Source: Nitrosopumilus sp.
GTDB taxonomy: Archaea; Thermoproteota; Nitrososphaeria; Nitrososphaerales; Nitrosopumilaceae
NCBI GenBank assembly: GCA_965204345.1
Contig: OZ241981.1
Coordinates: forward strand, 64,001 to 128,000
Direction of reading: 5' to 3'
DNA: 64,000 bases
Below are positions 1 to 64,000 of this stretch, piece after piece. How positions within the stretch are numbered: position 1 is the stretch's first letter; every line of letters starts with the position of its first letter. A program made the position numbers and the translations under genes. The notes below the pieces were generated by a model. It was given only the letters and a program-made list of their open reading frames with translations. It did no database searches and was not told the DNA's origin.

Positions 1-482
1 GGTTTTTCTAATGCCTGGGGTTTTTCTGTAGGTGTGTACGGGTATTTTATGATTACACTGTTGATAAAGTCTATGTAGTTCTTTATGATTATGCTGTTTG
101 GCTTTTCATCGTGTGCCTTTTGAAAATATCTTAGTGATTCCTGATATTCTCCAAGATTGCCAAAACCTACTCCCATTCCGGTTAGTGAAATTACATCATT
201 TGGTTTGTATTGCAATATCTTGAAAAATTGTCTTAGTGACTTGTCGTGTTCTTGAAGATTACTGTGAACAATCCCCTTCATTTTCAGTGTTGAGATGTTG
301 TCTGGCTCTACTTCCAATATGTCATCATATATTGTAATGGCTTGCCTGTATTCCCCTTTGTATACGTGTTCCCTGGCCTGATTAAACATGTCTTCCAAGT
401 CTTTTTCTGCCTGTGCAAATGCCGGTACTGCCCCAAGTGACACACCTAGCAAAAATATGAACAAAAAACAAAACATTCTCAA
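1..482 (-). CDS. Tetratricopeptide-repeat protein with N-terminal signal peptide (partial, runs off the window start)
   Basis: Not in the ORF track. Manual translation of the minus strand from TTG482/ATG476 is open to position 1: MFCFLFIFLLGVSLGAVPAFAQ, then TPR-like helices (GEYRQAITIYDDILEVEPDN, GEYQESLRYFQKAHDEKPN). Confidence 0.85.
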   Translation of the reverse strand, partial: MRMFCFLFIFLLGVSLGAVPAFAQAEKDLEDMFNQAREHVYKGEYRQAITIYDDILEVEPDNISTLKMKGIVHSNLQEHDKSLRQFFKILQYKPNDVISLTGMGVGFGNLGEYQESLRYFQKAHDEKPNSIIIKNYIDFINSVIIKYPYTPTEKPQALEK

Positions 483-617
483 TGTGTCTTTTTTGGTGTT
501 TTTTATTTTATTTTATAGTTTATTTCCAATTTCTACTGCTAGTCTAGGCGATCTTTTTTTATCTGAATTTAACTTATTGGAAAATCTTTAATTTATTCGC
601 CGTTACGAGATTTTATA

Positions 618-950
618 ATGGCGCATATGGGGGCAGGAGAAGTAATTTATGATTTACGTAAAAAAATCCAGGAAATCCGGACTGATTTGGAGCAGTTAGG
701 CTCCCCTGCAACTGAAATTCCCGAGATGATCTCATCTACCAATCTGTTGCGTTCAAATGAGTATCTCTCTAAGGCCAATGACAAGAAAACCGAGCTGCTA
801 AATGCATATGAGAATTACTCTGAGGCATTGGAGGAATTTCTATCATCTGTTTTTGACATTCAAAAAGACCTAAAGGAAATCCTAAAGGAACAGTCCTCGT
901 TAATTCCTAGCAAAAGACAGACAAAAAGGCCCAAAGCAAGAAAGAAATAA
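618..950 (+). CDS. Hypothetical coiled-coil protein
   Basis: 110-aa ORF with ATG start, helical composition and basic C-terminus; abuts the convergent birA. Confidence 0.7.
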   Translation: MAHMGAGEVIYDLRKKIQEIRTDLEQLGSPATEIPEMISSTNLLRSNEYLSKANDKKTELLNAYENYSEALEEFLSSVFDIQKDLKEILKEQSSLIPSKRQTKRPKARKK

Positions 951-951
951 T

Positions 952-1959
952 TTATTTTGATAAATGAACAACATCTCCTGCAGTAATTTTATGCATTTTT
1001 TTATTGTCTGATACTATCAGTGATCCGTCTTCTTCTATTCTGACTGCCTTTCCTTTGATTTTGGCCCCTGCCGTGTGCAACTCGATATTCTTTCCTATGG
1101 TAGATGATCTGTCTGTCCATCCCGAAATAATCTTCCCTGTCTGCCTGGCGTTTAGGGATTCGTAGTTCTTCTCCAACTCTGCTAAAAAGGCATGAACCAA
1201 CTCAACGGGTCTGATTTTTTGTTTTTGTCCGTTCAGCGATGCTACCCCGTAGAAATTTGGGGTACCTTTTAGCGTTTTTTCAATTTGCCTTGCATTTACA
1301 TCAAAGTTTATTCCGACCCCTAGCACCAGATTCCCGATTCTGTTTGACTCCAGTGATGCATCTACTAGCATTCCTGCAATCTTTTTGCCCCCTATTGTTA
1401 AATCATTTGGCCATTTTAATTCCGGTTTGACTGAAAATGTCTTCTCTATTGCAACTGATAATGCAAGAGACGACGCGATTGGAAACAATGTTGTCATTGA
1501 GACATCAAATTTTGGATAAAGTATGACAGATAACCAGATTCCTCCGCTTGGAGAAACCCATCTCCTCCCTGATCTTCCTCGCCCTCCTGTCTGCCTTGCT
1601 GCTACGATTACTGCTCCGTTGTTTATGGGGTCGTCTGCCATTTTTAGAGCCTGATTTTGTGTAGAGTCTGTGGAGCTAAAATAATATGCTCGCTGACCTA
1701 TTGTCCTTGTTTTTAAATTTGAGATAATTTCCCATGGCAGCAACAGATCCGAATTTGCGATTAGCCTGTATCCTGACTTTTGTTTTGACTCTACAGCATA
1801 TCCCAGCTCTTGAATTTTCTTGATATGCTTCCATACTGCAACCCTGCTAATATGCAGTACATCACTTAGGTCTTGACCTGACAGATACTCTGTATTGTGG
1901 GTCTGCAAGAATGTCAGTACCTTGACTAGCCCTGGACTCTCAAAAGAATTGTAAATCAA
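952..1959 (-). CDS. birA: Biotin--[acetyl-CoA-carboxylase] ligase with N-terminal HTH
   Basis: N-terminal HTH (SGQDLS..LHISRVAVWKHI), QTGGRGRSGRRW, KWPND, KIAGML, GVGINF. Confidence 0.95.
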   Translation of the reverse strand: MIYNSFESPGLVKVLTFLQTHNTEYLSGQDLSDVLHISRVAVWKHIKKIQELGYAVESKQKSGYRLIANSDLLLPWEIISNLKTRTIGQRAYYFSSTDSTQNQALKMADDPINNGAVIVAARQTGGRGRSGRRWVSPSGGIWLSVILYPKFDVSMTTLFPIASSLALSVAIEKTFSVKPELKWPNDLTIGGKKIAGMLVDASLESNRIGNLVLGVGINFDVNARQIEKTLKGTPNFYGVASLNGQKQKIRPVELVHAFLAELEKNYESLNARQTGKIISGWTDRSSTIGKNIELHTAGAKIKGKAVRIEEDGSLIVSDNKKMHKITAGDVVHLSK

Positions 1960-1995
1960 CTAGATTCTGTCTTGATTTGGAGTATAAAATGTGCA

Positions 1996-2529
1996 CTAGA
2001 ATCCGACATCAAAATCAAATCCGCCACCGCCATCATCACCGCCGCCATCGCCCATGCTGCTGCCCCCGTCTCCTGTGCCTCCATCTCCCGTATCTGGCAT
2101 GTCCTCTGGTGCAACATAGTCTGACATTGCCATTCCCATCATGCTAAACATCATTGAAAACATGATCATATCCATTACTCCAAAAAACATCATTGTGGGA
2201 ATGATTGACTTGTTGTTATCCATCTCTTGTTTTAGTTTCTCCTTGTCCCCTGCCTTGTATAGCACTGACATTTGGTTCCATCTTGCTTGCAGCTCGTGAA
2301 CCCTTTCATCCACCTCTTTTGATCCCTTCTCCGTAGTGTTGATTTCGACCTTTGTACCAAACAATCCCTTTTTTTCGTTGACTTGGATTAGTCCTCTCTT
2401 TTCTAGCTGCTCTAAAATTGAGTTTAATTCGTCAGGTTTGATCTGGGTCATTTTTTGAATCTTATCAAATTTCCTTATTCCGTGTTTGATTGCACCTAGA
2501 ACAATCAGGTCTTTTGGTTCTGTATCCAC
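1996..2529 (-). CDS. Winged-helix protein with Met-rich segment and Gly/Asp-rich tail
   Basis: wHTH-like N-terminus (ELNSILEQLEKRGLI...TTEKG), then Met-rich and GDGG-rich low-complexity C-terminus. Confidence 0.7.
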   Translation of the reverse strand: MDTEPKDLIVLGAIKHGIRKFDKIQKMTQIKPDELNSILEQLEKRGLIQVNEKKGLFGTKVEINTTEKGSKEVDERVHELQARWNQMSVLYKAGDKEKLKQEMDNNKSIIPTMMFFGVMDMIMFSMMFSMMGMAMSDYVAPEDMPDTGDGGTGDGGSSMGDGGGDDGGGGFDFDVGF

Positions 2530-2608
2530 ACCATATCTCCTCTATAACTGGTAAAAAATTCTTTGTGTATTTATTATTTTAAAAATTATTATTCCTCACT
2601 ATTGGATA

Positions 2609-3025
2609 TTGGATATGGAACAGGATCCATCCTCTGACGAAGAACTCCGTGAGATTCTATCCCTAAACAAGGTAGCAGTTATAGGCATCTCCAGGCATTC
2701 CTCAAAAGCTGCCCACCATGTTCCAAAGTATCTCTCTGATAATGGTTATAGCATAGTTCCCGTAAATCCCACCGCCGATGTGATCCTAGGCAAGAAATGT
2801 TATGACTCTGTCTCTGAGATAGTTGGCGCAGTTGATATCGTTGAGGTCTTTAGGCCCTCTGATCAGGTATTGCCTGTGGTAAAGGAGGCCATCCAAAAAA
2901 AGCCAAAAGTAATCTGGTTGCAAGAGGGAATTCATAATGTTGAGGCTGAAAATTTGGCAAAACAAGCTGGCATCAAAGTGGTCTTTAACAGATGCATGTT
3001 GGCCGAACATCAGAGATTGTTATGA
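2609..3025 (+). CDS. CoA-binding protein (YccU-like)
   Basis: VAVIGIS, PVNP, VDIVEVFRPS, IWLQEG, VFNRCM motifs. Confidence 0.9.
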   Translation: MDMEQDPSSDEELREILSLNKVAVIGISRHSSKAAHHVPKYLSDNGYSIVPVNPTADVILGKKCYDSVSEIVGAVDIVEVFRPSDQVLPVVKEAIQKKPKVIWLQEGIHNVEAENLAKQAGIKVVFNRCMLAEHQRLL

Positions 3026-3390
3026 TGGCTAGCTTTGAGCGGTTCTATCAGGACTTGTTGGAACTTGCTAGAAAATATGAGCAAGAAAATCTCCCATTAA
3101 AGATAGAAAAAGATCCTGATCATGACATCCTCAAAATATTTGGAGAAAAAACTACTTCTTTGGCAAGGGCACAAAATGGTTTAAACGATGTGGCCGAACT
3201 TGCATATGCTGCTGCAGAACATCATCCATATTGGAATCTGTTATATCATTGCACTGAAATTTCAAGCAGTGCTTTAGAAAAATGGAGGTCATCCCTGTCT
3301 GAGGATGATTTTTCTGAGATTGCATGGGCAATTAAAGAGCTGAATCAGGCATTAGAGAAAATAAAACAATCAAAACCCTCCCGTTGCTAG
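3022..3390 (+). CDS. Hypothetical protein
   Basis: ORF 2992..3390; the likely start is the ATG at 3022, overlapping the upstream stop (ATGA). Confidence 0.7.
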   Translation: MMASFERFYQDLLELARKYEQENLPLKIEKDPDHDILKIFGEKTTSLARAQNGLNDVAELAYAAAEHHPYWNLLYHCTEISSSALEKWRSSLSEDDFSEIAWAIKELNQALEKIKQSKPSRC

Positions 3391-3424
3391 GCAGAGATAA
3401 ATATTTTGAAATGCTAATCCTTGC

Positions 3425-4636
3425 ATGCCAATCAAGATTGGGCTAATTGGTAAAACAAATACCGGCAAAACCACCTTTTTTAATTCTGCCACCCTTTCAT
3501 CTGAGGAAATCTCATCCTATCCGTTTACCACAAAGTCTCCCGTCTCCGGAGTTGCACACGCCATTACGCTGTGCGTGCATCCTGAATTTAAAATTCAGGA
3601 CAATCCAAATAACTCAAAATGTCTTGATGGGTGGAGATACATTCCCATTGAGCTAATTGACCTGCCTGGCCTCATCAAGGATGCCTGGAAGGGAAAAGGC
3701 CTGGGAAACCAGTTTTTGTCCATTGCCGCCCAGTCTGACGTACTGCTCCATGTTGTTGATGCCTCCGGCGGAATTGACTCTACTGGCAAAATAACTGAGG
3801 TTGGCACAGGTGATCCTATATCTGACTTTGCAGACATTGAGGAAGAATTGATCATGTGGTATCATAAAATTTTGGAAGGAAACCGTGACAAAGTTTCCAA
3901 ATTAATTAATTCAGGCTCATCTGTTGTAGATGTCATCACTGATCTTTATCGTGGCATTGGAGTGACAAAGATACATGTCAAAGAATCCTTTCATGCAGCC
4001 GGCCTTGAGGAAAAGGCCTTTGATGACCTTGATATGGCTGAGAGTAAAAAATTTGCTTCATGCTTGAGAAAAATTTCAAAACCCACCCTTATTGTTGCAA
4101 ACAAGGTTGACGTTGACGGCGCTGAGAAAAATTTTGCAAGGTTAAGAGAACGATACAATGACTCCATAGTCATTCCTGTAAGTGGCGATAGTGAGTTTGT
4201 TCTTAGGCGTGCAGAACAAAAGGGCCTGATAAAATATTCTCCGGGCTCTGAGACATTTGAAATCTTAAAATCTGATGAGCTTAATGAAAAGCAAAACAGT
4301 GCCTTGAATTTCATCAAAAAAGAGATCATGGGCGAATACATGAGAACCGGAGTTCAATTTGCAATCAACGTGGCAGTTTTTAAGTTGCTCAAAATGAATT
4401 CCGTATATCCTGTTGCTGATGAAAAAAACCTTGCCGATAAAAAAGGCAAGATCTTGCCTGATCTTATTTTGCTAAAAGACGGCGCCACAATAAGTGATCT
4501 TGCCAAAGAGATCCACACTGATTTGACCAAGGGGCTTCTTTATGGCAAGGATTTAAGATATAATCTGAGATTGCCCATCGACTATCAGCTGAGGGACAGG
4601 GATGTGGTGTCTCTGGTCAGCGCAGCCAAAAAATAG
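3425..4636 (+). CDS. ychF: Obg-family YchF-like GTPase/ATPase with C-terminal TGS domain
   Basis: G1 GKTNTGKTT, G2 YPFTT, G3 DLPG, GLGNQFL, G4 NKVD, TGS-like C-terminus. Confidence 0.9.
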   Translation: MPIKIGLIGKTNTGKTTFFNSATLSSEEISSYPFTTKSPVSGVAHAITLCVHPEFKIQDNPNNSKCLDGWRYIPIELIDLPGLIKDAWKGKGLGNQFLSIAAQSDVLLHVVDASGGIDSTGKITEVGTGDPISDFADIEEELIMWYHKILEGNRDKVSKLINSGSSVVDVITDLYRGIGVTKIHVKESFHAAGLEEKAFDDLDMAESKKFASCLRKISKPTLIVANKVDVDGAEKNFARLRERYNDSIVIPVSGDSEFVLRRAEQKGLIKYSPGSETFEILKSDELNEKQNSALNFIKKEIMGEYMRTGVQFAINVAVFKLLKMNSVYPVADEKNLADKKGKILPDLILLKDGATISDLAKEIHTDLTKGLLYGKDLRYNLRLPIDYQLRDRDVVSLVSAAKK

Positions 4637-4937
4637 ATGTTGTTTTTTAGTGCTGTTTTTTTGCCTTGATCACATTCACATTGAACTGTTGCTTGGATGA
4701 TTTTTTCCAAAATCCAATGGATTCCAACTATAAAAAAAGACGCAAGAATGCTGTGTCTGAAATTATTCTGGTTCTGGCCTCTTCTTTATCGTCATCAAAC
4801 CATCTGTCATTTTTAACTGGCAGCCAACTGACTTTTCTGCAAGGTTCCTCTCATGCTTTTATCTGCAAAGATGTTGCATGTAACATGGATGAACCGGGGG
4901 TTCTTTTCAATCCGTTTGAGTTCCTTCTATCTCTCTC

Positions 4938-5867
4938 TTACTTGCTCCCAATTTGTACAAATGATCCTGCTGAAACCGTCAGGCCTGCACATTTTTCAGG
5001 CTGAATAATCCTTGCAAGAATCTCTATTCCTTCTACGGTTCTGATGCCAGGCTTGCTAAAAAATGAGTCTGCATCCACTGCAAAAATCTTGTTATTTTTC
5101 ACAGCTCTTAGTGTTCTCCATGCCTTGTTATCTCTTAAAATTACGTCATATTCTGAAATTGTCCGCTTTGTGTCAAAACCGCATGGCATCAAAACTATGA
5201 TATCTGGATCTGACCTGATAATCTCATCTGTCGCCAGTCTTCTTGAATGCTCCCCTGCTTTGCTAATCATGTTTATTCCTCCTGCAATTTCAATCATTTC
5301 TGGAACCCAATGCCCTGCAGTAAAAAATGGCTCAATCCATTCGATTGCCAATACCTTGGGTTTGTTATTGCTGATAATTTTTCCAATGTCTGCAACTCTT
5401 TTTTCAAGAGAATCTGCTATCTGTCTAGCTCTTTTGCTGCATTCTAATATCTTGCCCAGTATTGTTATTGATTCTATGATCTCCTTGATACTGTGGGGAT
5501 CCATGGAGTGCAGAATCGGCTTTGTCCCAAGGATCTTTACTGCCTTATTCACTTGACTTGTATACGCGGCACAAACCTCGCAGGTACCCTGGGATATTAT
5601 CATGTCCGGATTTGCATTTTTCAAATTTTCTTCATTTAAAACAAAAATGTCTTTGCCCTCGCTTTGCAGCTTGCAAGTTGCTGCATCTATTTCCTTGCTG
5701 GTTAGTTCCTTGGAATTAATCACCGTATCTATGACTCTTGGTTTTGAGCATGCATCCTGCGGATATCTGCATTCGTGTGTTACTCCCTTAAGCTTGTCCT
5801 GTCTCCCTAATTCGTATACTAGTTCGGTTCCGCTAGGCACAAATGAGACGATTCGACTTACTGTCAT
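4938..5867 (-). CDS. Cobalamin/Fe-siderophore-type substrate-binding protein (BtuF-like)
   Basis: RIVSFVPSGTE, GVTHEC, CEVCA, AGHWVPEMIEIAGG, DPDIIVLMPCGF. Confidence 0.85.
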   Translation of the reverse strand: MTVSRIVSFVPSGTELVYELGRQDKLKGVTHECRYPQDACSKPRVIDTVINSKELTSKEIDAATCKLQSEGKDIFVLNEENLKNANPDMIISQGTCEVCAAYTSQVNKAVKILGTKPILHSMDPHSIKEIIESITILGKILECSKRARQIADSLEKRVADIGKIISNNKPKVLAIEWIEPFFTAGHWVPEMIEIAGGINMISKAGEHSRRLATDEIIRSDPDIIVLMPCGFDTKRTISEYDVILRDNKAWRTLRAVKNNKIFAVDADSFFSKPGIRTVEGIEILARIIQPEKCAGLTVSAGSFVQIGSK

Positions 5868-5965
5868 GGTTTTGACTAGATGATATTTTACTTAAACGCC
5901 CTGTTTGCTGGCGATCAATTTTTGTCATTAGGCAAGTTAATAGGCATTTTTTAGGTACAAAAACC

Positions 5966-7123
5966 ATGATTTCAGACTCTGAAAATATTCGTAGAGCCAT
6001 CCTGTCTAGATGGCACGAATCTCTTTTAAGGCATGGCAATCTGTTCTCTTCTGATTTTGTGAGCGGTGCTAGTCCTCCGTCTGTATTTGTTGGATCATAC
6101 AACTACCCCAAAGTCCTCGTTGGTCCTATGGTGCCCCCAATTCATGGGGATACTAGTCTGTTAGATAGCCCTGAGCGATGGACAGGAAAGTCTTTAGAAG
6201 ACATTGTAAATTTTAGGCTCAATTTGGTCAGGGGCACACAAAAAATTCCAATAGGACAGACTGACGGGCGATACGTTGAAAATCTCCAAGAAGTTACAAT
6301 GTCTTCAAGGCCTATTGATTCTGATCTAGTTTTTCAGAGTTCTACTGCCCCTAGTGTTTCACTTGACGGTGAGAGTGCCCCTTTTGGTCCTATTGGCCAA
6401 ATAAAATCTGCAAAATTCTCTGCAAATGCTCCTGTAAAATCTATAGAAAAAACATACTATGACAAGGATCTAAAAGCTCAAGATGCTGTTTTAAATTTAT
6501 ATAATTCCGGAGTAGAAATTTCAAAAATCCAAAAATGCTTCAGTATTGGAATGCTCGGATGCAAAAGGAAGCTTGTTCCTACTAAATGGAGTATTACTGC
6601 AACTGATGATATTATTTGCAAATCGCTTACCGAGGACGTGTTAAACTACGGCCTGATTGACTCGCACAGGGTCTTTTCGTATGAGCATTTGGGGAATATC
6701 TTTTGCGTGGTATTGTTTCCACACCGATGGGTCTATGAAATGATTGAGGCCTGGTATTCTAACGGTGTCTTGGGTTTTGGCTCTGACTGTGAGGATGCCC
6801 GCGGAATTGATCATCCTCCCACTATTGCCGGTGCATATTTTGCTGCAAAACTAGGTGTTTTAGAATACCTTGTCAAAAATAAAGTTCAAGCAGGAGCTGT
6901 AATTTTACGAGAAATCCGTCCCGAGTATGCCATCCCTGTCGGTGTGTGGCAAGTGAGAGAGGGCGTCAGGGAGGCAATGAATAAAAAGCATCTCTTTGCC
7001 GATGATTTTGAGCACGCACTAACTTTGGCCTCAAATAAAACGAGCATCAGTAAATCTGAGTGGCTCATGCATGGAAATGTTGTCGAACTGACCAGACAGA
7101 AAGCTATTTCTGATTTTTTTTAA
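5966..7123 (+). CDS. nreA: Nre-family DNA repair protein
   Basis: SPPSVFVGSYNYPKV, LVPTKWSITATDD, GAYFAAKL, PVGVWQVRE, C-terminal PIP box QKAISDFF. Confidence 0.9.
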   Translation: MISDSENIRRAILSRWHESLLRHGNLFSSDFVSGASPPSVFVGSYNYPKVLVGPMVPPIHGDTSLLDSPERWTGKSLEDIVNFRLNLVRGTQKIPIGQTDGRYVENLQEVTMSSRPIDSDLVFQSSTAPSVSLDGESAPFGPIGQIKSAKFSANAPVKSIEKTYYDKDLKAQDAVLNLYNSGVEISKIQKCFSIGMLGCKRKLVPTKWSITATDDIICKSLTEDVLNYGLIDSHRVFSYEHLGNIFCVVLFPHRWVYEMIEAWYSNGVLGFGSDCEDARGIDHPPTIAGAYFAAKLGVLEYLVKNKVQAGAVILREIRPEYAIPVGVWQVREGVREAMNKKHLFADDFEHALTLASNKTSISKSEWLMHGNVVELTRQKAISDFF

Positions 7124-7193
7124 AATCTGCTGATTTAATTTTAAATATCATAATTTTGCATAAGTATTTTTTTGGGGGTTATTAGTAAAATAA

Positions 7194-7740
7194 TGAACTA
7201 TCTACCTTTCCTAACAATTCAAAAGATCATCAAACATTTCAGAAAAAGCTGCAGACAGAGGCAGTAAATACGCAGAAAAAAACTCTTAATCAATAATAAA
7301 GAACTTTGATAAACTCTGTAAGGAAAAATATGACAAACAGGTGGTGAGACAATTAAAAGCGATTCGTGATGAATATTTTACTAAAACTGGAAGAAGAAAT
7401 ATGACAAGCAGGAGATCAGACCAATAGCAGAATATCAAAAAATAGATCTAGGTATTGTTTACAAGTTACTCCAAGAGTGGATCAACTGGAACAGCAAGAA
7501 TATGCTTCTAAATGATATCCCAGTTTTTTCATGTATTAAAAAAATATCTCAGATATCACAACATAAAGATCACAAAAGAGGATATGGAAAATTCTCCGGA
7601 TTTTCCATACATGATCAAAGAGGAAAAACACCCACTGACAAAAGAGGAGCTGCAAGATATTGAGTCTGAGCAACAGGAAAAATTATCTCAAAATTATAGG
7701 ACAGTTATCAAGTGGATTAAGATTGATAGGACTTGACAAG
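7194..7740 (+). pseudogene. Decayed N-terminal part of a tyrosine recombinase/integrase
   Basis: Pieces across frames read KNFDKLCKEKYD...YKLLQEWINWN...QFFHVLKKYLRYHNIKITKEDMEN...EEKHPLTKEELQDI, resembling the core-binding domain and LTxEE linker of thaumarchaeal integrases. Stops and frameshifts are present and the catalytic domain is missing. Confidence 0.6.
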
Positions 7741-7836
7741 TACATTCTAATAAATATCAAAAAGTGAATTTTTCAGAATGAAAATATTATTACATGGTAT
7801 TTAGAAAAATTATCCATAAATTAGAGATTTCAATAT

Positions 7837-8097
7837 GTAAGAATATCTCCTAAAATAAGAAATATCATTACACGGTATGATTTAGAAAAGAGAATAAATA
7901 TTCAAAGATTAGCGTGAAAAATACCAAAATCTACGTATAAGCCTGAACAATTTCTATGTCTGATCTTTAGAATTTAGGATAGATTGATTGGATTATCTTT
8001 GCATCGGAGAAGGGTATATTATCGAGAAGAAAACCATCTCTGAATTAAATCAAAAATGTTTGAAGTTCAAAGATGGATAAAATATACACTTGTCTAA
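7837..8097 (+). pseudogene. Pseudogene of the TBP paralog (C-terminal repeat only)
   Basis: Manual translation VRISPKIRNIITRYDLEKRINIQRLA*KIPKSTYKPEQFLCLIFRI*D...IFAS..KG...KTISELNQ aligns with the C-terminal half of 14536..15075 (IKITPKVQNIVARFDLKQ...LPKSMYEPEQFPGLIYRIQD...LFASGKG...KTIAEVN). Two stops plus frameshifts. Confidence 0.8.
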
Positions 8098-8112
8098 TCT
8101 TTTATTAGAGTT

Positions 8113-9474
8113 TTGTTGGTGGAAATAATGGTGACACAGATAGAATTTGAGAAAGAAAATCTTCCAGAAGGATGGATTGTAACAGCAATTAGCAACATAA
8201 CAGAAACTGTACAAAAAATTAATCCTAAAGATACCCCCAATAAAATATTCCATTATTGTGACATAAATTCGATCGATAATAGTAGATTACAAATTACCAA
8301 TCCAAAACAAATTTTGGGTAAGAATGCACCATCTAGAGCAAGACAACTAATTAAGAAAAATGACATATTATTTTCCACTGTTCGAACATATTTGAAAAAT
8401 ATTGCGATGGTTCCAGAACATTTAAATGATAATTTGGCATCAACAGGATTTTGTGTTATACGAGCAGGAAAAATTAATGAAAAATTTATGTTTAATTATA
8501 TACAATCATCTCAGTTCATTGATCTAATAAACAGTGCACAAAGAGGAATAAGTTATCCAGCTGTAAGAAATAATGATGTACATAATAGCATTATTCCTCT
8601 CCCCCCACTCAACGAACAAAAACGCATCGTTACAAAAATCGAATCAATCTTCACACAGATTGATGCATGTAAAGAAGAATTAGATGTATTTGCATCGCAG
8701 ACCAAATCAGTTTCTTATAGTTTACAAACATTGAAGGGAAATATATTAAAACAAATGTTTGAAGAATTAAATAAAAAACACAGAGCAGATATGTTAGAGA
8801 AGGTGTGTATTGATATCCAATCGGGATTTGCTCAAGGGGAAAAAGATGTAAAAAATGGAATAATTCATCTTAGAATGAATAATATAGATACAAACTTCAC
8901 AATGAATTTTGAACTACTTCGGACTATCAATGCTACAAATAAACAAAAAGAAAAATATCTTTTACAAAAAAATGACATACTTTTTGTGAATACGAATAGT
9001 GTAGAATTAGTAGGCAAATCTGCTATTTTTACATTTGATAAAGACTGTCTTTATAGTAATCATTTAACACGTCTGCGCACTAATATTTCTATACTAGATC
9101 CAAAATTTCTCTTGTATTATTTTTATTATAAATGGATAAAACATGATTTTCGAAGTATATGTAATAAATGGATAAATCAAGTGGCAATTAATACTACAAA
9201 AATTAAACAACTACAAATTCCTCTTCCTCCCCTCAACGAACAAAAACGCATTGTTACAAAAATCGAATCAATCTTTGACAGGATTGATGTAAAACAAGAG
9301 GAAATGAAAAAGATTGAGATGCAGTTAAAATCAATTCCCGACAGCATTAATACATTGAAAGGCAGCATATTAAAAAAAGCATTTGAAGGTAAGTTGGTTC
9401 CACAGAATCCAAATGACGAACACGCATCTGTACTTCTTGAGAGGATAAAATCCCAAAAATCTAGGAAAATATAA
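8113..9474 (+). CDS. hsdS: Type I RM specificity subunit HsdS, copy 1 (TRD-A + TRD-B, complete C-terminus)
   Basis: LPEGW, two IPLPPLNEQKRIV conserved regions, C-terminal AFEGKLVPQNPNDEHASVLLERIK typical of the EcoAI/EcoEI (type IB) group. Probable start is ATG 8128. Confidence 0.95.
   Translation: MLVEIMVTQIEFEKENLPEGWIVTAISNITETVQKINPKDTPNKIFHYCDINSIDNSRLQITNPKQILGKNAPSRARQLIKKNDILFSTVRTYLKNIAMVPEHLNDNLASTGFCVIRAGKINEKFMFNYIQSSQFIDLINSAQRGISYPAVRNNDVHNSIIPLPPLNEQKRIVTKIESIFTQIDACKEELDVFASQTKSVSYSLQTLKGNILKQMFEELNKKHRADMLEKVCIDIQSGFAQGEKDVKNGIIHLRMNNIDTNFTMNFELLRTINATNKQKEKYLLQKNDILFVNTNSVELVGKSAIFTFDKDCLYSNHLTRLRTNISILDPKFLLYYFYYKWIKHDFRSICNKWINQVAINTTKIKQLQIPLPPLNEQKRIVTKIESIFDRIDVKQEEMKKIEMQLKSIPDSINTLKGSILKKAFEGKLVPQNPNDEHASVLLERIKSQKSRKI
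8146..8178 (+). repeat. hsdS repeat R1 (33 bp); inverted copies at 15618-15650 and 16305-16337
   Basis: TTTGAGAAAGAAAATCTTCCAGAAGGATGGATT; 31/33 identical to the reverse complement of 15618-15650. Confidence 0.9.
8593..8666 (+). repeat. hsdS inverted repeat R2, left copy (74 bp)
   Basis: 73/74 identical to the reverse complement of 15835-15908 (single C/T difference at 8610). Confidence 0.95.
9233..9293 (+). repeat. hsdS inverted repeat R3, left copy (61 bp)
   Basis: 55/61 identical to the reverse complement of 15160-15220. Confidence 0.9.
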
Positions 9475-9499
9475 ACACATGACATAAATTTACAAATAG

Positions 9500-10189
9500 T
9501 TGTTTATTCAAATTTCCAAGATAAAGAAAAAATATAATATCTTTACTAATAACATGCAAATGATTATGAGATCTAATTTACAAAATGATACTGGCCTAAA
9601 AATTCACAATAAAATAATTTTACAATTTTTTAAAGATTGTAAAGATAAAAAATTGTTATCCAATACAATAAAACCACAACAGAATAATACTATATGTACT
9701 CGTTGGGATATATCTAAGTTAACCGATCAAGCAATTCAAAAAATACGTAAACATAGGATTGATTTAAAAAACAATGAAAAAACACAATTTCTAAGTGATA
9801 AAGAACATGATGCCTTACAGTTTTCTCGCTGTGTGTCTTTTTTGAGAGACACTACCGAAGATTTGAAAATTTCATTACAGTTAATTATTGATCCATCACA
9901 AGTAAAATCATGTACTGAGCTTGGAAAATACCTTAACGAAATTTATAATAAACTAGGTTATAATGACGACAAGAAATCCAAAATGAATCGTGCCTTTCAA
10001 AAAGATCTCAGAAATGCATTAAGTCATAACAATTATTCGTATAAATGTGATAAAAACCATGTAAAGAGCATAACATGGCAAGATCATAATCAAAAACACA
10101 CATGGAATCAAGTGGAATTGTCCAAATCCATCTCAAAGATAATTTGCATAAATGGACTAATTGGCAAAATAATTAATGGGAAATTCTGA
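9500..10189 (+). CDS. Hypothetical protein with RxxxxH (HEPN-like) motif
   Basis: AT-rich 229-aa ORF directly downstream of hsdS copy 1, with DLRNALSHNNY in a helical context. The true start may be ATG 9554 or 9560. Confidence 0.55.
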   Translation: MFIQISKIKKKYNIFTNNMQMIMRSNLQNDTGLKIHNKIILQFFKDCKDKKLLSNTIKPQQNNTICTRWDISKLTDQAIQKIRKHRIDLKNNEKTQFLSDKEHDALQFSRCVSFLRDTTEDLKISLQLIIDPSQVKSCTELGKYLNEIYNKLGYNDDKKSKMNRAFQKDLRNALSHNNYSYKCDKNHVKSITWQDHNQKHTWNQVELSKSISKIICINGLIGKIINGKF

Positions 10190-10197
10190 TACCGTGC

Positions 10198-11697
10198 TTA
10201 TTTTGGGATTTCCTTGTTGATAATGTCTTTTATATCTTCAAATGACTTGATCATGCCCTTTCTTAGATCAATAAACTGATCAATTAATTTGTCTGGTGGC
10301 AGAACAATTGTTTCAATTACATCTGTTGGATTGTTGGAGTCAAGATTGAAATCCTGAATGTCTTTAACATTAATTTTCCATGCATTTTCATTTGATGTCT
10401 TCTTTTTGAACCATTTTTCAATCTCTGCAAAGTCGTCATATGCGATTGGGTTTGACTTTGTATATTTGGGATTCTTTGCACGAGTTACTCCACGCAATCG
10501 TTCGGCTACCTTCATTTGATAATACCAAATTTCTTTGGTTGGTCCTGTCTTGTCAAAAAACAGTATGTTTGTTGCAATTGATGTGTAAGGCTCAAAAACA
10601 GTTTTGGGCAGCCTAATTATCGTATGCAAGTTAAATTCTTCAAGAAGTTTTTTCTTGATTTTAGAGGCAACGCCTCCTGCAAACATTGGACCATCTGGAA
10701 GAATAATTCCACACCGTCCTCCTTCTTTTAGAGAATACATGATGTATAACAAGAATGAAAGAGCAGTATCTGATGTCTGCATTCCTACAGGTAGATTGGA
10801 TGAAATTCCTTCCTCCTCTTCCCCCCCAAATGGTGGATTCGTTATGATAAGATCATACTGGTCATTTTGAGAAATTTCTCTCAGAGGATTAACAAGTGTG
10901 TTTGCTCTGATAATGTTTGGTTTGTCTACCTCATGAAGAAGCATATTCATCATTCCTAAAAGATAAGGCATGGATTTTTTCTCGATCCCAAATAATGTGT
11001 TTGTAGTTAGTTTCTTCAAATCTCCTTTTGTTTTTTGTTCATGTCTTAGAAACTCCAAAGATTCTACCAAAAATCCACCTGTACCACATGCAGGATCTAA
11101 TATCTTTTCAGATTTTTTTAGACTAGGGTTGATTTGATTTACAATAAACCGAATTACAGGTCTTGGTGTGTAAAATTCTCCACTATTTCCTGCGGCATCT
11201 CTCATCTCAATTAACATATCTTCATAGAGTTTTGCCATGGTGTGAATGTCATCAGTATTGATAAAATTTACCTTATCTATCAGATTAATAATCTGTCTGA
11301 GGAGGTATCCACTGAGTATTCTATTGTTTAATTCTTTAAAGATCGTTGCAATGACATCTCTTTGTTCAAAACCTTTATCACCTGTCAGTTTTGAGAGTTT
11401 TGGAAATAATTTATTATTTACAAATGAGATTAGATCAGGACCTGTTAAAACCTTGACAGTACGTCCTTTCTTATCTTTTTCTGCTGCCCAATCCTGCCAT
11501 CGTAATCCCTTTGGTATTGCCTCCACATATTTTCTATTTAGAGCAGCCCTCTCTCTTTCAAAATCATCAAAACTCTTTAGGAATAAAATCCATGCAATTT
11601 GAGGAATTCTATCAACATCAGTATTAAGACCTGCATCTTTTCTCATTAGATCTCTTGCAGATTTTATTATAGAACGAAGTGAATGTGCATCCATCAT
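10198..11697 (-). CDS. hsdM: Type I RM methyltransferase subunit HsdM (N6-adenine)
   Basis: GEFYTPR, DPACGTGGF (motif I), NPPF (motif IV), N-terminal RDLMRKDAG. Confidence 0.97.
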   Translation of the reverse strand: MMDAHSLRSIIKSARDLMRKDAGLNTDVDRIPQIAWILFLKSFDDFERERAALNRKYVEAIPKGLRWQDWAAEKDKKGRTVKVLTGPDLISFVNNKLFPKLSKLTGDKGFEQRDVIATIFKELNNRILSGYLLRQIINLIDKVNFINTDDIHTMAKLYEDMLIEMRDAAGNSGEFYTPRPVIRFIVNQINPSLKKSEKILDPACGTGGFLVESLEFLRHEQKTKGDLKKLTTNTLFGIEKKSMPYLLGMMNMLLHEVDKPNIIRANTLVNPLREISQNDQYDLIITNPPFGGEEEEGISSNLPVGMQTSDTALSFLLYIMYSLKEGGRCGIILPDGPMFAGGVASKIKKKLLEEFNLHTIIRLPKTVFEPYTSIATNILFFDKTGPTKEIWYYQMKVAERLRGVTRAKNPKYTKSNPIAYDDFAEIEKWFKKKTSNENAWKINVKDIQDFNLDSNNPTDVIETIVLPPDKLIDQFIDLRKGMIKSFEDIKDIINKEIPK

Positions 11698-11728
11698 TAC
11701 TCATAATCGTATCGACATTAAATATGAT

Positions 11729-14095
11729 TCAGTTGTCTCTATACAATTCCTTTGTTAATTGTATTATTGCACCATCATATTCATCACCATCTTTGAATCT
11801 GTGATTGATGATTTCAGTAGGGCCTCCAAACTGTTTGAATTTTGGCAATTTCAAAACTCCTCTTTCCTCCAACTCTTGATACCCCTCCTCTGCATAATGA
11901 TCCAATATCACCTCTAGAACTTCTCGTGCTTTGTTCGGATATTTCTCCAAAAATGCCTTTTTATGTACAGAATTGATCCTCTCTAATCGAGTTTTTGCAT
12001 CTGCATTAAATGCAAAATGTAAGAGCATATCAAATGAATCAATCTTAGCCATCTGAGTGATTTCTTTAAGATGTGAAAAACTAACGCCTCTCTCTTCTAG
12101 TTGCTTTACAAAATGCTGTCTTTTTTCAGGATCTGTCCATATCTTGTATAGTTTTGTTTGTTCATCATTTACTAGACGGCGAACAGTCTCTCCAGTATAA
12201 TCTTGATAAGAAATAAGCCTATTCTGATTAATTGATTGATCAAAAATTAAAACCGATTCACCACGAATTTCTACTTTTTTTCCATTTATGTGATATGTTT
12301 TAATTGTTTGTGATTCTTGTTCTTCTTCTGCTTTATCTTCTAGTGCCTCTTTTACTGCATTTCTTCTTTTCTCTTCTGCACGTTCTAAGATTTTTTTTTC
12401 TTTTTCTTTAGTAATTATTTCTTGTTCTTCTTCAGTTTCTGCAATTGCAGGACCATCCCATTCTACATCCTCAAACAATCTACTAGTTTTTCTATAATCT
12501 ATAATTGAAAACCACATCTTATCTTTTGGTTCATAGACACGGGTACCTCTACCAATAATTTGTTTGAATTCAGTCATGGAATTAATGCTCTTATCTAATG
12601 CAATTATCTTGCATGTTGGAACATCTACGCCTGTTGACATTAATCTAGATGTAACTGCAACAATTGGAAAATCTTTGTTTGGTTCCTGGAATTGATCCAA
12701 GTATTCTCGTCCTATTTCACCTTCAGCAGAAACTATTCTGACACAATAGTCATGTCTTTCTCCAGAATAATTTCGAATTAGTTTAGTCATTGCTTGTGCA
12801 TGTTCTGAGTTTTGACAAAATAAAATCGTCTTGTTATATTTTTGATTATTTTTCTCCAAAAAATCTACAAGGTGTTTTGCTACGGTCTTTCGTCTCTCAT
12901 CAACAATTAAAATTCTGTCAAAATCTTTATAGCTGTATGTTTTGTCATCAAGTATCTTTCCATCTAAATCCGTTTCCCCTGGTTTTGGAATATATCCCGT
13001 CAGATCAATTTCAAGATTAACCCTGTGAATCATGTATGGTGCTAAAAAGCCATCTTCAATTCCTTGTTTTAGACTGTATGTGTATATAGGAATACCAAAA
13101 TAATCATACGTATCTTTATTTTCGTCCTTTCGTTTAGGAGTTGCAGTCATGCCTATGTGAACAGCATCTTTGAAATAATCCAATATCTTTCTCCAGCTCC
13201 CATCCTCATTGGAGCTTCCTCTGTGACATTCATCAATTATTATGTAATCAAAGAAATCTTTTGAATATTGCTTGTACAGCTCACAATCCTCTTTATCTAC
13301 ATCAAGTGCTTGATATAGTGCAAAATACATACTATATGCAGTCTGTGCAACTTTTTGGATCTTGTGTCTTGCTTCACCAAAACCTGCAAATGCATTATTT
13401 TTTGCTTGATCTAACAAAACGGTTCGATCTGCTAAAAATAAAATTTTTGGATGTGGGGTATCTTTTTTCCAGAGTTTTTGTGCAATTTGATAAGATATGA
13501 ATGTCTTGCCAGTTCCAGTCGCAAGATTTAAGAGTACGCGCTTCTTTCCTGCAAGAATTGCTGTTAATGTGGAATGGATTGCAATTTCTTGATAGTACCG
13601 AGGTTCCATGGGAGATCCTCCTGGATCTTTTGAACTTCGATCCAACGACTCTAATATAACATTCATTTGTTTTTTATTAAAATTTATACCTTCTTGGAAT
13701 CTCTCTAGTAATTCTTGAGGTGTTGGAAATTTATCTATTGTTTGTTGTTGTTTTTTGGAAAAGTCATATTCTTCAATTTTCTGTCCATTTGTTGCAAAAG
13801 CAAATTTTAACTCCATTTTTTCAGCATATTTTATTGCCTGACTCATTCCTTCATCATGTGGTTTGTCCCATGCTTTAGCTTCTATTACTGCAATTTTGTA
13901 ATCATCACCCAACTTGAGAATGTAATCAGCTATGATTGGTTGTGCCCTTTTTCCAGTACGGCCATCAGGAGTAATTCTGCCTTCATTAATTTTATATTCC
14001 CTAATGATTTTATCTAATTCCCAACCAGATTCTGCTAGCTTGGGATCAATATGTCTCATACAAGTGGTTGATTCGGACATCTTTTCTTCAGTCAA
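11729..14095 (-). CDS. hsdR: Type I RM restriction subunit HsdR (EcoAI/EcoEI-like)
   Basis: ADY...VIEAK nuclease motif, ATGTGKT, IIIDECHRG, GMTATP, TGVDVP, QIIGRGTR and an EcoEI_R_C-like C-terminus. Confidence 0.97.
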   Translation of the reverse strand: MTEEKMSESTTCMRHIDPKLAESGWELDKIIREYKINEGRITPDGRTGKRAQPIIADYILKLGDDYKIAVIEAKAWDKPHDEGMSQAIKYAEKMELKFAFATNGQKIEEYDFSKKQQQTIDKFPTPQELLERFQEGINFNKKQMNVILESLDRSSKDPGGSPMEPRYYQEIAIHSTLTAILAGKKRVLLNLATGTGKTFISYQIAQKLWKKDTPHPKILFLADRTVLLDQAKNNAFAGFGEARHKIQKVAQTAYSMYFALYQALDVDKEDCELYKQYSKDFFDYIIIDECHRGSSNEDGSWRKILDYFKDAVHIGMTATPKRKDENKDTYDYFGIPIYTYSLKQGIEDGFLAPYMIHRVNLEIDLTGYIPKPGETDLDGKILDDKTYSYKDFDRILIVDERRKTVAKHLVDFLEKNNQKYNKTILFCQNSEHAQAMTKLIRNYSGERHDYCVRIVSAEGEIGREYLDQFQEPNKDFPIVAVTSRLMSTGVDVPTCKIIALDKSINSMTEFKQIIGRGTRVYEPKDKMWFSIIDYRKTSRLFEDVEWDGPAIAETEEEQEIITKEKEKKILERAEEKRRNAVKEALEDKAEEEQESQTIKTYHINGKKVEIRGESVLIFDQSINQNRLISYQDYTGETVRRLVNDEQTKLYKIWTDPEKRQHFVKQLEERGVSFSHLKEITQMAKIDSFDMLLHFAFNADAKTRLERINSVHKKAFLEKYPNKAREVLEVILDHYAEEGYQELEERGVLKLPKFKQFGGPTEIINHRFKDGDEYDGAIIQLTKELYRDN

Positions 14096-14535
14096 TTTTC
14101 AACATAAAATTTTCAACATATTTCTAGATAAATGTTCTTTTTGAAAAATCAAATATTTTAGAATAAAATCAAGATTTGAATCTGCGAAATATTTTTGAGA
14201 ACTGATCTATTATACAGCTAACCATAGTGTGTTTATATCAGATCAAGAATAGGTGTGACTCTGAAAATATCTGGAATTTCTTGTATGGTGTAACAAGCAT
14301 TAGCTTGAACTCCTCTGTACAGACTGATTTTCACCTCCAATCATAACATTAACAAGTATTTACTTGTTGGACAGTAACGCAAAATATGCAAAATGAGAGA
14401 TGTTCATTAGATCTACAATTGTGGTACTTCGCACTATTGGATCTTTGGTTTTTATTTAGATTAGGACATATCTAGACAACTGATTACAAAATAGATTCAA
14501 TCTTAACAATTATTAGAAAAAATAAGAAAATTTCA

Positions 14536-15075
14536 CTAGATACATCTTACCTTGATATCAAATAATGCAGAATTTACTTCTGCAATGGTTTTTGCCCCTG
14601 CAATAACTCCTTTTCCTGATGCAAACAAAAGTGCTACACAGCTATCTTGAATTCTATATATCAAACCGGGAAATTGTTCTGGTTCATACATACTTTTTGG
14701 TAATATTCTTACAAGTTTTTCTATTGGCAAATTTTGTTTTAAATCGAATCGCGCTACAATATTTTGCACTTTGGGAGTAATTTTAATGAGTTTTGCAAGA
14801 TTATAATTATCCAGTATTTTTATTGCTTTTTTTAATTCTTTTTTAGATTGTGCAGGATTCTTTGTTCCAACTGAAATAAGTTTTCCATTTCCAAATACAG
14901 TAACTCGTCCAACCATCAAATCATCTTTTACATACCTACACCTGTATAAAGCAATATTTGAGCTGAGAAAGGGATATTTGTTAAAAGAAGCAATATCTAT
15001 TTTCTGTTTAAGATCTGCTGTAGTTACAGTGTTTTGAATTTTAATTCCTGCTACAAGCTTTGACTCTTTTTGCAT
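14536..15075 (-). CDS. Divergent TATA-box-binding protein paralog
   Basis: Two-repeat TBP architecture: IQNTVTTADL...VFGNGKLISVGTK and VQNIVARFDL...YEPEQFPGLIYRI...LLFASGKGVIAGAK. Repeat 1 lacks the YxPExFPG motif. Confidence 0.9.
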   Translation of the reverse strand: MQKESKLVAGIKIQNTVTTADLKQKIDIASFNKYPFLSSNIALYRCRYVKDDLMVGRVTVFGNGKLISVGTKNPAQSKKELKKAIKILDNYNLAKLIKITPKVQNIVARFDLKQNLPIEKLVRILPKSMYEPEQFPGLIYRIQDSCVALLFASGKGVIAGAKTIAEVNSALFDIKVRCI

Positions 15076-15086
15076 TAAAATTCATG

Positions 15087-16346
15087 TTACCCTATCGCAT
15101 TAAAAATGAATGTATTATTCACATATGTGATTTTTTGTTTGATTAAATATAATATCTGCTTTACATCAATCTTGTCAAAGATTGATTCAATTTTGGATAC
15201 GATGCGTTTTTGTTCGTTGAAAGGCGATAGTAAGACAGGAATAGTTTTCATTGCTGTCTGATTAAGTTTCAATCGTGTTGTCCCAGTTACATATCCATGA
15301 TAATTCACCTGATTCAAATAGTGGCAAAGAAATTTGTTGATCAATAATCCAGATATTCCTTTAAGAACATGAGCATGATTATTAACCCAACTTTTTCCAT
15401 TAACAATGTAGGCTTTGTTTTTGAAAGTTTCAAAAAATGGTGCACCGTCTTCTCCCAACAAAACCAATTCTTCATCAAAAATATAATCATCAATCAAGCC
15501 AACTTGACCAGTAGCACCATAATATGGAATATTTCCAGTACGATTTTTCCGTTCACTAGAATTTACTGGTATTCTTTTTCTGTCCCAAATTTCTACAATA
15601 TCTTCCAAATTGATCTTAATCCAACCTTCTGGAAGATTCTCTTTCTCAAAAATCAACTCTTTCTCAGAACTCTTATGCAATCTCCTCAAAAGCATCTCTG
15701 CTGGCTCATCAGCTGGATCCTGTGAAACCAGCTTGCCCTCAAAGGCCTGCTTGAGCACGCTACTTCTTAGCATCCCCAGGCTGCCAGAAGATGACTTTAT
15801 TTGAGATGCAAGTGCCTCCAGCTTGTTTTGTGCCGCATCAATCTGTGTGAAGATTGATTCGATTTTTGTAACGATGCGTTTTTGTTCGTTAAGTGGGGGG
15901 AGAGGAATTGAATATATTGCCAGCTTTTCATATTTTATTCGAGGGTGTTGAACTCCTGTCATATTTCTATTAGCAAAACGTACAACCTGACTGGTAGATA
16001 AAAATAACATAATGTATTTGCTAACCAGATTGTCATTTTGTTGGAAAACCAATATGTCTGTGGAACACACTCCGTTAAAATCTGGAATTGCTACTTTGTT
16101 TAGATATGGACGTAATTTTCCATAAAGAATATCTCCCTTACTAAAGACATTTTTTGTGCTCTTTGTATCTTTTGAATTGGCCTTTCCAATAATTTTTCTT
16201 GAATTACTTTCTATGTGTTCTAATCCCACAAAAGGTTGATTTTTCTCATTCTTTGGATCAAATTTTCTTTTTGATTGATTCAGAACATTCAGTAAATCTG
16301 TTCTAATCCACCCTTCTGGAAGATGCTCTTTCTCAAAAATCAACAT
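15087..16346 (-). CDS. hsdS: Type I RM specificity subunit HsdS, copy 2 (TRD-C + TRD-D, C-terminal conserved region missing)
   Basis: LPEGW twice, IPLPPLNEQKRIV, central AFEGKLVSQDPADEPA. After IDVKQ the sequence becomes unrelated (ILYLIKQKITYVNNTFIFNAIG*). Confidence 0.9.
   Translation of the reverse strand: MLIFEKEHLPEGWIRTDLLNVLNQSKRKFDPKNEKNQPFVGLEHIESNSRKIIGKANSKDTKSTKNVFSKGDILYGKLRPYLNKVAIPDFNGVCSTDILVFQQNDNLVSKYIMLFLSTSQVVRFANRNMTGVQHPRIKYEKLAIYSIPLPPLNEQKRIVTKIESIFTQIDAAQNKLEALASQIKSSSGSLGMLRSSVLKQAFEGKLVSQDPADEPAEMLLRRLHKSSEKELIFEKENLPEGWIKINLEDIVEIWDRKRIPVNSSERKNRTGNIPYYGATGQVGLIDDYIFDEELVLLGEDGAPFFETFKNKAYIVNGKSWVNNHAHVLKGISGLLINKFLCHYLNQVNYHGYVTGTTRLKLNQTAMKTIPVLLSPFNEQKRIVSKIESIFDKIDVKQILYLIKQKITYVNNTFIFNAIG
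15160..15220 (-). repeat. hsdS inverted repeat R3, right copy
   Basis: Reverse complement matches 9233-9293 at 55/61; similarity ends where hsdS copy 2 loses homology. Confidence 0.9.
15618..15657 (-). repeat. hsdS repeat R1, internal copy (40-bp direct repeat with 16305-16344)
   Basis: 38/40 identical to 16305-16344; encodes LIFEKENLPEGWI. Confidence 0.9.
15835..15908 (-). repeat. hsdS inverted repeat R2, right copy
   Basis: 73/74 match to 8593-8666. Confidence 0.95.
16305..16344 (-). repeat. hsdS repeat R1, 5' copy
   Basis: Encodes LIFEKEHLPEGWI at the start of hsdS copy 2. Confidence 0.9.
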
Positions 16347-16559
16347 ATCAATTCTTTGTTTCTTTAATTTAAATTAGTCAAGTAACAGTTAAAGTGAAAA
16401 ATAGAATTTTATAAATCATAACAAATGAATCTCCTGCAATTGTTGCAAAGCTTTGAAATTATTGTACTATACTCCAAGGAGATTGTCATTGTGACATAAA
16501 CGTACTTTGTCTTTTCTTCAGATATTATAGTTAATGGTTTTATCTAGTTTATTAGCCAT

Positions 16560-17486
16560 TTAGATCTCTATTTTATACATGACTTTTTTGAATTCCCTAA
16601 AGAGATCTTCTAGGGTAGGCGTCAGATATACATGATCAAGACCATTTTTGTGACCCATTAGCTTTTCTGCAATGTTATAGTTTACTGAATTGTCCAGTTT
16701 TAAGACAGTATTGTATCGCTTTCTAAAACCATGATCTGCTTGGACGTCAAAACGATTTTTTGATTTTATTCTTTTCAGGTTACTTTTCTGAATTATTCTA
16801 TAAATTGCAGAACGAACGCCGTTCCAACCTAATTGTTTTGGAAGGAATTTGGTTGTTGCAAATATGGGAGTATCTTTGTAAAATATTTCTCCTTGATTTT
16901 TACGATATTCATGATAAGCTTTCAATGCCTTGGTTGCTTGTGGTGTAAGAAATGCCCAATACTCCTCAACATGTCCCGCATAAAGCAATATGCCAGTGCA
17001 ACCATATGACATCTTCATCATGTGTTTTATGGATAAATCGTGATCAAAAACTCCCACCCTTGCTCCTGTTGAACTAAAAAAGTACACCAAAGCTTTGTTC
17101 CTAAGGCTTGTTGTGTTGGATAATAATTTCTTGATTTCTTTTGTCGTATATGCCCTCAAGCTTTGCGTTTTTTGCTTTTGTGGGAACATTTTGTTTATGA
17201 TGTTCCAGTTAAGATTAATCTCATTCATTATACAGAAATGCTTTATGCCCTGAAACTTTGATGGGATAGAATTGGGGTTTGTAGTACGCTTTAGCTCGAT
17301 TAAATAATTCTCAAGATTATACTGCAAGTCTGTATTTGGAATACTTGTTAGTTGATTTTGGGATGTAATGTTTGCAAAATTTAAAAAAGAGTTAAGATGT
17401 GATGTATAATTCTTTTTTGTGTATTTTGATTTTATCGACTCTTCAAATAATAATGAACATCGATGTTTAGTTATTAAATTACTCAT
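16560..17486 (-). CDS. Tyrosine recombinase/integrase (Xer-like), intact
   Basis: Catalytic residues present: STGARVG (R), HGFRKR (HxxR), LMGH (H) and HVY (Y). Confidence 0.93.
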   Translation of the reverse strand: MSNLITKHRCSLLFEESIKSKYTKKNYTSHLNSFLNFANITSQNQLTSIPNTDLQYNLENYLIELKRTTNPNSIPSKFQGIKHFCIMNEINLNWNIINKMFPQKQKTQSLRAYTTKEIKKLLSNTTSLRNKALVYFFSSTGARVGVFDHDLSIKHMMKMSYGCTGILLYAGHVEEYWAFLTPQATKALKAYHEYRKNQGEIFYKDTPIFATTKFLPKQLGWNGVRSAIYRIIQKSNLKRIKSKNRFDVQADHGFRKRYNTVLKLDNSVNYNIAEKLMGHKNGLDHVYLTPTLEDLFREFKKVMYKIEI

Positions 17487-18208
17487 GTATTATTTTATTG
17501 TAAAATATTTATTTTTGTACATATGTTTATGAAATTAGAGCATCTTAATTTTTAGGATCATAATACTTTATCAAGATTGTTTTATATTCCCAGCATAAAA
17601 TCACAAACAGATTATTCTCTGATGATTTGGCATCTTGTAATATTTCCAAAATTGTTCCCATCTTTAAGATATGATTGCCTGCAGCTCATAATTAGTCATA
17701 CTGATAAAAAATATCGTTAGATTTACGTATGGAATTAAGGTCCAGAATGCCAAGTATCAATCTTTGCAGAAGTTAATATAACCTGGTGTAAAATATTGCC
17801 CTACACCTAAAATTATTACTGTAAAAACCAAAGAAAACCCAGAATAGTCTGCATTGGATTCTATTAATGAACTAACTGATGATTTGGACAAAACTTGGTG
17901 TTTCTTAGTTTAACTAAAATCAAATCCTGATTATAAAGACATTAATTTTTTTCCATATCATATGCATATGCCAAAGGGCATCAAAGGTAACTATCTTGCG
18001 CAAATTTGACACTTGCAGATGAATTTGATTACAGTTCATCAAGAAATGCCAATTTTGAATCCATGAACAATTACGTAACGTAATCATCATCTTCTGGGGC
18101 ATGTGTGCGTGCGTTTCTACTCTATCTTTTTTTTCATCATTGGAATTATCTGCTGATCTGCCCTAATCAGAGAGCATAAATCCTAGATTTAAATAAAAAA
18201 ATGAAACG

Positions 18209-18964
18209 ATGAATGAAGATTTGGCGGGAACTGATTATTCCAAATATGGCAAATACACAGTTGATGATTCTCTTGAATTGTCCCTGCCTGGAACCACTAT
18301 AAAATTTGAAAAAATAAGCGAAAATGCTTTTTCATATTTTAGAGAGGATTCTGAGGGCAAAATAACTGAAAAAATGATCCCTGTTCATTCTGATGAATTA
18401 AAGATTGAAATGGCTCCTATCAGGCCCCTTAACCATCCGGCAAGACGTACCGGATACGTCTTTTTAAAATTTGACAAGGAAATCTATCTCAGCCAAAACT
18501 CTGCGGCTAGCATCTTTGTCCACTGCCCAATCGAAGTTGGCATTTTCATAGTTAATGGACCTGCCAGAGAATCCCTGGATTGGATTACGTGCAATCCCCT
18601 TAATTCTAGGTTTGGCCTGTATGGCCCTCCTGATACCGGAATTTTGTGCAAGTATGCCAAAGTCACACTGGCTACTGACTTTGCAGATTCTGTTCCCTAT
18701 GTTGAATGTGTGATGAAAGTTGTCATTGAAAATAATCTGAGTTCCGGGCAAACAATTAGCAAAATAATTTTCCCAATTACTGATAATTCCCTCTACTATG
18801 AAGACTCTAAATCTGTCTTAGATGGAATCAAAGTGACTTTGAAAAAGCGGGCAGTTGTCAGTATTGCAGATGTCCAAACTGCCGTATTGGATACTGACTG
18901 GAAAAAATCCCCCACATGGGAAGACAACACAAAAAATACCTCCATGGAGATGGGATTGGAATGA
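18209..18964 (+). CDS. DUF432-family protein
   Basis: CPIEVGIF and LYGPPDTGILCKY; DUF432 genes typically lie upstream of mscS in archaea. Confidence 0.75.
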   Translation: MNEDLAGTDYSKYGKYTVDDSLELSLPGTTIKFEKISENAFSYFREDSEGKITEKMIPVHSDELKIEMAPIRPLNHPARRTGYVFLKFDKEIYLSQNSAASIFVHCPIEVGIFIVNGPARESLDWITCNPLNSRFGLYGPPDTGILCKYAKVTLATDFADSVPYVECVMKVVIENNLSSGQTISKIIFPITDNSLYYEDSKSVLDGIKVTLKKRAVVSIADVQTAVLDTDWKKSPTWEDNTKNTSMEMGLE

Positions 18965-19788
18965 CTCCGATAGACTTTCTTTCTGGACTGTCAGAAATAG
19001 AGATTGCAGGCGGCCTGAACGTTCTCTCATTACTGATTGGCGGAATCATTATGGCTGCCGGAATCATTATTGCAAAGATTGCAAAGCTGATTTTCTTCAA
19101 ATATTACGCCCCAACTTTGCCTCAGGACACTGCAAAGAATTTTGGCAAAATAATTTATTTTGGAATAATCGTAATGGCGTTTCTTGCGTTTACTTCCAGC
19201 CAGGGCCTTGACTTTTCAGGCCTGCTTGTAGCAGGCGGGATCTTTGCCGTGGTGATTGGATTTGCAACCCAATCAGTAGTCTCCAACTTGATCTCAGGTG
19301 TCTTCTTGATGATTGAAAAACCTGCAAAGCATGGCGATACTTTGCAGATTCCTGACATGGGAATATCTGGAACCCTGCTGGATATTGGCACTTTTTCTAG
19401 CAGGGTTAGAAAGTTTGACGGGACTGTAATTCGAATACCAAATGAGAAATTCTTCACATCCAATATCCGCTCATTAACTGTCTCAACTGTAAGGCGGGCT
19501 GAGGCCATGGTGGGAATTGCCTACAGGGCTGACATTGAAGATGCCATATCCTCAATTAGGGCTGAAATCTTACTTGGGATGCCCTTTGTGCTGAGGGTTC
19601 CAGAGCCTGAGTTCCGTGTCGAGGAACTGGGCGATTCTAGCGTAAATATCCAGGTATTGGTATGGCATCCCCGTGATGATTGGAGCCAGGCCCAGCCCAT
19701 TTTGCTGACTACGATAAAGCGCGCATTGGACAAATCTGGAATAGAAATCCCGTTTCCTCAGCGTGTTATCTGGGATGCCAAGGATTAG
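18961..19788 (+). CDS. mscS: Small-conductance mechanosensitive channel
   Basis: Three TM helices, GFATQSVVSNLISG, IPNEKF, GIEIPFPQR. Start is ATG 18961, overlapping the upstream stop. Confidence 0.92.
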   Translation: MTPIDFLSGLSEIEIAGGLNVLSLLIGGIIMAAGIIIAKIAKLIFFKYYAPTLPQDTAKNFGKIIYFGIIVMAFLAFTSSQGLDFSGLLVAGGIFAVVIGFATQSVVSNLISGVFLMIEKPAKHGDTLQIPDMGISGTLLDIGTFSSRVRKFDGTVIRIPNEKFFTSNIRSLTVSTVRRAEAMVGIAYRADIEDAISSIRAEILLGMPFVLRVPEPEFRVEELGDSSVNIQVLVWHPRDDWSQAQPILLTTIKRALDKSGIEIPFPQRVIWDAKD

Positions 19789-20069
19789 ACTGGTATCTTC
19801 TTAATTTGCTTACTTTGCGCTCTCTTTTTCTTGATCAAGCTAAACATGATCATTCCGACATTGACAATGGAAATTATTTCAATCAAATCCACTCCGTACA
19901 GGAACCAGTCAATTACTGGGTGCACCCTGGAGACAATTCCAGCTTCTAGCATTATGTCTGCATTCCATATCATGTGTGGAACCTGAATGAACTGTATGAT
20001 TGCAATTAAAATTATACTTCCCAGGATTTTATCCTCGTACCAGTTCCAAAATTTGTTCCATACGTTCAT
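19785..20069 (-). CDS. Small membrane protein
   Basis: 94 aa with two hydrophobic segments and a basic tail. Confidence 0.7.
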   Translation of the reverse strand: MNVWNKFWNWYEDKILGSIILIAIIQFIQVPHMIWNADIMLEAGIVSRVHPVIDWFLYGVDLIEIISIVNVGMIMFSLIKKKRAQSKQIKKIPV

Positions 20070-20189
20070 GCACCATGTTGGTCTTTAATTCTATTAAACG
20101 CGTCGGAAATTAGATTCTCCTAATTAGACCTGCCTAATTTTTTTAGGAACAAGAACCGCTAGTGCAGCCTAGTTAGTACCGACTAATTT

Positions 20190-21578
20190 TTATTTTTCGG
20201 CCTTGATGACTTCTTTGCGCATCCAAACGGTTTTTCCTTTATGATCAATTAATTCTATGTTCATTTTCTTTAATTCGTTTCGAATTTTATCTGCAACCTC
20301 AAACTGTCCTGTTTTTCTTGCCTGCTCCCTGTCTGTGATCATGCCGTCTATTGCCTGCTTGTCCTCCTGCGTTATTTCCGGAATGGACAATCCCAAAATG
20401 CCTAACATTCGCTTTAGTTCTATTCTAATTGTCTGGGAATCTTCTCTTCCTAATTTTTCTTCGGCTGCCAGCCTGTTTGCCTCTCTTACTAGTTGGAAAA
20501 ATGCAGATAATGCAAGATGGGTGTTCATGTCATTATCTAACGCATCATTGAATTGACCGCCTAGTCTTGCCACCATCTTATCGGACTCTTCATCTTTGTG
20601 ATTCTCTGCATGGATTAGCTCATAGTAGCATGTCTCTACCTGCCTCCACTTGGTAAGATTTTCTTTTAGCAGTTCCTCAGAATAGTCTATGGGTTTTGAA
20701 TAATGTCCTGATAGGCAGAATAACCGTATGATGTTTGAGCCCCAATTTTCCAAAACATGTCTTATTGACTTGACATTGCCTACAGATTTTGACATTTTTT
20801 CGCCCTCTATGGTGACCATTCCTACATGCATCCATGTTTTTGCAAACTGGGCATCTGTACATGATTCTGACTGTGCAATTTCGTTTTCATGATGTGGAAA
20901 GATAAGATCACGCCCGCCTCCATGAATCTCAAAGTTCTCCCCCAGGTATTTCACGCTCATAGCCGAGCATTCTATGTGCCATCCAGGTCTTCCCCTTCCC
21001 CACGGGCTGTCCCATGCAGGCTCTGATTCTGAGAACTTCCATACTGCAAAATCCAAGGGGTCTTTTTTTTCTTCATCTACCTCTATTCTTGCTCCTGATT
21101 GGAGCTCATCTATCCTCTTTTTTGATAATTTCCCGTATTTGGGGAATTTTGATACTGAAAAGTATACTCCGTTTTTTGCCGTATATGCTATTTCTTTCTC
21201 AACTAGTTTTTCTATAAATTCTATGATATCTGCAATGTGTTCTGTTGCTTTTGGATAATTTGTGGCACGTTTTACATTTAATTCATCAAAATCTCTGAAA
21301 TAGTTTTCAATGTATCTTTTACTAATCTCTTTGGCAGACTTTTTTTCTGCATTTGCTCTGTCGATGATTTTGTCATCCACATCTGTAAAGTTTTGAACAA
21401 GTTCCACCTCTGTTTCCTTGCTCTCTAGGTATCTTCGTAACACGTCAAAAACTATGATTGTTCTTGCATGTCCTATGTGCGATTCATCATATACTGTAAC
21501 CCCGCATACGTATATTTTGACTCTTTTTGCTGTATCTACAGCCTGCTCTGATCTTGATAGCGTGTCCTGAATTTTCAT
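20190..21578 (-). CDS. cysS: Cysteinyl-tRNA synthetase
   Basis: YVCGVTVYD..HIGH, PGWHIECSAM, DLIFPHHENE, KMSKS. Start set at MKIQDT (21578). Confidence 0.97.
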   Translation of the reverse strand: MKIQDTLSRSEQAVDTAKRVKIYVCGVTVYDESHIGHARTIIVFDVLRRYLESKETEVELVQNFTDVDDKIIDRANAEKKSAKEISKRYIENYFRDFDELNVKRATNYPKATEHIADIIEFIEKLVEKEIAYTAKNGVYFSVSKFPKYGKLSKKRIDELQSGARIEVDEEKKDPLDFAVWKFSESEPAWDSPWGRGRPGWHIECSAMSVKYLGENFEIHGGGRDLIFPHHENEIAQSESCTDAQFAKTWMHVGMVTIEGEKMSKSVGNVKSIRHVLENWGSNIIRLFCLSGHYSKPIDYSEELLKENLTKWRQVETCYYELIHAENHKDEESDKMVARLGGQFNDALDNDMNTHLALSAFFQLVREANRLAAEEKLGREDSQTIRIELKRMLGILGLSIPEITQEDKQAIDGMITDREQARKTGQFEVADKIRNELKKMNIELIDHKGKTVWMRKEVIKAEK

Positions 21579-21579
21579 T

Positions 21580-22371
21580 CTAATCCCTGCTTGGTTTTTG
21601 TGGCTGTGATCTTTTATGTTCACTGCTTGTGTGCATCTGCCGTATCTTTTCTATTTTTGAGATGTCAATCTTTGTGGCCTGATGCGTTTCTGTGACTGAT
21701 AATTTCCTCTCAAACAGGCAATACAAAATAACATCTATCTCTTCATACTGCATTCCTAATTCGTTTTCAGCCTCATGTTCAGTCCATAGGTGCGGGCTGC
21801 TCTTTTTTAGAATAATCTCTTTGGGAATCCCCAGATGTTTTGCAATTTCTCTTATCTGAAGCTTGTATAGTGAAACAATTGGTGTGATGTCTGAAGCTCC
21901 ATCCCCGTATTTTGTAAAGTATCCTATCATGTGTTCGCTTTTATCACTTGAGCCTAACACAAGATAGTTTTTCGTGTTTGCATAGTAATACAAAATATCT
22001 GTTCTTACTCTTGCACGCAGGTTTCCTATCGCCTTTTCATCTGCATCCAGGTGTGTGGCATATTCTCTGATAACTGATTCAATGTCTATTATCTTGTGTT
22101 TTATTCCAGTGTCTGTGATTATTTTGAGTGCGTCATCTGTTTCTGTTTTGGGAGTAATTGACGTATCTGGCATTATTAATGCAAGTGTCTTGTCCCTTAA
22201 TTTTTTTTTACAAATGTATGCCAGTACTGCCGAATCTATCCCCCCGCTTAATCCTAAAACAACTCCCTCACTGCGGTTTTTTTCTATCTGTTCTAACAGG
22301 AATTCTTCTATCGTTTCTGTAATTTTGGTATAGTCTTGGGTTGTAATCTCTTTTATGATTTCTTGACTCAA
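21580..22371 (-). CDS. nadE: NH3-dependent NAD+ synthetase
   Basis: GLSGGIDSAV, GNLRARVR, GYFTKYGDG. Confidence 0.95.
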   Translation of the reverse strand: MSQEIIKEITTQDYTKITETIEEFLLEQIEKNRSEGVVLGLSGGIDSAVLAYICKKKLRDKTLALIMPDTSITPKTETDDALKIITDTGIKHKIIDIESVIREYATHLDADEKAIGNLRARVRTDILYYYANTKNYLVLGSSDKSEHMIGYFTKYGDGASDITPIVSLYKLQIREIAKHLGIPKEIILKKSSPHLWTEHEAENELGMQYEEIDVILYCLFERKLSVTETHQATKIDISKIEKIRQMHTSSEHKRSQPQKPSRD

Positions 22372-22735
22372 CGCCTTGTTTTTAGAATCTATCAGAATAA
22401 ACCTTATGCCTAAAACGCAACAGTTGCTTGGTTTTGAACGCAGACTATTCTTTATGCTGATCTGATGTGGTACTATTGCAGAAATGACTCTGACAAATTT
22501 AGATTATCTGCTCATCAGAATTTAAGGGCAAACTGCAGGAGGTGACTTTCTCAAAAAAAAAATTATCCAGTCCTCAAAGAAGCGCAGTTGAAGCTTTTCA
22601 AATCTTTGATTTATGATATGAAACATCAAAGTTTATCAGAACTCCAGCACCCTTCAAAAAATGAGAAGACTCTGCTCTCTTTTGCAGTTTAAGCTATCTT
22701 TAGATGGTTTGAAAAGCTAGTTTTATTTTTAATGG

Positions 22736-23041
22736 CTAAATATCTATGTAAATGCCATCATCTCTTGTTTGAACAGGATATGTTTCAAGCTTTACATCCT
22801 TGAGATAGTCTCTTAATTCTCCTGTTTTGATATTGTAATGCCAAAAATGTAACGGACATTCAACAATATCTCCCTCCAGTTTACCTGATGCAATTGATCC
22901 GTCCTGATGTACACAAAGATCATCCATTGCATGATATCCTCCCTGGTTAAAGACTGCAATCTGCCTTCCGTCTATCTTGAAAGCTTTTCCCTTGCCTGAT
23001 GCAATTGCCCCCTTGTCTGCAATTTTTTTCCATGCCAACAA
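22736..23041 (-). CDS. Rieske [2Fe-2S] ferredoxin
   Basis: CVH...CPLH Rieske ligand motifs. Confidence 0.9.
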   Translation of the reverse strand: MLAWKKIADKGAIASGKGKAFKIDGRQIAVFNQGGYHAMDDLCVHQDGSIASGKLEGDIVECPLHFWHYNIKTGELRDYLKDVKLETYPVQTRDDGIYIDI

Positions 23042-23113
23042 TCCTGCTGTATTTCTATCATTTATTTAGATTCGCATGATAGAATTTTATACTATATTTT
23101 TGGTGCTGAGTTA

Positions 23114-24355
23114 TTGAGCAAAGTTAAGACTAGTCCCAAGTTGGTCCGAGAAGGAAAGCTATCCTACGAGTGGGCCAGGTCTCACATGCAGATTCTTGAT
23201 AATACGATTAATCGGTATAAAAAATCAAAGCCTCTCAAGGGAGTCACTCTTGGATTTTGCTTGCACATTACCAAAGAGACATCTGTCCTGCTTATGGGCG
23301 CCAAAGAACTCGGCGCAACTGTTGCATGCTGTGGGGGAAACCCGCTGACTACGCAGGATAACATCGCAGCATTTTTAGCTTCCAAGGGAATTCACGTATA
23401 TTCTTGGCATGGACAGTCTCTCAAAGACTATGATTGGTGCATTGATCAGGTCCTAAAACACAGGCCTGCAATATTAACTGATGATGGGGCTGACATGAAC
23501 ATCAAAGCTCACTTTGATAAGCGATTCAAAGACATCAAGGTTTTAGGCTCAACTGAAGAAACAACTGCTGGTGTGACTAGAATCAGGGCAGTTGAAAATC
23601 AAGGCAAACTTCGCTATCCTGTAATTTTGGTCAATGAGGCATATACAAAACACATGTTTGATAACAGATATGGCACCGGCCAAAGTACCATTGATGGTTA
23701 TCTTCGGGCAATGAATCTACTGATGGCATCAAAGCGCGTTGTTGTTGTTGGATATGGCTGGGTTGGCCGCGGTGTTGCATCTAGGTGTCACGGAATGGGC
23801 TCCAAGGTAATTGTTACTGAAGTGGATCCTGTAAAGGCCCTTGAAGCACACATGGACGGATTTGAGGTCATGCCCATGTCTCAAGCTGCAAAAATTGGGG
23901 ATATGTTCATTACATGCACTGGCATGACCAGTGTCATCAGAAAGGAGCACATCTTGCAAATGAAAAATGGCGCAATAATGGGCAATGTCGGACACTTTGA
24001 TGTTGAGATTGACAGTGAATTTCTGCTAAAGAACTCTAGGTCTGTTAAGGAGGTAAGGCCCAGCCTTGATGAATGTCATTTGAAAAATGGCAAAAGGGTT
24101 TATCTGATTGGGCAGGGACGTCTTGCAAATCTGGTTGCCGCAGAAGGCCATCCTCCGGAAGTCATGGCCCAATCCTTTTCAAACCAAATTCTTTCAGTCT
24201 TGTATATTCTTAAAAACCATAAAAAAATGGAAAATAAAATCATCAATGTTCCCAAAGAGATTGACCAGCAAATTGCAGTTGATGCACTAAAGGCAATGGA
24301 TGTTAAAATTGACAAGCTGACTCCTGAGCAAGTAAAATATGCAAACAGCTGGTAA
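23114..24355 (+). CDS. ahcY: S-adenosylhomocysteine hydrolase
   Basis: EETTAG, FDNRYGTGQS, GYGWVGRG, GHFDVEI, GRLANL, GHP. Confidence 0.97.
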   Translation: MSKVKTSPKLVREGKLSYEWARSHMQILDNTINRYKKSKPLKGVTLGFCLHITKETSVLLMGAKELGATVACCGGNPLTTQDNIAAFLASKGIHVYSWHGQSLKDYDWCIDQVLKHRPAILTDDGADMNIKAHFDKRFKDIKVLGSTEETTAGVTRIRAVENQGKLRYPVILVNEAYTKHMFDNRYGTGQSTIDGYLRAMNLLMASKRVVVVGYGWVGRGVASRCHGMGSKVIVTEVDPVKALEAHMDGFEVMPMSQAAKIGDMFITCTGMTSVIRKEHILQMKNGAIMGNVGHFDVEIDSEFLLKNSRSVKEVRPSLDECHLKNGKRVYLIGQGRLANLVAAEGHPPEVMAQSFSNQILSVLYILKNHKKMENKIINVPKEIDQQIAVDALKAMDVKIDKLTPEQVKYANSW

Positions 24356-24446
24356 TTTAGGCTCCTTTTGTCTGTGTAATTTTATTTTACTATCTTTATG
24401 CTGTAATTTTCTTCAAAAACCTCATAAAATTACAACATGATCAGTT

Positions 24447-24839
24447 GACCCCGTATGGCATGCTTTTTGTTCTGATGGACGCATGTATGTTGCAGAGAAA
24501 AGTGAAGACAGGATATTTTACCATGGGGCAACAGAGGCACTTGTCTTGGCAAGACATCCAATGCGGGTCATCTAGACACGTACCGTGCAGCAAGAATAAC
24601 ATGCGGACCTGCCATTTATGGCTCTAGAGACGGCCTGTATCGGAGCGGTGATATGGGAGGGGGGCATCAGCGAGATAAGCCTATCTACGCACAATATGGT
24701 TGGGGAAATCACGACATTGGCTGATGACCCATATGGCATGAACAATGCCTGCAACCTGAATACAATTACTGTATCTTTTAACCTGTATGATGATGATGAT
24801 GCTTTTACTACCAGCTCGAAGATAAAAGACGGCAAATAA
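24447..24839 (+). pseudogene. Remnant of an NHL/beta-propeller repeat protein
   Basis: With one frameshift it reads DPYGM.F.SDGRMYVAEKSEDRIFY, and a second DDPYGM follows near 24724; the frames are broken. Confidence 0.4.
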
Positions 24840-24961
24840 TTTGATTTGGCTCTTAGAACCGGCAAATACTGTATTGTCAAAAATAATTAGAAATCACAAC
24901 TAAAATCAATTTCTTTTGGTTCACACAATGAGTTGGGTTTTGCTAAATTCCAGCGATCAGA

Positions 24962-25138
24962 TCAGCAGAAAGCACCATAACCCGCTAGATGTTCAACACT
25001 AATTACAGTAAATTCATTATATTCTGATTCTGAGATCGCAATTTTTTCTCCCGGTCTTGGTGTTGCTTCAACAGTTAATTGCATATTCTCTACAATCTCA
25101 CCTGCATCCTCATCAGGATACAATTTGATTTTTACCAT
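24962..25138 (-). CDS. Small hypothetical protein (58 aa)
   Basis: Manual ORF MVKIKLYPDEDAGEIVENMQLTVEATPRPGEKIAISESEYNEFTVISVEHLAGYGAFC, below the ORF-track cutoff. Confidence 0.4.
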   Translation of the reverse strand: MVKIKLYPDEDAGEIVENMQLTVEATPRPGEKIAISESEYNEFTVISVEHLAGYGAFC

Positions 25139-25490
25139 CTATTCTTTGATGCCTGACTCTGAAATTAATTTTTTCAAGCAAGCTCTTGCATTTTCCTGTA
25201 TCTTTATTAATCCCTAAAAAAAGTCATAATATCTTGGCAGATGATGTATTTTGCAGTTACTCTCTTGTGAAATTTATCCAACCAGTACCTTACGATTCAA
25301 CTTTTCTAGAATGTTATATGAATATGGAATCTCATTTAGTTTCAGATGCACATGCCTCATCCCTGAAAATTCCGTATTATGGAGATATACATCATCCTAC
25401 TTATTTGATAGCGAGCCTGATTTATTCATGAAAATGCAACAAAGATATTTAATATCTGAGGCCAAAATTGTATCTCTAATGGTGAAATAA

Positions 25491-25796
25491 TTGAGTGTAT
25501 CGATAGGAAAACCAAAACTAATTGAAGTGGATTTTCGTGTATGTTGCAATCATGCAACCAACAGTTCTACTAGATGTATACGTACTGTAAAGGCAATTAG
25601 AAAACAATTCAACAACATCATGGAGATTAAAACAACTAAACCATATGGTTCTACAGAAGACATGTGTGTAATTGGTACTGCCAAGATTAAAGCATCAATG
25701 AGAACACAGTTTGAAAAAGATCTCAAAAAATTAAAAATTGATTCTGCTGGAACTAGAAAAATAAAAAGAGCTATAGTTTCATTACCTAGAAAGTAA
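25491..25796 (+). CDS. Hypothetical basic protein
   Basis: 101-aa ORF in an AT-rich patch, directly upstream of the HAD gene. Confidence 0.55.
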   Translation: MSVSIGKPKLIEVDFRVCCNHATNSSTRCIRTVKAIRKQFNNIMEIKTTKPYGSTEDMCVIGTAKIKASMRTQFEKDLKKLKIDSAGTRKIKRAIVSLPRK

Positions 25797-25812
25797 TCTG
25801 AGTAGCATAAAA

Positions 25813-26768
25813 TTGATTAGTTATGTAGTATATCGCAGAGGAACTGAAAAATTAACAATTAGAAAACTTTGTACTACAAAATTATTTTCATCAGTTAAAT
25901 CTTATACAAAAAATACGTTAAAACTTGAAACAAAAAAACCTATTTCTTATTCAGAAAAAGATACTATTGAAAAAATACGCACCAAAATACTTGAAATAAA
26001 TACGATAACTCAAGAACCCAATTTTATCCAATCCTTGAAGAAGAAGAACCAAAACTCCTTCACATATTTGCTGATATTGACAGTACGCTAACTCATCATG
26101 GCGTATCTTCTCTTAACAGAAATGTTCAATCTACAATCGATGCATTTGAAGAACATAATTGCAATTTCTATTTTTGTAGCGGCAGATCATACCAAACTAT
26201 TGACAATTTAAGGAAACTGTATCATACTGGTGAATATGGCATTGCTGAAAATGGAGGAATAATCGTAGGAATGCCTAGGGCAGATGGAACACTAGGAGAC
26301 AAAAGACAGCCTAATAAACTAATTAAATATCTATTGAAAAAAAACATATCTTTTCAAATTGATAAAAATCAACAAAATCGAAGGACCGAATATGTTTTAT
26401 TAACAAATTCAATTACCGAAAATAATCTGAAAAGGGCAATATCAAAATCTGGTGCTATCATAGAATATCATACTAGTAAAAATACATATCATATATCAGC
26501 AAAAAATGTAAACAAAGGATCAGCCATAGCTTTTTTAACTGGCGGAGACGAATTGTCTTTGGACTCTACTTTGGATGAAGTGATTGCAATTGGTGATAGT
26601 GATCTTGATTTTCCCATGTTTAAGCATGCAGATAGATCCTATTTGGTTGGAAAACCAGATAACAGTCTGGCAAAAAAAATCAAGGGACTAAAGAAAAAAG
26701 TTATTCAATTACCACTTCCTCCTGATGCTTTGGATGAAATGTATGGAGATCTTTTCCCCTTGGGCTAA
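25813..26768 (+). pseudogene. Frameshifted HAD subfamily IIB (Cof/phosphoglycolate-phosphatase-like) hydrolase with N-terminal extension
   Basis: The frame of ORF 26271..26768 is open from 25995 and contains motif I FADIDSTL, motif II CSGR, IAENGG, NKG and GDSDLD. It has no start codon before motif I, so a -1 shift from ORF 25813..26091 is needed. Confidence 0.75.
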
Positions 26769-26840
26769 TATCAACGGTTCAGGCAATTCTGGTGATGTGT
26801 CTATCTGTGCCATAAATCACAAATTTAGTAATCTGTAAAT

Positions 26841-26923
26841 TGCACTATGGGATTTTTTGGTGATTACATCTTCTGGGTACTTTTTAAGAAAATCATCTTT
26901 CCAATTTGCTGCTAAATTCCAGT
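26841..26923 (+). repeat. Degenerate dispersed intergenic repeat, copy A
   Basis: TGCACTATGGGATTTTTTGGTG...TAAGAAAATCAT...CAATTT...AAATTCCAGT aligns with 38290-38362; partial copy at 24941-24970. Confidence 0.6.
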
Positions 26924-27183
26924 GAACAAAAAGCAGACGCGCCAGAACCATCCTGCATTGATCACAAAATCCGGAATTCCAGATTTGCCACGTATGTTTT
27001 TAAGTGCAGTTTGCGGACTTGTGGGCGATAACAAAGAAGATACATCATGGCAGACGATCCAACGGCATTTGCCCTAGCGTATCTGAAAATACTCCAAAGG
27101 AAATCTTGGAAACATCTTGATCTTTTCTGGCATCCCTGATAAAATGAGTAAACTATTAAGATCATGACAGCATCCATATCATA

Positions 27184-28839
27184 TTGAGCAAAAAAGCTAT
27201 CATAACAAGCGCCCTGCCTTATGCCAATGGCGAAATCCATTTGGGCCATGTTGCATCCACATACCTTCCTGCTGATGTGACAACTAGATTTTTAAAATTA
27301 AATGGCGTAGAGGCCTACTATGTGTGCGCATCTGATGATTTTGGCACTCCCATACTAATTCAGTCTGAGAAGGAAGGCAAAACCCCTGCTGATTATGTTG
27401 CCTACTGGAATAAACGTGACTATGAGGATTTTACGGCATTTGGCATTGATTTTGACTGCTTTTACAAAACTAGCTCTCCAGAAAACATCCAATTCGTTCA
27501 AGATACGTTCAGAAAACTAAATGATGCTGGACATATCTATGAGAAAGAAATAATTCAATTTTATTGCAACAATGATAAAAAATTCCTGCCTGACAGATAC
27601 GTAAAAGGTGTCTGTCCTTTTTGCAAGTCCGAGGATCAGTATTCTGATCTCTGTGAAAGCTGTGGACGAGTCCCCGAAGAAATTATTGATCCTAAATGTT
27701 CTCTGTGCGGCCAACCTCCTACCAAGGAAAAAACGACTCATTATTTTTACAGGCTGACTAATTTTGGCGGTTCACTGTCTGACTGGCTGGATGAGAATCC
27801 CCATCTTCAAAAAGATGTAAAAAAATATGTGCAAAACTGGATCAAGTCAGGTTTGATTGACTGGGATATTACCCGAGACATCACTTGGGGCGTGCCCATA
27901 CCCCTTGATGATTCCCAGAACAAGGTCTTTTATGGATGGTTTGACAACCATCTGGCGTACATTTCAACTGCCCTGAAATTCCTAAATGAGAGGGGCATTG
28001 ATGGAAAGGAATTCTGGAATTGTGCTGACATTTATCATTTTATTGGAAAGGATATCGTCTATCACCACTATCTGTTTTTGCCTGCCATGAGGCTGGGGAT
28101 GCAAAGCGAATACAAACTGCCTGACTATATTCCAACCCGGGGACATTTAACACTACAGGGAAAGAAAATTTCTAAAAGTAGAAATTGGTACATTGGACTA
28201 AAACAGTTCTTGGAATATTACCCTGCTGATTACCTCAGATTTTATCTGGTATCAATCAATCCATACTCTCAAGATGATCTGAACTTTGATTGGGACGACT
28301 TTGCTACTAGGATTAACTCTGAGCTGATTGGAAACCTTGGAAATTTTATTAATCGAGCACTTGGCTTTACCAAAAAAACATTTGATGGGAGGATTCCTCA
28401 AATAACAACACTTGATGATCAGGACTTGGAGGCAAAGCAAAAAATTAAGAATCTGTCTGGCCAAGTTGGGCTTTTGATGGAACAAAATCATCTTGACAGG
28501 GCCCTGAAAAAGATTATGGAATTTTCCTCCTTCTTTAACCAGTATTTCCAGCACAAAGAACCCTGGAGGAACGGTCCTGGCACGCCAAACTGCGTATATC
28601 TGTCAGTAAATGCCACCCGAAGCCTGGCAATTGCAATGTTTCCGTTTATTCCCGAGTCTGCACAAAAAATCTGGATTCAGTTGGGGCTGCCCGGACTATT
28701 GACCGGTTCTGCATGGGATGATCTGTCTGGTCTGGCAATTCCCCCAGGACACGTTTTAGGCGAATCCTCGCCGCTGTTTGCCAAGGTTGAGCCCTCTGAG
28801 ATTGAAAAGCATAAAAAAGAGCTGGGGCCGTCTGTCTAG
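27184..28839 (+). CDS. metG: Methionyl-tRNA synthetase
   Basis: SALPYANGEIHLGH, Zn-knuckle CxxC pairs, IGKDI, KISKS. Confidence 0.97.
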   Translation: MSKKAIITSALPYANGEIHLGHVASTYLPADVTTRFLKLNGVEAYYVCASDDFGTPILIQSEKEGKTPADYVAYWNKRDYEDFTAFGIDFDCFYKTSSPENIQFVQDTFRKLNDAGHIYEKEIIQFYCNNDKKFLPDRYVKGVCPFCKSEDQYSDLCESCGRVPEEIIDPKCSLCGQPPTKEKTTHYFYRLTNFGGSLSDWLDENPHLQKDVKKYVQNWIKSGLIDWDITRDITWGVPIPLDDSQNKVFYGWFDNHLAYISTALKFLNERGIDGKEFWNCADIYHFIGKDIVYHHYLFLPAMRLGMQSEYKLPDYIPTRGHLTLQGKKISKSRNWYIGLKQFLEYYPADYLRFYLVSINPYSQDDLNFDWDDFATRINSELIGNLGNFINRALGFTKKTFDGRIPQITTLDDQDLEAKQKIKNLSGQVGLLMEQNHLDRALKKIMEFSSFFNQYFQHKEPWRNGPGTPNCVYLSVNATRSLAIAMFPFIPESAQKIWIQLGLPGLLTGSAWDDLSGLAIPPGHVLGESSPLFAKVEPSEIEKHKKELGPSV

Positions 28840-28841
28840 TC

Positions 28842-29597
28842 ATGGCCACTGTTGCCAGAATTTCCACTAGGGGCTACTATGATCTATCTGATGGGAGTAC
28901 CTTGAAAAATAATTCATACCATACATACCCAAAAAACGATTTCAAAAAACTAGTTGACTCAAAGGAATTCACAATAATGATTCATGGCTTACGCAATGAC
29001 AATGCTGGGGCCGTTGCCAAAGTCGTGCTGGCCAGAAACAGGTTACGCCGGTTGGGCTATCGCTATCCTGTAATTGGATTTAGCTATGACTCAAACACCA
29101 CTGGTGCCCATTTGGCCAAGCATGCAAAACGTGCTCTTGCAGCTGGGCAAAGGATTGCCAAAAAGAACGGTAAAAACCTCGGATTGTTTGTTGAGGATTT
29201 CAAAGCTGCTAGTCCCAAGACAAAAATCCGTCTAATGGGCCATTCGCTGGGTTCCCAAGTAATTTTGAGCACGTTGGAGTACCTTGCAAAAAAGAAACAA
29301 AACGTCGGGATTATAGAGAGCGCATACTTTTTTGGCGCATCAGTTACCAGAGATGTGCCCTCGTCTAAGAAATACAAGGACATACTGCAGCGCATTATCA
29401 ACACCAAGCTTGTAAACCACTATGCCCCAACTGATGAAGTTCTCAGATGGGCCAATGCCAAAAAATATGTAAGCGGTCCTTTGGGTCTTGCCGGCTCTGC
29501 TGGCGGGGTGACTGCTAAAAAGTACCGCCAGAAACTAGTCAGACCAAAAAATCATCGATTTGCAAGCTATGCTGCTGTTCTAAACTCCTTTCCGTGA
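28842..29597 (+). CDS. Alpha/beta-hydrolase fold protein (DUF726/DUF900-like)
   Basis: IHG and GHSLG nucleophile elbow. Confidence 0.75.
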   Translation: MATVARISTRGYYDLSDGSTLKNNSYHTYPKNDFKKLVDSKEFTIMIHGLRNDNAGAVAKVVLARNRLRRLGYRYPVIGFSYDSNTTGAHLAKHAKRALAAGQRIAKKNGKNLGLFVEDFKAASPKTKIRLMGHSLGSQVILSTLEYLAKKKQNVGIIESAYFFGASVTRDVPSSKKYKDILQRIINTKLVNHYAPTDEVLRWANAKKYVSGPLGLAGSAGGVTAKKYRQKLVRPKNHRFASYAAVLNSFP

Positions 29598-29744
29598 TGA
29601 TCTTGAGCCTGTGAGAGATGATTTTATGTGATGGCCGAGTTTGGAATTCTGTAATGGCTCTATATAAAAAATCATAGGCACCAGTTTGATTTTTGTACAA
29701 AACCCGCTCAAAACTTCATAAGTTCGAGCTTTTACTCAAAATTC

Positions 29745-30665
29745 ATGGTTAGATCTGTAAACTTTGTTGTTCTAGGCAAGCAGTCCATTGCGTCTGATTT
29801 TGGAAAAAAAGGCACCGAAACTGATCTGACTCTTTATGATAGAAAAGAATCTGAGGTAATCAAGACTTGGGTTGTTCCAACTGGATTTCCTGATAAGATA
29901 CAGCCTCTTCTTCAGGCAATTAATTTGGCAGAATATGTAATACTGCATGTTGAAAAACTAGACAAGTTTACAGGAGAGCAGATCATTGCACTTGATCTGT
30001 TAAAAAAAGAACATGGGATTCTCTCTCATACTTTTGATGTCGATGAGGCAAAACTGGGTGCCATGATTAAGGGTACTGTTGTGGAGCATTACACAAAAGT
30101 TGATCAGGACAAAATTAAAGAAGAGGCAGACAAGCTAAAGCCCATCACAAACACCAATCCCTCCGAAATGGTAGTTGATCACTGTTTTGATGTCAAGGGA
30201 GTTGGGACCGTAATTTTGGGCAAAGTGACAGGTGGAACTGTAAAGCAGTATGACAATTTGAAACTGTATCCACTTGGAATCAACGTTTTGATAAAATCAA
30301 TTCAAATGCATGATGATCCTGTGGGCGAATCTGCCTGTCCTGCACGCGTTGGATTGGCAGTCAAGGGTGCAAAACCTGATGAGGTTGGACGCGGTGATGT
30401 AATTTCCGGGGAGGGAACAGTTGATGTAAAAACAGAGGTTGTTCTTGATTTTCAAAAAAGCCCCTTTTACAAAAGTGACATTGCTGAAAATCAGGGGTGC
30501 TTGGTCTGCGTCGGATTGCAAATCAAGGCTGCAAAATTCTCCTCAATCTCTCCCTTGAAGCTGGCCTTTGAAAAGCCGGTTGTGTGCAAGGCAGGACAGA
30601 TTGCCGTAATTCTAAAACCTGAGTCCACTACCATTAGAATTCTTGGCAGTGGCAAAATCCAATAA
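29745..30665 (+). CDS. SelB-like / EF-Tu domain 2 protein with degenerate G domain
   Basis: VDHCFDVKGVGTVILGKV, IKSIQMHD, RVGLAVKG, RGD; no canonical P-loop. Confidence 0.8.
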   Translation: MVRSVNFVVLGKQSIASDFGKKGTETDLTLYDRKESEVIKTWVVPTGFPDKIQPLLQAINLAEYVILHVEKLDKFTGEQIIALDLLKKEHGILSHTFDVDEAKLGAMIKGTVVEHYTKVDQDKIKEEADKLKPITNTNPSEMVVDHCFDVKGVGTVILGKVTGGTVKQYDNLKLYPLGINVLIKSIQMHDDPVGESACPARVGLAVKGAKPDEVGRGDVISGEGTVDVKTEVVLDFQKSPFYKSDIAENQGCLVCVGLQIKAAKFSSISPLKLAFEKPVVCKAGQIAVILKPESTTIRILGSGKIQ

Positions 30666-30699
30666 TGAAATTTAATTAAGTGAAACACTGTGACTAAAC

Positions 30700-30822
30700 A
30701 TGGGAAAACCGCTGCGTGCATGCCCTATCTGTCCTCAATGCGGTTCCAAGCGGTTCATTCGGCTTGCCGGAGACCCAGTTACTGTAAAGTGCCGTTTGTG
30801 TGATAGAGTAATTGAAATTTAA
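30700..30822 (+). CDS. Zinc-ribbon micro-protein (40 aa)
   Basis: Manual ORF MGKPLRACPICPQCGSKRFIRLAGDPVTVKCRLCDRVIEI with CPQCG and CRLC. Confidence 0.6.
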   Translation: MGKPLRACPICPQCGSKRFIRLAGDPVTVKCRLCDRVIEI

Positions 30823-32208
30823 TTCATAGCCAGTACAGTTATTTGCCATACTTGCATGTGGCAATAATTTATGGAGTTTCAGAGGCAACCAAGGAATTTC
30901 TTGGAAAGCCTTTAAAACAAATCAAAGAATCAGGTGAAATTGGTAATATTCCACGAGAATCAAAACAAGACCATGATTGAACTGAAGACAAAGTAGGAAA
31001 CAAGTTCAATAGATGGCATAAACAGCAAGTGATAAAGAAGACTAAAGACAGCATGGGCAATAAAACACGCAGAAGCTAAAGGAGAAAATCTGACCTTGGA
31101 AAAACTCTTAGAACTTTTTTGGTAACCTGCATCTTTTTTGCAGAGTGAATAAAGACTTGAAAAAACATGTCACATACAAAAGAAGACTAGATCCCAAATC
31201 TGCACAGATAACTTTTGTTGTAATATCTAAAAAAGGGGGAAATGCAATTAAAGTAAAAAATTAGGGTGCAAAATACTACAACAATCATCACGGTCTTGCA
31301 CCTCAACAATAGGCAGAACTAGTCAAGGCCATAAATTAAACTAAAATCTTCATGATTCAGGCCAAAAGACCTACACTATGAAAATTAAAACTATTTCTAG
31401 AAAAAGAGATTTTCATCTTTAGGCATCTTTGTGCTGAAATGTGCTAAACATTGTGATCCGGATCTTTTTTGCCGGTATGAATTTTGTGAATATTTAGACT
31501 GACAAGTTCAACTAAAGTTATTTATTTATCTAAAAGATGTAACTAGTAAAGGGTTGTAATAAATATAAAAGAAAGATTAGTATATTTTCAAGAGATACAG
31601 AATATTTTTGAAGAACTGGATTTGGACACTTGAAAAAAGAAACGAGTTTTTTAAATTTGAACAAAAAGATAATCCCAAACACTATGAAAAATATCTGCCA
31701 GTCACCACAGTTACATCTGCAATTGAATAAGAAACATGCCCTGTCTTGATGAAATATACAATACCATTAATGCCAATGGAATCACATTTGATATTTTTAG
31801 AAAGGATTGCCAAAAAAAAACTCAGTGAACACGCTAGAAGAAATACTATCGTTTATTATTCTGTTTCCCCTGTCAAGTAGAATTTTCAAAAATATCAATT
31901 AAGAGATTCTTCCCATGTGCCCATATACAGTCAAGCACAATTTGATATACAGAGCGTTTTTTCCAAGTATTTTCAATAATACGGTCCTGGAAAATTCCCC
32001 TTTTACCTGCTGTATTATCTTGCAGGCCCGAAGATGAAGATGGAATTTTTTGGGGAATTGGACTGTAATGAATGTCATGCGTGGCGTGAAAAGTACGTTG
32101 ATGTCCTAAAAACATTTGGAGACGATCCTGAAAAATAAAGTCATGAAAAATATCCGAAATTATCTACGTTTTGTGTTGGTTAATATTTGCAATATTGTTT
32201 TTACAATT

Positions 32209-33207
32209 ATGGCAAAAACATGGAAAGATGCCGATATCAGCCTTGATCCTATAAGGGATCAAACAATTGCCGTAATTGGCTATGGAATCCAAGGCGATGC
32301 GCAAGCCAACAACATGAAAGACTCTGGTCTTGATGTGATAGTCGGTCTTAAGGAAGGCGGTACTAGCTGGAAAAAAGCAGAATCTGATGGTCACAAGGTG
32401 ATGTCTGTTGCAGATGCAACAAAACAGGCAGACATTGTACACATGCTGATTCCTGATATGATTCAGGGCCAAGTATACAGGGATCAAATCAGGCCAAATC
32501 TTTCAGAAGGAAAAGCACTGTCATTTTCTCATGCCGCTGCAATCTATTGGAAATGGATTGAGGCACCAAGTGATGCTGATTTAATCATGGTTGCCCCAAA
32601 GGGACCAGGTTCCAAAGTAAGGGAAACATATCTTGATAATTTTGGCACTCCTGCAATCGTTGCAGTTGAACAAGATTTTACAGGAAAAGCTTGGGATAGG
32701 ACACTGGGAATTGCAAAAGCGATTGGCAGTGCCCGCGCTGGATTGATCAAAACCACTTTCAAAGAGGAAGTGGAGACTGATTGGTTTGGTGAACAGGCAG
32801 ACCTCTGCGGCGGTGCGGCCTCTATGGTTACAAATGCATTTGAGACTCTTGTTGAGGCAGGATACCAGCCGGAAATTGCATACTTTGAAGTCTTGCATGA
32901 GCTAAAACTCATTGTAGACATGATTCAAAGATACGGAATTAATGGAATGTGGAGACGTGTAAGCGAGACTGCCAGGTATGGCGGACTGACACGCGGACCA
33001 ATGGTTATGGATTCTGCAAGCAAAGAAAACATGAAAAAGGTACTAACTATGATTCAGGATGGAACATTCAACAGCGAATGGATCTCTGAATATCAGAAAA
33101 ACGGCAAGGATGCATTTGACAGGCACATGAAGGTATATGACCAACACCAAATTGAAAAAGTTGGCAAAGAGATGCGTAAAATGATGTGGCCTGATTCCAC
33201 AGAATAA
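32209..33207 (+). CDS. ilvC: Ketol-acid reductoisomerase
   Basis: IGYGIQG, APKGPG, EEVETDWFGEQ, AYFEVLHELKLIVD. Start set at MAKTW (32209). Confidence 0.97.
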   Translation: MAKTWKDADISLDPIRDQTIAVIGYGIQGDAQANNMKDSGLDVIVGLKEGGTSWKKAESDGHKVMSVADATKQADIVHMLIPDMIQGQVYRDQIRPNLSEGKALSFSHAAAIYWKWIEAPSDADLIMVAPKGPGSKVRETYLDNFGTPAIVAVEQDFTGKAWDRTLGIAKAIGSARAGLIKTTFKEEVETDWFGEQADLCGGAASMVTNAFETLVEAGYQPEIAYFEVLHELKLIVDMIQRYGINGMWRRVSETARYGGLTRGPMVMDSASKENMKKVLTMIQDGTFNSEWISEYQKNGKDAFDRHMKVYDQHQIEKVGKEMRKMMWPDSTE

Positions 33208-33353
33208 TGTATGCTTATTACAGAGAATAAGTGATTTTTTCTTTTTTTTATTCCGTTATCTTTGATGTAAAAAGATTTTCTAAATTGAGACTACGTAATT
33301 TGAGGAAAAACTATAAGATTATCATTTCAATATACTCAATACGTAATTAAAAA

Positions 33354-35257
33354 ATGAGGGATATTCTAAAAGAAAGTGAAAAAAATCAAGCAGTTCTCAA
33401 AGAGCGTTTAGAATCGGATCCTGATCTAACTAACACAAAAAAAGAACTTTATGATCTTATAGAAAAATTAGAAAAAAATTAGATGATTGTGGTTCTCTAG
33501 ATTTAGTCAGTAAATTTGCATTAATTGAGTTACTGGCACAAACCCCATATGCTCATAATGATGAATATCCAGAAAGTGAAAACCCCTTTGGGTTATTTTT
33601 ATTAGGATTGTTTCTTAATCATAATAATTTAACCTCGTCATTTGAAGAAACTGATTTTCAAGATGTTTATAGTCTATTAGTTGAAATATTTAAAAAAAAC
33701 CAAATTCTTCTAGTTTTAAATAATATTGTTAATGCTAAAGGAAATCAATTATCTTTTCAGGCAAATTCTCAAAAATTACTGGATGATAATAATCCTCATG
33801 TTTTTTCAAAACAGAAAAATGAGTATACTTTAGCAATTTTTAGACCTTTTAATGAGAAGTTTGCCAAAGAACTGGGATTTACAATTGATGATGCATATGA
33901 TTTTGCAAAAATCATTCACATTAGACTAAATGCTGTTTTAAAATCTTCTTCTAAACAAGTGGAAAAAATAAAGAATGAAATCAAAAAAAAGTATGAGACT
34001 GATGAAAACTATCAAAAACTTCTAAAAGAATCGAATATGAAATTTGAAAATGTTTTTCATCAACACTTAAATCATCTTTTCTTAAAAAATTCTACTAATG
34101 CACTTACAATTGACTTTGAAAAATTATGTCAAATTTCAAAATTTAGCAACAATCAAAAAACATGTTTTAAAAATTATCTGAAAAGTCTTAGTTGTACCTT
34201 TAGTGAACAATTTGAATCTTTTAAGACTTCTAATGATGAAAATATCATTTACTATAAACCAATAATAAAATTAGATGAAAATACATTTTTTGTATCAAGA
34301 CCTGATGTTCTTGAACAGAGACTGGACGTTGTTTTTGAATATCTTTTGTTAGATGAAAAAATCAAAAAATCAGAACTTTGGACAAAATTTAATGATATAA
34401 AATCATCATATGTGGAAGAAAAAATCTTTCAATGGTTACGAAAAGTTTTTGGTCAAAAAAATGTCTATCGTAATCTCTATTATTGGATTGGCAGTGATAG
34501 GATGGAAATTGATATTTTGGTGATATATGGTGAAAAAATCCTTCTTTTGGAGGCTAAATCTGGTTTTATTCCTGTAACCGTCAAAATACATGGGGAAAAA
34601 ATCAAAAATAGATTAAAAGATTTGATAAAAAAACCATACAATCAGAATTTATCTGCTCAAAATTACATCTTATCTAATTCAAAGAGTGAATTTTGGAATG
34701 AAGATAAAACCAAGAAAATACTGATAATTGAACAAAAACCAGAACATGAATTTATTTTTCTAAATATTACACTGGAAATGTTAGGTGGCATTTACATGGA
34801 TTTGAAGCATTTAGTTGATGCTGGTTTTTACCAAAAAAATACTCTCTATCCTTGGTTAGTTTATTTTTTTGATCTGGAAGTTATTCTTGATGTCCTTAAG
34901 GATCCAATTCTTTTCATTCATCACATTAGAGAAAGAATGATTGTAAACGAGGAAGAGATTGTGGATTCTGTTGGCGAATTGTCTTATTTTGGGTATTATC
35001 TTAAACATGGAAATTTGAAAATACAAAATTCTGTTACTGACAGTTCTGATAGAATGATGTTTAATCCTTATAGAATAATGCTTGGTTCTGATTATATGTC
35101 TGATTTAGAAAAATATTATTCCATGGGTGAAAAAAAGCCAAATTTTCCTATGCCTCTTCAATTAAAGAGAGTATTTAGAGAACTCTATAAAATGAAAAAA
35201 CCCGGGTTTGTTGATGAAGGTTGTTATTTATTAGAAGAATTTTTTAAGAAAAATTAA
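33354..35257 (+). CDS. NERD/PD-(D/E)xK-like nuclease-domain protein, split by a -1 frameshift at an A7 tract
   Basis: Main ORF 33608..35257 contains EIDILVIYGEKILLLEAKSG. The upstream ATG33354 frame stops right after GAAAAAAAT-TAG (33471-33482), while the -1 frame continues (LDDCGSLDLVSK...) into the main ORF. Confidence 0.65.
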
Positions 35258-35366
35258 CCATATGTAAGAATCATCTGTTAAAATATCGGATATGAGTTAT
35301 TTTTTGACGAAAAATTATTAAAATTGATCTAAATCACACGACAATCCACCCAATAGCCTTTTTTCC

Positions 35367-35789
35367 TTATATTTTTCTTAATTTAGACACACCAATTGTG
35401 ATGTGATCAATGATTGTTGACAATGGCGTACCTGGACCAAACACATGATCTACTCCTGATTTGACTAAATCCTTGTGATCAATTTCTGGAATTACTCCTC
35501 CTCCAACAACAAGAACATCTTTGATTCCTTTTTTCTTTAGTGCCTTGACCACCCTTGGGAACAGTGTTCCGTGTGCCCCATTTAGCAAACTCATGGCAAT
35601 TGCATCGACATCTTCATCTTCTGCAATCTGTGCAATCCTGTCCGGGGTTGCAAAAAGTCCTGAATAGATTACCTCCATCCCTGCATCCCTGAATGCTCTG
35701 CAAAGTACTAGTGCACCCCTATCGTGCCCATCTAGTCCCAATTTGGCAACTAGGATTTTGATACTACGCGATGCTGTCCTTTGTTTCAT
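35367..35789 (-). CDS. Methylmalonyl-CoA mutase small (cobalamin-binding) subunit
   Basis: AKLGLDGHDRG, SLLNGAH, GGGVIP, FGPGT. Start set at MKQRT (35789). Confidence 0.95.
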   Translation of the reverse strand: MKQRTASRSIKILVAKLGLDGHDRGALVLCRAFRDAGMEVIYSGLFATPDRIAQIAEDEDVDAIAMSLLNGAHGTLFPRVVKALKKKGIKDVLVVGGGVIPEIDHKDLVKSGVDHVFGPGTPLSTIIDHITIGVSKLRKI

Positions 35790-35996
35790 GATTATAGTTG
35801 AATTTGGGATATATTTATTTATTAAAATCAACATTTGCTACTCATGCCAAGGACTGAATCCGAACAGACGTCTGTTTCAAGAATTGATGATATGATGGTT
35901 TCAATATTGCGGAGGAACTTGGAATTAATTAATTGCTACTTGCTATTTTTTTAGGATTATGATATTATTCAGTGTAATAATTACAGGAATTGCATT

Positions 35997-36045
35997 TTAT
36001 TTTTTACTGTTATTTTTTACTGTTATTTTTTACTGTTATTTTTTA
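35997..36045. repeat. 13-bp tandem repeat (TTATTTTTTACTG, ~3.8 copies)
   Basis: Three perfect units at 35997-36035 plus a 10-bp partial unit. Confidence 0.9.
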
Positions 36046-36709
36046 TCATTATGCCCTCTTGGTGTTATCCTTTCCCTAATTATTCAGACATCCCTACAAA
36101 TTGTTGGAAGAAAAATACGAGTTATTTTATGTTGCTTTTAATTTCAGAAGCCGTGTTTTGTTTATTGGTTGTTATAATAAGAAGAATAAAATCCAAGTCA
36201 CAAAATGATTGAATTTTTATCAAACATCAAGACATTACAACCCAAGGTTTCTAGAAATTATCCTACACGCTAGAGAAATCAAACACATCCATGACAGAAT
36301 GATGAGGAGTTTTGCTGAAAAACAGCTATCAGATCATAAAAATCCGCAATAACCATAATAAATTATTTTCTGAGCATTATGATAACTATCTCAGTAGAGT
36401 GATATCTTGAGATCCTATGTTGCCTAAATTATCAGATAAATCATCTGATACAAAAACAGATGCTGAGAATGACTAAAGATGCGACGGCATTCTCTGGAGT
36501 TGATAAAAACTTGACAGAATGCAATAGGCTTGTTTTTGAAACCGGGGGGCCAATTCCACACACGTGCACAGGGTGTCCGTTGTTAGGGTCAGGTGAGCTT
36601 TGACAAACATTACATGTGTAAAACTGTGATGAATCACAATTTCATCCAGCAATGATGAATTGTGTCAGAATCCGATGAAAATATTGACAAAAAATATGGA
36701 AGTGTGGTT

Positions 36710-36946
36710 CTACAGGTTGTGCTTGAATGGCCTTGTAAGCTTGTATCTGCCGTCTTTGATTCTCACAAAGTAGACAGGCCTTTTCTGTGGGTTGCCTTTT
36801 CTGTGCCTAGAGGGGTAACTTGATGCTGCCCTTGCAGAAATGCGGCACGACTTTACCAGGTCAGTTGGATAAAATGGCTCTTTTAACTTCTTTGATTTTA
36901 TCGCCTTTACTATCCTAGAGTAGGTCGGGTGCAAGTTTTTCTTCAT
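36710..36946 (-). CDS. Small basic protein, possibly nucleic-acid binding
   Basis: 78-aa K/R-rich ORF ending in YFVRIKDGRYKL, similar to a wHTH wing. Confidence 0.55.
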   Translation of the reverse strand: MKKNLHPTYSRIVKAIKSKKLKEPFYPTDLVKSCRISARAASSYPSRHRKGNPQKRPVYFVRIKDGRYKLTRPFKHNL

Positions 36947-37471
36947 GCAATAACTGCTGTATCATTGCCTTTTTTAGTTTTTGATTTTGCGGCTTTGTTA
37001 ACCTGAGGCAGGTTGCCATCTTGCCTTAATTGCCTGAAGATCTGTTGTTGCCTATCCCGGAATGAACCCAAAACGGTGATGTGAGAGATTCAAGCGACAG
37101 AATTTAGGCGTAAAATTACTGATTTTAATAAACAAAATAAGGCAAAACGCACATTGCTAGCTTGCATGATTTACCCTGATTTTTACTGCCCTGTTAAACA
37201 TGGTCCAAAAACATGATGAGTTTGCAGTGACTCGACATGTCAAAAGATGCTGCCAGATGATCAAGTGATAGCAGGCCCAGTAATATGACATCATAGAGAT
37301 ATTTTGTAACAAATTGAGCATGTTCTTTATGATGAATGTTAAAAAGGACTTAGTTATGGATTTGATATGCTCTTTTTAGGTCCTAATAGATCCACAAATT
37401 ATCTTCATAAAGGAGACTGGTATGACTCGTAATTGTTTCAAATTTTCATCTAACATGAAAAGGACTTTTTT

Positions 37472-37705
37472 TTATGGCAATTCATCAAAATGATATATAG
37501 AACCATCCACTTGACAGACTGGATAATCAAGCTGTTTTTGTAGGTCGCAAATTAAATTATTGTATGCTTTTATCTTAGAATCAGGGAGAGGAGGTCTATT
37601 AAAAAGCAACATGCTATATTCTACTGCAATAGTGGATGTATAAACAATCATAATACACATGGCTATAACCATTATTTTGTAATGTCCAGTTTTAAGGTGA
37701 AACAT
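37472..37705 (-). CDS. Small single-TM membrane protein, paralog B
   Basis: TM segment followed by ICDLQKQLDYPVC...FDELP; start overlaps the upstream stop (TAATG). Confidence 0.65.
   Translation of the reverse strand: MFHLKTGHYKIMVIAMCIMIVYTSTIAVEYSMLLFNRPPLPDSKIKAYNNLICDLQKQLDYPVCQVDGSIYHFDELP
37518..37552. repeat. Perfect 35-bp direct repeat with 37772-37806
   Basis: ACTGGATAATCAAGCTGTTTTTGTAGGTCGCAAAT at both positions. Confidence 0.95.
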
Positions 37706-37979
37706 TATGGGTACGCCTCAACACTTTGTTCAAGTTCATCAAAGCTAAACCTTAAATTTCCTATATTGCAAACTGGATAATCAAGCTGTTTTTGTAGGTC
37801 GCAAATGTATTGATGTAACCCTGCTCTTGAATATCGGCCATACTTGGCATGTGATAGTATCCAACACGATATGAAACTGCCAGTATGGATGTAACGGCTA
37901 GCACCGCACATAATGTAATGATTATTACTAGATAATATCTGGATTTAATTGTCTGTTTCGCTTTATTTTGTTTATCCAA
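37705..37979 (-). pseudogene. Small membrane protein, paralog A, frameshifted
   Basis: TTG37979 frame gives MDKQNK...YYLVIIITLCAVLAVTSILAVSY...EQGY; the conserved YICDLQKQLDYPVCNIG...FDELEQ lies in another frame (one-base shift near 37815). Confidence 0.6.
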
Positions 37980-37995
37980 ATCAGTAATTTCACTC

Positions 37996-38169
37996 CTAGA
38001 TTTTGTACACTTCAATGGATAGAGTTCCATCACATTGACATGACTTGCATTTCCCATTAACAATTTGTGATTTTCTGTCTGCTGTGATTATGTGGTTTGT
38101 AAGTGAATGTCCACATTCAGAACAGACACTTTTCTGTTCCACACCAATTCTGACTCTCATAGTTTTCAT
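37996..38169 (-). CDS. Small Cys/His zinc-binding protein (57 aa)
   Basis: Manual ORF MKTMRVRIGVEQKSVCSECGHSLTNHIITADRKSQIVNGKCKSCQCDGTLSIEVYKI. Confidence 0.6.
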   Translation of the reverse strand: MKTMRVRIGVEQKSVCSECGHSLTNHIITADRKSQIVNGKCKSCQCDGTLSIEVYKI

Positions 38170-38289
38170 ATCGTCCCCTTGCTGTTAAATTTTTGTTGCC
38201 ATGTATTGGATTATTGCTTGGATAGTGACTTTTGATGTATATTATAATGTCATACCAGGGCCAAAAAGCGGATTTGACAATCGCTGAAC

Positions 38290-38378
38290 TGCACTTTGGG
38301 ATTTTTTGATGGCTGGATATCTAAGAAAATCATATCTTGACAATTTATTATCAAATTCCAGTAATCAGATCATCAAAA
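38290..38378 (+). repeat. Degenerate dispersed intergenic repeat, copy B
   Basis: Aligns with 26841-26923; its 3' part AAATTCCAGTAATCAGATCATCA resembles 24945-24967. Confidence 0.6.
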
Positions 38379-38541
38379 TGTATCAAACCCGAATTGAACT
38401 GTCTGTTTAAAACAGGCAAATGACACTAAGATTGAACAGTGTAGGAAATAGACAATTAATTTAACTAATTAAAGGCTTGATCTCGTAAACTATGTCTTAC
38501 CTCTTCACATATATTGATTTAAGATCAAGCAGTCCTAAGGA

Positions 38542-38805
38542 ATGCCTGAGAATGTTTGTGATTTTTGTAAGGGTGTGGGTTCTTCATCCTCACACGTCTG
38601 TGTCTATTGCAATGGCACCGGTGAATGGAACCAAGCTGCACAAGCATATGTAAAGAATCACATCTGTCAGTGTATCGTACTTGACAGAAAATTTTGTCCT
38701 GTGTGCAACAAGGCATGCCATCATGATACCTCATTAAATCCCAAACAAAAGATTGATCCCGGATATGGCGGCATGTCTGCTCCTGAGGTTCCAGTTATTG
38801 TCTGA
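38542..38805 (+). CDS. Cys-rich zinc-finger protein (DnaJ-type CxxCxGxG repeats)
   Basis: CDFCKGVG, CVYCNGTG, then CQC, CPVC and CHH. Confidence 0.75.
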   Translation: MPENVCDFCKGVGSSSSHVCVYCNGTGEWNQAAQAYVKNHICQCIVLDRKFCPVCNKACHHDTSLNPKQKIDPGYGGMSAPEVPVIV

Positions 38806-38942
38806 GTATGATTGAGCCTTTACTAACATACTCACACTTCTTATAGATGAGTATTGCTCTTAAATCATGCCTGAATATTATGAGAGTGATTGTTCTTCAC
38901 TGACTAATTTGATAAGGAAAATTATCTGGTGTGGAAATTAAA

Positions 38943-39851
38943 ATGGATAACACTAATTCTGTCTGTGCCCGCTGTGGAAAAAACTCCCTGCTTACTGATG
39001 AGGTGACAGGAGAACAATTCTGTGGAAAATGCGGCTATGTAATCACTGAAAAATCCCAGGAATCCGGTCCTGAATGGAGGTCTTTTCAAAAAGACGGCGG
39101 TGCAGATCCTGCAAGAACCGGCGCCCCCTCATCACTAATGATTCATGATATGGGGCTATCTACTGTCATTAATCCCCTAAACAAGGATGCCTCAGGAAAG
39201 CCTCTCTCCACATCCATGAAAAGCACCATTGAGCGGTTAAGAACTTGGGATAGCCGAAGCCAGGTTCATGCCCCAGTTGACAGAAACCTGCGTCAAGCGC
39301 TAAGCGATTTGAACAAGCTAAAGGACAAGGTTTCAATTCCTGCAAACGTGCTGGAAAAAGCCGCATACATTTATCGCAAGGCATTGGAGAAAAAGTTGGT
39401 TCGTGGAAGATCTATCTCTGCCATGATTGCCGCATCCTTGTATGCTGCATGCAGAGACACTGAAACCCCCAGAACCCTAAAGGATGTTGCAGATGCTGCA
39501 AACGTAAAGCGAAAGGACATTGCAAGATGCTATAGGCTGCTTCATCACGAACTGGAGCTAAAAATGCCTGTTGTTGATTCTATACAGTGTATTGCAAGGA
39601 TCTCAAGCAAGCTTGAGATATCTGAGAAGACAAAACGGTACGCAGTCAAGGTACTAAAGGAGGCCCAAGAACGCAAAGAGTCTGCCGGAAAAGACCCTAT
39701 GGGACTGGCAGCTACTGCACTTTATCTCTCATGTGTTAAAAACGGCGTATCCATTACCCAGAGGGACCTTGCAGAAGCTGCCGGAGTAACTGAAGTCACC
39801 ATCAGAAATCGCTACAAGGGATTAAAGGCCGAACAGTCACAAAACCCCTGA
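38943..39851 (+). CDS. tfb: Transcription initiation factor IIB (TFB paralog)
   Basis: Zn ribbon CARCG...CGKCG, GPEWRSF, cyclin repeats (RGRS, GKDPMGLAA, VTEVTIRNRY). Start is ATG 38943 (GTG 38931 possible). Confidence 0.97.
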   Translation: MDNTNSVCARCGKNSLLTDEVTGEQFCGKCGYVITEKSQESGPEWRSFQKDGGADPARTGAPSSLMIHDMGLSTVINPLNKDASGKPLSTSMKSTIERLRTWDSRSQVHAPVDRNLRQALSDLNKLKDKVSIPANVLEKAAYIYRKALEKKLVRGRSISAMIAASLYAACRDTETPRTLKDVADAANVKRKDIARCYRLLHHELELKMPVVDSIQCIARISSKLEISEKTKRYAVKVLKEAQERKESAGKDPMGLAATALYLSCVKNGVSITQRDLAEAAGVTEVTIRNRYKGLKAEQSQNP

Positions 39852-39886
39852 TCTGTCTTTGCTATAGCTGTACGCCTTGATTTACA

Positions 39887-42427
39887 ATGGAAAATATACA
39901 TAAAGTGCAACACGATACTTTTGTTGTGGATACAGTCCCAATTAATTACCAGCTAACCTTTGAGCCTGATCTTAGGAAATTCACATTTGCAGGCTCTGAA
40001 TCCGTTTCTGTCAACTGCAAAAGACCTACTAATCTCATAACCATGCATTGCGCCGAATTGGAAATTGTTTCATGTCAGGTAAAATCTGGAAGCAAAACAA
40101 TCGGTTCCTCAATAAAATTAAATCCCAAAAAGGAAGAATTACAAATCAAGTTATCTGATAAGATCAAAGGAAAATCCACCATCAGTTTGGAATTTAATGG
40201 AGTTTTAAATGACAGGCTGCTGGGATTTTATCGCAGCCAATATACACAAAACGGCAAAATCAAATACCTTGCCACTACTCAGTTTGAGGCAGCAGATGCT
40301 AGGCGCGCATTTCCTTGCTGGGATGAGCCTGTGGCCAAGGCCACTTTTGAGATCTCAATCATTGCAGATAACAGGCTCACTGCAATTTCCAACATGCCTG
40401 TCAAATCAAAGAAGAAACTTGGCAGTAAGACCCTGTACAAATTTTCAAAGACTCCCGTGGTCTCAACGTATCTGGTTTATCTTGGCGTTGGCGAATTTGA
40501 ATACCTTGCAAGCAGAGTCGGGAAAATCCGGATTAGGGTTGTAACTACAAAGGGAAACAGGTCCAAGGCCAAATTTTCACTGGAATTGGCAAAGAAGCTT
40601 CTTGGTTCGTATGAAAAATATTTTGGAATAAGGTATCCTCTGCCCAAGCTTGACCTGATTGCAGTTCCGGATTTTGCAGCAGGTGCCATGGAAAATTGGG
40701 GCGCAATAACTTTCAGGGAGACTATTTTGCTATATGATCCAAAGACATCTTCTACAAGAACCAAGCAATTCATTGCAGAGGTGATCTCCCACGAAATCGC
40801 ACATCAGTGGTTTGGCAATCTTGTAACCATGAAGTGGTGGAATGACTTGTGGTTAAATGAAAGCTTTGCAACCTTTATGGCAACCAAGTTTGTTGACAAG
40901 TTTTATCCTCAGTGGGATCTGTGGAATCAGTTCGTTGAGGATGCCATGAATGTTGCCATGGGGCTTGATTCTTTAAAGACTACCCATCCAATAGACGTCA
41001 CAGTAAACTCCCCTGCTGAAATCCGGGAAATTTTTGATGCGATATCTTATGACAAGGGCGGATGCATATTAAGAATGCTTGAAAACTATGTTGGAGAGCC
41101 AAACTTTCAAAAGGGATTAAAAAAATACCTGTCTGATTTCAAGTATCAAAACGCACAGGGCCAGGACCTGTGGGATGCCATTGGCAAGGCCTCCAAAATG
41201 CCTGTCTCCTCTATGGTCAATACATGGTTAAAGCAGCCCGGATTTCCCCTAGTCCGAATCAGCCAGGACAGAAACACGCTAAAGCTAACACAGCAACGGT
41301 ACCTGCTTGAATCTGATAAGAAATTCAGCAAAGGGATATGGTCAATCCCCCTGTCTTTGGGACTGGAATCTGAAATCACCAAAAGACTGTTCACTAGAAA
41401 AACAATGTCCATAAAGCTACCTGGGAATACCTTGGGTTTTGTTGCAAACTATGGGAGAAAGGGATTCTATCGCATAAAATATGACGAAGGCATACTGCTT
41501 GATCTGAAGATGCTAGTAGACAGAAAACGCATCTCTCCCATTGACAGGTGGGCAATTCAGAATGACTTGTTTTCTTTGTGCGTCTCTGGCAATGAGCAGG
41601 TAAGAAACTATCTTGATTTTTCTGATGCGTATTTTGATGAGGACAGCTATCTTGCATCTGTTAATGTTGCCCATAACCTGGCGTCCTTGTATTTCCGTGC
41701 ATTTGATGAACCCTTTGCAGATGAGATACGCGATTACACCCTGAACTATTTTAGAAAGCTTTTGTCCAATTTGGGGTGGGAACCCCAAAAATCCGACAGG
41801 CATACTGATGCATTGCTGCGCTCATTTGTAGTCTCGGTGCTGGGCAGGATGGATGATGAGGATGTCACAGGCACGGCGCTTGCAAAATATAAGAAATTCT
41901 TAAAATCCCCATCCTCCTTGCCTGCTGACCTGATTGAAGCTGTCTGCTCCATTGCTGCATGGAACGGCGATGCAAAAACCCATGCCGAGCTTACAAGGCT
42001 TTACAAAAACGCAAAAACTATGGAGGAGAAACTCAGATTCCTAGGCGCATTATGCGGCTTTAGGGATAAAAAATTACTCTTAAAATCCCTTGACTTTTCC
42101 CAAACTTTTCATGTCCGTTCTCAGAACATGCAGCTGCCAATCATGAAAGTCTCTGCAAATCCTTACGGTGACAGGGTTTTGTGGCCGTGGCTGAAGAAAA
42201 ATTGGAAAAAATTAAACAAAAAGGTGGGACATGGCAATCCTCTCTTTAATCGCATTGTGGCAAGCATTACTGCCGTAGCTGATGCCACTATGGAAAAAGA
42301 GATCAAAACCTTTTTCAAAAACAATCCCACTCCCGGCACTGAGCGCACCCAATCCCAAACCCTTGAAAGAATAAGGATAAACTCAAAATTCCTCAGGCAA
42401 ATGAGAAAAGAGTTCAAGGATGGCTAA
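39887..42427 (+). CDS. M1-family aminopeptidase (tricorn-interacting factor F2/F3-like)
   Basis: TQFEAADARRAFPCWDEP, GAMENWG, HEIAH-x18-E, SYDKG. Confidence 0.95.
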   Translation: MENIHKVQHDTFVVDTVPINYQLTFEPDLRKFTFAGSESVSVNCKRPTNLITMHCAELEIVSCQVKSGSKTIGSSIKLNPKKEELQIKLSDKIKGKSTISLEFNGVLNDRLLGFYRSQYTQNGKIKYLATTQFEAADARRAFPCWDEPVAKATFEISIIADNRLTAISNMPVKSKKKLGSKTLYKFSKTPVVSTYLVYLGVGEFEYLASRVGKIRIRVVTTKGNRSKAKFSLELAKKLLGSYEKYFGIRYPLPKLDLIAVPDFAAGAMENWGAITFRETILLYDPKTSSTRTKQFIAEVISHEIAHQWFGNLVTMKWWNDLWLNESFATFMATKFVDKFYPQWDLWNQFVEDAMNVAMGLDSLKTTHPIDVTVNSPAEIREIFDAISYDKGGCILRMLENYVGEPNFQKGLKKYLSDFKYQNAQGQDLWDAIGKASKMPVSSMVNTWLKQPGFPLVRISQDRNTLKLTQQRYLLESDKKFSKGIWSIPLSLGLESEITKRLFTRKTMSIKLPGNTLGFVANYGRKGFYRIKYDEGILLDLKMLVDRKRISPIDRWAIQNDLFSLCVSGNEQVRNYLDFSDAYFDEDSYLASVNVAHNLASLYFRAFDEPFADEIRDYTLNYFRKLLSNLGWEPQKSDRHTDALLRSFVVSVLGRMDDEDVTGTALAKYKKFLKSPSSLPADLIEAVCSIAAWNGDAKTHAELTRLYKNAKTMEEKLRFLGALCGFRDKKLLLKSLDFSQTFHVRSQNMQLPIMKVSANPYGDRVLWPWLKKNWKKLNKKVGHGNPLFNRIVASITAVADATMEKEIKTFFKNNPTPGTERTQSQTLERIRINSKFLRQMRKEFKDG

Positions 42428-42827
42428 AAGACTAGGACCGCCAATATTTCTTGGTGTCTTTACTGTACTGGCCATTGTGTTTTTGACCGGAGGTGCAACA
42501 GACGACAAGGATGCCCTTAGGGAAACATTTCAAATTGAGGCAGTATACTATGATACTGGCCATGTGGAGATATCATATCTTGATAATTCTGATAGGACAA
42601 ATTCTGCCGTACTGGAAATTCTTGGAATGGACGAGTCTTTTCAAAAGACCTTTTCTGAATCTCAATTCGTTGAAATCGTTCCTTTTTCTGACGTTCCAAA
42701 GTATGGCTGGGCAATACATCCCATAGTCTTGGATATTCAGCATGATGAATTTGGACACATTCAATTAAAAACTGAAGTTCATCCCTTGGGTGATCCGGTT
42801 CCATCTGTAATCTACTCTAGACCCTGA
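42420..42827 (+). CDS. Hypothetical membrane-anchored protein
   Basis: N-terminal TM segment; overlaps the end of the aminopeptidase gene. Confidence 0.7.
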   Translation: MAKRLGPPIFLGVFTVLAIVFLTGGATDDKDALRETFQIEAVYYDTGHVEISYLDNSDRTNSAVLEILGMDESFQKTFSESQFVEIVPFSDVPKYGWAIHPIVLDIQHDEFGHIQLKTEVHPLGDPVPSVIYSRP

Positions 42828-42872
42828 CTTGCCGGGGCACAAGATTTTATTGCACCCCTTATTATTTACTGT

Positions 42873-43796
42873 ATGACTGACATGCTTTCTGATCTAAAAA
42901 AGGGAAGGCGCGGGGCAATTGCCAAGGCTATTACTGTTGTTGAAAATGATCAAAAGGAAGCAAAAAAACTGCTAAAGAAAATCTTCAAGGACTGCGGAAA
43001 TTCCAGCATCATTGGCATAACAGGGCCTGCCGGTGCCGGCAAGAGCTCGCTGATAAACAAGACTTCTCTTGCCCTAAAGGAATTGGGCTCAAAACCCGCC
43101 GTTTTGGCAGTTGATCCCACAAGCCATGTTACCGGCGGCTCTATTTTGGGAGATAGAGTCAGGATGAGCGAGTCCACTGATTCTGGGACTTTTATTCGCA
43201 GCATTGCGTCTCGCGGTGCAACCGGTGCCGTCTCTCGCTCATTGAGAAACAGCATACGTGTTTTAGAATATGCCGGATTTGACCCAATAATCATTGAAAG
43301 CGTTGGTGCAGGCCAAACCGAAGTTGAGATCTCAAACATTGCTGATATCACAGTCGTTGTCTTTAATCCCAATACCGGGGATAGCATTCAGACAATCAAG
43401 GCAGGCCTCACTGAGATTGGCGATATCTATCTTGTAAACAAAAGCGATCTGAGCGGAACAAACCAGCTCTTTGATGCAGTCCGTGATTTTATTGGCGATT
43501 CTAAGAGAAATCCCGTCATTTTAAAAACATCCGTGAAAAAAAATTCTGGCATCACAGTCTTTGCAAAAACCCTAAAAGACATGATAAAGTCCAAAAAAAA
43601 ACTCAAGGACATCAAAAATCGTGAGAGGCTTGAGGTGGAACTAAAGGATATTGTTTTAAATAACATAAAACAGAGCATTGATGAGATGCTGGTTTCTGAT
43701 AAAACCTTTTCAAGATATCTTAAAAAATTATACTCAAAGGACATTGATCCATTTGAAGCCGGGGATAAGATTACAAAATCCTTGCTAAAAAAGTGA
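42873..43796 (+). CDS. meaB: Methylmalonyl-CoA mutase-associated GTPase MeaB/ArgK
   Basis: GITGPAGAGKS, VDPTS, GDRVRM, ESVGAGQ, NKSD. Confidence 0.95.
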   Translation: MTDMLSDLKKGRRGAIAKAITVVENDQKEAKKLLKKIFKDCGNSSIIGITGPAGAGKSSLINKTSLALKELGSKPAVLAVDPTSHVTGGSILGDRVRMSESTDSGTFIRSIASRGATGAVSRSLRNSIRVLEYAGFDPIIIESVGAGQTEVEISNIADITVVVFNPNTGDSIQTIKAGLTEIGDIYLVNKSDLSGTNQLFDAVRDFIGDSKRNPVILKTSVKKNSGITVFAKTLKDMIKSKKKLKDIKNRERLEVELKDIVLNNIKQSIDEMLVSDKTFSRYLKKLYSKDIDPFEAGDKITKSLLKK

Positions 43797-43800
43797 TACT

Positions 43801-45402
43801 ATGGCTATAAAAAAATCTTCAAAATCAAAGGTTTCTGAAAAGAAAATTTTCACTGATTCTACTTTTCTGGTAAAACGAATCTATCAAAAATCTGGCAAGA
43901 AAAGATCCGTGGAGGATGCAGGAAAGTACCCTTTCACTAGGGGCATTCATCCTGGGATGTTCCGTGATAGGTTTTGGACCATGAGGCAGTATTCGGGATT
44001 CGGTGATGCAAAACTAACCAACGAGCGATTCAAGTTCATGCTTGAAAAAGGCCAGACTGGCCTTAGCATGGCCTTTGACTTGCCTACGCAGATTGGGTAT
44101 GATTCTGACTCTCCCCAGGCAGAGGGCGAAGTGGGCAAAGTCGGAGTCTCCATCACGTCAATTAGGGACATGATGACTGCCTTTGATGGCATTCCCTTGG
44201 GCAAAGTCAGTTCCTCGATGACTATAAATTCGACTGCATCCACGCTTCTTGCATACTATATTGCAGTGGGAGAATCCCAAGGATTCAAAAGCCATCAGCT
44301 GCGTGGAACCACCCAAAATGACATTCTAAAAGAATACATTGCAAGAAACACCTACATCTATCCCCCCCAGCCCTCGATGAGATTGATTGGCGACATGATT
44401 GGCTATTGTGCACAAAAAGTTCCTTTCTGGTATCCCGTATCTATCTCTGGATATCACATGAGGGAGGCCGGCTGTACTGCAACACAGGAGGTTGCATTCA
44501 CACTAGCCAATGCAATTGCGTATATTCAGACTTGTATCGATAAAGGATTGAAAATTGACGACTTTGCACCCCGCCTGTCTTTCTTTTTTTGCTGTACCAT
44601 GGAGTTCTTTGAGGAGGTCGCAAAGTTCAGAGTCGCAAGAAGGGTTTATGCAAAAATATTAAAAGAGACGTTCCATGCAAAAAATCCCCGCTCACTACAA
44701 TTAAAATTCCATACCCAGACTAGCGGTGAGTCACTAACTGCACAGCAGCCCAACAATAACATTGTTCGTGTTGCAATACAAACCATGGCAGCAGTTGCAG
44801 GAGGAACCCAGTCACTTCATACCAATTCTAGGGATGAGGCATTGGCACTTCCAACACAGGAATCTGCAAAAATTGCACTAAGGACACAGCAGATTGTGGC
44901 TCATGAAAGCGGCATTACAAAGACTGCCGATCCCCTGGCAGGTTCCTACTATCTTGAAGAGCTGTGCGACCAAATTGAGGACGGCGTCTGGAAGTATCTT
45001 AGGAAAATTCAAAAAATGGGCGGTTCTGTAAAAGCAATTGAAAAGGGCTTCTTCCAGTCCGAAATTCGTGCAAATGCCTACCGTCTCAAAAAAGAGACAG
45101 ATGATGCTGACAGGGTCATTGTTGGCGTAAACAGGTATTCTGAGGAGGAACAACAGCCCGAACTGCTTAGGATAGATGGCAGGATTGAAATTCAGCAAAA
45201 AAAGGCATTAAAAAAATTACGTGCAGACAGGGATCCTAAAAAACTGGAAAAAGCACTGTCTGCAATGCAGAGTGCCGCTGACACTGGAGACAATCTCATG
45301 CCTTACATTGTTACTGCTGCCAAAGCATTTGCAACTACTGGTGAGATTAGCAATACGTTCAGGGAGGTATTTGGCGAGTACCGCCCAAAAGAGGTCTTTT
45401 AG
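43801..45402 (+). CDS. Methylmalonyl-CoA mutase large (substrate-binding) subunit
   Basis: YPFTRG, WTMRQYSGF, GTTQNDILKEY, SISGYH, QSLHTN. Confidence 0.97.
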   Translation: MAIKKSSKSKVSEKKIFTDSTFLVKRIYQKSGKKRSVEDAGKYPFTRGIHPGMFRDRFWTMRQYSGFGDAKLTNERFKFMLEKGQTGLSMAFDLPTQIGYDSDSPQAEGEVGKVGVSITSIRDMMTAFDGIPLGKVSSSMTINSTASTLLAYYIAVGESQGFKSHQLRGTTQNDILKEYIARNTYIYPPQPSMRLIGDMIGYCAQKVPFWYPVSISGYHMREAGCTATQEVAFTLANAIAYIQTCIDKGLKIDDFAPRLSFFFCCTMEFFEEVAKFRVARRVYAKILKETFHAKNPRSLQLKFHTQTSGESLTAQQPNNNIVRVAIQTMAAVAGGTQSLHTNSRDEALALPTQESAKIALRTQQIVAHESGITKTADPLAGSYYLEELCDQIEDGVWKYLRKIQKMGGSVKAIEKGFFQSEIRANAYRLKKETDDADRVIVGVNRYSEEEQQPELLRIDGRIEIQQKKALKKLRADRDPKKLEKALSAMQSAADTGDNLMPYIVTAAKAFATTGEISNTFREVFGEYRPKEVF

Positions 45403-45801
45403 ATGAAAATTGATCATATTGCAATAGCAGTAAATGATGTAGAGGAATCCGCCAAAATTTACCAGCAGGCACTAGGTGTTAAGAGTGTGGAATTTGAAAC
45501 AGTAGAGTCTGAAGGAGTTAGAGTTGCAATAATTCATTTGGAGAATGGGCGTGTCGAACTAATGCAGCCAACAAATGATCAAAGTCCAATTAAAAAATTT
45601 CTTGACAAAAAAGGTCAAGGATTGCATCATATGGCATTGGATACTGAGAATATTGAAGGTGAGGTCAAGCGAATGGAGGGCTGTGGCATACAGTTCTTGG
45701 GTAAAATACGCCCTGGATCTGCAGGAACCAAAGTCACTTTTATTCATCCAAAATCGTTACACGGCGTACTGACAGAACTTTGCTCTCATCCCAAACAATA
45801 A
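45403..45801 (+). CDS. mce: Methylmalonyl-CoA epimerase
   Basis: VOC fold: IDHIAIAV, GLHHMAL, FIHPK..HGVLTEL. Confidence 0.95.
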   Translation: MKIDHIAIAVNDVEESAKIYQQALGVKSVEFETVESEGVRVAIIHLENGRVELMQPTNDQSPIKKFLDKKGQGLHHMALDTENIEGEVKRMEGCGIQFLGKIRPGSAGTKVTFIHPKSLHGVLTELCSHPKQ

Positions 45802-45840
45802 AACCAAAAAAGAAAGCCAGAGATGCATATGCTATTTTTG

Positions 45841-46233
45841 TTATGCCTTGGTAGGATCTCTGCTCAATATGTTTAGCACATGCTCAACAATTTGTTTTTG
45901 ACCGCCTGCATGCATATCTGTCCGTACTGTATCAGAGCCCAAGCTAACAAAAATCAGATTCTCATCCCCCAATGGAAACGTCATACGTGTAATCTTTTCA
46001 AATGCTGCTACTGCGTACAACCCATTGCCTATTTTTGGCCTTAATTCTTTTCTGCCTTTCCAGGCGGTTGCTGCCCTTTTTAGCGATGATGCTGTCTCAT
46101 CTGGGGACAGGTAATTTGTAATTCCTTCTCTGTGGCTAGTTGAGAGAATATTCCCGTCCGTATCTGTGATTATGCTGTGTCTGATGTTTGGGTCCGAATC
46201 CATTATTCTCCTTAAGAGATTTTTAAAATCCAT
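45841..46233 (-). CDS. Hypothetical protein (roadblock/sensor-like thaumarchaeal family)
   Basis: IMDSDPNIRHSIITDTDGNIL and YAVAAFEKITRMTFPL pattern. Confidence 0.6.
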   Translation of the reverse strand: MDFKNLLRRIMDSDPNIRHSIITDTDGNILSTSHREGITNYLSPDETASSLKRAATAWKGRKELRPKIGNGLYAVAAFEKITRMTFPLGDENLIFVSLGSDTVRTDMHAGGQKQIVEHVLNILSRDPTKA

Positions 46234-46351
46234 TCTTTATTTCACGTCAAAATATTACTTAAGAGTTCTGTGTTATTTTAAAAGTAGCTGTGTTGGCCTT
46301 TGTGATCTTACTTTGTCCTTGACATCTTGCAGATCTTGGCTATTCTTTGCA

Positions 46352-46448
46352 CAAGTCCCAAATAATAATCCAGTTTCAACTTTCTGACGCTGATGCCTGC
46401 TGTCTAGTTCTCTGCTGATTGCAAGTCCCAAATAATAATCCAGTTTCA
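46352..46448. repeat. Two perfect 27-bp direct repeats, 70 bp apart
   Basis: CAAGTCCCAAATAATAATCCAGTTTCA at 46352-46378 and 46422-46448. Confidence 0.9.
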
Positions 46449-46546
46449 GCATCTGAAAATATGTTTGATAATGTCCAATTCCGGTTCTCGTTTTAGCAGT
46501 TACTCTCATAATTGCATCTTATTGCGTGTTTCAAACTTGAAGATAA

Positions 46547-47104
46547 CTATTCCATCATCTTCAAAGTATCCGAAGCCGTAATGATGCCTATGATCTTTGA
46601 TTTTTTTGAAACCAGGATACATTTTGAATATCTGATTAACGGAACAAGTACATTTGCTGGCGTGTCATAATTGACAATTGGCGGTATGGGGTCCATCGTA
46701 TCTGCAAGCTTTGCTTTTTTTAACTCTGATTCCCCTAAATCTGATAAATGCCTTACAATCCCGTCTTCTGAAATTACGCCTACTACCTCTGAATCATTAA
46801 AAACAGGAATTTGGCTGATTGATAACTGATGCATTTTTTTGATTGCATCATGAAGTGTGTTTGTTGGCCTTAATTTCACAATGTCCTTGCTGCAAAAATC
46901 CCCCGCCGTATGGGATGATGACTCTCCTTCTAGTTTTGCAAGACTTTCAAAAATTTTCTTTGCCGTATCATAACTTGGCTGGCTTCTTCCTGACTCTATT
47001 TGATTAATCATTGATGTGCTTACTCCTGTCATTATCGCAAGTTTTTTTTGTGTTATGCCTATCTTCTGCCTAATTTGCTTAATTGATTCAATTCTTGGCA
47101 GCAT
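46547..47104 (-). CDS. XRE-family HTH regulator with CBS pair
   Basis: RQKIGITQKKLA...INQIESGRSQPS, followed by two CBS domains. Confidence 0.92.
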   Translation of the reverse strand: MLPRIESIKQIRQKIGITQKKLAIMTGVSTSMINQIESGRSQPSYDTAKKIFESLAKLEGESSSHTAGDFCSKDIVKLRPTNTLHDAIKKMHQLSISQIPVFNDSEVVGVISEDGIVRHLSDLGESELKKAKLADTMDPIPPIVNYDTPANVLVPLIRYSKCILVSKKSKIIGIITASDTLKMME

Positions 47105-47243
47105 CTCATTTTCAGTTAGATTTGGATGGTTTTAAAATATATTGAAAGTGAGTTTTTTGATAGCATTAATGTGCCTTTAGTGTGTTCAATTATGAGTAAC
47201 TGATTAATTCTATGGTATTTTAGTGTAAGATCAGTAGGCAGTA

Positions 47244-48863
47244 TTGATGAAAAAAAATATAATCATAAAAAATTTTGTCTTTCTGTCTTTTTGTGCCATT
47301 CTTCTTAGTTACGGTTTACAGCCTGCCTTTGCTGAAATTTTCTTTCCATCCACGAATTTCAGGCTTCAAGACAACCCTACTTTTTGTGTAGTTATTCCCG
47401 AAGATGACAATGTTCCTCAAGCGCAAAAAACTAGGTGGGTAAATTTGGCAGAACGTGCAGTATTGGAATGGGAAGCAAAATTAAAGGAAAAAGAAACAAT
47501 TAATCCTGATGTTTGGGACATTAGTGTAAAGATAGTCTCAGAAGATGACTCTAAAAATTGTGGAATTAACATTTCATTTAAAGACAAACCCAAGTTTGAA
47601 GGCACGATTATTGGGGTGTTTTGGTGGCCTCCTGCCTCCATTGAAATTTATTACTTGCAGTTCCAGCTGTGTGGTCTGTTTGGATGTTACAATGATGATG
47701 CTTTCATCTCTGATGATCACGTATTTGTTACTGTTTTACATGAGGTAGGCCATGCTATGGGATTAGATCATTATGTTTCTGATAATTCTGATATTAATTC
47801 ACAATGGAAAACTAGTAACAATGTGCCACCCTCGATAATGATTCCAACAATTCACAACACTCCTAGCATTCAACAAATTACTGATACTGACATTAACAAA
47901 GTTCGTGAAATTTATGGCAGTAATGGATTCAAAGCATTTTCCGTAATACCTGAGCCAAAGCCCGAGCCAAAACCTGAGCCAAAGCCCGAGCCAAAACCTG
48001 AGCCAAAGCCCGAACCAAAACCTGAGCCAAAGCCCGAGCCAAAACCTGAGCCAAAGCCCGAGCCAAAGCCCGAGCCAAAACCTGAGCCAAAACCTGAGCC
48101 AAAGCCCGAGCCAAAGCCCGAGCCAAAGCCCGAGCCAAAGCCCGAACCAAAACCTGAGCCAACACCTGCACCCCCAGCCGTAGAACCAATTCTTCCTGAC
48201 AGGCCATTTCTTGAAATAGAGGTCTCCAAAAAAATAATCAAGGTTCAAAACCACATACGTGATACAGTCAAAATTTCAGGAATTATATCTGGTGACAAGT
48301 TGCTACAGGGGCATCCTGTAATAATATCTGTATATTATCCTGATCAATCTGTAGAAATATTAAAAACATTAACTACACGCAGTGGCTACTTTGAAACATT
48401 ATTGATAATTGATAAAAATTCAATTCGGGGAGACTATCAGGTTTCAGTAAGCTATTTGGAGCATGTTGACAAAAACATGGATGTGTTTTTCAAAGTAATT
48501 GATGATACGGTTGATTCTGATGATGCTGTATTGGATGCATCTTCTGATAAAGAACAAAGTATCTCCACAGAATCTGTTTCTGGTTTGTTCTCCGTGTCTG
48601 TTATTCCTGAGTGGTTTAAAGATAATGCAAGATGGTGGGCTGATGGTCTTTTGGATGACGATACTTTTACTTCCGGAATGGAGTTTTTGCTTTCAGAGAA
48701 CATAATTACAATTCCAGAGTCTGATGTTGTTTTATCAAATCAGCCTATTCCTCCTTGGGTAAGATATAATGCTGGATTGTGGGCTGATGGTCTTTTGGAT
48801 GACGATTCCTTTATTTTGGATTTGAAATATCTTGTTGAGATTGGAATTATAAAAATAAACTAA
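47244..48863 (+). CDS. Secreted metzincin metalloprotease with PEPK linker and thaumarchaeal IPxW/WWADG C-terminal repeats
   Basis: Signal peptide, [11 protein letters not shown], Met-turn SIM, 17x[19 protein letters not shown] and [15 protein letters not shown]. Confidence 0.88.
47949..48161 (+). repeat. 12-bp coding tandem repeat (17 x PEPK plus PEP)
   Basis: CC(T/C)GA(G/A)CCAAA(G/A) units. Confidence 0.95.
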
Positions 48864-49259
48864 TTATTTAAATAATCTTTTATCAATATTTGATTTTTTA
48901 CTAGCATAAATTTATTTTTCATATGCGGGATTAATTCCTCCAAGCTCCTATCAAATATGTGATTTTGTCTTTTTTGCTGAGCACATAATGTACTTCCCAA
49001 TCCTTGTTTATTTCTAAAGTTTCTACAGATATTTCCTGACTTTGGCAATTAGATGATGATCTTTTTTATCGAGTCTGAACTATTGTCCCAATTCTGAGTC
49101 TGGCAATTGCGTCTAGTGTCTCAAATACTTGGATTGTTTTGAGCAGCCCCCTTCCTTATCATGATATTCTCAACTCATATACAATAAAAATCCGCAATAC
49201 TGCGTTATGCAGGCCTGCTGCGATGTGATTCCTGGCTTTGCCTGAATTTCAGACGGTTA

Positions 49260-51923
49260 TCACTTTTTTGATTTTTTCTTTGGCTGTTCTATTGCTGCCT
49301 GTGCTGCTGCAACTATTGCAATGGGAATTCTGTGTGGTGATGCACTCACATAACTCAAACCTACGCTATGACAGAATTTAATCGAACTAGGATCCCCCCC
49401 GTGCTCTCCGCAAATTCCAACTTCCATATTGGGTCTCAATGCCCGTCCTGCTGACACGCCAATTTTTATCAGGCTGCCTACGCCGTTGACGTCAATTGAT
49501 TGAAATGGGTTTTTTTCCAGCAGTTCCTTTTCCATGTATTCCGGAAGGAATTTTCCCTCGACATCTTCCCTGCTGAAACTAAATGTTCCTTGAGTAAGGT
49601 CGTTTGTGCCAAAACTAAAAAACTCTGCCGTAGTTGCAAGCTCACTTGCAGTAAGTGCAGCCCTGACGACTTCGATCATCGTGCCAAAGTTAATTCTTAG
49701 CTTCATCCTGTGCTTTGACTCTGTTTCCTTTTTTATCCTGTCATAGATTTCTTTGATGTGGTTTAGCTCTGCAATGCTGCTGATTTGTGGAATCATGATT
49801 TGAGGATGTGCCCTGACTTTTTTCTTTGTTAGTTCCACTAGTGCATCAAATACTGCCCGAATCTGCATTTCATAAATTTCAGGATACGTGATTCCTACAC
49901 GCACTCCCCTGTGTCCCATCATTGGATTAATTTCCGCAAGCTCTCTTGCTCTTTTCAGAAATTTTCTTGCCTCACTGACTTGATCCGTATTTCCGCCTGA
50001 TTCCAATTTTTGAATTTTTTGTACTAGTTCTTCTGGATTTGGCAGAAATTCATGCAGTGGCGGATCCAAAAGTCGGATTGTTACCTCATATCCCTCCATT
50101 GCTTTTAGAATTTCCATAAAATCACTTTTCTGTAACTGGCCTAGTCTTTTCAGTATCTTACTGCGCTCTTCAATATTTTCAGCCATGATCATCTCCACAA
50201 ACAAATTGATTCTGTCGCTGCCGTTGAACATTCTTTCTGTCCTGCATAATCCAATTCCCTGACCTCCAAACTTTCTTGCAAGCCTTGCCCCCTCTGGGGT
50301 ATCTGCATTTGCCCTAATCCCTATCCTCTTGGATTTTTGAGCCCAGTCCAGAATCTGCCTGAAATCTTTTGTCACTCTGGGCTCTACTGTTGGAATTTCC
50401 CCAACAAATACGGTTCCTGCACTTCCGTCAATTGAGATCATCTCTCCTTCCCTGACTGTGGTTCCATTTGCAGTACACGTGTTGTTATCATAGTCAATTT
50501 TTAATTCTGGACATCCGACGATGCATGGCTTGCCCATTCCCCTTGAGACAATTGCCGCATGGGATGATTTTCCTCCCAGGCTAGTCAAAATGCCTTCTGA
50601 TGAAAAGAACGCTGGAACATCCTCAGGCTTGGTCTCTTTTCTTACAAGGATTATCTTTTTGCCTGCATCCCCTAGTTCAATTGCCTTTTTGACATCAAAT
50701 ATCACTATTCCGCTTGCAGCTCCCGGCGATGCGGCAATTCCTTTTGCCAGCTGTTTGAAATTCTTAATTTTTGACTCATCCATGGTTCTGTGGAGCAGTG
50801 CCTCTAACTGTTGGGCGGGAATTCTTGTAAGTGCCTTGTTTTTATCAATCAGTCTTTCTTTTACCATGTCTACTGATGTCTTGACTAGTGCTGCTGCACT
50901 CATTTTTGCGGCTCTTGTTTGCAGCAGATAGAATTTGCCCTGTTCAATGGTAAATTCAATATCCTGCGGTTCCCTGAAATGTTTTTCTAATTTTGCACAT
51001 GCATTACTTAATTCCCTGTGGGATTTTGGCATGTCTTTTTTGAGTATTTCAATGCTCTTTCCTGTTCTTACTCCTGCAACAACGTCTTCCCCCTGGGCAT
51101 TGATCAGGTATTCTCCTTCTATCTCTTTTTTGCCATTATGGCCGTTTCTTGTAAACACGACTCCTGTTGCGCTGTCATCTCCCATGTTCCCAAATACCAT
51201 TGTAACTATGTTAACTGCCGTTCCGTTTGCAATATCTTTTGTAATGCCGTTTTTTTCACGATAGACTATTGCCCTCTCCCCCATCCAACTCTTAAAGACA
51301 GCCTCTATGGATAGGACCAGCTGCTCGTCAGGTGTGTCTGGAAACTTTCTTTTGGTATGTTCCTCACAAATTTTTTTGTATTCTGCCACGATTGATTTTA
51401 ATGATTCCACGCTTAGTCTGCTGTCATCTGAAACCCCCTGCCTGTCCTTTGCAGATTCTAAGACTAGATCAAATTTCTCATCATTTACGCCAAATACAAC
51501 CTTGCCAAACAGCTGAATGAATCTTCGGTATGAATCCCATGAGAATCGCGGGTTTTTAGTCTGTTCTGCAAATCCCTCCACTGTCTTTTCATTTAGTCCC
51601 AAATTCAATATGGTGTCCATCATTCCAGGCATTGAGATTGCTGCCCCTGAACGAACTGAAACCAATAACGGATTTTTTGTAGAATTCCATTTTTTGCCCG
51701 TCTTTTTTTCCATTTTTGCAATGTTTTTCATTACTGCTGGCATCACGTCCTTTGGAAGTTTTTTGCTGTTTTGATAATACTTGTTGCAAACCTCAGTAGT
51801 GATGATAAATCCCGGCGGCACTGGCAGCTTTAATCGGGTCATCTCGCTTAATCCTGCCCCTTTTCCTCCTAGCAGCATTCTTTTTTTGCTGTCTGCCTCA
51901 TCAAACGCATAAACTGGTTTCAT
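49260..51923 (-). CDS. ppdK: Pyruvate, phosphate dikinase
   Basis: LLGGKGAGL, SVRSGA, GGKSSHAAIV (phospho-His), GLCRTE, FSFGTNDLTQ, GICGEHGG. Confidence 0.97.
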   Translation of the reverse strand: MKPVYAFDEADSKKRMLLGGKGAGLSEMTRLKLPVPPGFIITTEVCNKYYQNSKKLPKDVMPAVMKNIAKMEKKTGKKWNSTKNPLLVSVRSGAAISMPGMMDTILNLGLNEKTVEGFAEQTKNPRFSWDSYRRFIQLFGKVVFGVNDEKFDLVLESAKDRQGVSDDSRLSVESLKSIVAEYKKICEEHTKRKFPDTPDEQLVLSIEAVFKSWMGERAIVYREKNGITKDIANGTAVNIVTMVFGNMGDDSATGVVFTRNGHNGKKEIEGEYLINAQGEDVVAGVRTGKSIEILKKDMPKSHRELSNACAKLEKHFREPQDIEFTIEQGKFYLLQTRAAKMSAAALVKTSVDMVKERLIDKNKALTRIPAQQLEALLHRTMDESKIKNFKQLAKGIAASPGAASGIVIFDVKKAIELGDAGKKIILVRKETKPEDVPAFFSSEGILTSLGGKSSHAAIVSRGMGKPCIVGCPELKIDYDNNTCTANGTTVREGEMISIDGSAGTVFVGEIPTVEPRVTKDFRQILDWAQKSKRIGIRANADTPEGARLARKFGGQGIGLCRTERMFNGSDRINLFVEMIMAENIEERSKILKRLGQLQKSDFMEILKAMEGYEVTIRLLDPPLHEFLPNPEELVQKIQKLESGGNTDQVSEARKFLKRARELAEINPMMGHRGVRVGITYPEIYEMQIRAVFDALVELTKKKVRAHPQIMIPQISSIAELNHIKEIYDRIKKETESKHRMKLRINFGTMIEVVRAALTASELATTAEFFSFGTNDLTQGTFSFSREDVEGKFLPEYMEKELLEKNPFQSIDVNGVGSLIKIGVSAGRALRPNMEVGICGEHGGDPSSIKFCHSVGLSYVSASPHRIPIAIVAAAQAAIEQPKKKSKK

Positions 51924-51958
51924 TTTTACGATTAAGCAACAATCTTAGAAAGGGGGTA

Positions 51959-52615
51959 TTAAACCATTGATTTGGCAAAATCAGCCATAATCCTGCTCCA
52001 ATTTTTTGCCTTGACAATTCCGCTTGCAACAAGAATTCCTTTGGAACCCAATTCCATTGCCTTTGAAACATCCTGACCGGAAACAATTCCTGCACCACAA
52101 AGCAGTCTTGTATTGTTTTTACTGCTTTTTACTACGTTTGCTGCCTTTTCAATCAGCTCTGGTTTTTCTGTGGAAACTGCCTTGCCTGATCCGATTAGCT
52201 CCGGCGGCTCTATGGCAATATAGTCCGGGTTTAGTTTTACATATTTTTTAACCTCCTTGAGATCTTTTACGCAAAGAACGGATATCATTTTCAGCTCCCT
52301 TAGTTTTAAAATTCTGCCTTTAATCTCCCTACTTGAAATTCTGTGCTCGCTGTGATTAACCAACGATCCCCTTACCCTTGATTTTTTCAACAGTTCTGCA
52401 ATTACAAATCCTGTCGTACTGCCAACACTGGAGTTGTCAATATGCTGGGCCAAAATGGGAACTGATCTGTTTGATACCAGTCCGATTAGATGCTGGGGCG
52501 GGGATACGGCAATTTTTATTCCGTATTTTTTAGAAATTTTTTCAGCCGTTTTTACAAATCTAATTATTTTATCTCCTGCAACTTCCTCATAGTTTTTACA
52601 ATTGATTACAAACAT
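51959..52615 (-). CDS. tpiA: Triosephosphate isomerase (archaeal type)
   Basis: INCKNY, NHSEHR, IEPPELIGSG, CGAGI, LVASG. Confidence 0.95.
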   Translation of the reverse strand: MFVINCKNYEEVAGDKIIRFVKTAEKISKKYGIKIAVSPPQHLIGLVSNRSVPILAQHIDNSSVGSTTGFVIAELLKKSRVRGSLVNHSEHRISSREIKGRILKLRELKMISVLCVKDLKEVKKYVKLNPDYIAIEPPELIGSGKAVSTEKPELIEKAANVVKSSKNNTRLLCGAGIVSGQDVSKAMELGSKGILVASGIVKAKNWSRIMADFAKSMV

Positions 52616-52653
52616 CCCTCTTTCAAACTTTTTGCATTGTATTTAATTCTTCA

Positions 52654-52938
52654 TTAGGATGTTTTTGATATTCTGTCATATCTTTTTTTCATTCCCAACA
52701 CAATCATCATCAGAATAATTGCCGCAACATTTGTGCCTATTATGAAAATATCCTCCACAATAATTCCGTAAATTAGCCACAATATTGCCCCTGCCGAAAT
52801 AAAGATCATCAGAAATCTTGAAACATCTTTTAGGCTTTTTGTCTTGTATCCCTTGTAAATCTGCTCTACCCAACCTGTAAGAATCAGGATTCCTGCTGCG
52901 ACTCCAAGCACTGTCAGAAGCGTTCCATCGACTTGCAT
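52654..52938 (-). CDS. SemiSWEET/PQ-loop family membrane protein
   Basis: Three TM helices; QIYKGYKTKSLKDVS, WLIYG, IIGTN. Confidence 0.8.
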   Translation of the reverse strand: MQVDGTLLTVLGVAAGILILTGWVEQIYKGYKTKSLKDVSRFLMIFISAGAILWLIYGIIVEDIFIIGTNVAAIILMMIVLGMKKRYDRISKTS

Positions 52939-52946
52939 CTTTTATT

Positions 52947-55505
52947 CTAGCTCCAAAAGAACTCGTCCAATCCTGTCTGTTTTGGCTTTCCCAGCATTGT
53001 ATCAAAATCCAAATCCATTGATGCGGTGATTTGCTCCAACGTTGATTCCATAAATTCCATGTATTTTTTAGAATCTATCTCCTCCTTTTTGGCCAGCTCT
53101 ACTGGTTTTACCCCCGGCTTGTTTAGAATTTTAACAAATGAGATTCTGTCCCCCTTTTTTATTTCCCTAACTGATTCTAGCTGTTTTGCAGCCCTGATGT
53201 GCTGTGGAATTGTCTTGACGTACTCTGATGGAGCCTTGCTTAGCATTACATTAAATGTTAATTCCTCTAATGGGATCTCCTTTGCCTCTATTTTTTTGCC
53301 ACACGTTGCAATCTTTTCTGAAATTTCCTGTTTTGCCTTTACAAAGTCTTCTGTGGTCTGAACCTTGGATAAGACATCAATTAGCTCATAGAATAAATTT
53401 TTGATAAATGCTGGGGTGTGTGATTTTTTGCCTGTTAATCCCTTGACGTCCACTTTGCCTGATTTTGTTACTCCCAGATAGTTCTTCTTTCTGTTGCTTA
53501 GCACGCAGTATCTGTATGTTTTGTCAATCTCCAAATCTACCCCGTGATCTTTTTTTGCCTGCTCTATTACAGCTTGAATCTGTTCTTGAGTTGGGTTTTT
53601 AATAAAAAGCGAGTCTGTATCCCCGTACAGGACCTCTATTTTTGCCTCTTCGCATTTTTTAATTGTCTCCAAAATCGTGTGCCTCCCAATTGCAGTCGTT
53701 GCCTCTGCTGCTGGCAGAAAGTACAGTGGAAATATCTCCGCACCCATTACCCCATAGCTGGCATTTAAAATTACTTTGAGTGCCTGGCTGACTACCGTAT
53801 ATTGCTGCCTTTGATCCTCAGTTAGCGTGTCCTTCTTTGATAGGCTCTTGTAGTAATTTACACGCAGGTCCCTCAGCGAGCCTATGATCATAGATGTTAG
53901 GCCGTTCTTCTTTGTACATGCCCAGTGGTTTGTCTGCGGAATGGTGTTTCTTTTACACCCCTCGTGGGGACATCTTACCGTCTCATATGACAGGTTTCGA
54001 ACTTTGATGATGCTTGGATACAGGCTGGCAAAATCCATTACGACGACATCAAAATGAATTCCTTCCTTTGGTTCAACAACAAGCCCTCCACGGTACTTTT
54101 TGTCTTTGATTACTGCATCTGACATGACCCCTTCTGATCTTCTTTCTAGTTCCTCTCGTTTTGGAATTAAACAGTCTCTGCGTCTGTGCTCGTAATATAG
54201 CAGGCTTCGAATCCATTGCGATACTCCCATTCTTGCAATGTCGTCAATGGGCATTCTTCCAATCCTTGCAATGATTACAAGCAGGTCCATCAGCAAGTCC
54301 CTGTTAAAGCTGGTCAACTCGTATGTTAGCAGGGCGTCATTGTAACAGTAATTGGCAGTCTGATAAAGGGACAGTTCGTCAAATTCTAATCCATAATCTA
54401 TCTTCTCTTTGCCTAGCAATGCCTTTGATACGCTGTTTAGGGAAAAATCAGTGTATTTTTGACTGAAAGCATAAATTTGAAATGAGCGATTTGAGAGAAC
54501 TTTGTACAAATCAAGATGGACTCCCTCCTTGAGGGTTGCCGAATCCCTCATCATGTATAGCGGGTTCTCTGAGTTTTTTATTCCCAGTATGTTTGCCCTG
54601 TTGTACAGGTATGGCAAGTCAAAATCATCTCCGTTATATGTTAGAACAAACGGAAATGTCCTGATAATTTCAAATGCGTCCTGAATCATTTCTTTTTCCT
54701 TATCCAAATCATAAAACGTTACCTTGATGTTTTGGCCTAGTTCGTTTGTTCCTTCCTTGGTTCCCTTGGTTCTGAGTACAAAAATCTGATCAAACCCATC
54801 TGATCCCTTTAGTCCTATGGCCGTGATTTTTTTTTCTGCAATTTTTGGGTCTGGTATTCTGCCAATCTCTGCCTCCACTTCGATATCCACGCCGAGTCTT
54901 TTGATCTTTGGGATTGGCTGGTTTAGCAAGTCTGCCCATTCGGAGATGTATCTCTTGAATTCTTCTGCATCAACCATGCTTTTGCTGTCCACCTTGTCCC
55001 ATAACAGGCTCTTTAGTGCAAGCTTGACTTGATCAGAAATTTCTAAATCATGCTGCTGTACTTTGCCCCCTTTTATTTCATAATACTTTCCAACGATTAT
55101 CTTTCTATCGTACAAATAATTCTCATAATACTTGATATTTGATTCCCATGTCTCTATTACGTTTCTGATGCTCTTGTCTCCTGCCGTGCCCCCAATTACA
55201 AGCGGATCTGCTACGATAATTTTTGACATGTTTATCTTGCTGTCCTTGATCAAATCATACCTCTGGACTGTCTTGATTTCGAGTACATCGTCTCTCTCTT
55301 GTAGGAAATCCAACTCATCTGATGCCAGCCTTGAATAGCAGTATGGCTTGTGCCCGACCTCGTCTTTCCATAAAAATAATTTTTTAGATTCTGGCTCGTA
55401 AAATTTCAGCACGGCTGATTTTGAGATATTGTCATATGTTGCTGATACTAGCATCGATGCTGGCATTGATTCAATCTTTTTAGTCTCAGGCAAACTTGCT
55501 TGCAT
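52947..55505 (-). CDS. polB: Family B DNA polymerase (PolB1-like), no intein
   Basis: Exo motifs DIE and YNGDDFD; DFASLYPS, KVILNASYG, YGDTDS; PIP box QTGLDEFF. Confidence 0.97.
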   Translation of the reverse strand: MQASLPETKKIESMPASMLVSATYDNISKSAVLKFYEPESKKLFLWKDEVGHKPYCYSRLASDELDFLQERDDVLEIKTVQRYDLIKDSKINMSKIIVADPLVIGGTAGDKSIRNVIETWESNIKYYENYLYDRKIIVGKYYEIKGGKVQQHDLEISDQVKLALKSLLWDKVDSKSMVDAEEFKRYISEWADLLNQPIPKIKRLGVDIEVEAEIGRIPDPKIAEKKITAIGLKGSDGFDQIFVLRTKGTKEGTNELGQNIKVTFYDLDKEKEMIQDAFEIIRTFPFVLTYNGDDFDLPYLYNRANILGIKNSENPLYMMRDSATLKEGVHLDLYKVLSNRSFQIYAFSQKYTDFSLNSVSKALLGKEKIDYGLEFDELSLYQTANYCYNDALLTYELTSFNRDLLMDLLVIIARIGRMPIDDIARMGVSQWIRSLLYYEHRRRDCLIPKREELERRSEGVMSDAVIKDKKYRGGLVVEPKEGIHFDVVVMDFASLYPSIIKVRNLSYETVRCPHEGCKRNTIPQTNHWACTKKNGLTSMIIGSLRDLRVNYYKSLSKKDTLTEDQRQQYTVVSQALKVILNASYGVMGAEIFPLYFLPAAEATTAIGRHTILETIKKCEEAKIEVLYGDTDSLFIKNPTQEQIQAVIEQAKKDHGVDLEIDKTYRYCVLSNRKKNYLGVTKSGKVDVKGLTGKKSHTPAFIKNLFYELIDVLSKVQTTEDFVKAKQEISEKIATCGKKIEAKEIPLEELTFNVMLSKAPSEYVKTIPQHIRAAKQLESVREIKKGDRISFVKILNKPGVKPVELAKKEEIDSKKYMEFMESTLEQITASMDLDFDTMLGKPKQTGLDEFFWS

Positions 55506-55509
55506 CTTC

Positions 55510-56037
55510 TCACTCTGATTCTTCGTATCTGCTTACGAGCTCCCTTCCCCACTTTGCAATTTTGTCTTTGTCCATGCTAACCACTCTCACTCCAGCTTCT
55601 TTTAGCAGGTCATAATCTGTCTCCGGATATGAATCCAAGCAAACAAATTTTTTAATTCCTATGGTTATTGCCATTTTTGTGCACTCCAAGCACGGAACAA
55701 ACGTCGTGTATAAAACGGCTCCTTCTACTCCTGCCTCTATCCCTAAAATTGCACAGTGCATGATTGCATTGGCTTCTGCATGGTTGCAAAGGCATCTGTC
55801 AAGTGATTCTCCTGGTTTGATTTTTCCTTCCATTCTAAGCTGGCATCTTTTGCATCCTCCCTCAAAACAATTTTTGATTCCAGGCGGCGTTCCATTGTAT
55901 CCTGTTGCAAGCTGTCTGTGATTTCTGACAATCACTGCTCCTACCTGCCTTGCCATGCAGTTTGAGCGAAGCTTGGCAAGTTCTGCTTGGAGCATAAAAT
56001 ATTCGTCCCAATTGGGTCTGTTAAAAGGACTGTTCAC
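55510..56037 (-). CDS. dCMP deaminase family protein
   Basis: WDEYFM, GYNG, HAEANA, PCLEC. Confidence 0.92.
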   Translation of the reverse strand: MNSPFNRPNWDEYFMLQAELAKLRSNCMARQVGAVIVRNHRQLATGYNGTPPGIKNCFEGGCKRCQLRMEGKIKPGESLDRCLCNHAEANAIMHCAILGIEAGVEGAVLYTTFVPCLECTKMAITIGIKKFVCLDSYPETDYDLLKEAGVRVVSMDKDKIAKWGRELVSRYEESE

Positions 56038-56294
56038 ACGAGTATTCTTTGTTCGTTCAATATATGGATCACGCTAGTTTAAATCCCGTCTGCGATCAGA
56101 CGCTGTGACAAATAGTGGATTGCAGCAGGCACTGATGATTACCTGACAGTAACATAAGAGATATACAAAACTGATGAGACAATAACTGAAATTCCGATAA
56201 TTATGCCTAGCTCTTTTTTTGAAAACACGCTTGCCCTAAAACTCATAATCCTCTTTGTCCTTTGTCAACTTAAGCATATTGGGGTCTGCAGCTT

Positions 56295-56489
56295 GCAAAT
56301 TAATGAATACCTTGGAGTTTGAAATCACCATCATCTCTGCTGCTTTGATTGGCATGCTCTATCTCTTTTTTTTGAAATATCCTATATCTCCTTGTGATGC
56401 CGGGCTTTTAAATGATCTAAAAATTCTTCCTCCTGAACCTCATTGTGTCTGTAGTTACATTCTGTAAAAATACAATCAAAGTTCAACAA
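56295..56489 (-). pseudogene. Disrupted small C2H2-like zinc-binding protein gene
   Basis: Reads NFDCIFTECNYRHNEVQEEEFLDHLKARHHKEI*DISKK, then after a shift MPIKAAEMMVISNSKVFINL. There is an in-frame TAG, and an A8 run lies near the shift. Confidence 0.5.
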
Positions 56490-56687
56490 TCTGCATCCTC
56501 CTTGGCTCCTTTTAAGAATGATAATATTCTTCATTGCCGTATGTATGTGCAAAAGTCTTCATTTTTGCTGATTTTGGCATAAAGTTCGTCATTTTTACGC
56601 ACGGTTTTCTTTAGTGGAGAATGTAATGGTATGCGTTAGCTAATAATTGACTACACGAAAGCATAAAATCCACAAATTAGATTCTTT

Positions 56688-58205
56688 TTGTATATGATGG
56701 CAAAGTTTGTAGAAAAAAAGTATATTAAAAAAAACTCTATTGAAAAACGTGATTACCAAGTAAATCTTGCAAATCAGGCCATTGGTGAGAACTGTGTTGT
56801 TGTTTTGCCCACCGGTCTTGGAAAGACTGCCGTTGCATTACATGTGATTTCAGAATACCTCTCAAAAGGGACCGGTGGGATTTTGTTCTTGGCGCCTACA
56901 CGTGTTCTTGTAAACCAGCACTATGATTTTCTAAAAAGCAGTCTGACCCTAGATGACATCTCCTTGATCACAGGCGAGGATGCAATTGAAAAAAGAACAA
57001 GGCTTTGGAATAACAGTGTTGTGTGTGCGACCCCTGAAATTGCAAGAAATGACCTGAATCGCAAAATTGTCTCCTCTGATCAATTTAACCTTGTGGTCTT
57101 TGATGAGGTTCATAGAACCGTTGGGGATTATGCCTACTCTGGAATTGCCCAATGGTTTGAAAACTCCCCGGCGCGGCTAGTTGGAATGACTGCCACCCTT
57201 CCCAGTGAAAAAGACAAGGCTGCTGAAATCTTAACAAAGCTACGAATTTCAAGTGTTGCAGAACGCACAGAAAACAGCCCTGATGTAAAACCCTACACGC
57301 AGCAAACCAACACAGAGTGGATAAATGTGGAATTGCCCCCGGAACTCAAATCCATTCAAGCACTACTAAAGTTAGCACTAAATGAAAGGTATGATGTTTT
57401 ACAAAAAAATGGCATTCGTTTGACAGAACAACAATCCCTTTCTGCGCTGCTTCGAGTCAGACAGTTTGTATTAAATCAGAATCGGCGCTCTGCAAAGCCC
57501 CTGTTTGCCGGAATTCGAATCCATTATGCCTTAAACATACTTGAGGCTCATGGAATTACGCCTTTTTTGAAATTTTGTGACAGAGCAAAGGCCAAAAAGG
57601 GCGTTGGCATCAAGGACCTATTTGAGGCTGATCCTAATTTTACACGAGCAATCCATCTGGCAAAAGCCGCACAATCCCGCGGAATTGAACACTCTAAAAT
57701 TCCCAAGCTAAAGGAGATTATTGAATCCGTTCCCGGCAAGGCCTTGATTTTTACAAGCTATAGGGATTCAGTTGATCTAATTTTTACAGAACTGACAAAG
57801 CTGGGAATCCCTGCCGGCATTCTGATAGGCAAAGCAGGTGATACGGGACTAAAGCAAAAAAAGCAGATTGAGACCGTACAAAATTTCCGTGACGGCGTAT
57901 TTCAAGTGCTGGTTGCAACTCGTGTGGGAGAGGAAGGACTAGACATTGCCGAAGTAAACCAGGTTATTTTTTATGACAACGTTCCAAGCTCCGTTAGGTT
58001 TATCCAAAGACGGGGAAGAACAGGCAGAAAGGATACTGGCAAGCTTGTAGTTCTTATTGCCAAAAATACCATTGATGAGACGTATTACTGGATTGGCAGG
58101 CGAAAGATGGCTGCCGCTAAATCCATGGGTGAGAAGATGACCCAAGTTTTGGAAAAAAATCAGAAAATTGAATCTGAAAAGACCGGGCTGGATGCATTTC
58201 TTTAA
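56688..58205 (+). CDS. hef: Hef/FANCM-like SF2 helicase without C-terminal ERCC4 nuclease
   Basis: LPTGLGKT, FDEVH, GMTAT, GEEGLDI, QRRGRTGR; ends in PIP-like KTGLDAFL. Start may be ATG 56694 or 56697. Confidence 0.9.
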   Translation: MYMMAKFVEKKYIKKNSIEKRDYQVNLANQAIGENCVVVLPTGLGKTAVALHVISEYLSKGTGGILFLAPTRVLVNQHYDFLKSSLTLDDISLITGEDAIEKRTRLWNNSVVCATPEIARNDLNRKIVSSDQFNLVVFDEVHRTVGDYAYSGIAQWFENSPARLVGMTATLPSEKDKAAEILTKLRISSVAERTENSPDVKPYTQQTNTEWINVELPPELKSIQALLKLALNERYDVLQKNGIRLTEQQSLSALLRVRQFVLNQNRRSAKPLFAGIRIHYALNILEAHGITPFLKFCDRAKAKKGVGIKDLFEADPNFTRAIHLAKAAQSRGIEHSKIPKLKEIIESVPGKALIFTSYRDSVDLIFTELTKLGIPAGILIGKAGDTGLKQKKQIETVQNFRDGVFQVLVATRVGEEGLDIAEVNQVIFYDNVPSSVRFIQRRGRTGRKDTGKLVVLIAKNTIDETYYWIGRRKMAAAKSMGEKMTQVLEKNQKIESEKTGLDAFL

Positions 58206-58471
58206 TTTCTGTACTGCCTGGATATTTTATCAAAAATAATCTGTCTTCTCTGAATTATCTTATTTTTAATTCCTGATTCCAAGTGATGTATGCTGCTGTG
58301 TTTTGCAACAAGTAAATTCTCCAGTCTGACTTCAAATTGACTTTGAAGAAAATCCTCTGCCCCCTGATAGCCTCCCTCCAACTCCAAACTCTCAAATGTG
58401 TCTTTTGCCAGATTGGCTATGGATTTATCTAGATATTCTAAAATCTCCTCTAATGCGTTTTCAGTAAGCAT
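58202..58471 (-). CDS. Hypothetical protein
   Basis: 89-aa ATG ORF convergent with and overlapping the helicase stop. Confidence 0.7.
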   Translation of the reverse strand: MLTENALEEILEYLDKSIANLAKDTFESLELEGGYQGAEDFLQSQFEVRLENLLVAKHSSIHHLESGIKNKIIQRRQIIFDKISRQYRN

Positions 58472-58719
58472 ATGTCATTTTTTCTCCTGGCATGCAAAAA
58501 TGTTTTGTATCTTGCTTTGGCTTTTTCAGATGCAGAAATTGACAAAAACCCCCCCAAATTCTGTTTTGTGTTATTGTCATTTTTGACACATCAAAAGCCA
58601 TGGGGTGTTTTGGCAGAAAAAGAAGAGAAACCTGATAAAGAAATTCATGATGATTTTGAAAAAAAGTCAGACAAAAAACTCATGATGGCTTAGAAAATCA
58701 GACCGCCTGAAACTTTAGT

Positions 58720-58998
58720 TCATCCTAGCCTTTTGATGATGTGGTATCCAAATTCTGTCTTAACTGGATTTGATAGTTCTCCAACTTGCAGTTTGAATGC
58801 CGCATCTTCAAACGGTTTTACCATCATTCCCTTGGTAAAATATCCCAAGTTGCCTTCTTTTTTACCGCTCCCTGTGTCTATTGAGAATTCCTTGGCCAAC
58901 TTGCCAAATTTTTCCCCATTCTTGATCTTTTCTAATATTTCTAGAGATTGGCTCTGCTTTTTGACTAGAATATGGGAGCACTTGATTTTATTGCTCAT
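58720..58998 (-). CDS. Parvulin-type peptidyl-prolyl isomerase
   Basis: CSHILVK, FGKLAKEFS, GNLG, MVKPFEDAAF, TEFGYHII. Confidence 0.95.
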   Translation of the reverse strand: MSNKIKCSHILVKKQSQSLEILEKIKNGEKFGKLAKEFSIDTGSGKKEGNLGYFTKGMMVKPFEDAAFKLQVGELSNPVKTEFGYHIIKRLG

Positions 58999-59451
58999 TT
59001 TTTACCTTGGATTATTCTGTATCTTAATTGTTTAGTTTTGTCTTTGCTTGTTCATATGGACAAACACATATTTTTTTATCAGTTCTGACTCATTTGATAT
59101 GCTGTGAGAATTCTTTACCCTAAAGATGCCTCTAAAGCAGGCCGAGTTTTTGCAGATATTTTGACTGGTAGACACTGATTTTGATTCTCTAGATGAAAGT
59201 GGCGCAACTTGCAACAGTGCGTATCATGCTGTGATCTGGCTTTACTTGATGTGCATGCATGCCAAAATATTCTGGGGCATATTTTCTTCTAGACCTAAAA
59301 CACATGCATGCATCCGGATTATCCAAAGCTGTAACTGTCATTGCACTAGTCTTCACTCTAGAACAAGGATTTGCTTTGTTTGGGAATTTGTTCTGTTTTA
59401 AGATAATCCCAACGGTTCACAGACTGTTTGGAAATTGAGCAAGCCGTCTTA

Positions 59452-59850
59452 CTAGTTTAAACCCCAGCTGATTTTGTTACTTGGTACTATCTTCAAAAAC
59501 GGCGCTTCCCCTTCTTTCCAAGGATCTCTTCTCACCCATTCAAATTTTTCAGAAAATATGCCATAAATTTTTCTAAATTCAGGGCCTTCTTCAACAATCT
59601 CCGTTCTTCCCTGAATGCATACTGCCTTGTGGTTTCCTGACTTGTAAATGTCCATGACAATTGCTGTATTTGCATTTGATTTTATGTTAAGATACGTTCT
59701 TGTTTTATAGTCTGTTGCTATGATAACTTGATCATCTATGACCACATATGATACTGGTTTTACATGCGGGATACCCTCATGCGTAGTTGCTATCCGAGCT
59801 TCCTCTAGTTGATTTAGAAATTCCGTCTCTTTTTGATTGAATTTAATCAA
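59452..59850 (-). CDS. Pyridoxamine 5'-phosphate oxidase-like FMN/F420-binding protein
   Basis: ARIATT..GIPHVKPVSY, NIKSN, VCIQG, KISWG. Confidence 0.85.
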   Translation of the reverse strand: MIKFNQKETEFLNQLEEARIATTHEGIPHVKPVSYVVIDDQVIIATDYKTRTYLNIKSNANTAIVMDIYKSGNHKAVCIQGRTEIVEEGPEFRKIYGIFSEKFEWVRRDPWKEGEAPFLKIVPSNKISWGLN

Positions 59851-60125
59851 CTGAAAATCCGTTCTCTTATTTCTGGTATGTGCCTGTATACGATGTCCCT
59901 TACCTTGATTTGATCTTCTTTAGTTGGTGCCTCTTTTTGTGAACTAAGAACCGCCCCGCCCATTCCTAGTGCCATTCCCATTACAATTCCATAAACAAAT
60001 TCCTGGGGGTCCTTTACTTTTAGAACCTTGGTGTTTTCTTTAATTTCATCCAAATATGCCGGAATCGTAGATACTGCCCCGTTGATAACTTGCATGATTA
60101 CTGCCTCTAGCTGATCTTCGCTCAT
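59847..60125 (-). CDS. Hypothetical protein
   Basis: 92-aa ATG ORF overlapping the downstream gene by 4 nt. Confidence 0.7.
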   Translation of the reverse strand: MSEDQLEAVIMQVINGAVSTIPAYLDEIKENTKVLKVKDPQEFVYGIVMGMALGMGGAVLSSQKEAPTKEDQIKVRDIVYRHIPEIRERIFS

Positions 60126-60196
60126 GATTATGCTCTGATCGATTTCTTAATAAATTTGTGCCCAAGATTTTTAATCTCTTTTATCTGCTTTGAGAC

Positions 60197-60598
60197 ATGT
60201 TCTCGTTTTTTACTACAAATCAAGCAAATGATGCACTACCTGATGTTATAAAAAAATATGAATACTCTTTGGCAAAGAATAACGAAATTAAAAAAATTGA
60301 GCAAGAACTACAAATGACCGTTGCTACAACTAATTCTTTTGAAGCATATGTCAACCTCAAACAAAAACTAAACTCCGCAATTACTAAATTCTATGAATCC
60401 GTTGAAATTCTTGAAAATACGGGGGTGGTTGTCAAAAGCATTGAACAGGGACTGCTTGATTTTCCATCAAAACGATTTGATGAAGAAGTTTGGCTCTGTT
60501 GGAAATATGGTGAAACTGAAATTAAATTCTGGCATGAAAAAGATTCGGGATTTATGGGCAGAAAGCCAATTAAAGTCAATGATGACTCTCTAGTTTGA
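60197..60598 (+). CDS. DUF2203-family protein
   Basis: GVVVKSIEQGLLDFPS, WLCWKYGE, FWH...GFMGRKPI. Confidence 0.85.
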   Translation: MFSFFTTNQANDALPDVIKKYEYSLAKNNEIKKIEQELQMTVATTNSFEAYVNLKQKLNSAITKFYESVEILENTGVVVKSIEQGLLDFPSKRFDEEVWLCWKYGETEIKFWHEKDSGFMGRKPIKVNDDSLV

Positions 60599-60726
60599 TA
60601 ATCTGCCCCTCGTCTCTTTGGAGATGATGATGCACTGCGGGTCTTGGAATTAAAAATCGTCTCTTATGCCATATGATCTTCTTGTCCTTGCATATAGTTA
60701 GTTGCCATACTCTAGATAAGATATAG

Positions 60727-61278
60727 TCATACCAAGTCAAATAAAATTATTTCAATATCATTGATATTCTCATCAAACTCTATAATCAGAGTAATATTGC
60801 CTGAATCATCCAAAGTTTTAGAATAAACGACCGCCTCTTCGTTATTGATTAAAACAAATACATCCTCATCAGGCTCATTTGAAATAAATCCAAAAGGCAA
60901 CAATATTTCTAACTGGCCCGATCTATTCCACGAATCAACATCCAAATTTAGTATTGGAGAGTCAACCGCTACCGCTATATTGCTAATTGAGCCTGCTGTT
61001 ATTTTATACGAGACAGAAAATAGCTCGTCATTATATGGAGATGTCAACTCTACTGTTCTATATGATAGTACATCCCATTGTAACTTCTCAGCAGTTGATT
61101 CGTAGACACATGCAAGATTCTCATTGGGCCTAAGAACTAAGAGCATTTTATCGCTGCATACTATGTCCTCAGGGTCCAGACCCATCAGGATTTGACTCTT
61201 CAGTGATAATTCCTCTGAATGCACATCATTAACTGCAAATATCAAAAGAAAAAAAGATAGTATGATTGCCTGTTTCAT
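60727..61278 (-). CDS. Secreted protein with two-Cys thaumarchaeal module and beta-sandwich domain
   Basis: Signal peptide; SLKSQ..G.DPEDIVC...RPNENLACVYESTAEKLQW; then YKITAGSI...GQLEILLP...VFVLINNEE. Confidence 0.7.
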   Translation of the reverse strand: MKQAIILSFFLLIFAVNDVHSEELSLKSQILMGLDPEDIVCSDKMLLVLRPNENLACVYESTAEKLQWDVLSYRTVELTSPYNDELFSVSYKITAGSISNIAVAVDSPILNLDVDSWNRSGQLEILLPFGFISNEPDEDVFVLINNEEAVVYSKTLDDSGNITLIIEFDENINDIEIILFDLV

Positions 61279-61376
61279 GTCTTGGATTCAGGTTGAATCT
61301 TATAAATGAATATACCTTCATTGCAGAATACCTTATTGAGTCACTTGCTGATTTAATCATGTCAAACAATTCAGCG

Positions 61377-61820
61377 TTATTGCCAGATGATCTAGATGAT
61401 CTAAAACAGCTGGAGGACTCTAACCACATAAACAAATTAAACCATGGAGACAGAGCCTGCATAACCGGGAAGCTCAAGTATCAATGCCAAAGTTCCAAAT
61501 AACTGAAAAATATGTTCATAACGGAGCACTAGCGATTCTTGGAATGTTAGATGCATTTAATTCAAAAAATGCCTATCTTTAAGGAATTGCATATATTTTT
61601 CCAGATAACAATCCATACGTGAGTGCTACAACACAGGACACATTCATAGACGTAAATGAAGAAGGGACAGAAGCGGTTGCTACAACAAGTACCCTGACAA
61701 CTACCACAACTGCACACCACCACCTCTCCACAATTTATTGCAGATCATCCGTTTTTGCTTATAATTGGGGATAATGAGAGCGGTACGATTTTGTTTATGG
61801 GTAGGATATCTCATCTGTAA
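61377..61820 (+). pseudogene. Serpin (serine protease inhibitor) pseudogene, C-terminal part
   Basis: Across two frameshifts and one stop: LLPDDLDDLKQLEDS / VSMPKFQITEKY...LGMLDAFN...*GI...FIDVNEEGTEAVATT / PQFIADHPFLLIIGDNESGTILFMGRI*. Confidence 0.88.
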
Positions 61821-61889
61821 ACAGTAGTTGCAATTTACTGTTAAATTCCGTTATCAGATAATCAAAATGTACCAAATCCATGTGAAATC

Positions 61890-63506
61890 TTGATGTTTCC
61901 AGAAAGCCATCTGCTAATCATTCTTAATAACAACGCATACCCACACTATCTAATGGTTAGAATCCTACTGCTAGGGTTTTTGGTTTTGACCACCGTAATG
62001 GTGATAATGGCGGTGCCAGCATATGCTGCATACCCTGTCTTGCCATTGGATCAGCATCAGTCAGACATATCAATGGATATGATTCAGTGCAATGACGGCA
62101 AGCTTCTGATGATGACTTTTGCAGGCAAGCCAGTATGCGTAACTAGTGATTCTACAATGCAGTTAGCAGACAGGGGCTATGCCACGGCATACACACCAGA
62201 AACATCCCAAAAAGCCAATGAATCCTTGAATGAAAAGATCACAAACCAGACAGACACGCATGTATTTACTGACAAAGAAAAGCAGATTATTGCTGATTAC
62301 AGAGAATCTTCAATGTTATCATCAGAACCTTCAATTCTTATACACATGTATTCTATAGAACTACCAACATTGCCCAAAGTGGGTCAGACTGCCTTGGTAA
62401 ATTTTACTGGTGTTTATACTGATAAGGTAAATTTTGAACCATACAAGGAACCATTCACACTAAAAGTATTTTCTGGTACTGAGGACAAAGTTCGGTTTCT
62501 TGATGACGCCGTAACAAACGCAGGAACTGATGATCCAGATGTATTTGTGCCATTTGATAATGATGTTGGATATGTGGTAAATGATCCCGTGCTAGGTAGG
62601 GCTTATACCGTACTGGTTACTGTAGAAATTCTAGAAGAAGGATTTATTCACATTAATGCACTTAGATTTAATGGTGCAGAAAATAATATTGGTCGCTACT
62701 TTGCGATATCTGATGAGCATTCTATGATCATAGGTGAGTATATTGATGAGGGATACACTTTTCTGGATCACACCATTGTAGATTTGTACTCTAATATCGA
62801 ACATTTTACACGTGAGGATAAAATTCTCTCGACGGCAACACATGCTAGATCTCTGCGAGTTTGGGGTGAGATGTATAATATGGAACTTTACCCAGATACT
62901 GATGGTGTAATTCAGGCACTTACTAATATGCGTCTTCCATTGGATGATGCAGAACGTGTTTTAAATTATACAAATTTTACGTCAGCGCAAGTTGCCAACA
63001 TCTTGGAAAGATACAAATCAAATCACACTACATCATCAGATGTATCGTCATCCTCTGACCAGCCATTGACTCAGTCACATGGATCTCATGACGGCTGTGG
63101 CAACTATAGGATATTTTTAAAAAAAATCAGCAGTGGTGATATAGTCTGTGTGTTTGTTCCTACTGCTGAAAAACTGATAATTCGAGGCTGGGGTGATATG
63201 ACTCATGAGCCTCATGATATTGAGATTAGTTTTGAAACATTGTACAAGATTGAGCCAGGGCAGGTAAGAACTCCTTTTAATCGTGACTCGGCTGCTATGC
63301 TTGAAGGTGCAAATGAACAATTTTATGATTATTTACATAAATGCAGGCTTGGCACATCTATTGCAAATGAGGATATTCCACCTGAGGGCATTCCAGGAGG
63401 ATGCATCATTTATTTCCCAACTCTACACTTTGAGTTTAAGGATTTTGTATCGATACTGCGCCACAATGACACATTAAGCTGGTTGGATCGTGATAAATTT
63501 TCATAA
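61890..63506 (+). CDS. Secreted/surface protein with two copies of the two-Cys thaumarchaeal module
   Basis: Signal peptide (MVRILLLGFLV...AYA, likely start 61953); PLDQ...IQCNDGKLLM...KPVCV...LADRGY and PLTQ...GC...DIVCVFVPTAEKLIIRGW. Confidence 0.75.
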   Translation: MMFPESHLLIILNNNAYPHYLMVRILLLGFLVLTTVMVIMAVPAYAAYPVLPLDQHQSDISMDMIQCNDGKLLMMTFAGKPVCVTSDSTMQLADRGYATAYTPETSQKANESLNEKITNQTDTHVFTDKEKQIIADYRESSMLSSEPSILIHMYSIELPTLPKVGQTALVNFTGVYTDKVNFEPYKEPFTLKVFSGTEDKVRFLDDAVTNAGTDDPDVFVPFDNDVGYVVNDPVLGRAYTVLVTVEILEEGFIHINALRFNGAENNIGRYFAISDEHSMIIGEYIDEGYTFLDHTIVDLYSNIEHFTREDKILSTATHARSLRVWGEMYNMELYPDTDGVIQALTNMRLPLDDAERVLNYTNFTSAQVANILERYKSNHTTSSDVSSSSDQPLTQSHGSHDGCGNYRIFLKKISSGDIVCVFVPTAEKLIIRGWGDMTHEPHDIEISFETLYKIEPGQVRTPFNRDSAAMLEGANEQFYDYLHKCRLGTSIANEDIPPEGIPGGCIIYFPTLHFEFKDFVSILRHNDTLSWLDRDKFS

Positions 63507-64000
63507 AGTCTTTTTCTGAACCTGAGATCCTACGTTCATTTTTTTGCATTCAAGGCCATACCCAAGATTTTACTGTTGAGGTGATTTCTTTCTTGCAAAA
63601 CTTTGAATTTTTCTCCTTCCTCGTCTTTTATTGTTGTTACACATGGACTTTTTTTTCTATTTTATATTTAGATATTAAAATGCCAACTCTCTGAATGCGA
63701 ATCTAAACACTGGCATCATGCTTCCTTAGTCATATTCATTAGTTTGTTATTTTTTTATACATGTGGCATTGTACAAGTAATTACTTTGCATACATGGTAA
63801 TTTTACAGTACCAAACCTGCATCTCTATGAATCTTGACAGATCTAGTCTGGATTAAAGAAACTTTGTTACAAGGCATTATGTTGAATTCTTTACTATGTG
63901 CCTCTGATGGCCAGTACCATTGCTAGTTTAGCTGCATCTGAAGGATCTGATATGTCATTTGATATAATTGCAACAGCTAAAAGTTATGCTGAATATAATG

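Follow-up and report, generated by a model that had tools for sequence, protein, structure and literature searches.

Organisation of the locus

The window analysed here is a 64,000-nt stretch of DNA from Nitrosopumilus sp. (GCA_965204345.1, contig OZ241981.1, positions 64,001-128,000, forward strand). [quoted passage not shown] With about 30-35% GC vs about 40% outside, the locus forms a low-GC island. Its features are as follows, in window coordinates:

8113..9474, plus strand: hsdS1, full-length (453 aa ORF), with TRD-A, central helix, TRD-B, distal helix and tail
8146..8178, plus strand: R1 repeat at the hsdS1 N-terminus (FEKENLPEGWI), part of inverted repeats I5 and I6
8643..8664, plus strand: R2 core in hsdS1, ATCAATCT-TCACAC-AGATTGAT, inside the inverted repeat arm 8593-8715
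9267..9288, plus strand: R3 core in hsdS1, ATCAATCT-TTGACA-GGATTGAT, inside the inverted repeat arm 9233-9296
9297..9474, plus strand: sole complete hsdS C-terminal tail of the locus (remaining distal helix, AFEGKLV motif and tail; 61 aa after ..ID)
9500..10189, plus strand: ORF of 229 aa behind the full tail, taken from the ORF listing
10198..11697, minus strand: hsdM (Pfam N6_Mtase 213.6 bits, HsdM_N 37.3 bits)
11729..14095, minus strand: hsdR, EcoAI/FtnUII family (Type IB) (NCBIfam NF046051; Pfam ResIII and EcoEI_R_C)
14536..15075, minus strand: TBP paralog, within the putatively invertible segment between the truncated hsdS2 and hsdR
15087..16346, minus strand: hsdS2, truncated copy (419 aa ORF; Pfam Methylase_S 114.9 bits; AF2 pLDDT 89)
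15087..15156, minus strand: odd tail of hsdS2, 22 unrelated codons and a stop, A/T-rich, directly upstream of the TBP gene
15165..15186, minus strand: R3 core in hsdS2, ATCAATCT-TTGACA-AGATTGAT, inside the inverted repeat arm 15157-15220
15618..15650, minus strand: internal R1 copy of hsdS2, a direct repeat (D4) of 16304-16344
15837..15858, minus strand: R2 core in hsdS2, inside the inverted repeat arm 15786-15908
16298..16337, minus strand: R1 repeat at the hsdS2 N-terminus, part of inverted repeat I5
16560..17486, minus strand: int1, putative tyrosine recombinase and candidate invertase (conserved catalytic residues; profile matches below cut-off)

The hsdS1 product was recognised by Pfam Methylase_S at 82.4 bits (cut-off 22) and matched the PDB entries 3okg and 5ybb (E 4e-52). 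Read from its start, hsdS2 consists of R1, TRD-C, a complete conserved region with a tail-like linker, a second R1, TRD-D, R3 and the odd tail. HsdR was assigned to the EcoAI family because its NF046051 score of 889.4 bits exceeds the cut-off of 550. The S genes do match PRK09737, but below its cut-off. According to the available text of one review, Type IB S subunits have the domain order D2-S1-D1-S2 (PMC3874165); this order is absent from hsdS1, which reads TRD-helix-TRD-helix with a long helix and tail at the C-terminus. The Type IB label fits hsdR and not the system as a whole.

The truncated end of hsdS2

Both HsdS proteins share the stretch ...KIESIFD(R/K)IDVKQ, as seen in the ORF listing and the alignment. 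From there hsdS1 goes on with EEMKKIEMQLKSIPDSINTLKGSILKKAFEGKLVPQNPNDE..., while hsdS2 goes on with ILYLIKQKITYVNNTFIFNAIG, 22 unrelated residues that are followed by a stop. At the DNA level the likeness between the two genes breaks off after ...GATTGATGTAAA(A/G)CA. The hsdS2 stop codon ends at 15087 and the ATG of the TBP paralog is at 15075, which leaves a gap of 11 bp. The ORFs and the alignment thus agree with the original prediction that hsdS2 loses its C-terminus at the end of R3, and the ORF listing together with a comparison of the tails confirmed that there is one complete hsdS C-terminus per locus.

The original prediction had named an assembly chimera near 15160 as one of two findings that would overturn it. 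Some contigs of the assembly do represent alternative haplotypes, and in several sequencing runs the hsdS repeats are places where contigs break. We compared the runs X1, X2, X5 and X7 as assembled contigs. Contigs of X5 and X7 cross 14693-15659 unchanged, and C3, a contig of the same assembly that represents a second haplotype, keeps the same junction, with TBP, odd tail and R3 at 92.5% identity over 695 nt. Furthermore, the same architecture is found in nine other loci, several of them from single-contig genomes. We therefore regard the chance of a chimeric junction as negligible.

Inverted repeats and a palindromic core

The R1 repeat of hsdS1 pairs with 16298-16337 (I5) and 15618-15650 (I6) at 88-94% complementarity. 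The R2 repeats of hsdS1 and hsdS2 share 56 nt of exact identity. The R3 inverted repeat (9233-9296 and 15157-15220) is 64 nt long and 89% complementary, and its longest exact run is 19 nt. Each hsdS conserved region contains a core of 22 bp in which 8-bp inverted arms, ATCAATCT and AGATTGAT, surround a 6-bp spacer. R1 was also considered as a palindromic site and was rejected, as inspection by eye gave no convincing palindrome.

The 25-nt core pattern GAATCAATCTNNNNNNRGATTGATG occurs four times in the window, confined to the four hsdS conserved regions, and was found 0 times in each of 100 dinucleotide-preserving shuffles. With at most one mismatch allowed, its only occurrences in the 2.12-Mb genome are the eight hsdS conserved regions of contigs C1 and C3. 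The core is present in 10 of 401 genomes of the family, all from one genus; a reversed-pattern control gave no matches. A palindromic 8-6-8 core with spacers that are matched between partners and distinct between R2 and R3 has the look of tyrosine recombinase sites.

Conservation in related loci

Convergent hsdS pairs were compared in 10 Nitrosopumilus loci (the window, C3, G177, L023, G385, G375, G353, G274, G371 and G406). In every locus one hsdS has 56-67 aa after ..ID and its partner stops after 18-47 unrelated aa. Full and truncated copies stop resembling each other 4-11 nt beyond the right arm in all eight loci compared for this boundary, a count that leaves out G385 and G371. The R2 partners have identical spacers in 10/10 loci and so do the R3 partners, and the R2 spacer differs from the R3 spacer in all ten; over these loci R2 has four spacer sequences and R3 has five. 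Within the R3 spacers, one change is a synonymous GAC to GAT and is present in both partners. The compared genomes are kin, so the ten loci are not independent. An asymmetry of one full and one truncated copy in 10/10 loci fits a built-in feature better than an accident, and it upholds the shufflon-like asymmetry that had been claimed for the window.

Among the best 120 homologues of hsdS2 residues 225-419, seven (the query included) end no more than 32 aa past the core, and these seven have 5 unrelated tails. A search of the genome contigs with HsdR gave only two loci, one of which was G177. A family-wide DNA search with TBP, tail and R3 mainly matched the conserved TBP core of ordinary TBP genes, and its odd-tail part matched no genome but G000.

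These comparisons bear on whether hsdS2 works as encoded, with its short tail helix pairing with the central helix, two S subunits being made at once and no role in switching. Its frame is intact and the gene heads the TBP-hsdR-hsdM string. The AF2 model gives HsdS2 residues 376-418 as two helices (pLDDT 70-77), the odd tail being a helix that continues the distal one, but the alignment biases this result; because full-length tails are aligned onto those columns, the model is uninformative on the odd tail. Truncated Type IC S subunits are described as functioning as homodimers (PMC3874165; PMC7394358 for NgoAV), although PMC3874165 mentions none of them for enzymes other than Type IC. At the protein level there is no conservation of the tail: between the window and C3 its 22 codons have 7 nt differences, counted from the alignment, of which 2 are synonymous and 5 non-synonymous, and the other loci have unrelated tails at the same point. 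The AFEGKL motif, which is in every full hsdS copy, is missing from the odd tail. Moreover, two truncated copies carry further defects, the open frame of the C3 copy lacking a start within its first 75 codons and the G177 copy being split in two; for these two copies decay fits as well as a reservoir. Taken together, a working hsdS2 appears improbable, and the truncated HsdS2 probably does not work as an S subunit and instead provides a reservoir of TRDs.

Simulated inversions and a proposed switch

Inversions at R2 and R3 were simulated and gave four in-frame full-length HsdS proteins: A+B (453 aa), C+D (455 aa), C+B (439 aa) and A+D (469 aa). Inversion at R3 creates the 455-aa full-length ORF derived from hsdS2 and moves the full tail and the ORF downstream of it to the hsdS2 copy, just as had been foreseen from the window. 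The hsdS1 head gains the odd tail in return, and TBP-hsdR-hsdM then follow.

The anatomy of the locus, its conservation across loci and the in-frame products of inversion are directly demonstrated by these comparisons. We propose, with a probability of roughly 0.72, that the truncation of hsdS2 marks the outer edge of a recombination site, that this site belongs to an invertible Type I locus, and that the tail is passed on by inversion at R3. Two facing hsdS heads, each with its own upstream region, R1 repeat and TRDs, have a central segment of about 5.9 kb between them. One end of this segment bears the only complete hsdS tail, and the other end is non-hsdS sequence, here the upstream region of the TBP paralog-hsdR-hsdM string. 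Inversion at R3 would flip the central segment, so that the tail goes to the other head; inversion at R2 would additionally swap the second TRD. The head without the tail would end in a short read-through peptide. Because the spacer differs between R2 (central) and R3 (distal), each of the two sites would pair only with its own kind. With both inversions at work there would be four variants of full-length HsdS, and hence as many target specificities. The second dimerisation helix is described in the available text of Loenen et al. 2014 (PMC3874165) as zipping with the first and setting the spacing of the TRDs.

The candidate recombinase

The int1 product scored 25.2 bits with Pfam Phage_integrase (PF00589), below the cut-off of 27.1, and its G371 orthologue scored 30.5, above it. 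The NCBIfam XerA_Arch score was 53.8 bits, far under 220, and a phmmer search with int1 against PDB sequences gave no match. An alignment of 9 sequences has the catalytic R, H-x-x-R and Y residues (R143, H252, R255 and Y287) without exception. All ten hsdS-pair loci have an int1 orthologue inside or next to them, and in G375, G274 and G406 it lies between the two hsdS genes. Orthologues in 7 of the loci besides the window are 63-70% identical to int1. In a separate set of seven additional loci, three have int1-like genes (63-78% identity) but no hsdS match within the 19 kb covered. Int1 is the candidate catalyst of inversion; it could also be an island integrase.

Natural rearrangements

In run X2, from an independent sponge metagenome study, one contig joins 9280 to 15172 on opposite strands. 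The joint is covered to a depth of 21.5 (local depth about 22-27), is flanked on either side by no less than 255 nt, and has 16 nt common to both sites. The crossover falls within 9265-9280, GAATCAATCTTTGACA, which is the left arm and spacer of the R3 core, and the recombinant has TRD-B attached to the side of the odd tail and TBP. Since the R3 copies share at most 19 exact nt and neighbouring contig pieces overlap by 30 nt, k-mer collapse is an unlikely source of this joint. Inversion at the R3 core has occurred in nature. The original prediction had also pointed to the reciprocal junction, TRD-D to the 9294-9474 tail; the run contigs gave only a hint of it, a loose end of 17 nt. Inversion may be frequent within a population.

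The second haplotype gives a further view of the central segment. Both C3 flanks, that of Nre and that of int1, follow the window collinearly as far as R1, but the odd tail, TBP and hsdR of C3 are on the Nre side, which puts the central segment in the opposite polarity to that of the window. The hsdR and hsdM genes of C3 differ from those of the window (no blastn match between them), so that more than a flip of one and the same DNA separates the two. X1 and X2 have lost 687 bp between the direct R1 repeats of hsdS2 (joint 15638->16326, 18 nt shared), the joint having depths of 25.3 and 21. Contigs of X5, one of the likely source runs, span both R3 sites in the reference arrangement and gave no minor inverted form, contigs being prone to drop rare variants.

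These rearrangements could instead stem from rare general homologous recombination or gene conversion among mobile R-M islands, in which case int1 would be the integrase of the island and the truncated copy would be what cassette exchange left behind. Consistent with this, the locus is a low-GC island that varies between co-existing haplotypes, C3 and the window differ in their hsdR/hsdM cargo, int1 is at the island border in the window, and some int1-like genes have no hsdS match nearby. The 56 nt of exact identity at R2, the deletion between R1 repeats in X1 and X2 and the uniform X5 contigs point the same way. However, the X2 crossover took place in a shared stretch of 16 nt within a repeat whose longest exact identity is merely 19 nt, and the palindromic 8-6-8 core with matched yet R2/R3-distinct spacers in 10/10 loci resembles the sites of tyrosine recombinases. 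The boundary also stays equally sharp despite unrelated downstream sequences, and the position of int1 between two hsdS genes in three loci is that seen in bacterial invertons. We therefore consider general recombination unlikely, if somewhat less so than a working hsdS2, and favour site-specific inversion at the R3 core.

Several other contig features were examined as candidates and set aside. Contig breaks at R3 in X1 and X7 were rejected as signs of mixed orientations; the X7 break arises because the C3-type truncated copy shares the 30-mer 9265-9294. The X5/X7 joints 9216<->16307, 14535<->15693, 8178->9219, 15220->15617 and 15770->15161 were rejected as inversions of the window haplotype, since all five result from the C3 haplotype being mapped in pieces at 90% likeness. 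Run X1 also contains a joint 8593<->15616 with a depth of 8.3 and a side of 40.

The TBP paralog and the ORF behind the full tail

Two PF00352 stretches were matched in the TBP paralog (Pfam TBP, 108.2 bits; cut-off 22.9), and every NCBIfam TBP equivalog scored below its cut-off, which fits a divergent paralog. C3 has a 95% identical copy, and the other TBP copies of the genome are 36-50% identical. In a metagenome scan with the paralog, 4 of the 80 loci listed had at least 50% identity and the rest were ordinary TBPs at 34-39%. The repeated link between the TBP paralog clade and Type I systems suggests a new way for mobile archaeal defence islands to control their own transcription.

The ORF at 9500-10189 had been called HEPN-like. 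It gave no Pfam, NCBIfam or PADLOC match, and HEPN was not among its Pfam matches up to E 10. An Atlas lead to pEK499_p136 HEPN (score 0.92, with recognition below the usual level) and an R-x4-H motif (RNALSH) were the only signs in that direction. As there is no family match we do not call this ORF HEPN, and that part of the original prediction was not sustained.

Discussion

In many bacteria, inversion switches in hsdS change both the defence against phage and the methylation of the whole genome. Ammonia-oxidising archaea rank with the most abundant microorganisms of the sea, and little is known of their viruses; an ability to switch restriction specificity would affect how virus and host interact and how methylomes vary from strain to strain. 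With a core that is short and palindromic and spacers that co-vary, the pairing of recombinase and site can be tested directly. We tentatively raise the possibility of a Nitrosopumilus family of 'single-tail' Type I R-M switches that has a dedicated recombinase, a spacer-registered 22-bp core in the HsdS helix codons, a flipping tail and its own TBP controller. If this were true, it would be programmed specificity switching in an archaeon, and the island-borne TBP paralog, encoded between the recombination site and hsdR, would control transcription of the system to which it belongs, much as C proteins do in bacterial Type II systems.

Archaeal hsdS inversion switches have hardly been examined, although the supplements of Atack 2020 and Chanin 2023 may list cases. 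The scan of Milman et al. 2023 covered bacteria only and named archaea as future work (PMC9881135). Chanin et al. 2023 called archaeal chromosomal invertons 'minimally investigated' and used 42 archaeal long-read datasets, from Euryarchaeota and Crenarchaeota only (PMC10028968). The word 'inversion' is absent from the main text of two archaeal R-M surveys (PMC11033074; PMC10609329).

We read the locus as an hsdS inverton of a known bacterial kind, in a new form, in an archaeon. Like the bacterial hsdS invertons covered by Huang et al. 2020 (S. pneumoniae SpnIII/cod, E. faecalis and T. denticola; PMC7672463), it has several hsdS genes in inverted orientation with inverted repeats inside them, and a tyrosine recombinase, here a putative one, is encoded within the locus or next to it. 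In those invertons a single S subunit is intact at any one time and the secondary copies form a reservoir, as is probably the case here too. The same source describes a fixed expressed hsdS after hsdR-hsdM, with silent copies that are partial and promoterless (PMC7672463). In Nitrosopumilus, by contrast, each head has an upstream region to itself, and the 3' tail of hsdS is on the mobile piece. This piece also has hsdM and/or hsdR in the window and in most other loci, and the TBP gene in two loci. The host is archaeal, and its site, a short palindromic core, has spacers specific to each register.

The nearest match in layout is found in the hsd loci of Mycoplasma pulmonis with their HvsR recombinase. 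In work attributed to Dybvig et al. 1998 and Sitaraman et al. 2002, hsdM and hsdR reportedly lie between two opposed hsdS genes, within which inversion at short sites is reported to make chimeric S genes. We know of no single-tail asymmetry or TBP gene at these loci. The M. pulmonis recombinase, according to PMC7672463, has its gene elsewhere in the genome and acts on the vsa genes as well, and the host is bacterial.

C-terminally shortened HsdS proteins that arise from a switch or rearrangement are likewise described for NgoAV, EcoDXXI deltaC and EcoR124I delta50, which in the available accounts have one TRD and one helix and act as homodimers on palindromic sites (PMC3874165, PMC7394358). 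Unlike those truncated S subunits, HsdS2 keeps both TRDs and only the second helix is missing. Loci of clade-2 invertases share with the present one a repeat position that makes one arrangement encode a truncated HsdS; inversion there is described as giving truncated HsdS and ON/OFF switching (PMC7672463). Every arrangement of the Nitrosopumilus locus, unlike those of the clade-2 loci, has one full and one truncated copy, and inversion would thus be a switch of specificity rather than an off-switch.

A single complete C-terminus at the hsdS locus

Comparative data, together with one recombinant from nature, give good support to the original prediction that this locus is an hsdS shufflon. The genes lie in and beside a low-GC island (bases 7000-18000, ~30-35% GC vs ~40% outside) of an archaeal assembly of 2.12 Mb and 99.7% completeness.

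Features of the locus (window positions)
5966-7123, + strand: archaeal Nre gene, left flank of the island
8113-9474, + strand: hsdS1
9500-10189, + strand: 229-aa ORF behind the full tail, no family match
10198-11697, - strand: hsdM
11729-14095, - strand: hsdR, EcoAI family (NF046051, 889 bits, cut-off 550)
14536-15075, - strand: TBP paralog
15087-16346, - strand: hsdS2
16560-17486, - strand: tyrosine recombinase int1

The hsdS genes, with TRD-A and TRD-B in hsdS1 and TRD-C and TRD-D in hsdS2, carry N-terminal (R1), central (R2) and distal (R3) repeats. R3 is an inverted repeat (9233-9296 and 15157-15220), 89% complementary with a longest exact run of 19 nt. Both HsdS proteins contain KIESIFD(R/K)IDVKQ. 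After ..ID, hsdS1 encodes 61 further residues that run through the distal helix and the AFEGKLV motif into the tail. In hsdS2 the common motif is followed by 22 unrelated residues (the odd tail) and a stop, 11 bp ahead of the TBP start codon. ORFs and alignment thus confirmed that hsdS2 loses its C-terminus at the end of R3. The gene resembles a tandem pair of half-genes, the first comprising R1, TRD-C and a complete conserved region that includes an AFEGKLV motif and a tail-like linker, the second R1, TRD-D, R3 and the odd tail.

All sequencing runs were examined as Logan contigs. Contigs of runs X5 and X7 crossed the junction unchanged (14693-15659), and the small contig C3 of the same assembly has the same junction, with TBP, odd tail and R3 92.5% identical to the window over 695 nt. 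An assembly chimera at ~15160 was thereby ruled out. In the C3 odd tail, ILYLIKQKITSVNKTFVFNAVR, 7 nt of the 22 codons differ from the window; counted from the alignment, 5 of these changes are non-synonymous and 2 synonymous, so at the sequence level there is no sign of selection on this peptide. A TATA-like run, TATTATATTTAA (minus strand, 15143-15154), begins directly past the R3 boundary and lies 68-79 nt ahead of the start codon of the TBP gene; it could be the promoter of the TBP-hsdR-hsdM string.

In all 10 paired loci counted (window, C3, G177, L023, G385, G375, G353, G274, G371 and G406, which are kin and not independent), one R3 leads into a full tail of 56-67 aa and the other into 18-47 unrelated residues that end at a stop. 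The truncated copy ceases to resemble the full one 4-11 nt beyond the right arm of the core in the 8 correctly paired loci (G385 and G371 not counted). Outside this count stand G311 and G372 (a single core match each), G322 (one full-length hsdS beside int1, L115) and G291 (one truncated hsdS with TBP and hsdR, the partner being absent within the 19 kb fetched, L113). In a database search with HsdS2 residues 225-419, 7 of the 120 best homologues, query included, end no more than 32 aa after the core, with five unrelated tails. At L023, a 309-aa ORF (8956-9885) lies within the odd-tail region that separates the truncated hsdS from hsdR; compared with G177 the odd tail resumes beyond it, and the ORF looks like an inserted mobile element.

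A palindromic core with paired spacers

A 22-bp core of two 8-bp arms and a 6-nt spacer, ATCAATCT-N6-AGATTGAT, is present in every hsdS conserved region. It occurs 4 times in the window vs 0 in each of 100 shuffles, and at up to 1 mismatch the whole genome has it only in the 8 conserved regions of the main contig and C3. Of 401 family genomes, 10 have a strand-specific 31-nt version; the source assembly is one of them, and the other 9 are among the 98 further members of its genus. A reversed-pattern control gave 0 matches in the 401. The unpublished genomes G077, G092 and G093 belong to those that lack a core match, and no conclusion here draws on them. The usual site order is R2(+), R3(+), R3(-), R2(-), across 3.4-8.8 kb.

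Spacers of the core across loci
R2: TCACAC, TCTCAC, TCGCAC, TCTCCC
R3: TTGACA, TTGATA, TTGCCG, TTGGCA, TTGGTA

In 10 of 10 loci (again kin, not independent) the two R2 partners have identical spacers, as do the two R3 partners, and within every locus the R2 spacer differs from that of R3. One R3 change is a synonymous GAC to GAT, present in both partners. For strand exchange, tyrosine recombinases (Cre, Flp and XerCD among them) need identical spacers. The spacer pattern fits sites that would recombine in register only; such co-variation would also arise by concerted evolution through gene conversion.

Rearrangements in natural populations

In X2, a sponge metagenome from a study other than that of the likely source, a contig links 9280 with 15172 in opposite strand orientation at a depth of 21.5 (local ~22-27), with at least 255 nt per side. 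The junction is in register (9281 pairs with 15172), and the 16 nt shared, 9265-9280, are GAATCAATCTTTGACA, the left arm plus spacer. This inverted contig connects TRD-B to the odd tail and TBP. Graph collapse is unlikely here because the R3 copies share at most 19 exact nt and neighbouring contig pieces overlap by 30 nt. The reciprocal junction, predicted to join TRD-D to the 9294-9474 tail, appeared in no contig, but a 17-nt loose end at 9259 hints at it. In X1 and X2, hsdS2 also has 687 bp deleted between its direct R1 repeats (15638-16326, 18 nt shared, depths 25.3 and 21); this deletion removes the TRD-C unit and leaves a single-TRD hsdS head.

The small contigs C2-C9 are alternative haplotypes of variable regions of the main contig (85-99.8% identity), so the assembly represents a mixed population. 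C3 (10,621 bp) is that of the present site: its Nre end matches window 5613-7353 at 99.5% identity. Both its flanks are collinear with the window, yet the segment between them has the opposite polarity, with odd tail, TBP and hsdR on the Nre side and full tail and hsdM on the int1 side. Its hsdR and hsdM differ from those of the window, and C3 is therefore not the same DNA flipped. Judged by joint depths (12-38 vs 86-106), its share of the X5 and X7 depth is between about one sixth and one third. Both C3 hsdS copies (L009 818-1575 and 6958-7716) share the second TRD and linker, with identical protein across the stretch, and 60/60 nt left of the R3 core are identical. Gene conversion or recent exchange could explain this identity; an inversion at this stretch would alter the first TRD only.

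Predicted products and activity of HsdS2

Simulated exchange at homologous positions gave a full-length ORF in every state, including the R3 inversion for which one was predicted. The remaining head always received the odd tail, and the hsdM strand switched with each single inversion.

Full-length HsdS in each simulated state
Reference state: A+B, 453 aa
R3 inverted: C+D, 455 aa
R2 inverted: C+B, 439 aa
R2 and R3 both inverted: A+D, 469 aa

Observations speak both for and against activity of the truncated HsdS2 as encoded. Missing from it are the AFEGKL motif and the remainder of the distal helix, both present in all full copies, and PMC3874165 describes the HsdS helices zipping together and so fixing TRD spacing. 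Tails at the truncation point are unrelated between lineages, and two truncated copies have extra defects (in C3, an open frame whose first 75 codons include no start codon; in G177, a split gene). These points argue for an inactive protein. For activity speak the intact frame and the precedent of truncated Type IC S subunits, which function as homodimers. The AF2 model (mean pLDDT 89, pTM 0.66) also places residues 376-418 in a helix at pLDDT 70-77, a result biased by full-length tails aligned on these columns.

The int1 recombinase

Orthologues of int1 (63-70% identity) were found in 7 further aligned loci; G406 also has one, and C3 begins inside one. R143, H252, R255 and Y287 are invariant in the alignment, even in a second integrase at 20% identity. 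Against a dedicated role for int1 in the locus stand its Pfam score of 25.2 bits, below the cut-off of 27.1, the wide spread of int1-like genes (39 of 101 genus genomes, E <= 1e-40) and the absence of an hsdS match in 3 of 7 further int1-like loci fetched (L110, L111 and L112).

TBP paralogs and other neighbouring genes

TBP paralogs of one clade, sharing 45-95% identity with the window's copy, adjoin Type I R-M genes in 7 loci (window 14536-15075 (-), L009 6337-6888, L020 4657-5214, L105 3396-3935, L113 12027-12551, L022 8045-8587 and L026 5697-6239). Besides the window and C3, these loci come from G385, G291, G146 (which is of another genus), a metagenome contig and a third locus in the source genome itself. 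The other TBP copies of the genome are 36-50% identical to the window's paralog, which may be an island-borne transcription controller. A further relative (L025, 70% identity) lies beside genes without assignment. The third locus, L020 (G000:C1:228205-239555), contains two opposed pairs of half-size hsdS genes, four in all, together with the TBP paralog and, between hsdR and hsdM, a 448-aa ORF suspected to be a recombinase; the alternative haplotype C6 has 3.7 kb in place of this whole 11.3-kb island.

Close upstream of hsdS1 lie a TBP gene remnant (7828-8001 (+), 41% identical, 2 stops) and an ORF remnant (7512-7736 (+)) sharing KKYLRYHNIKITKED with a second integrase that is intact in L023 (5889-6848). 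Both look like traces of earlier island arrangements. The gene behind the full tail, predicted to be HEPN-like, had zero family matches in Pfam, NCBIfam and PADLOC; its protein Atlas lead is the pEK499_p136 HEPN family (0.92), and RNALSH is present in its sequence. In G353 an HEPN_Apea gene adjoins the truncated hsdS.

Comparison with known inversion systems

The word 'inversion' is absent from the main text of two archaeal R-M surveys, and none of the papers listed in the literature searches is about an hsdS inversion system of Nitrosopumilus or another archaeon. Milman et al. 2023 scanned bacteria only; Chanin et al. 2023 call archaeal invertons 'minimally investigated' and cite Atack et al. 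for Type I systems. Bacterial hsdS invertons are well documented (PMC7672463 and PMC7394358).

In G375, G274 and G406 int1 lies between the two hsdS genes, as the recombinase gene likewise does in many bacterial invertons. The locus is a single-tail hsdS inversion system in an archaeon, marked by a defined palindromic core and of a kind already known from bacteria as hsdS invertons.
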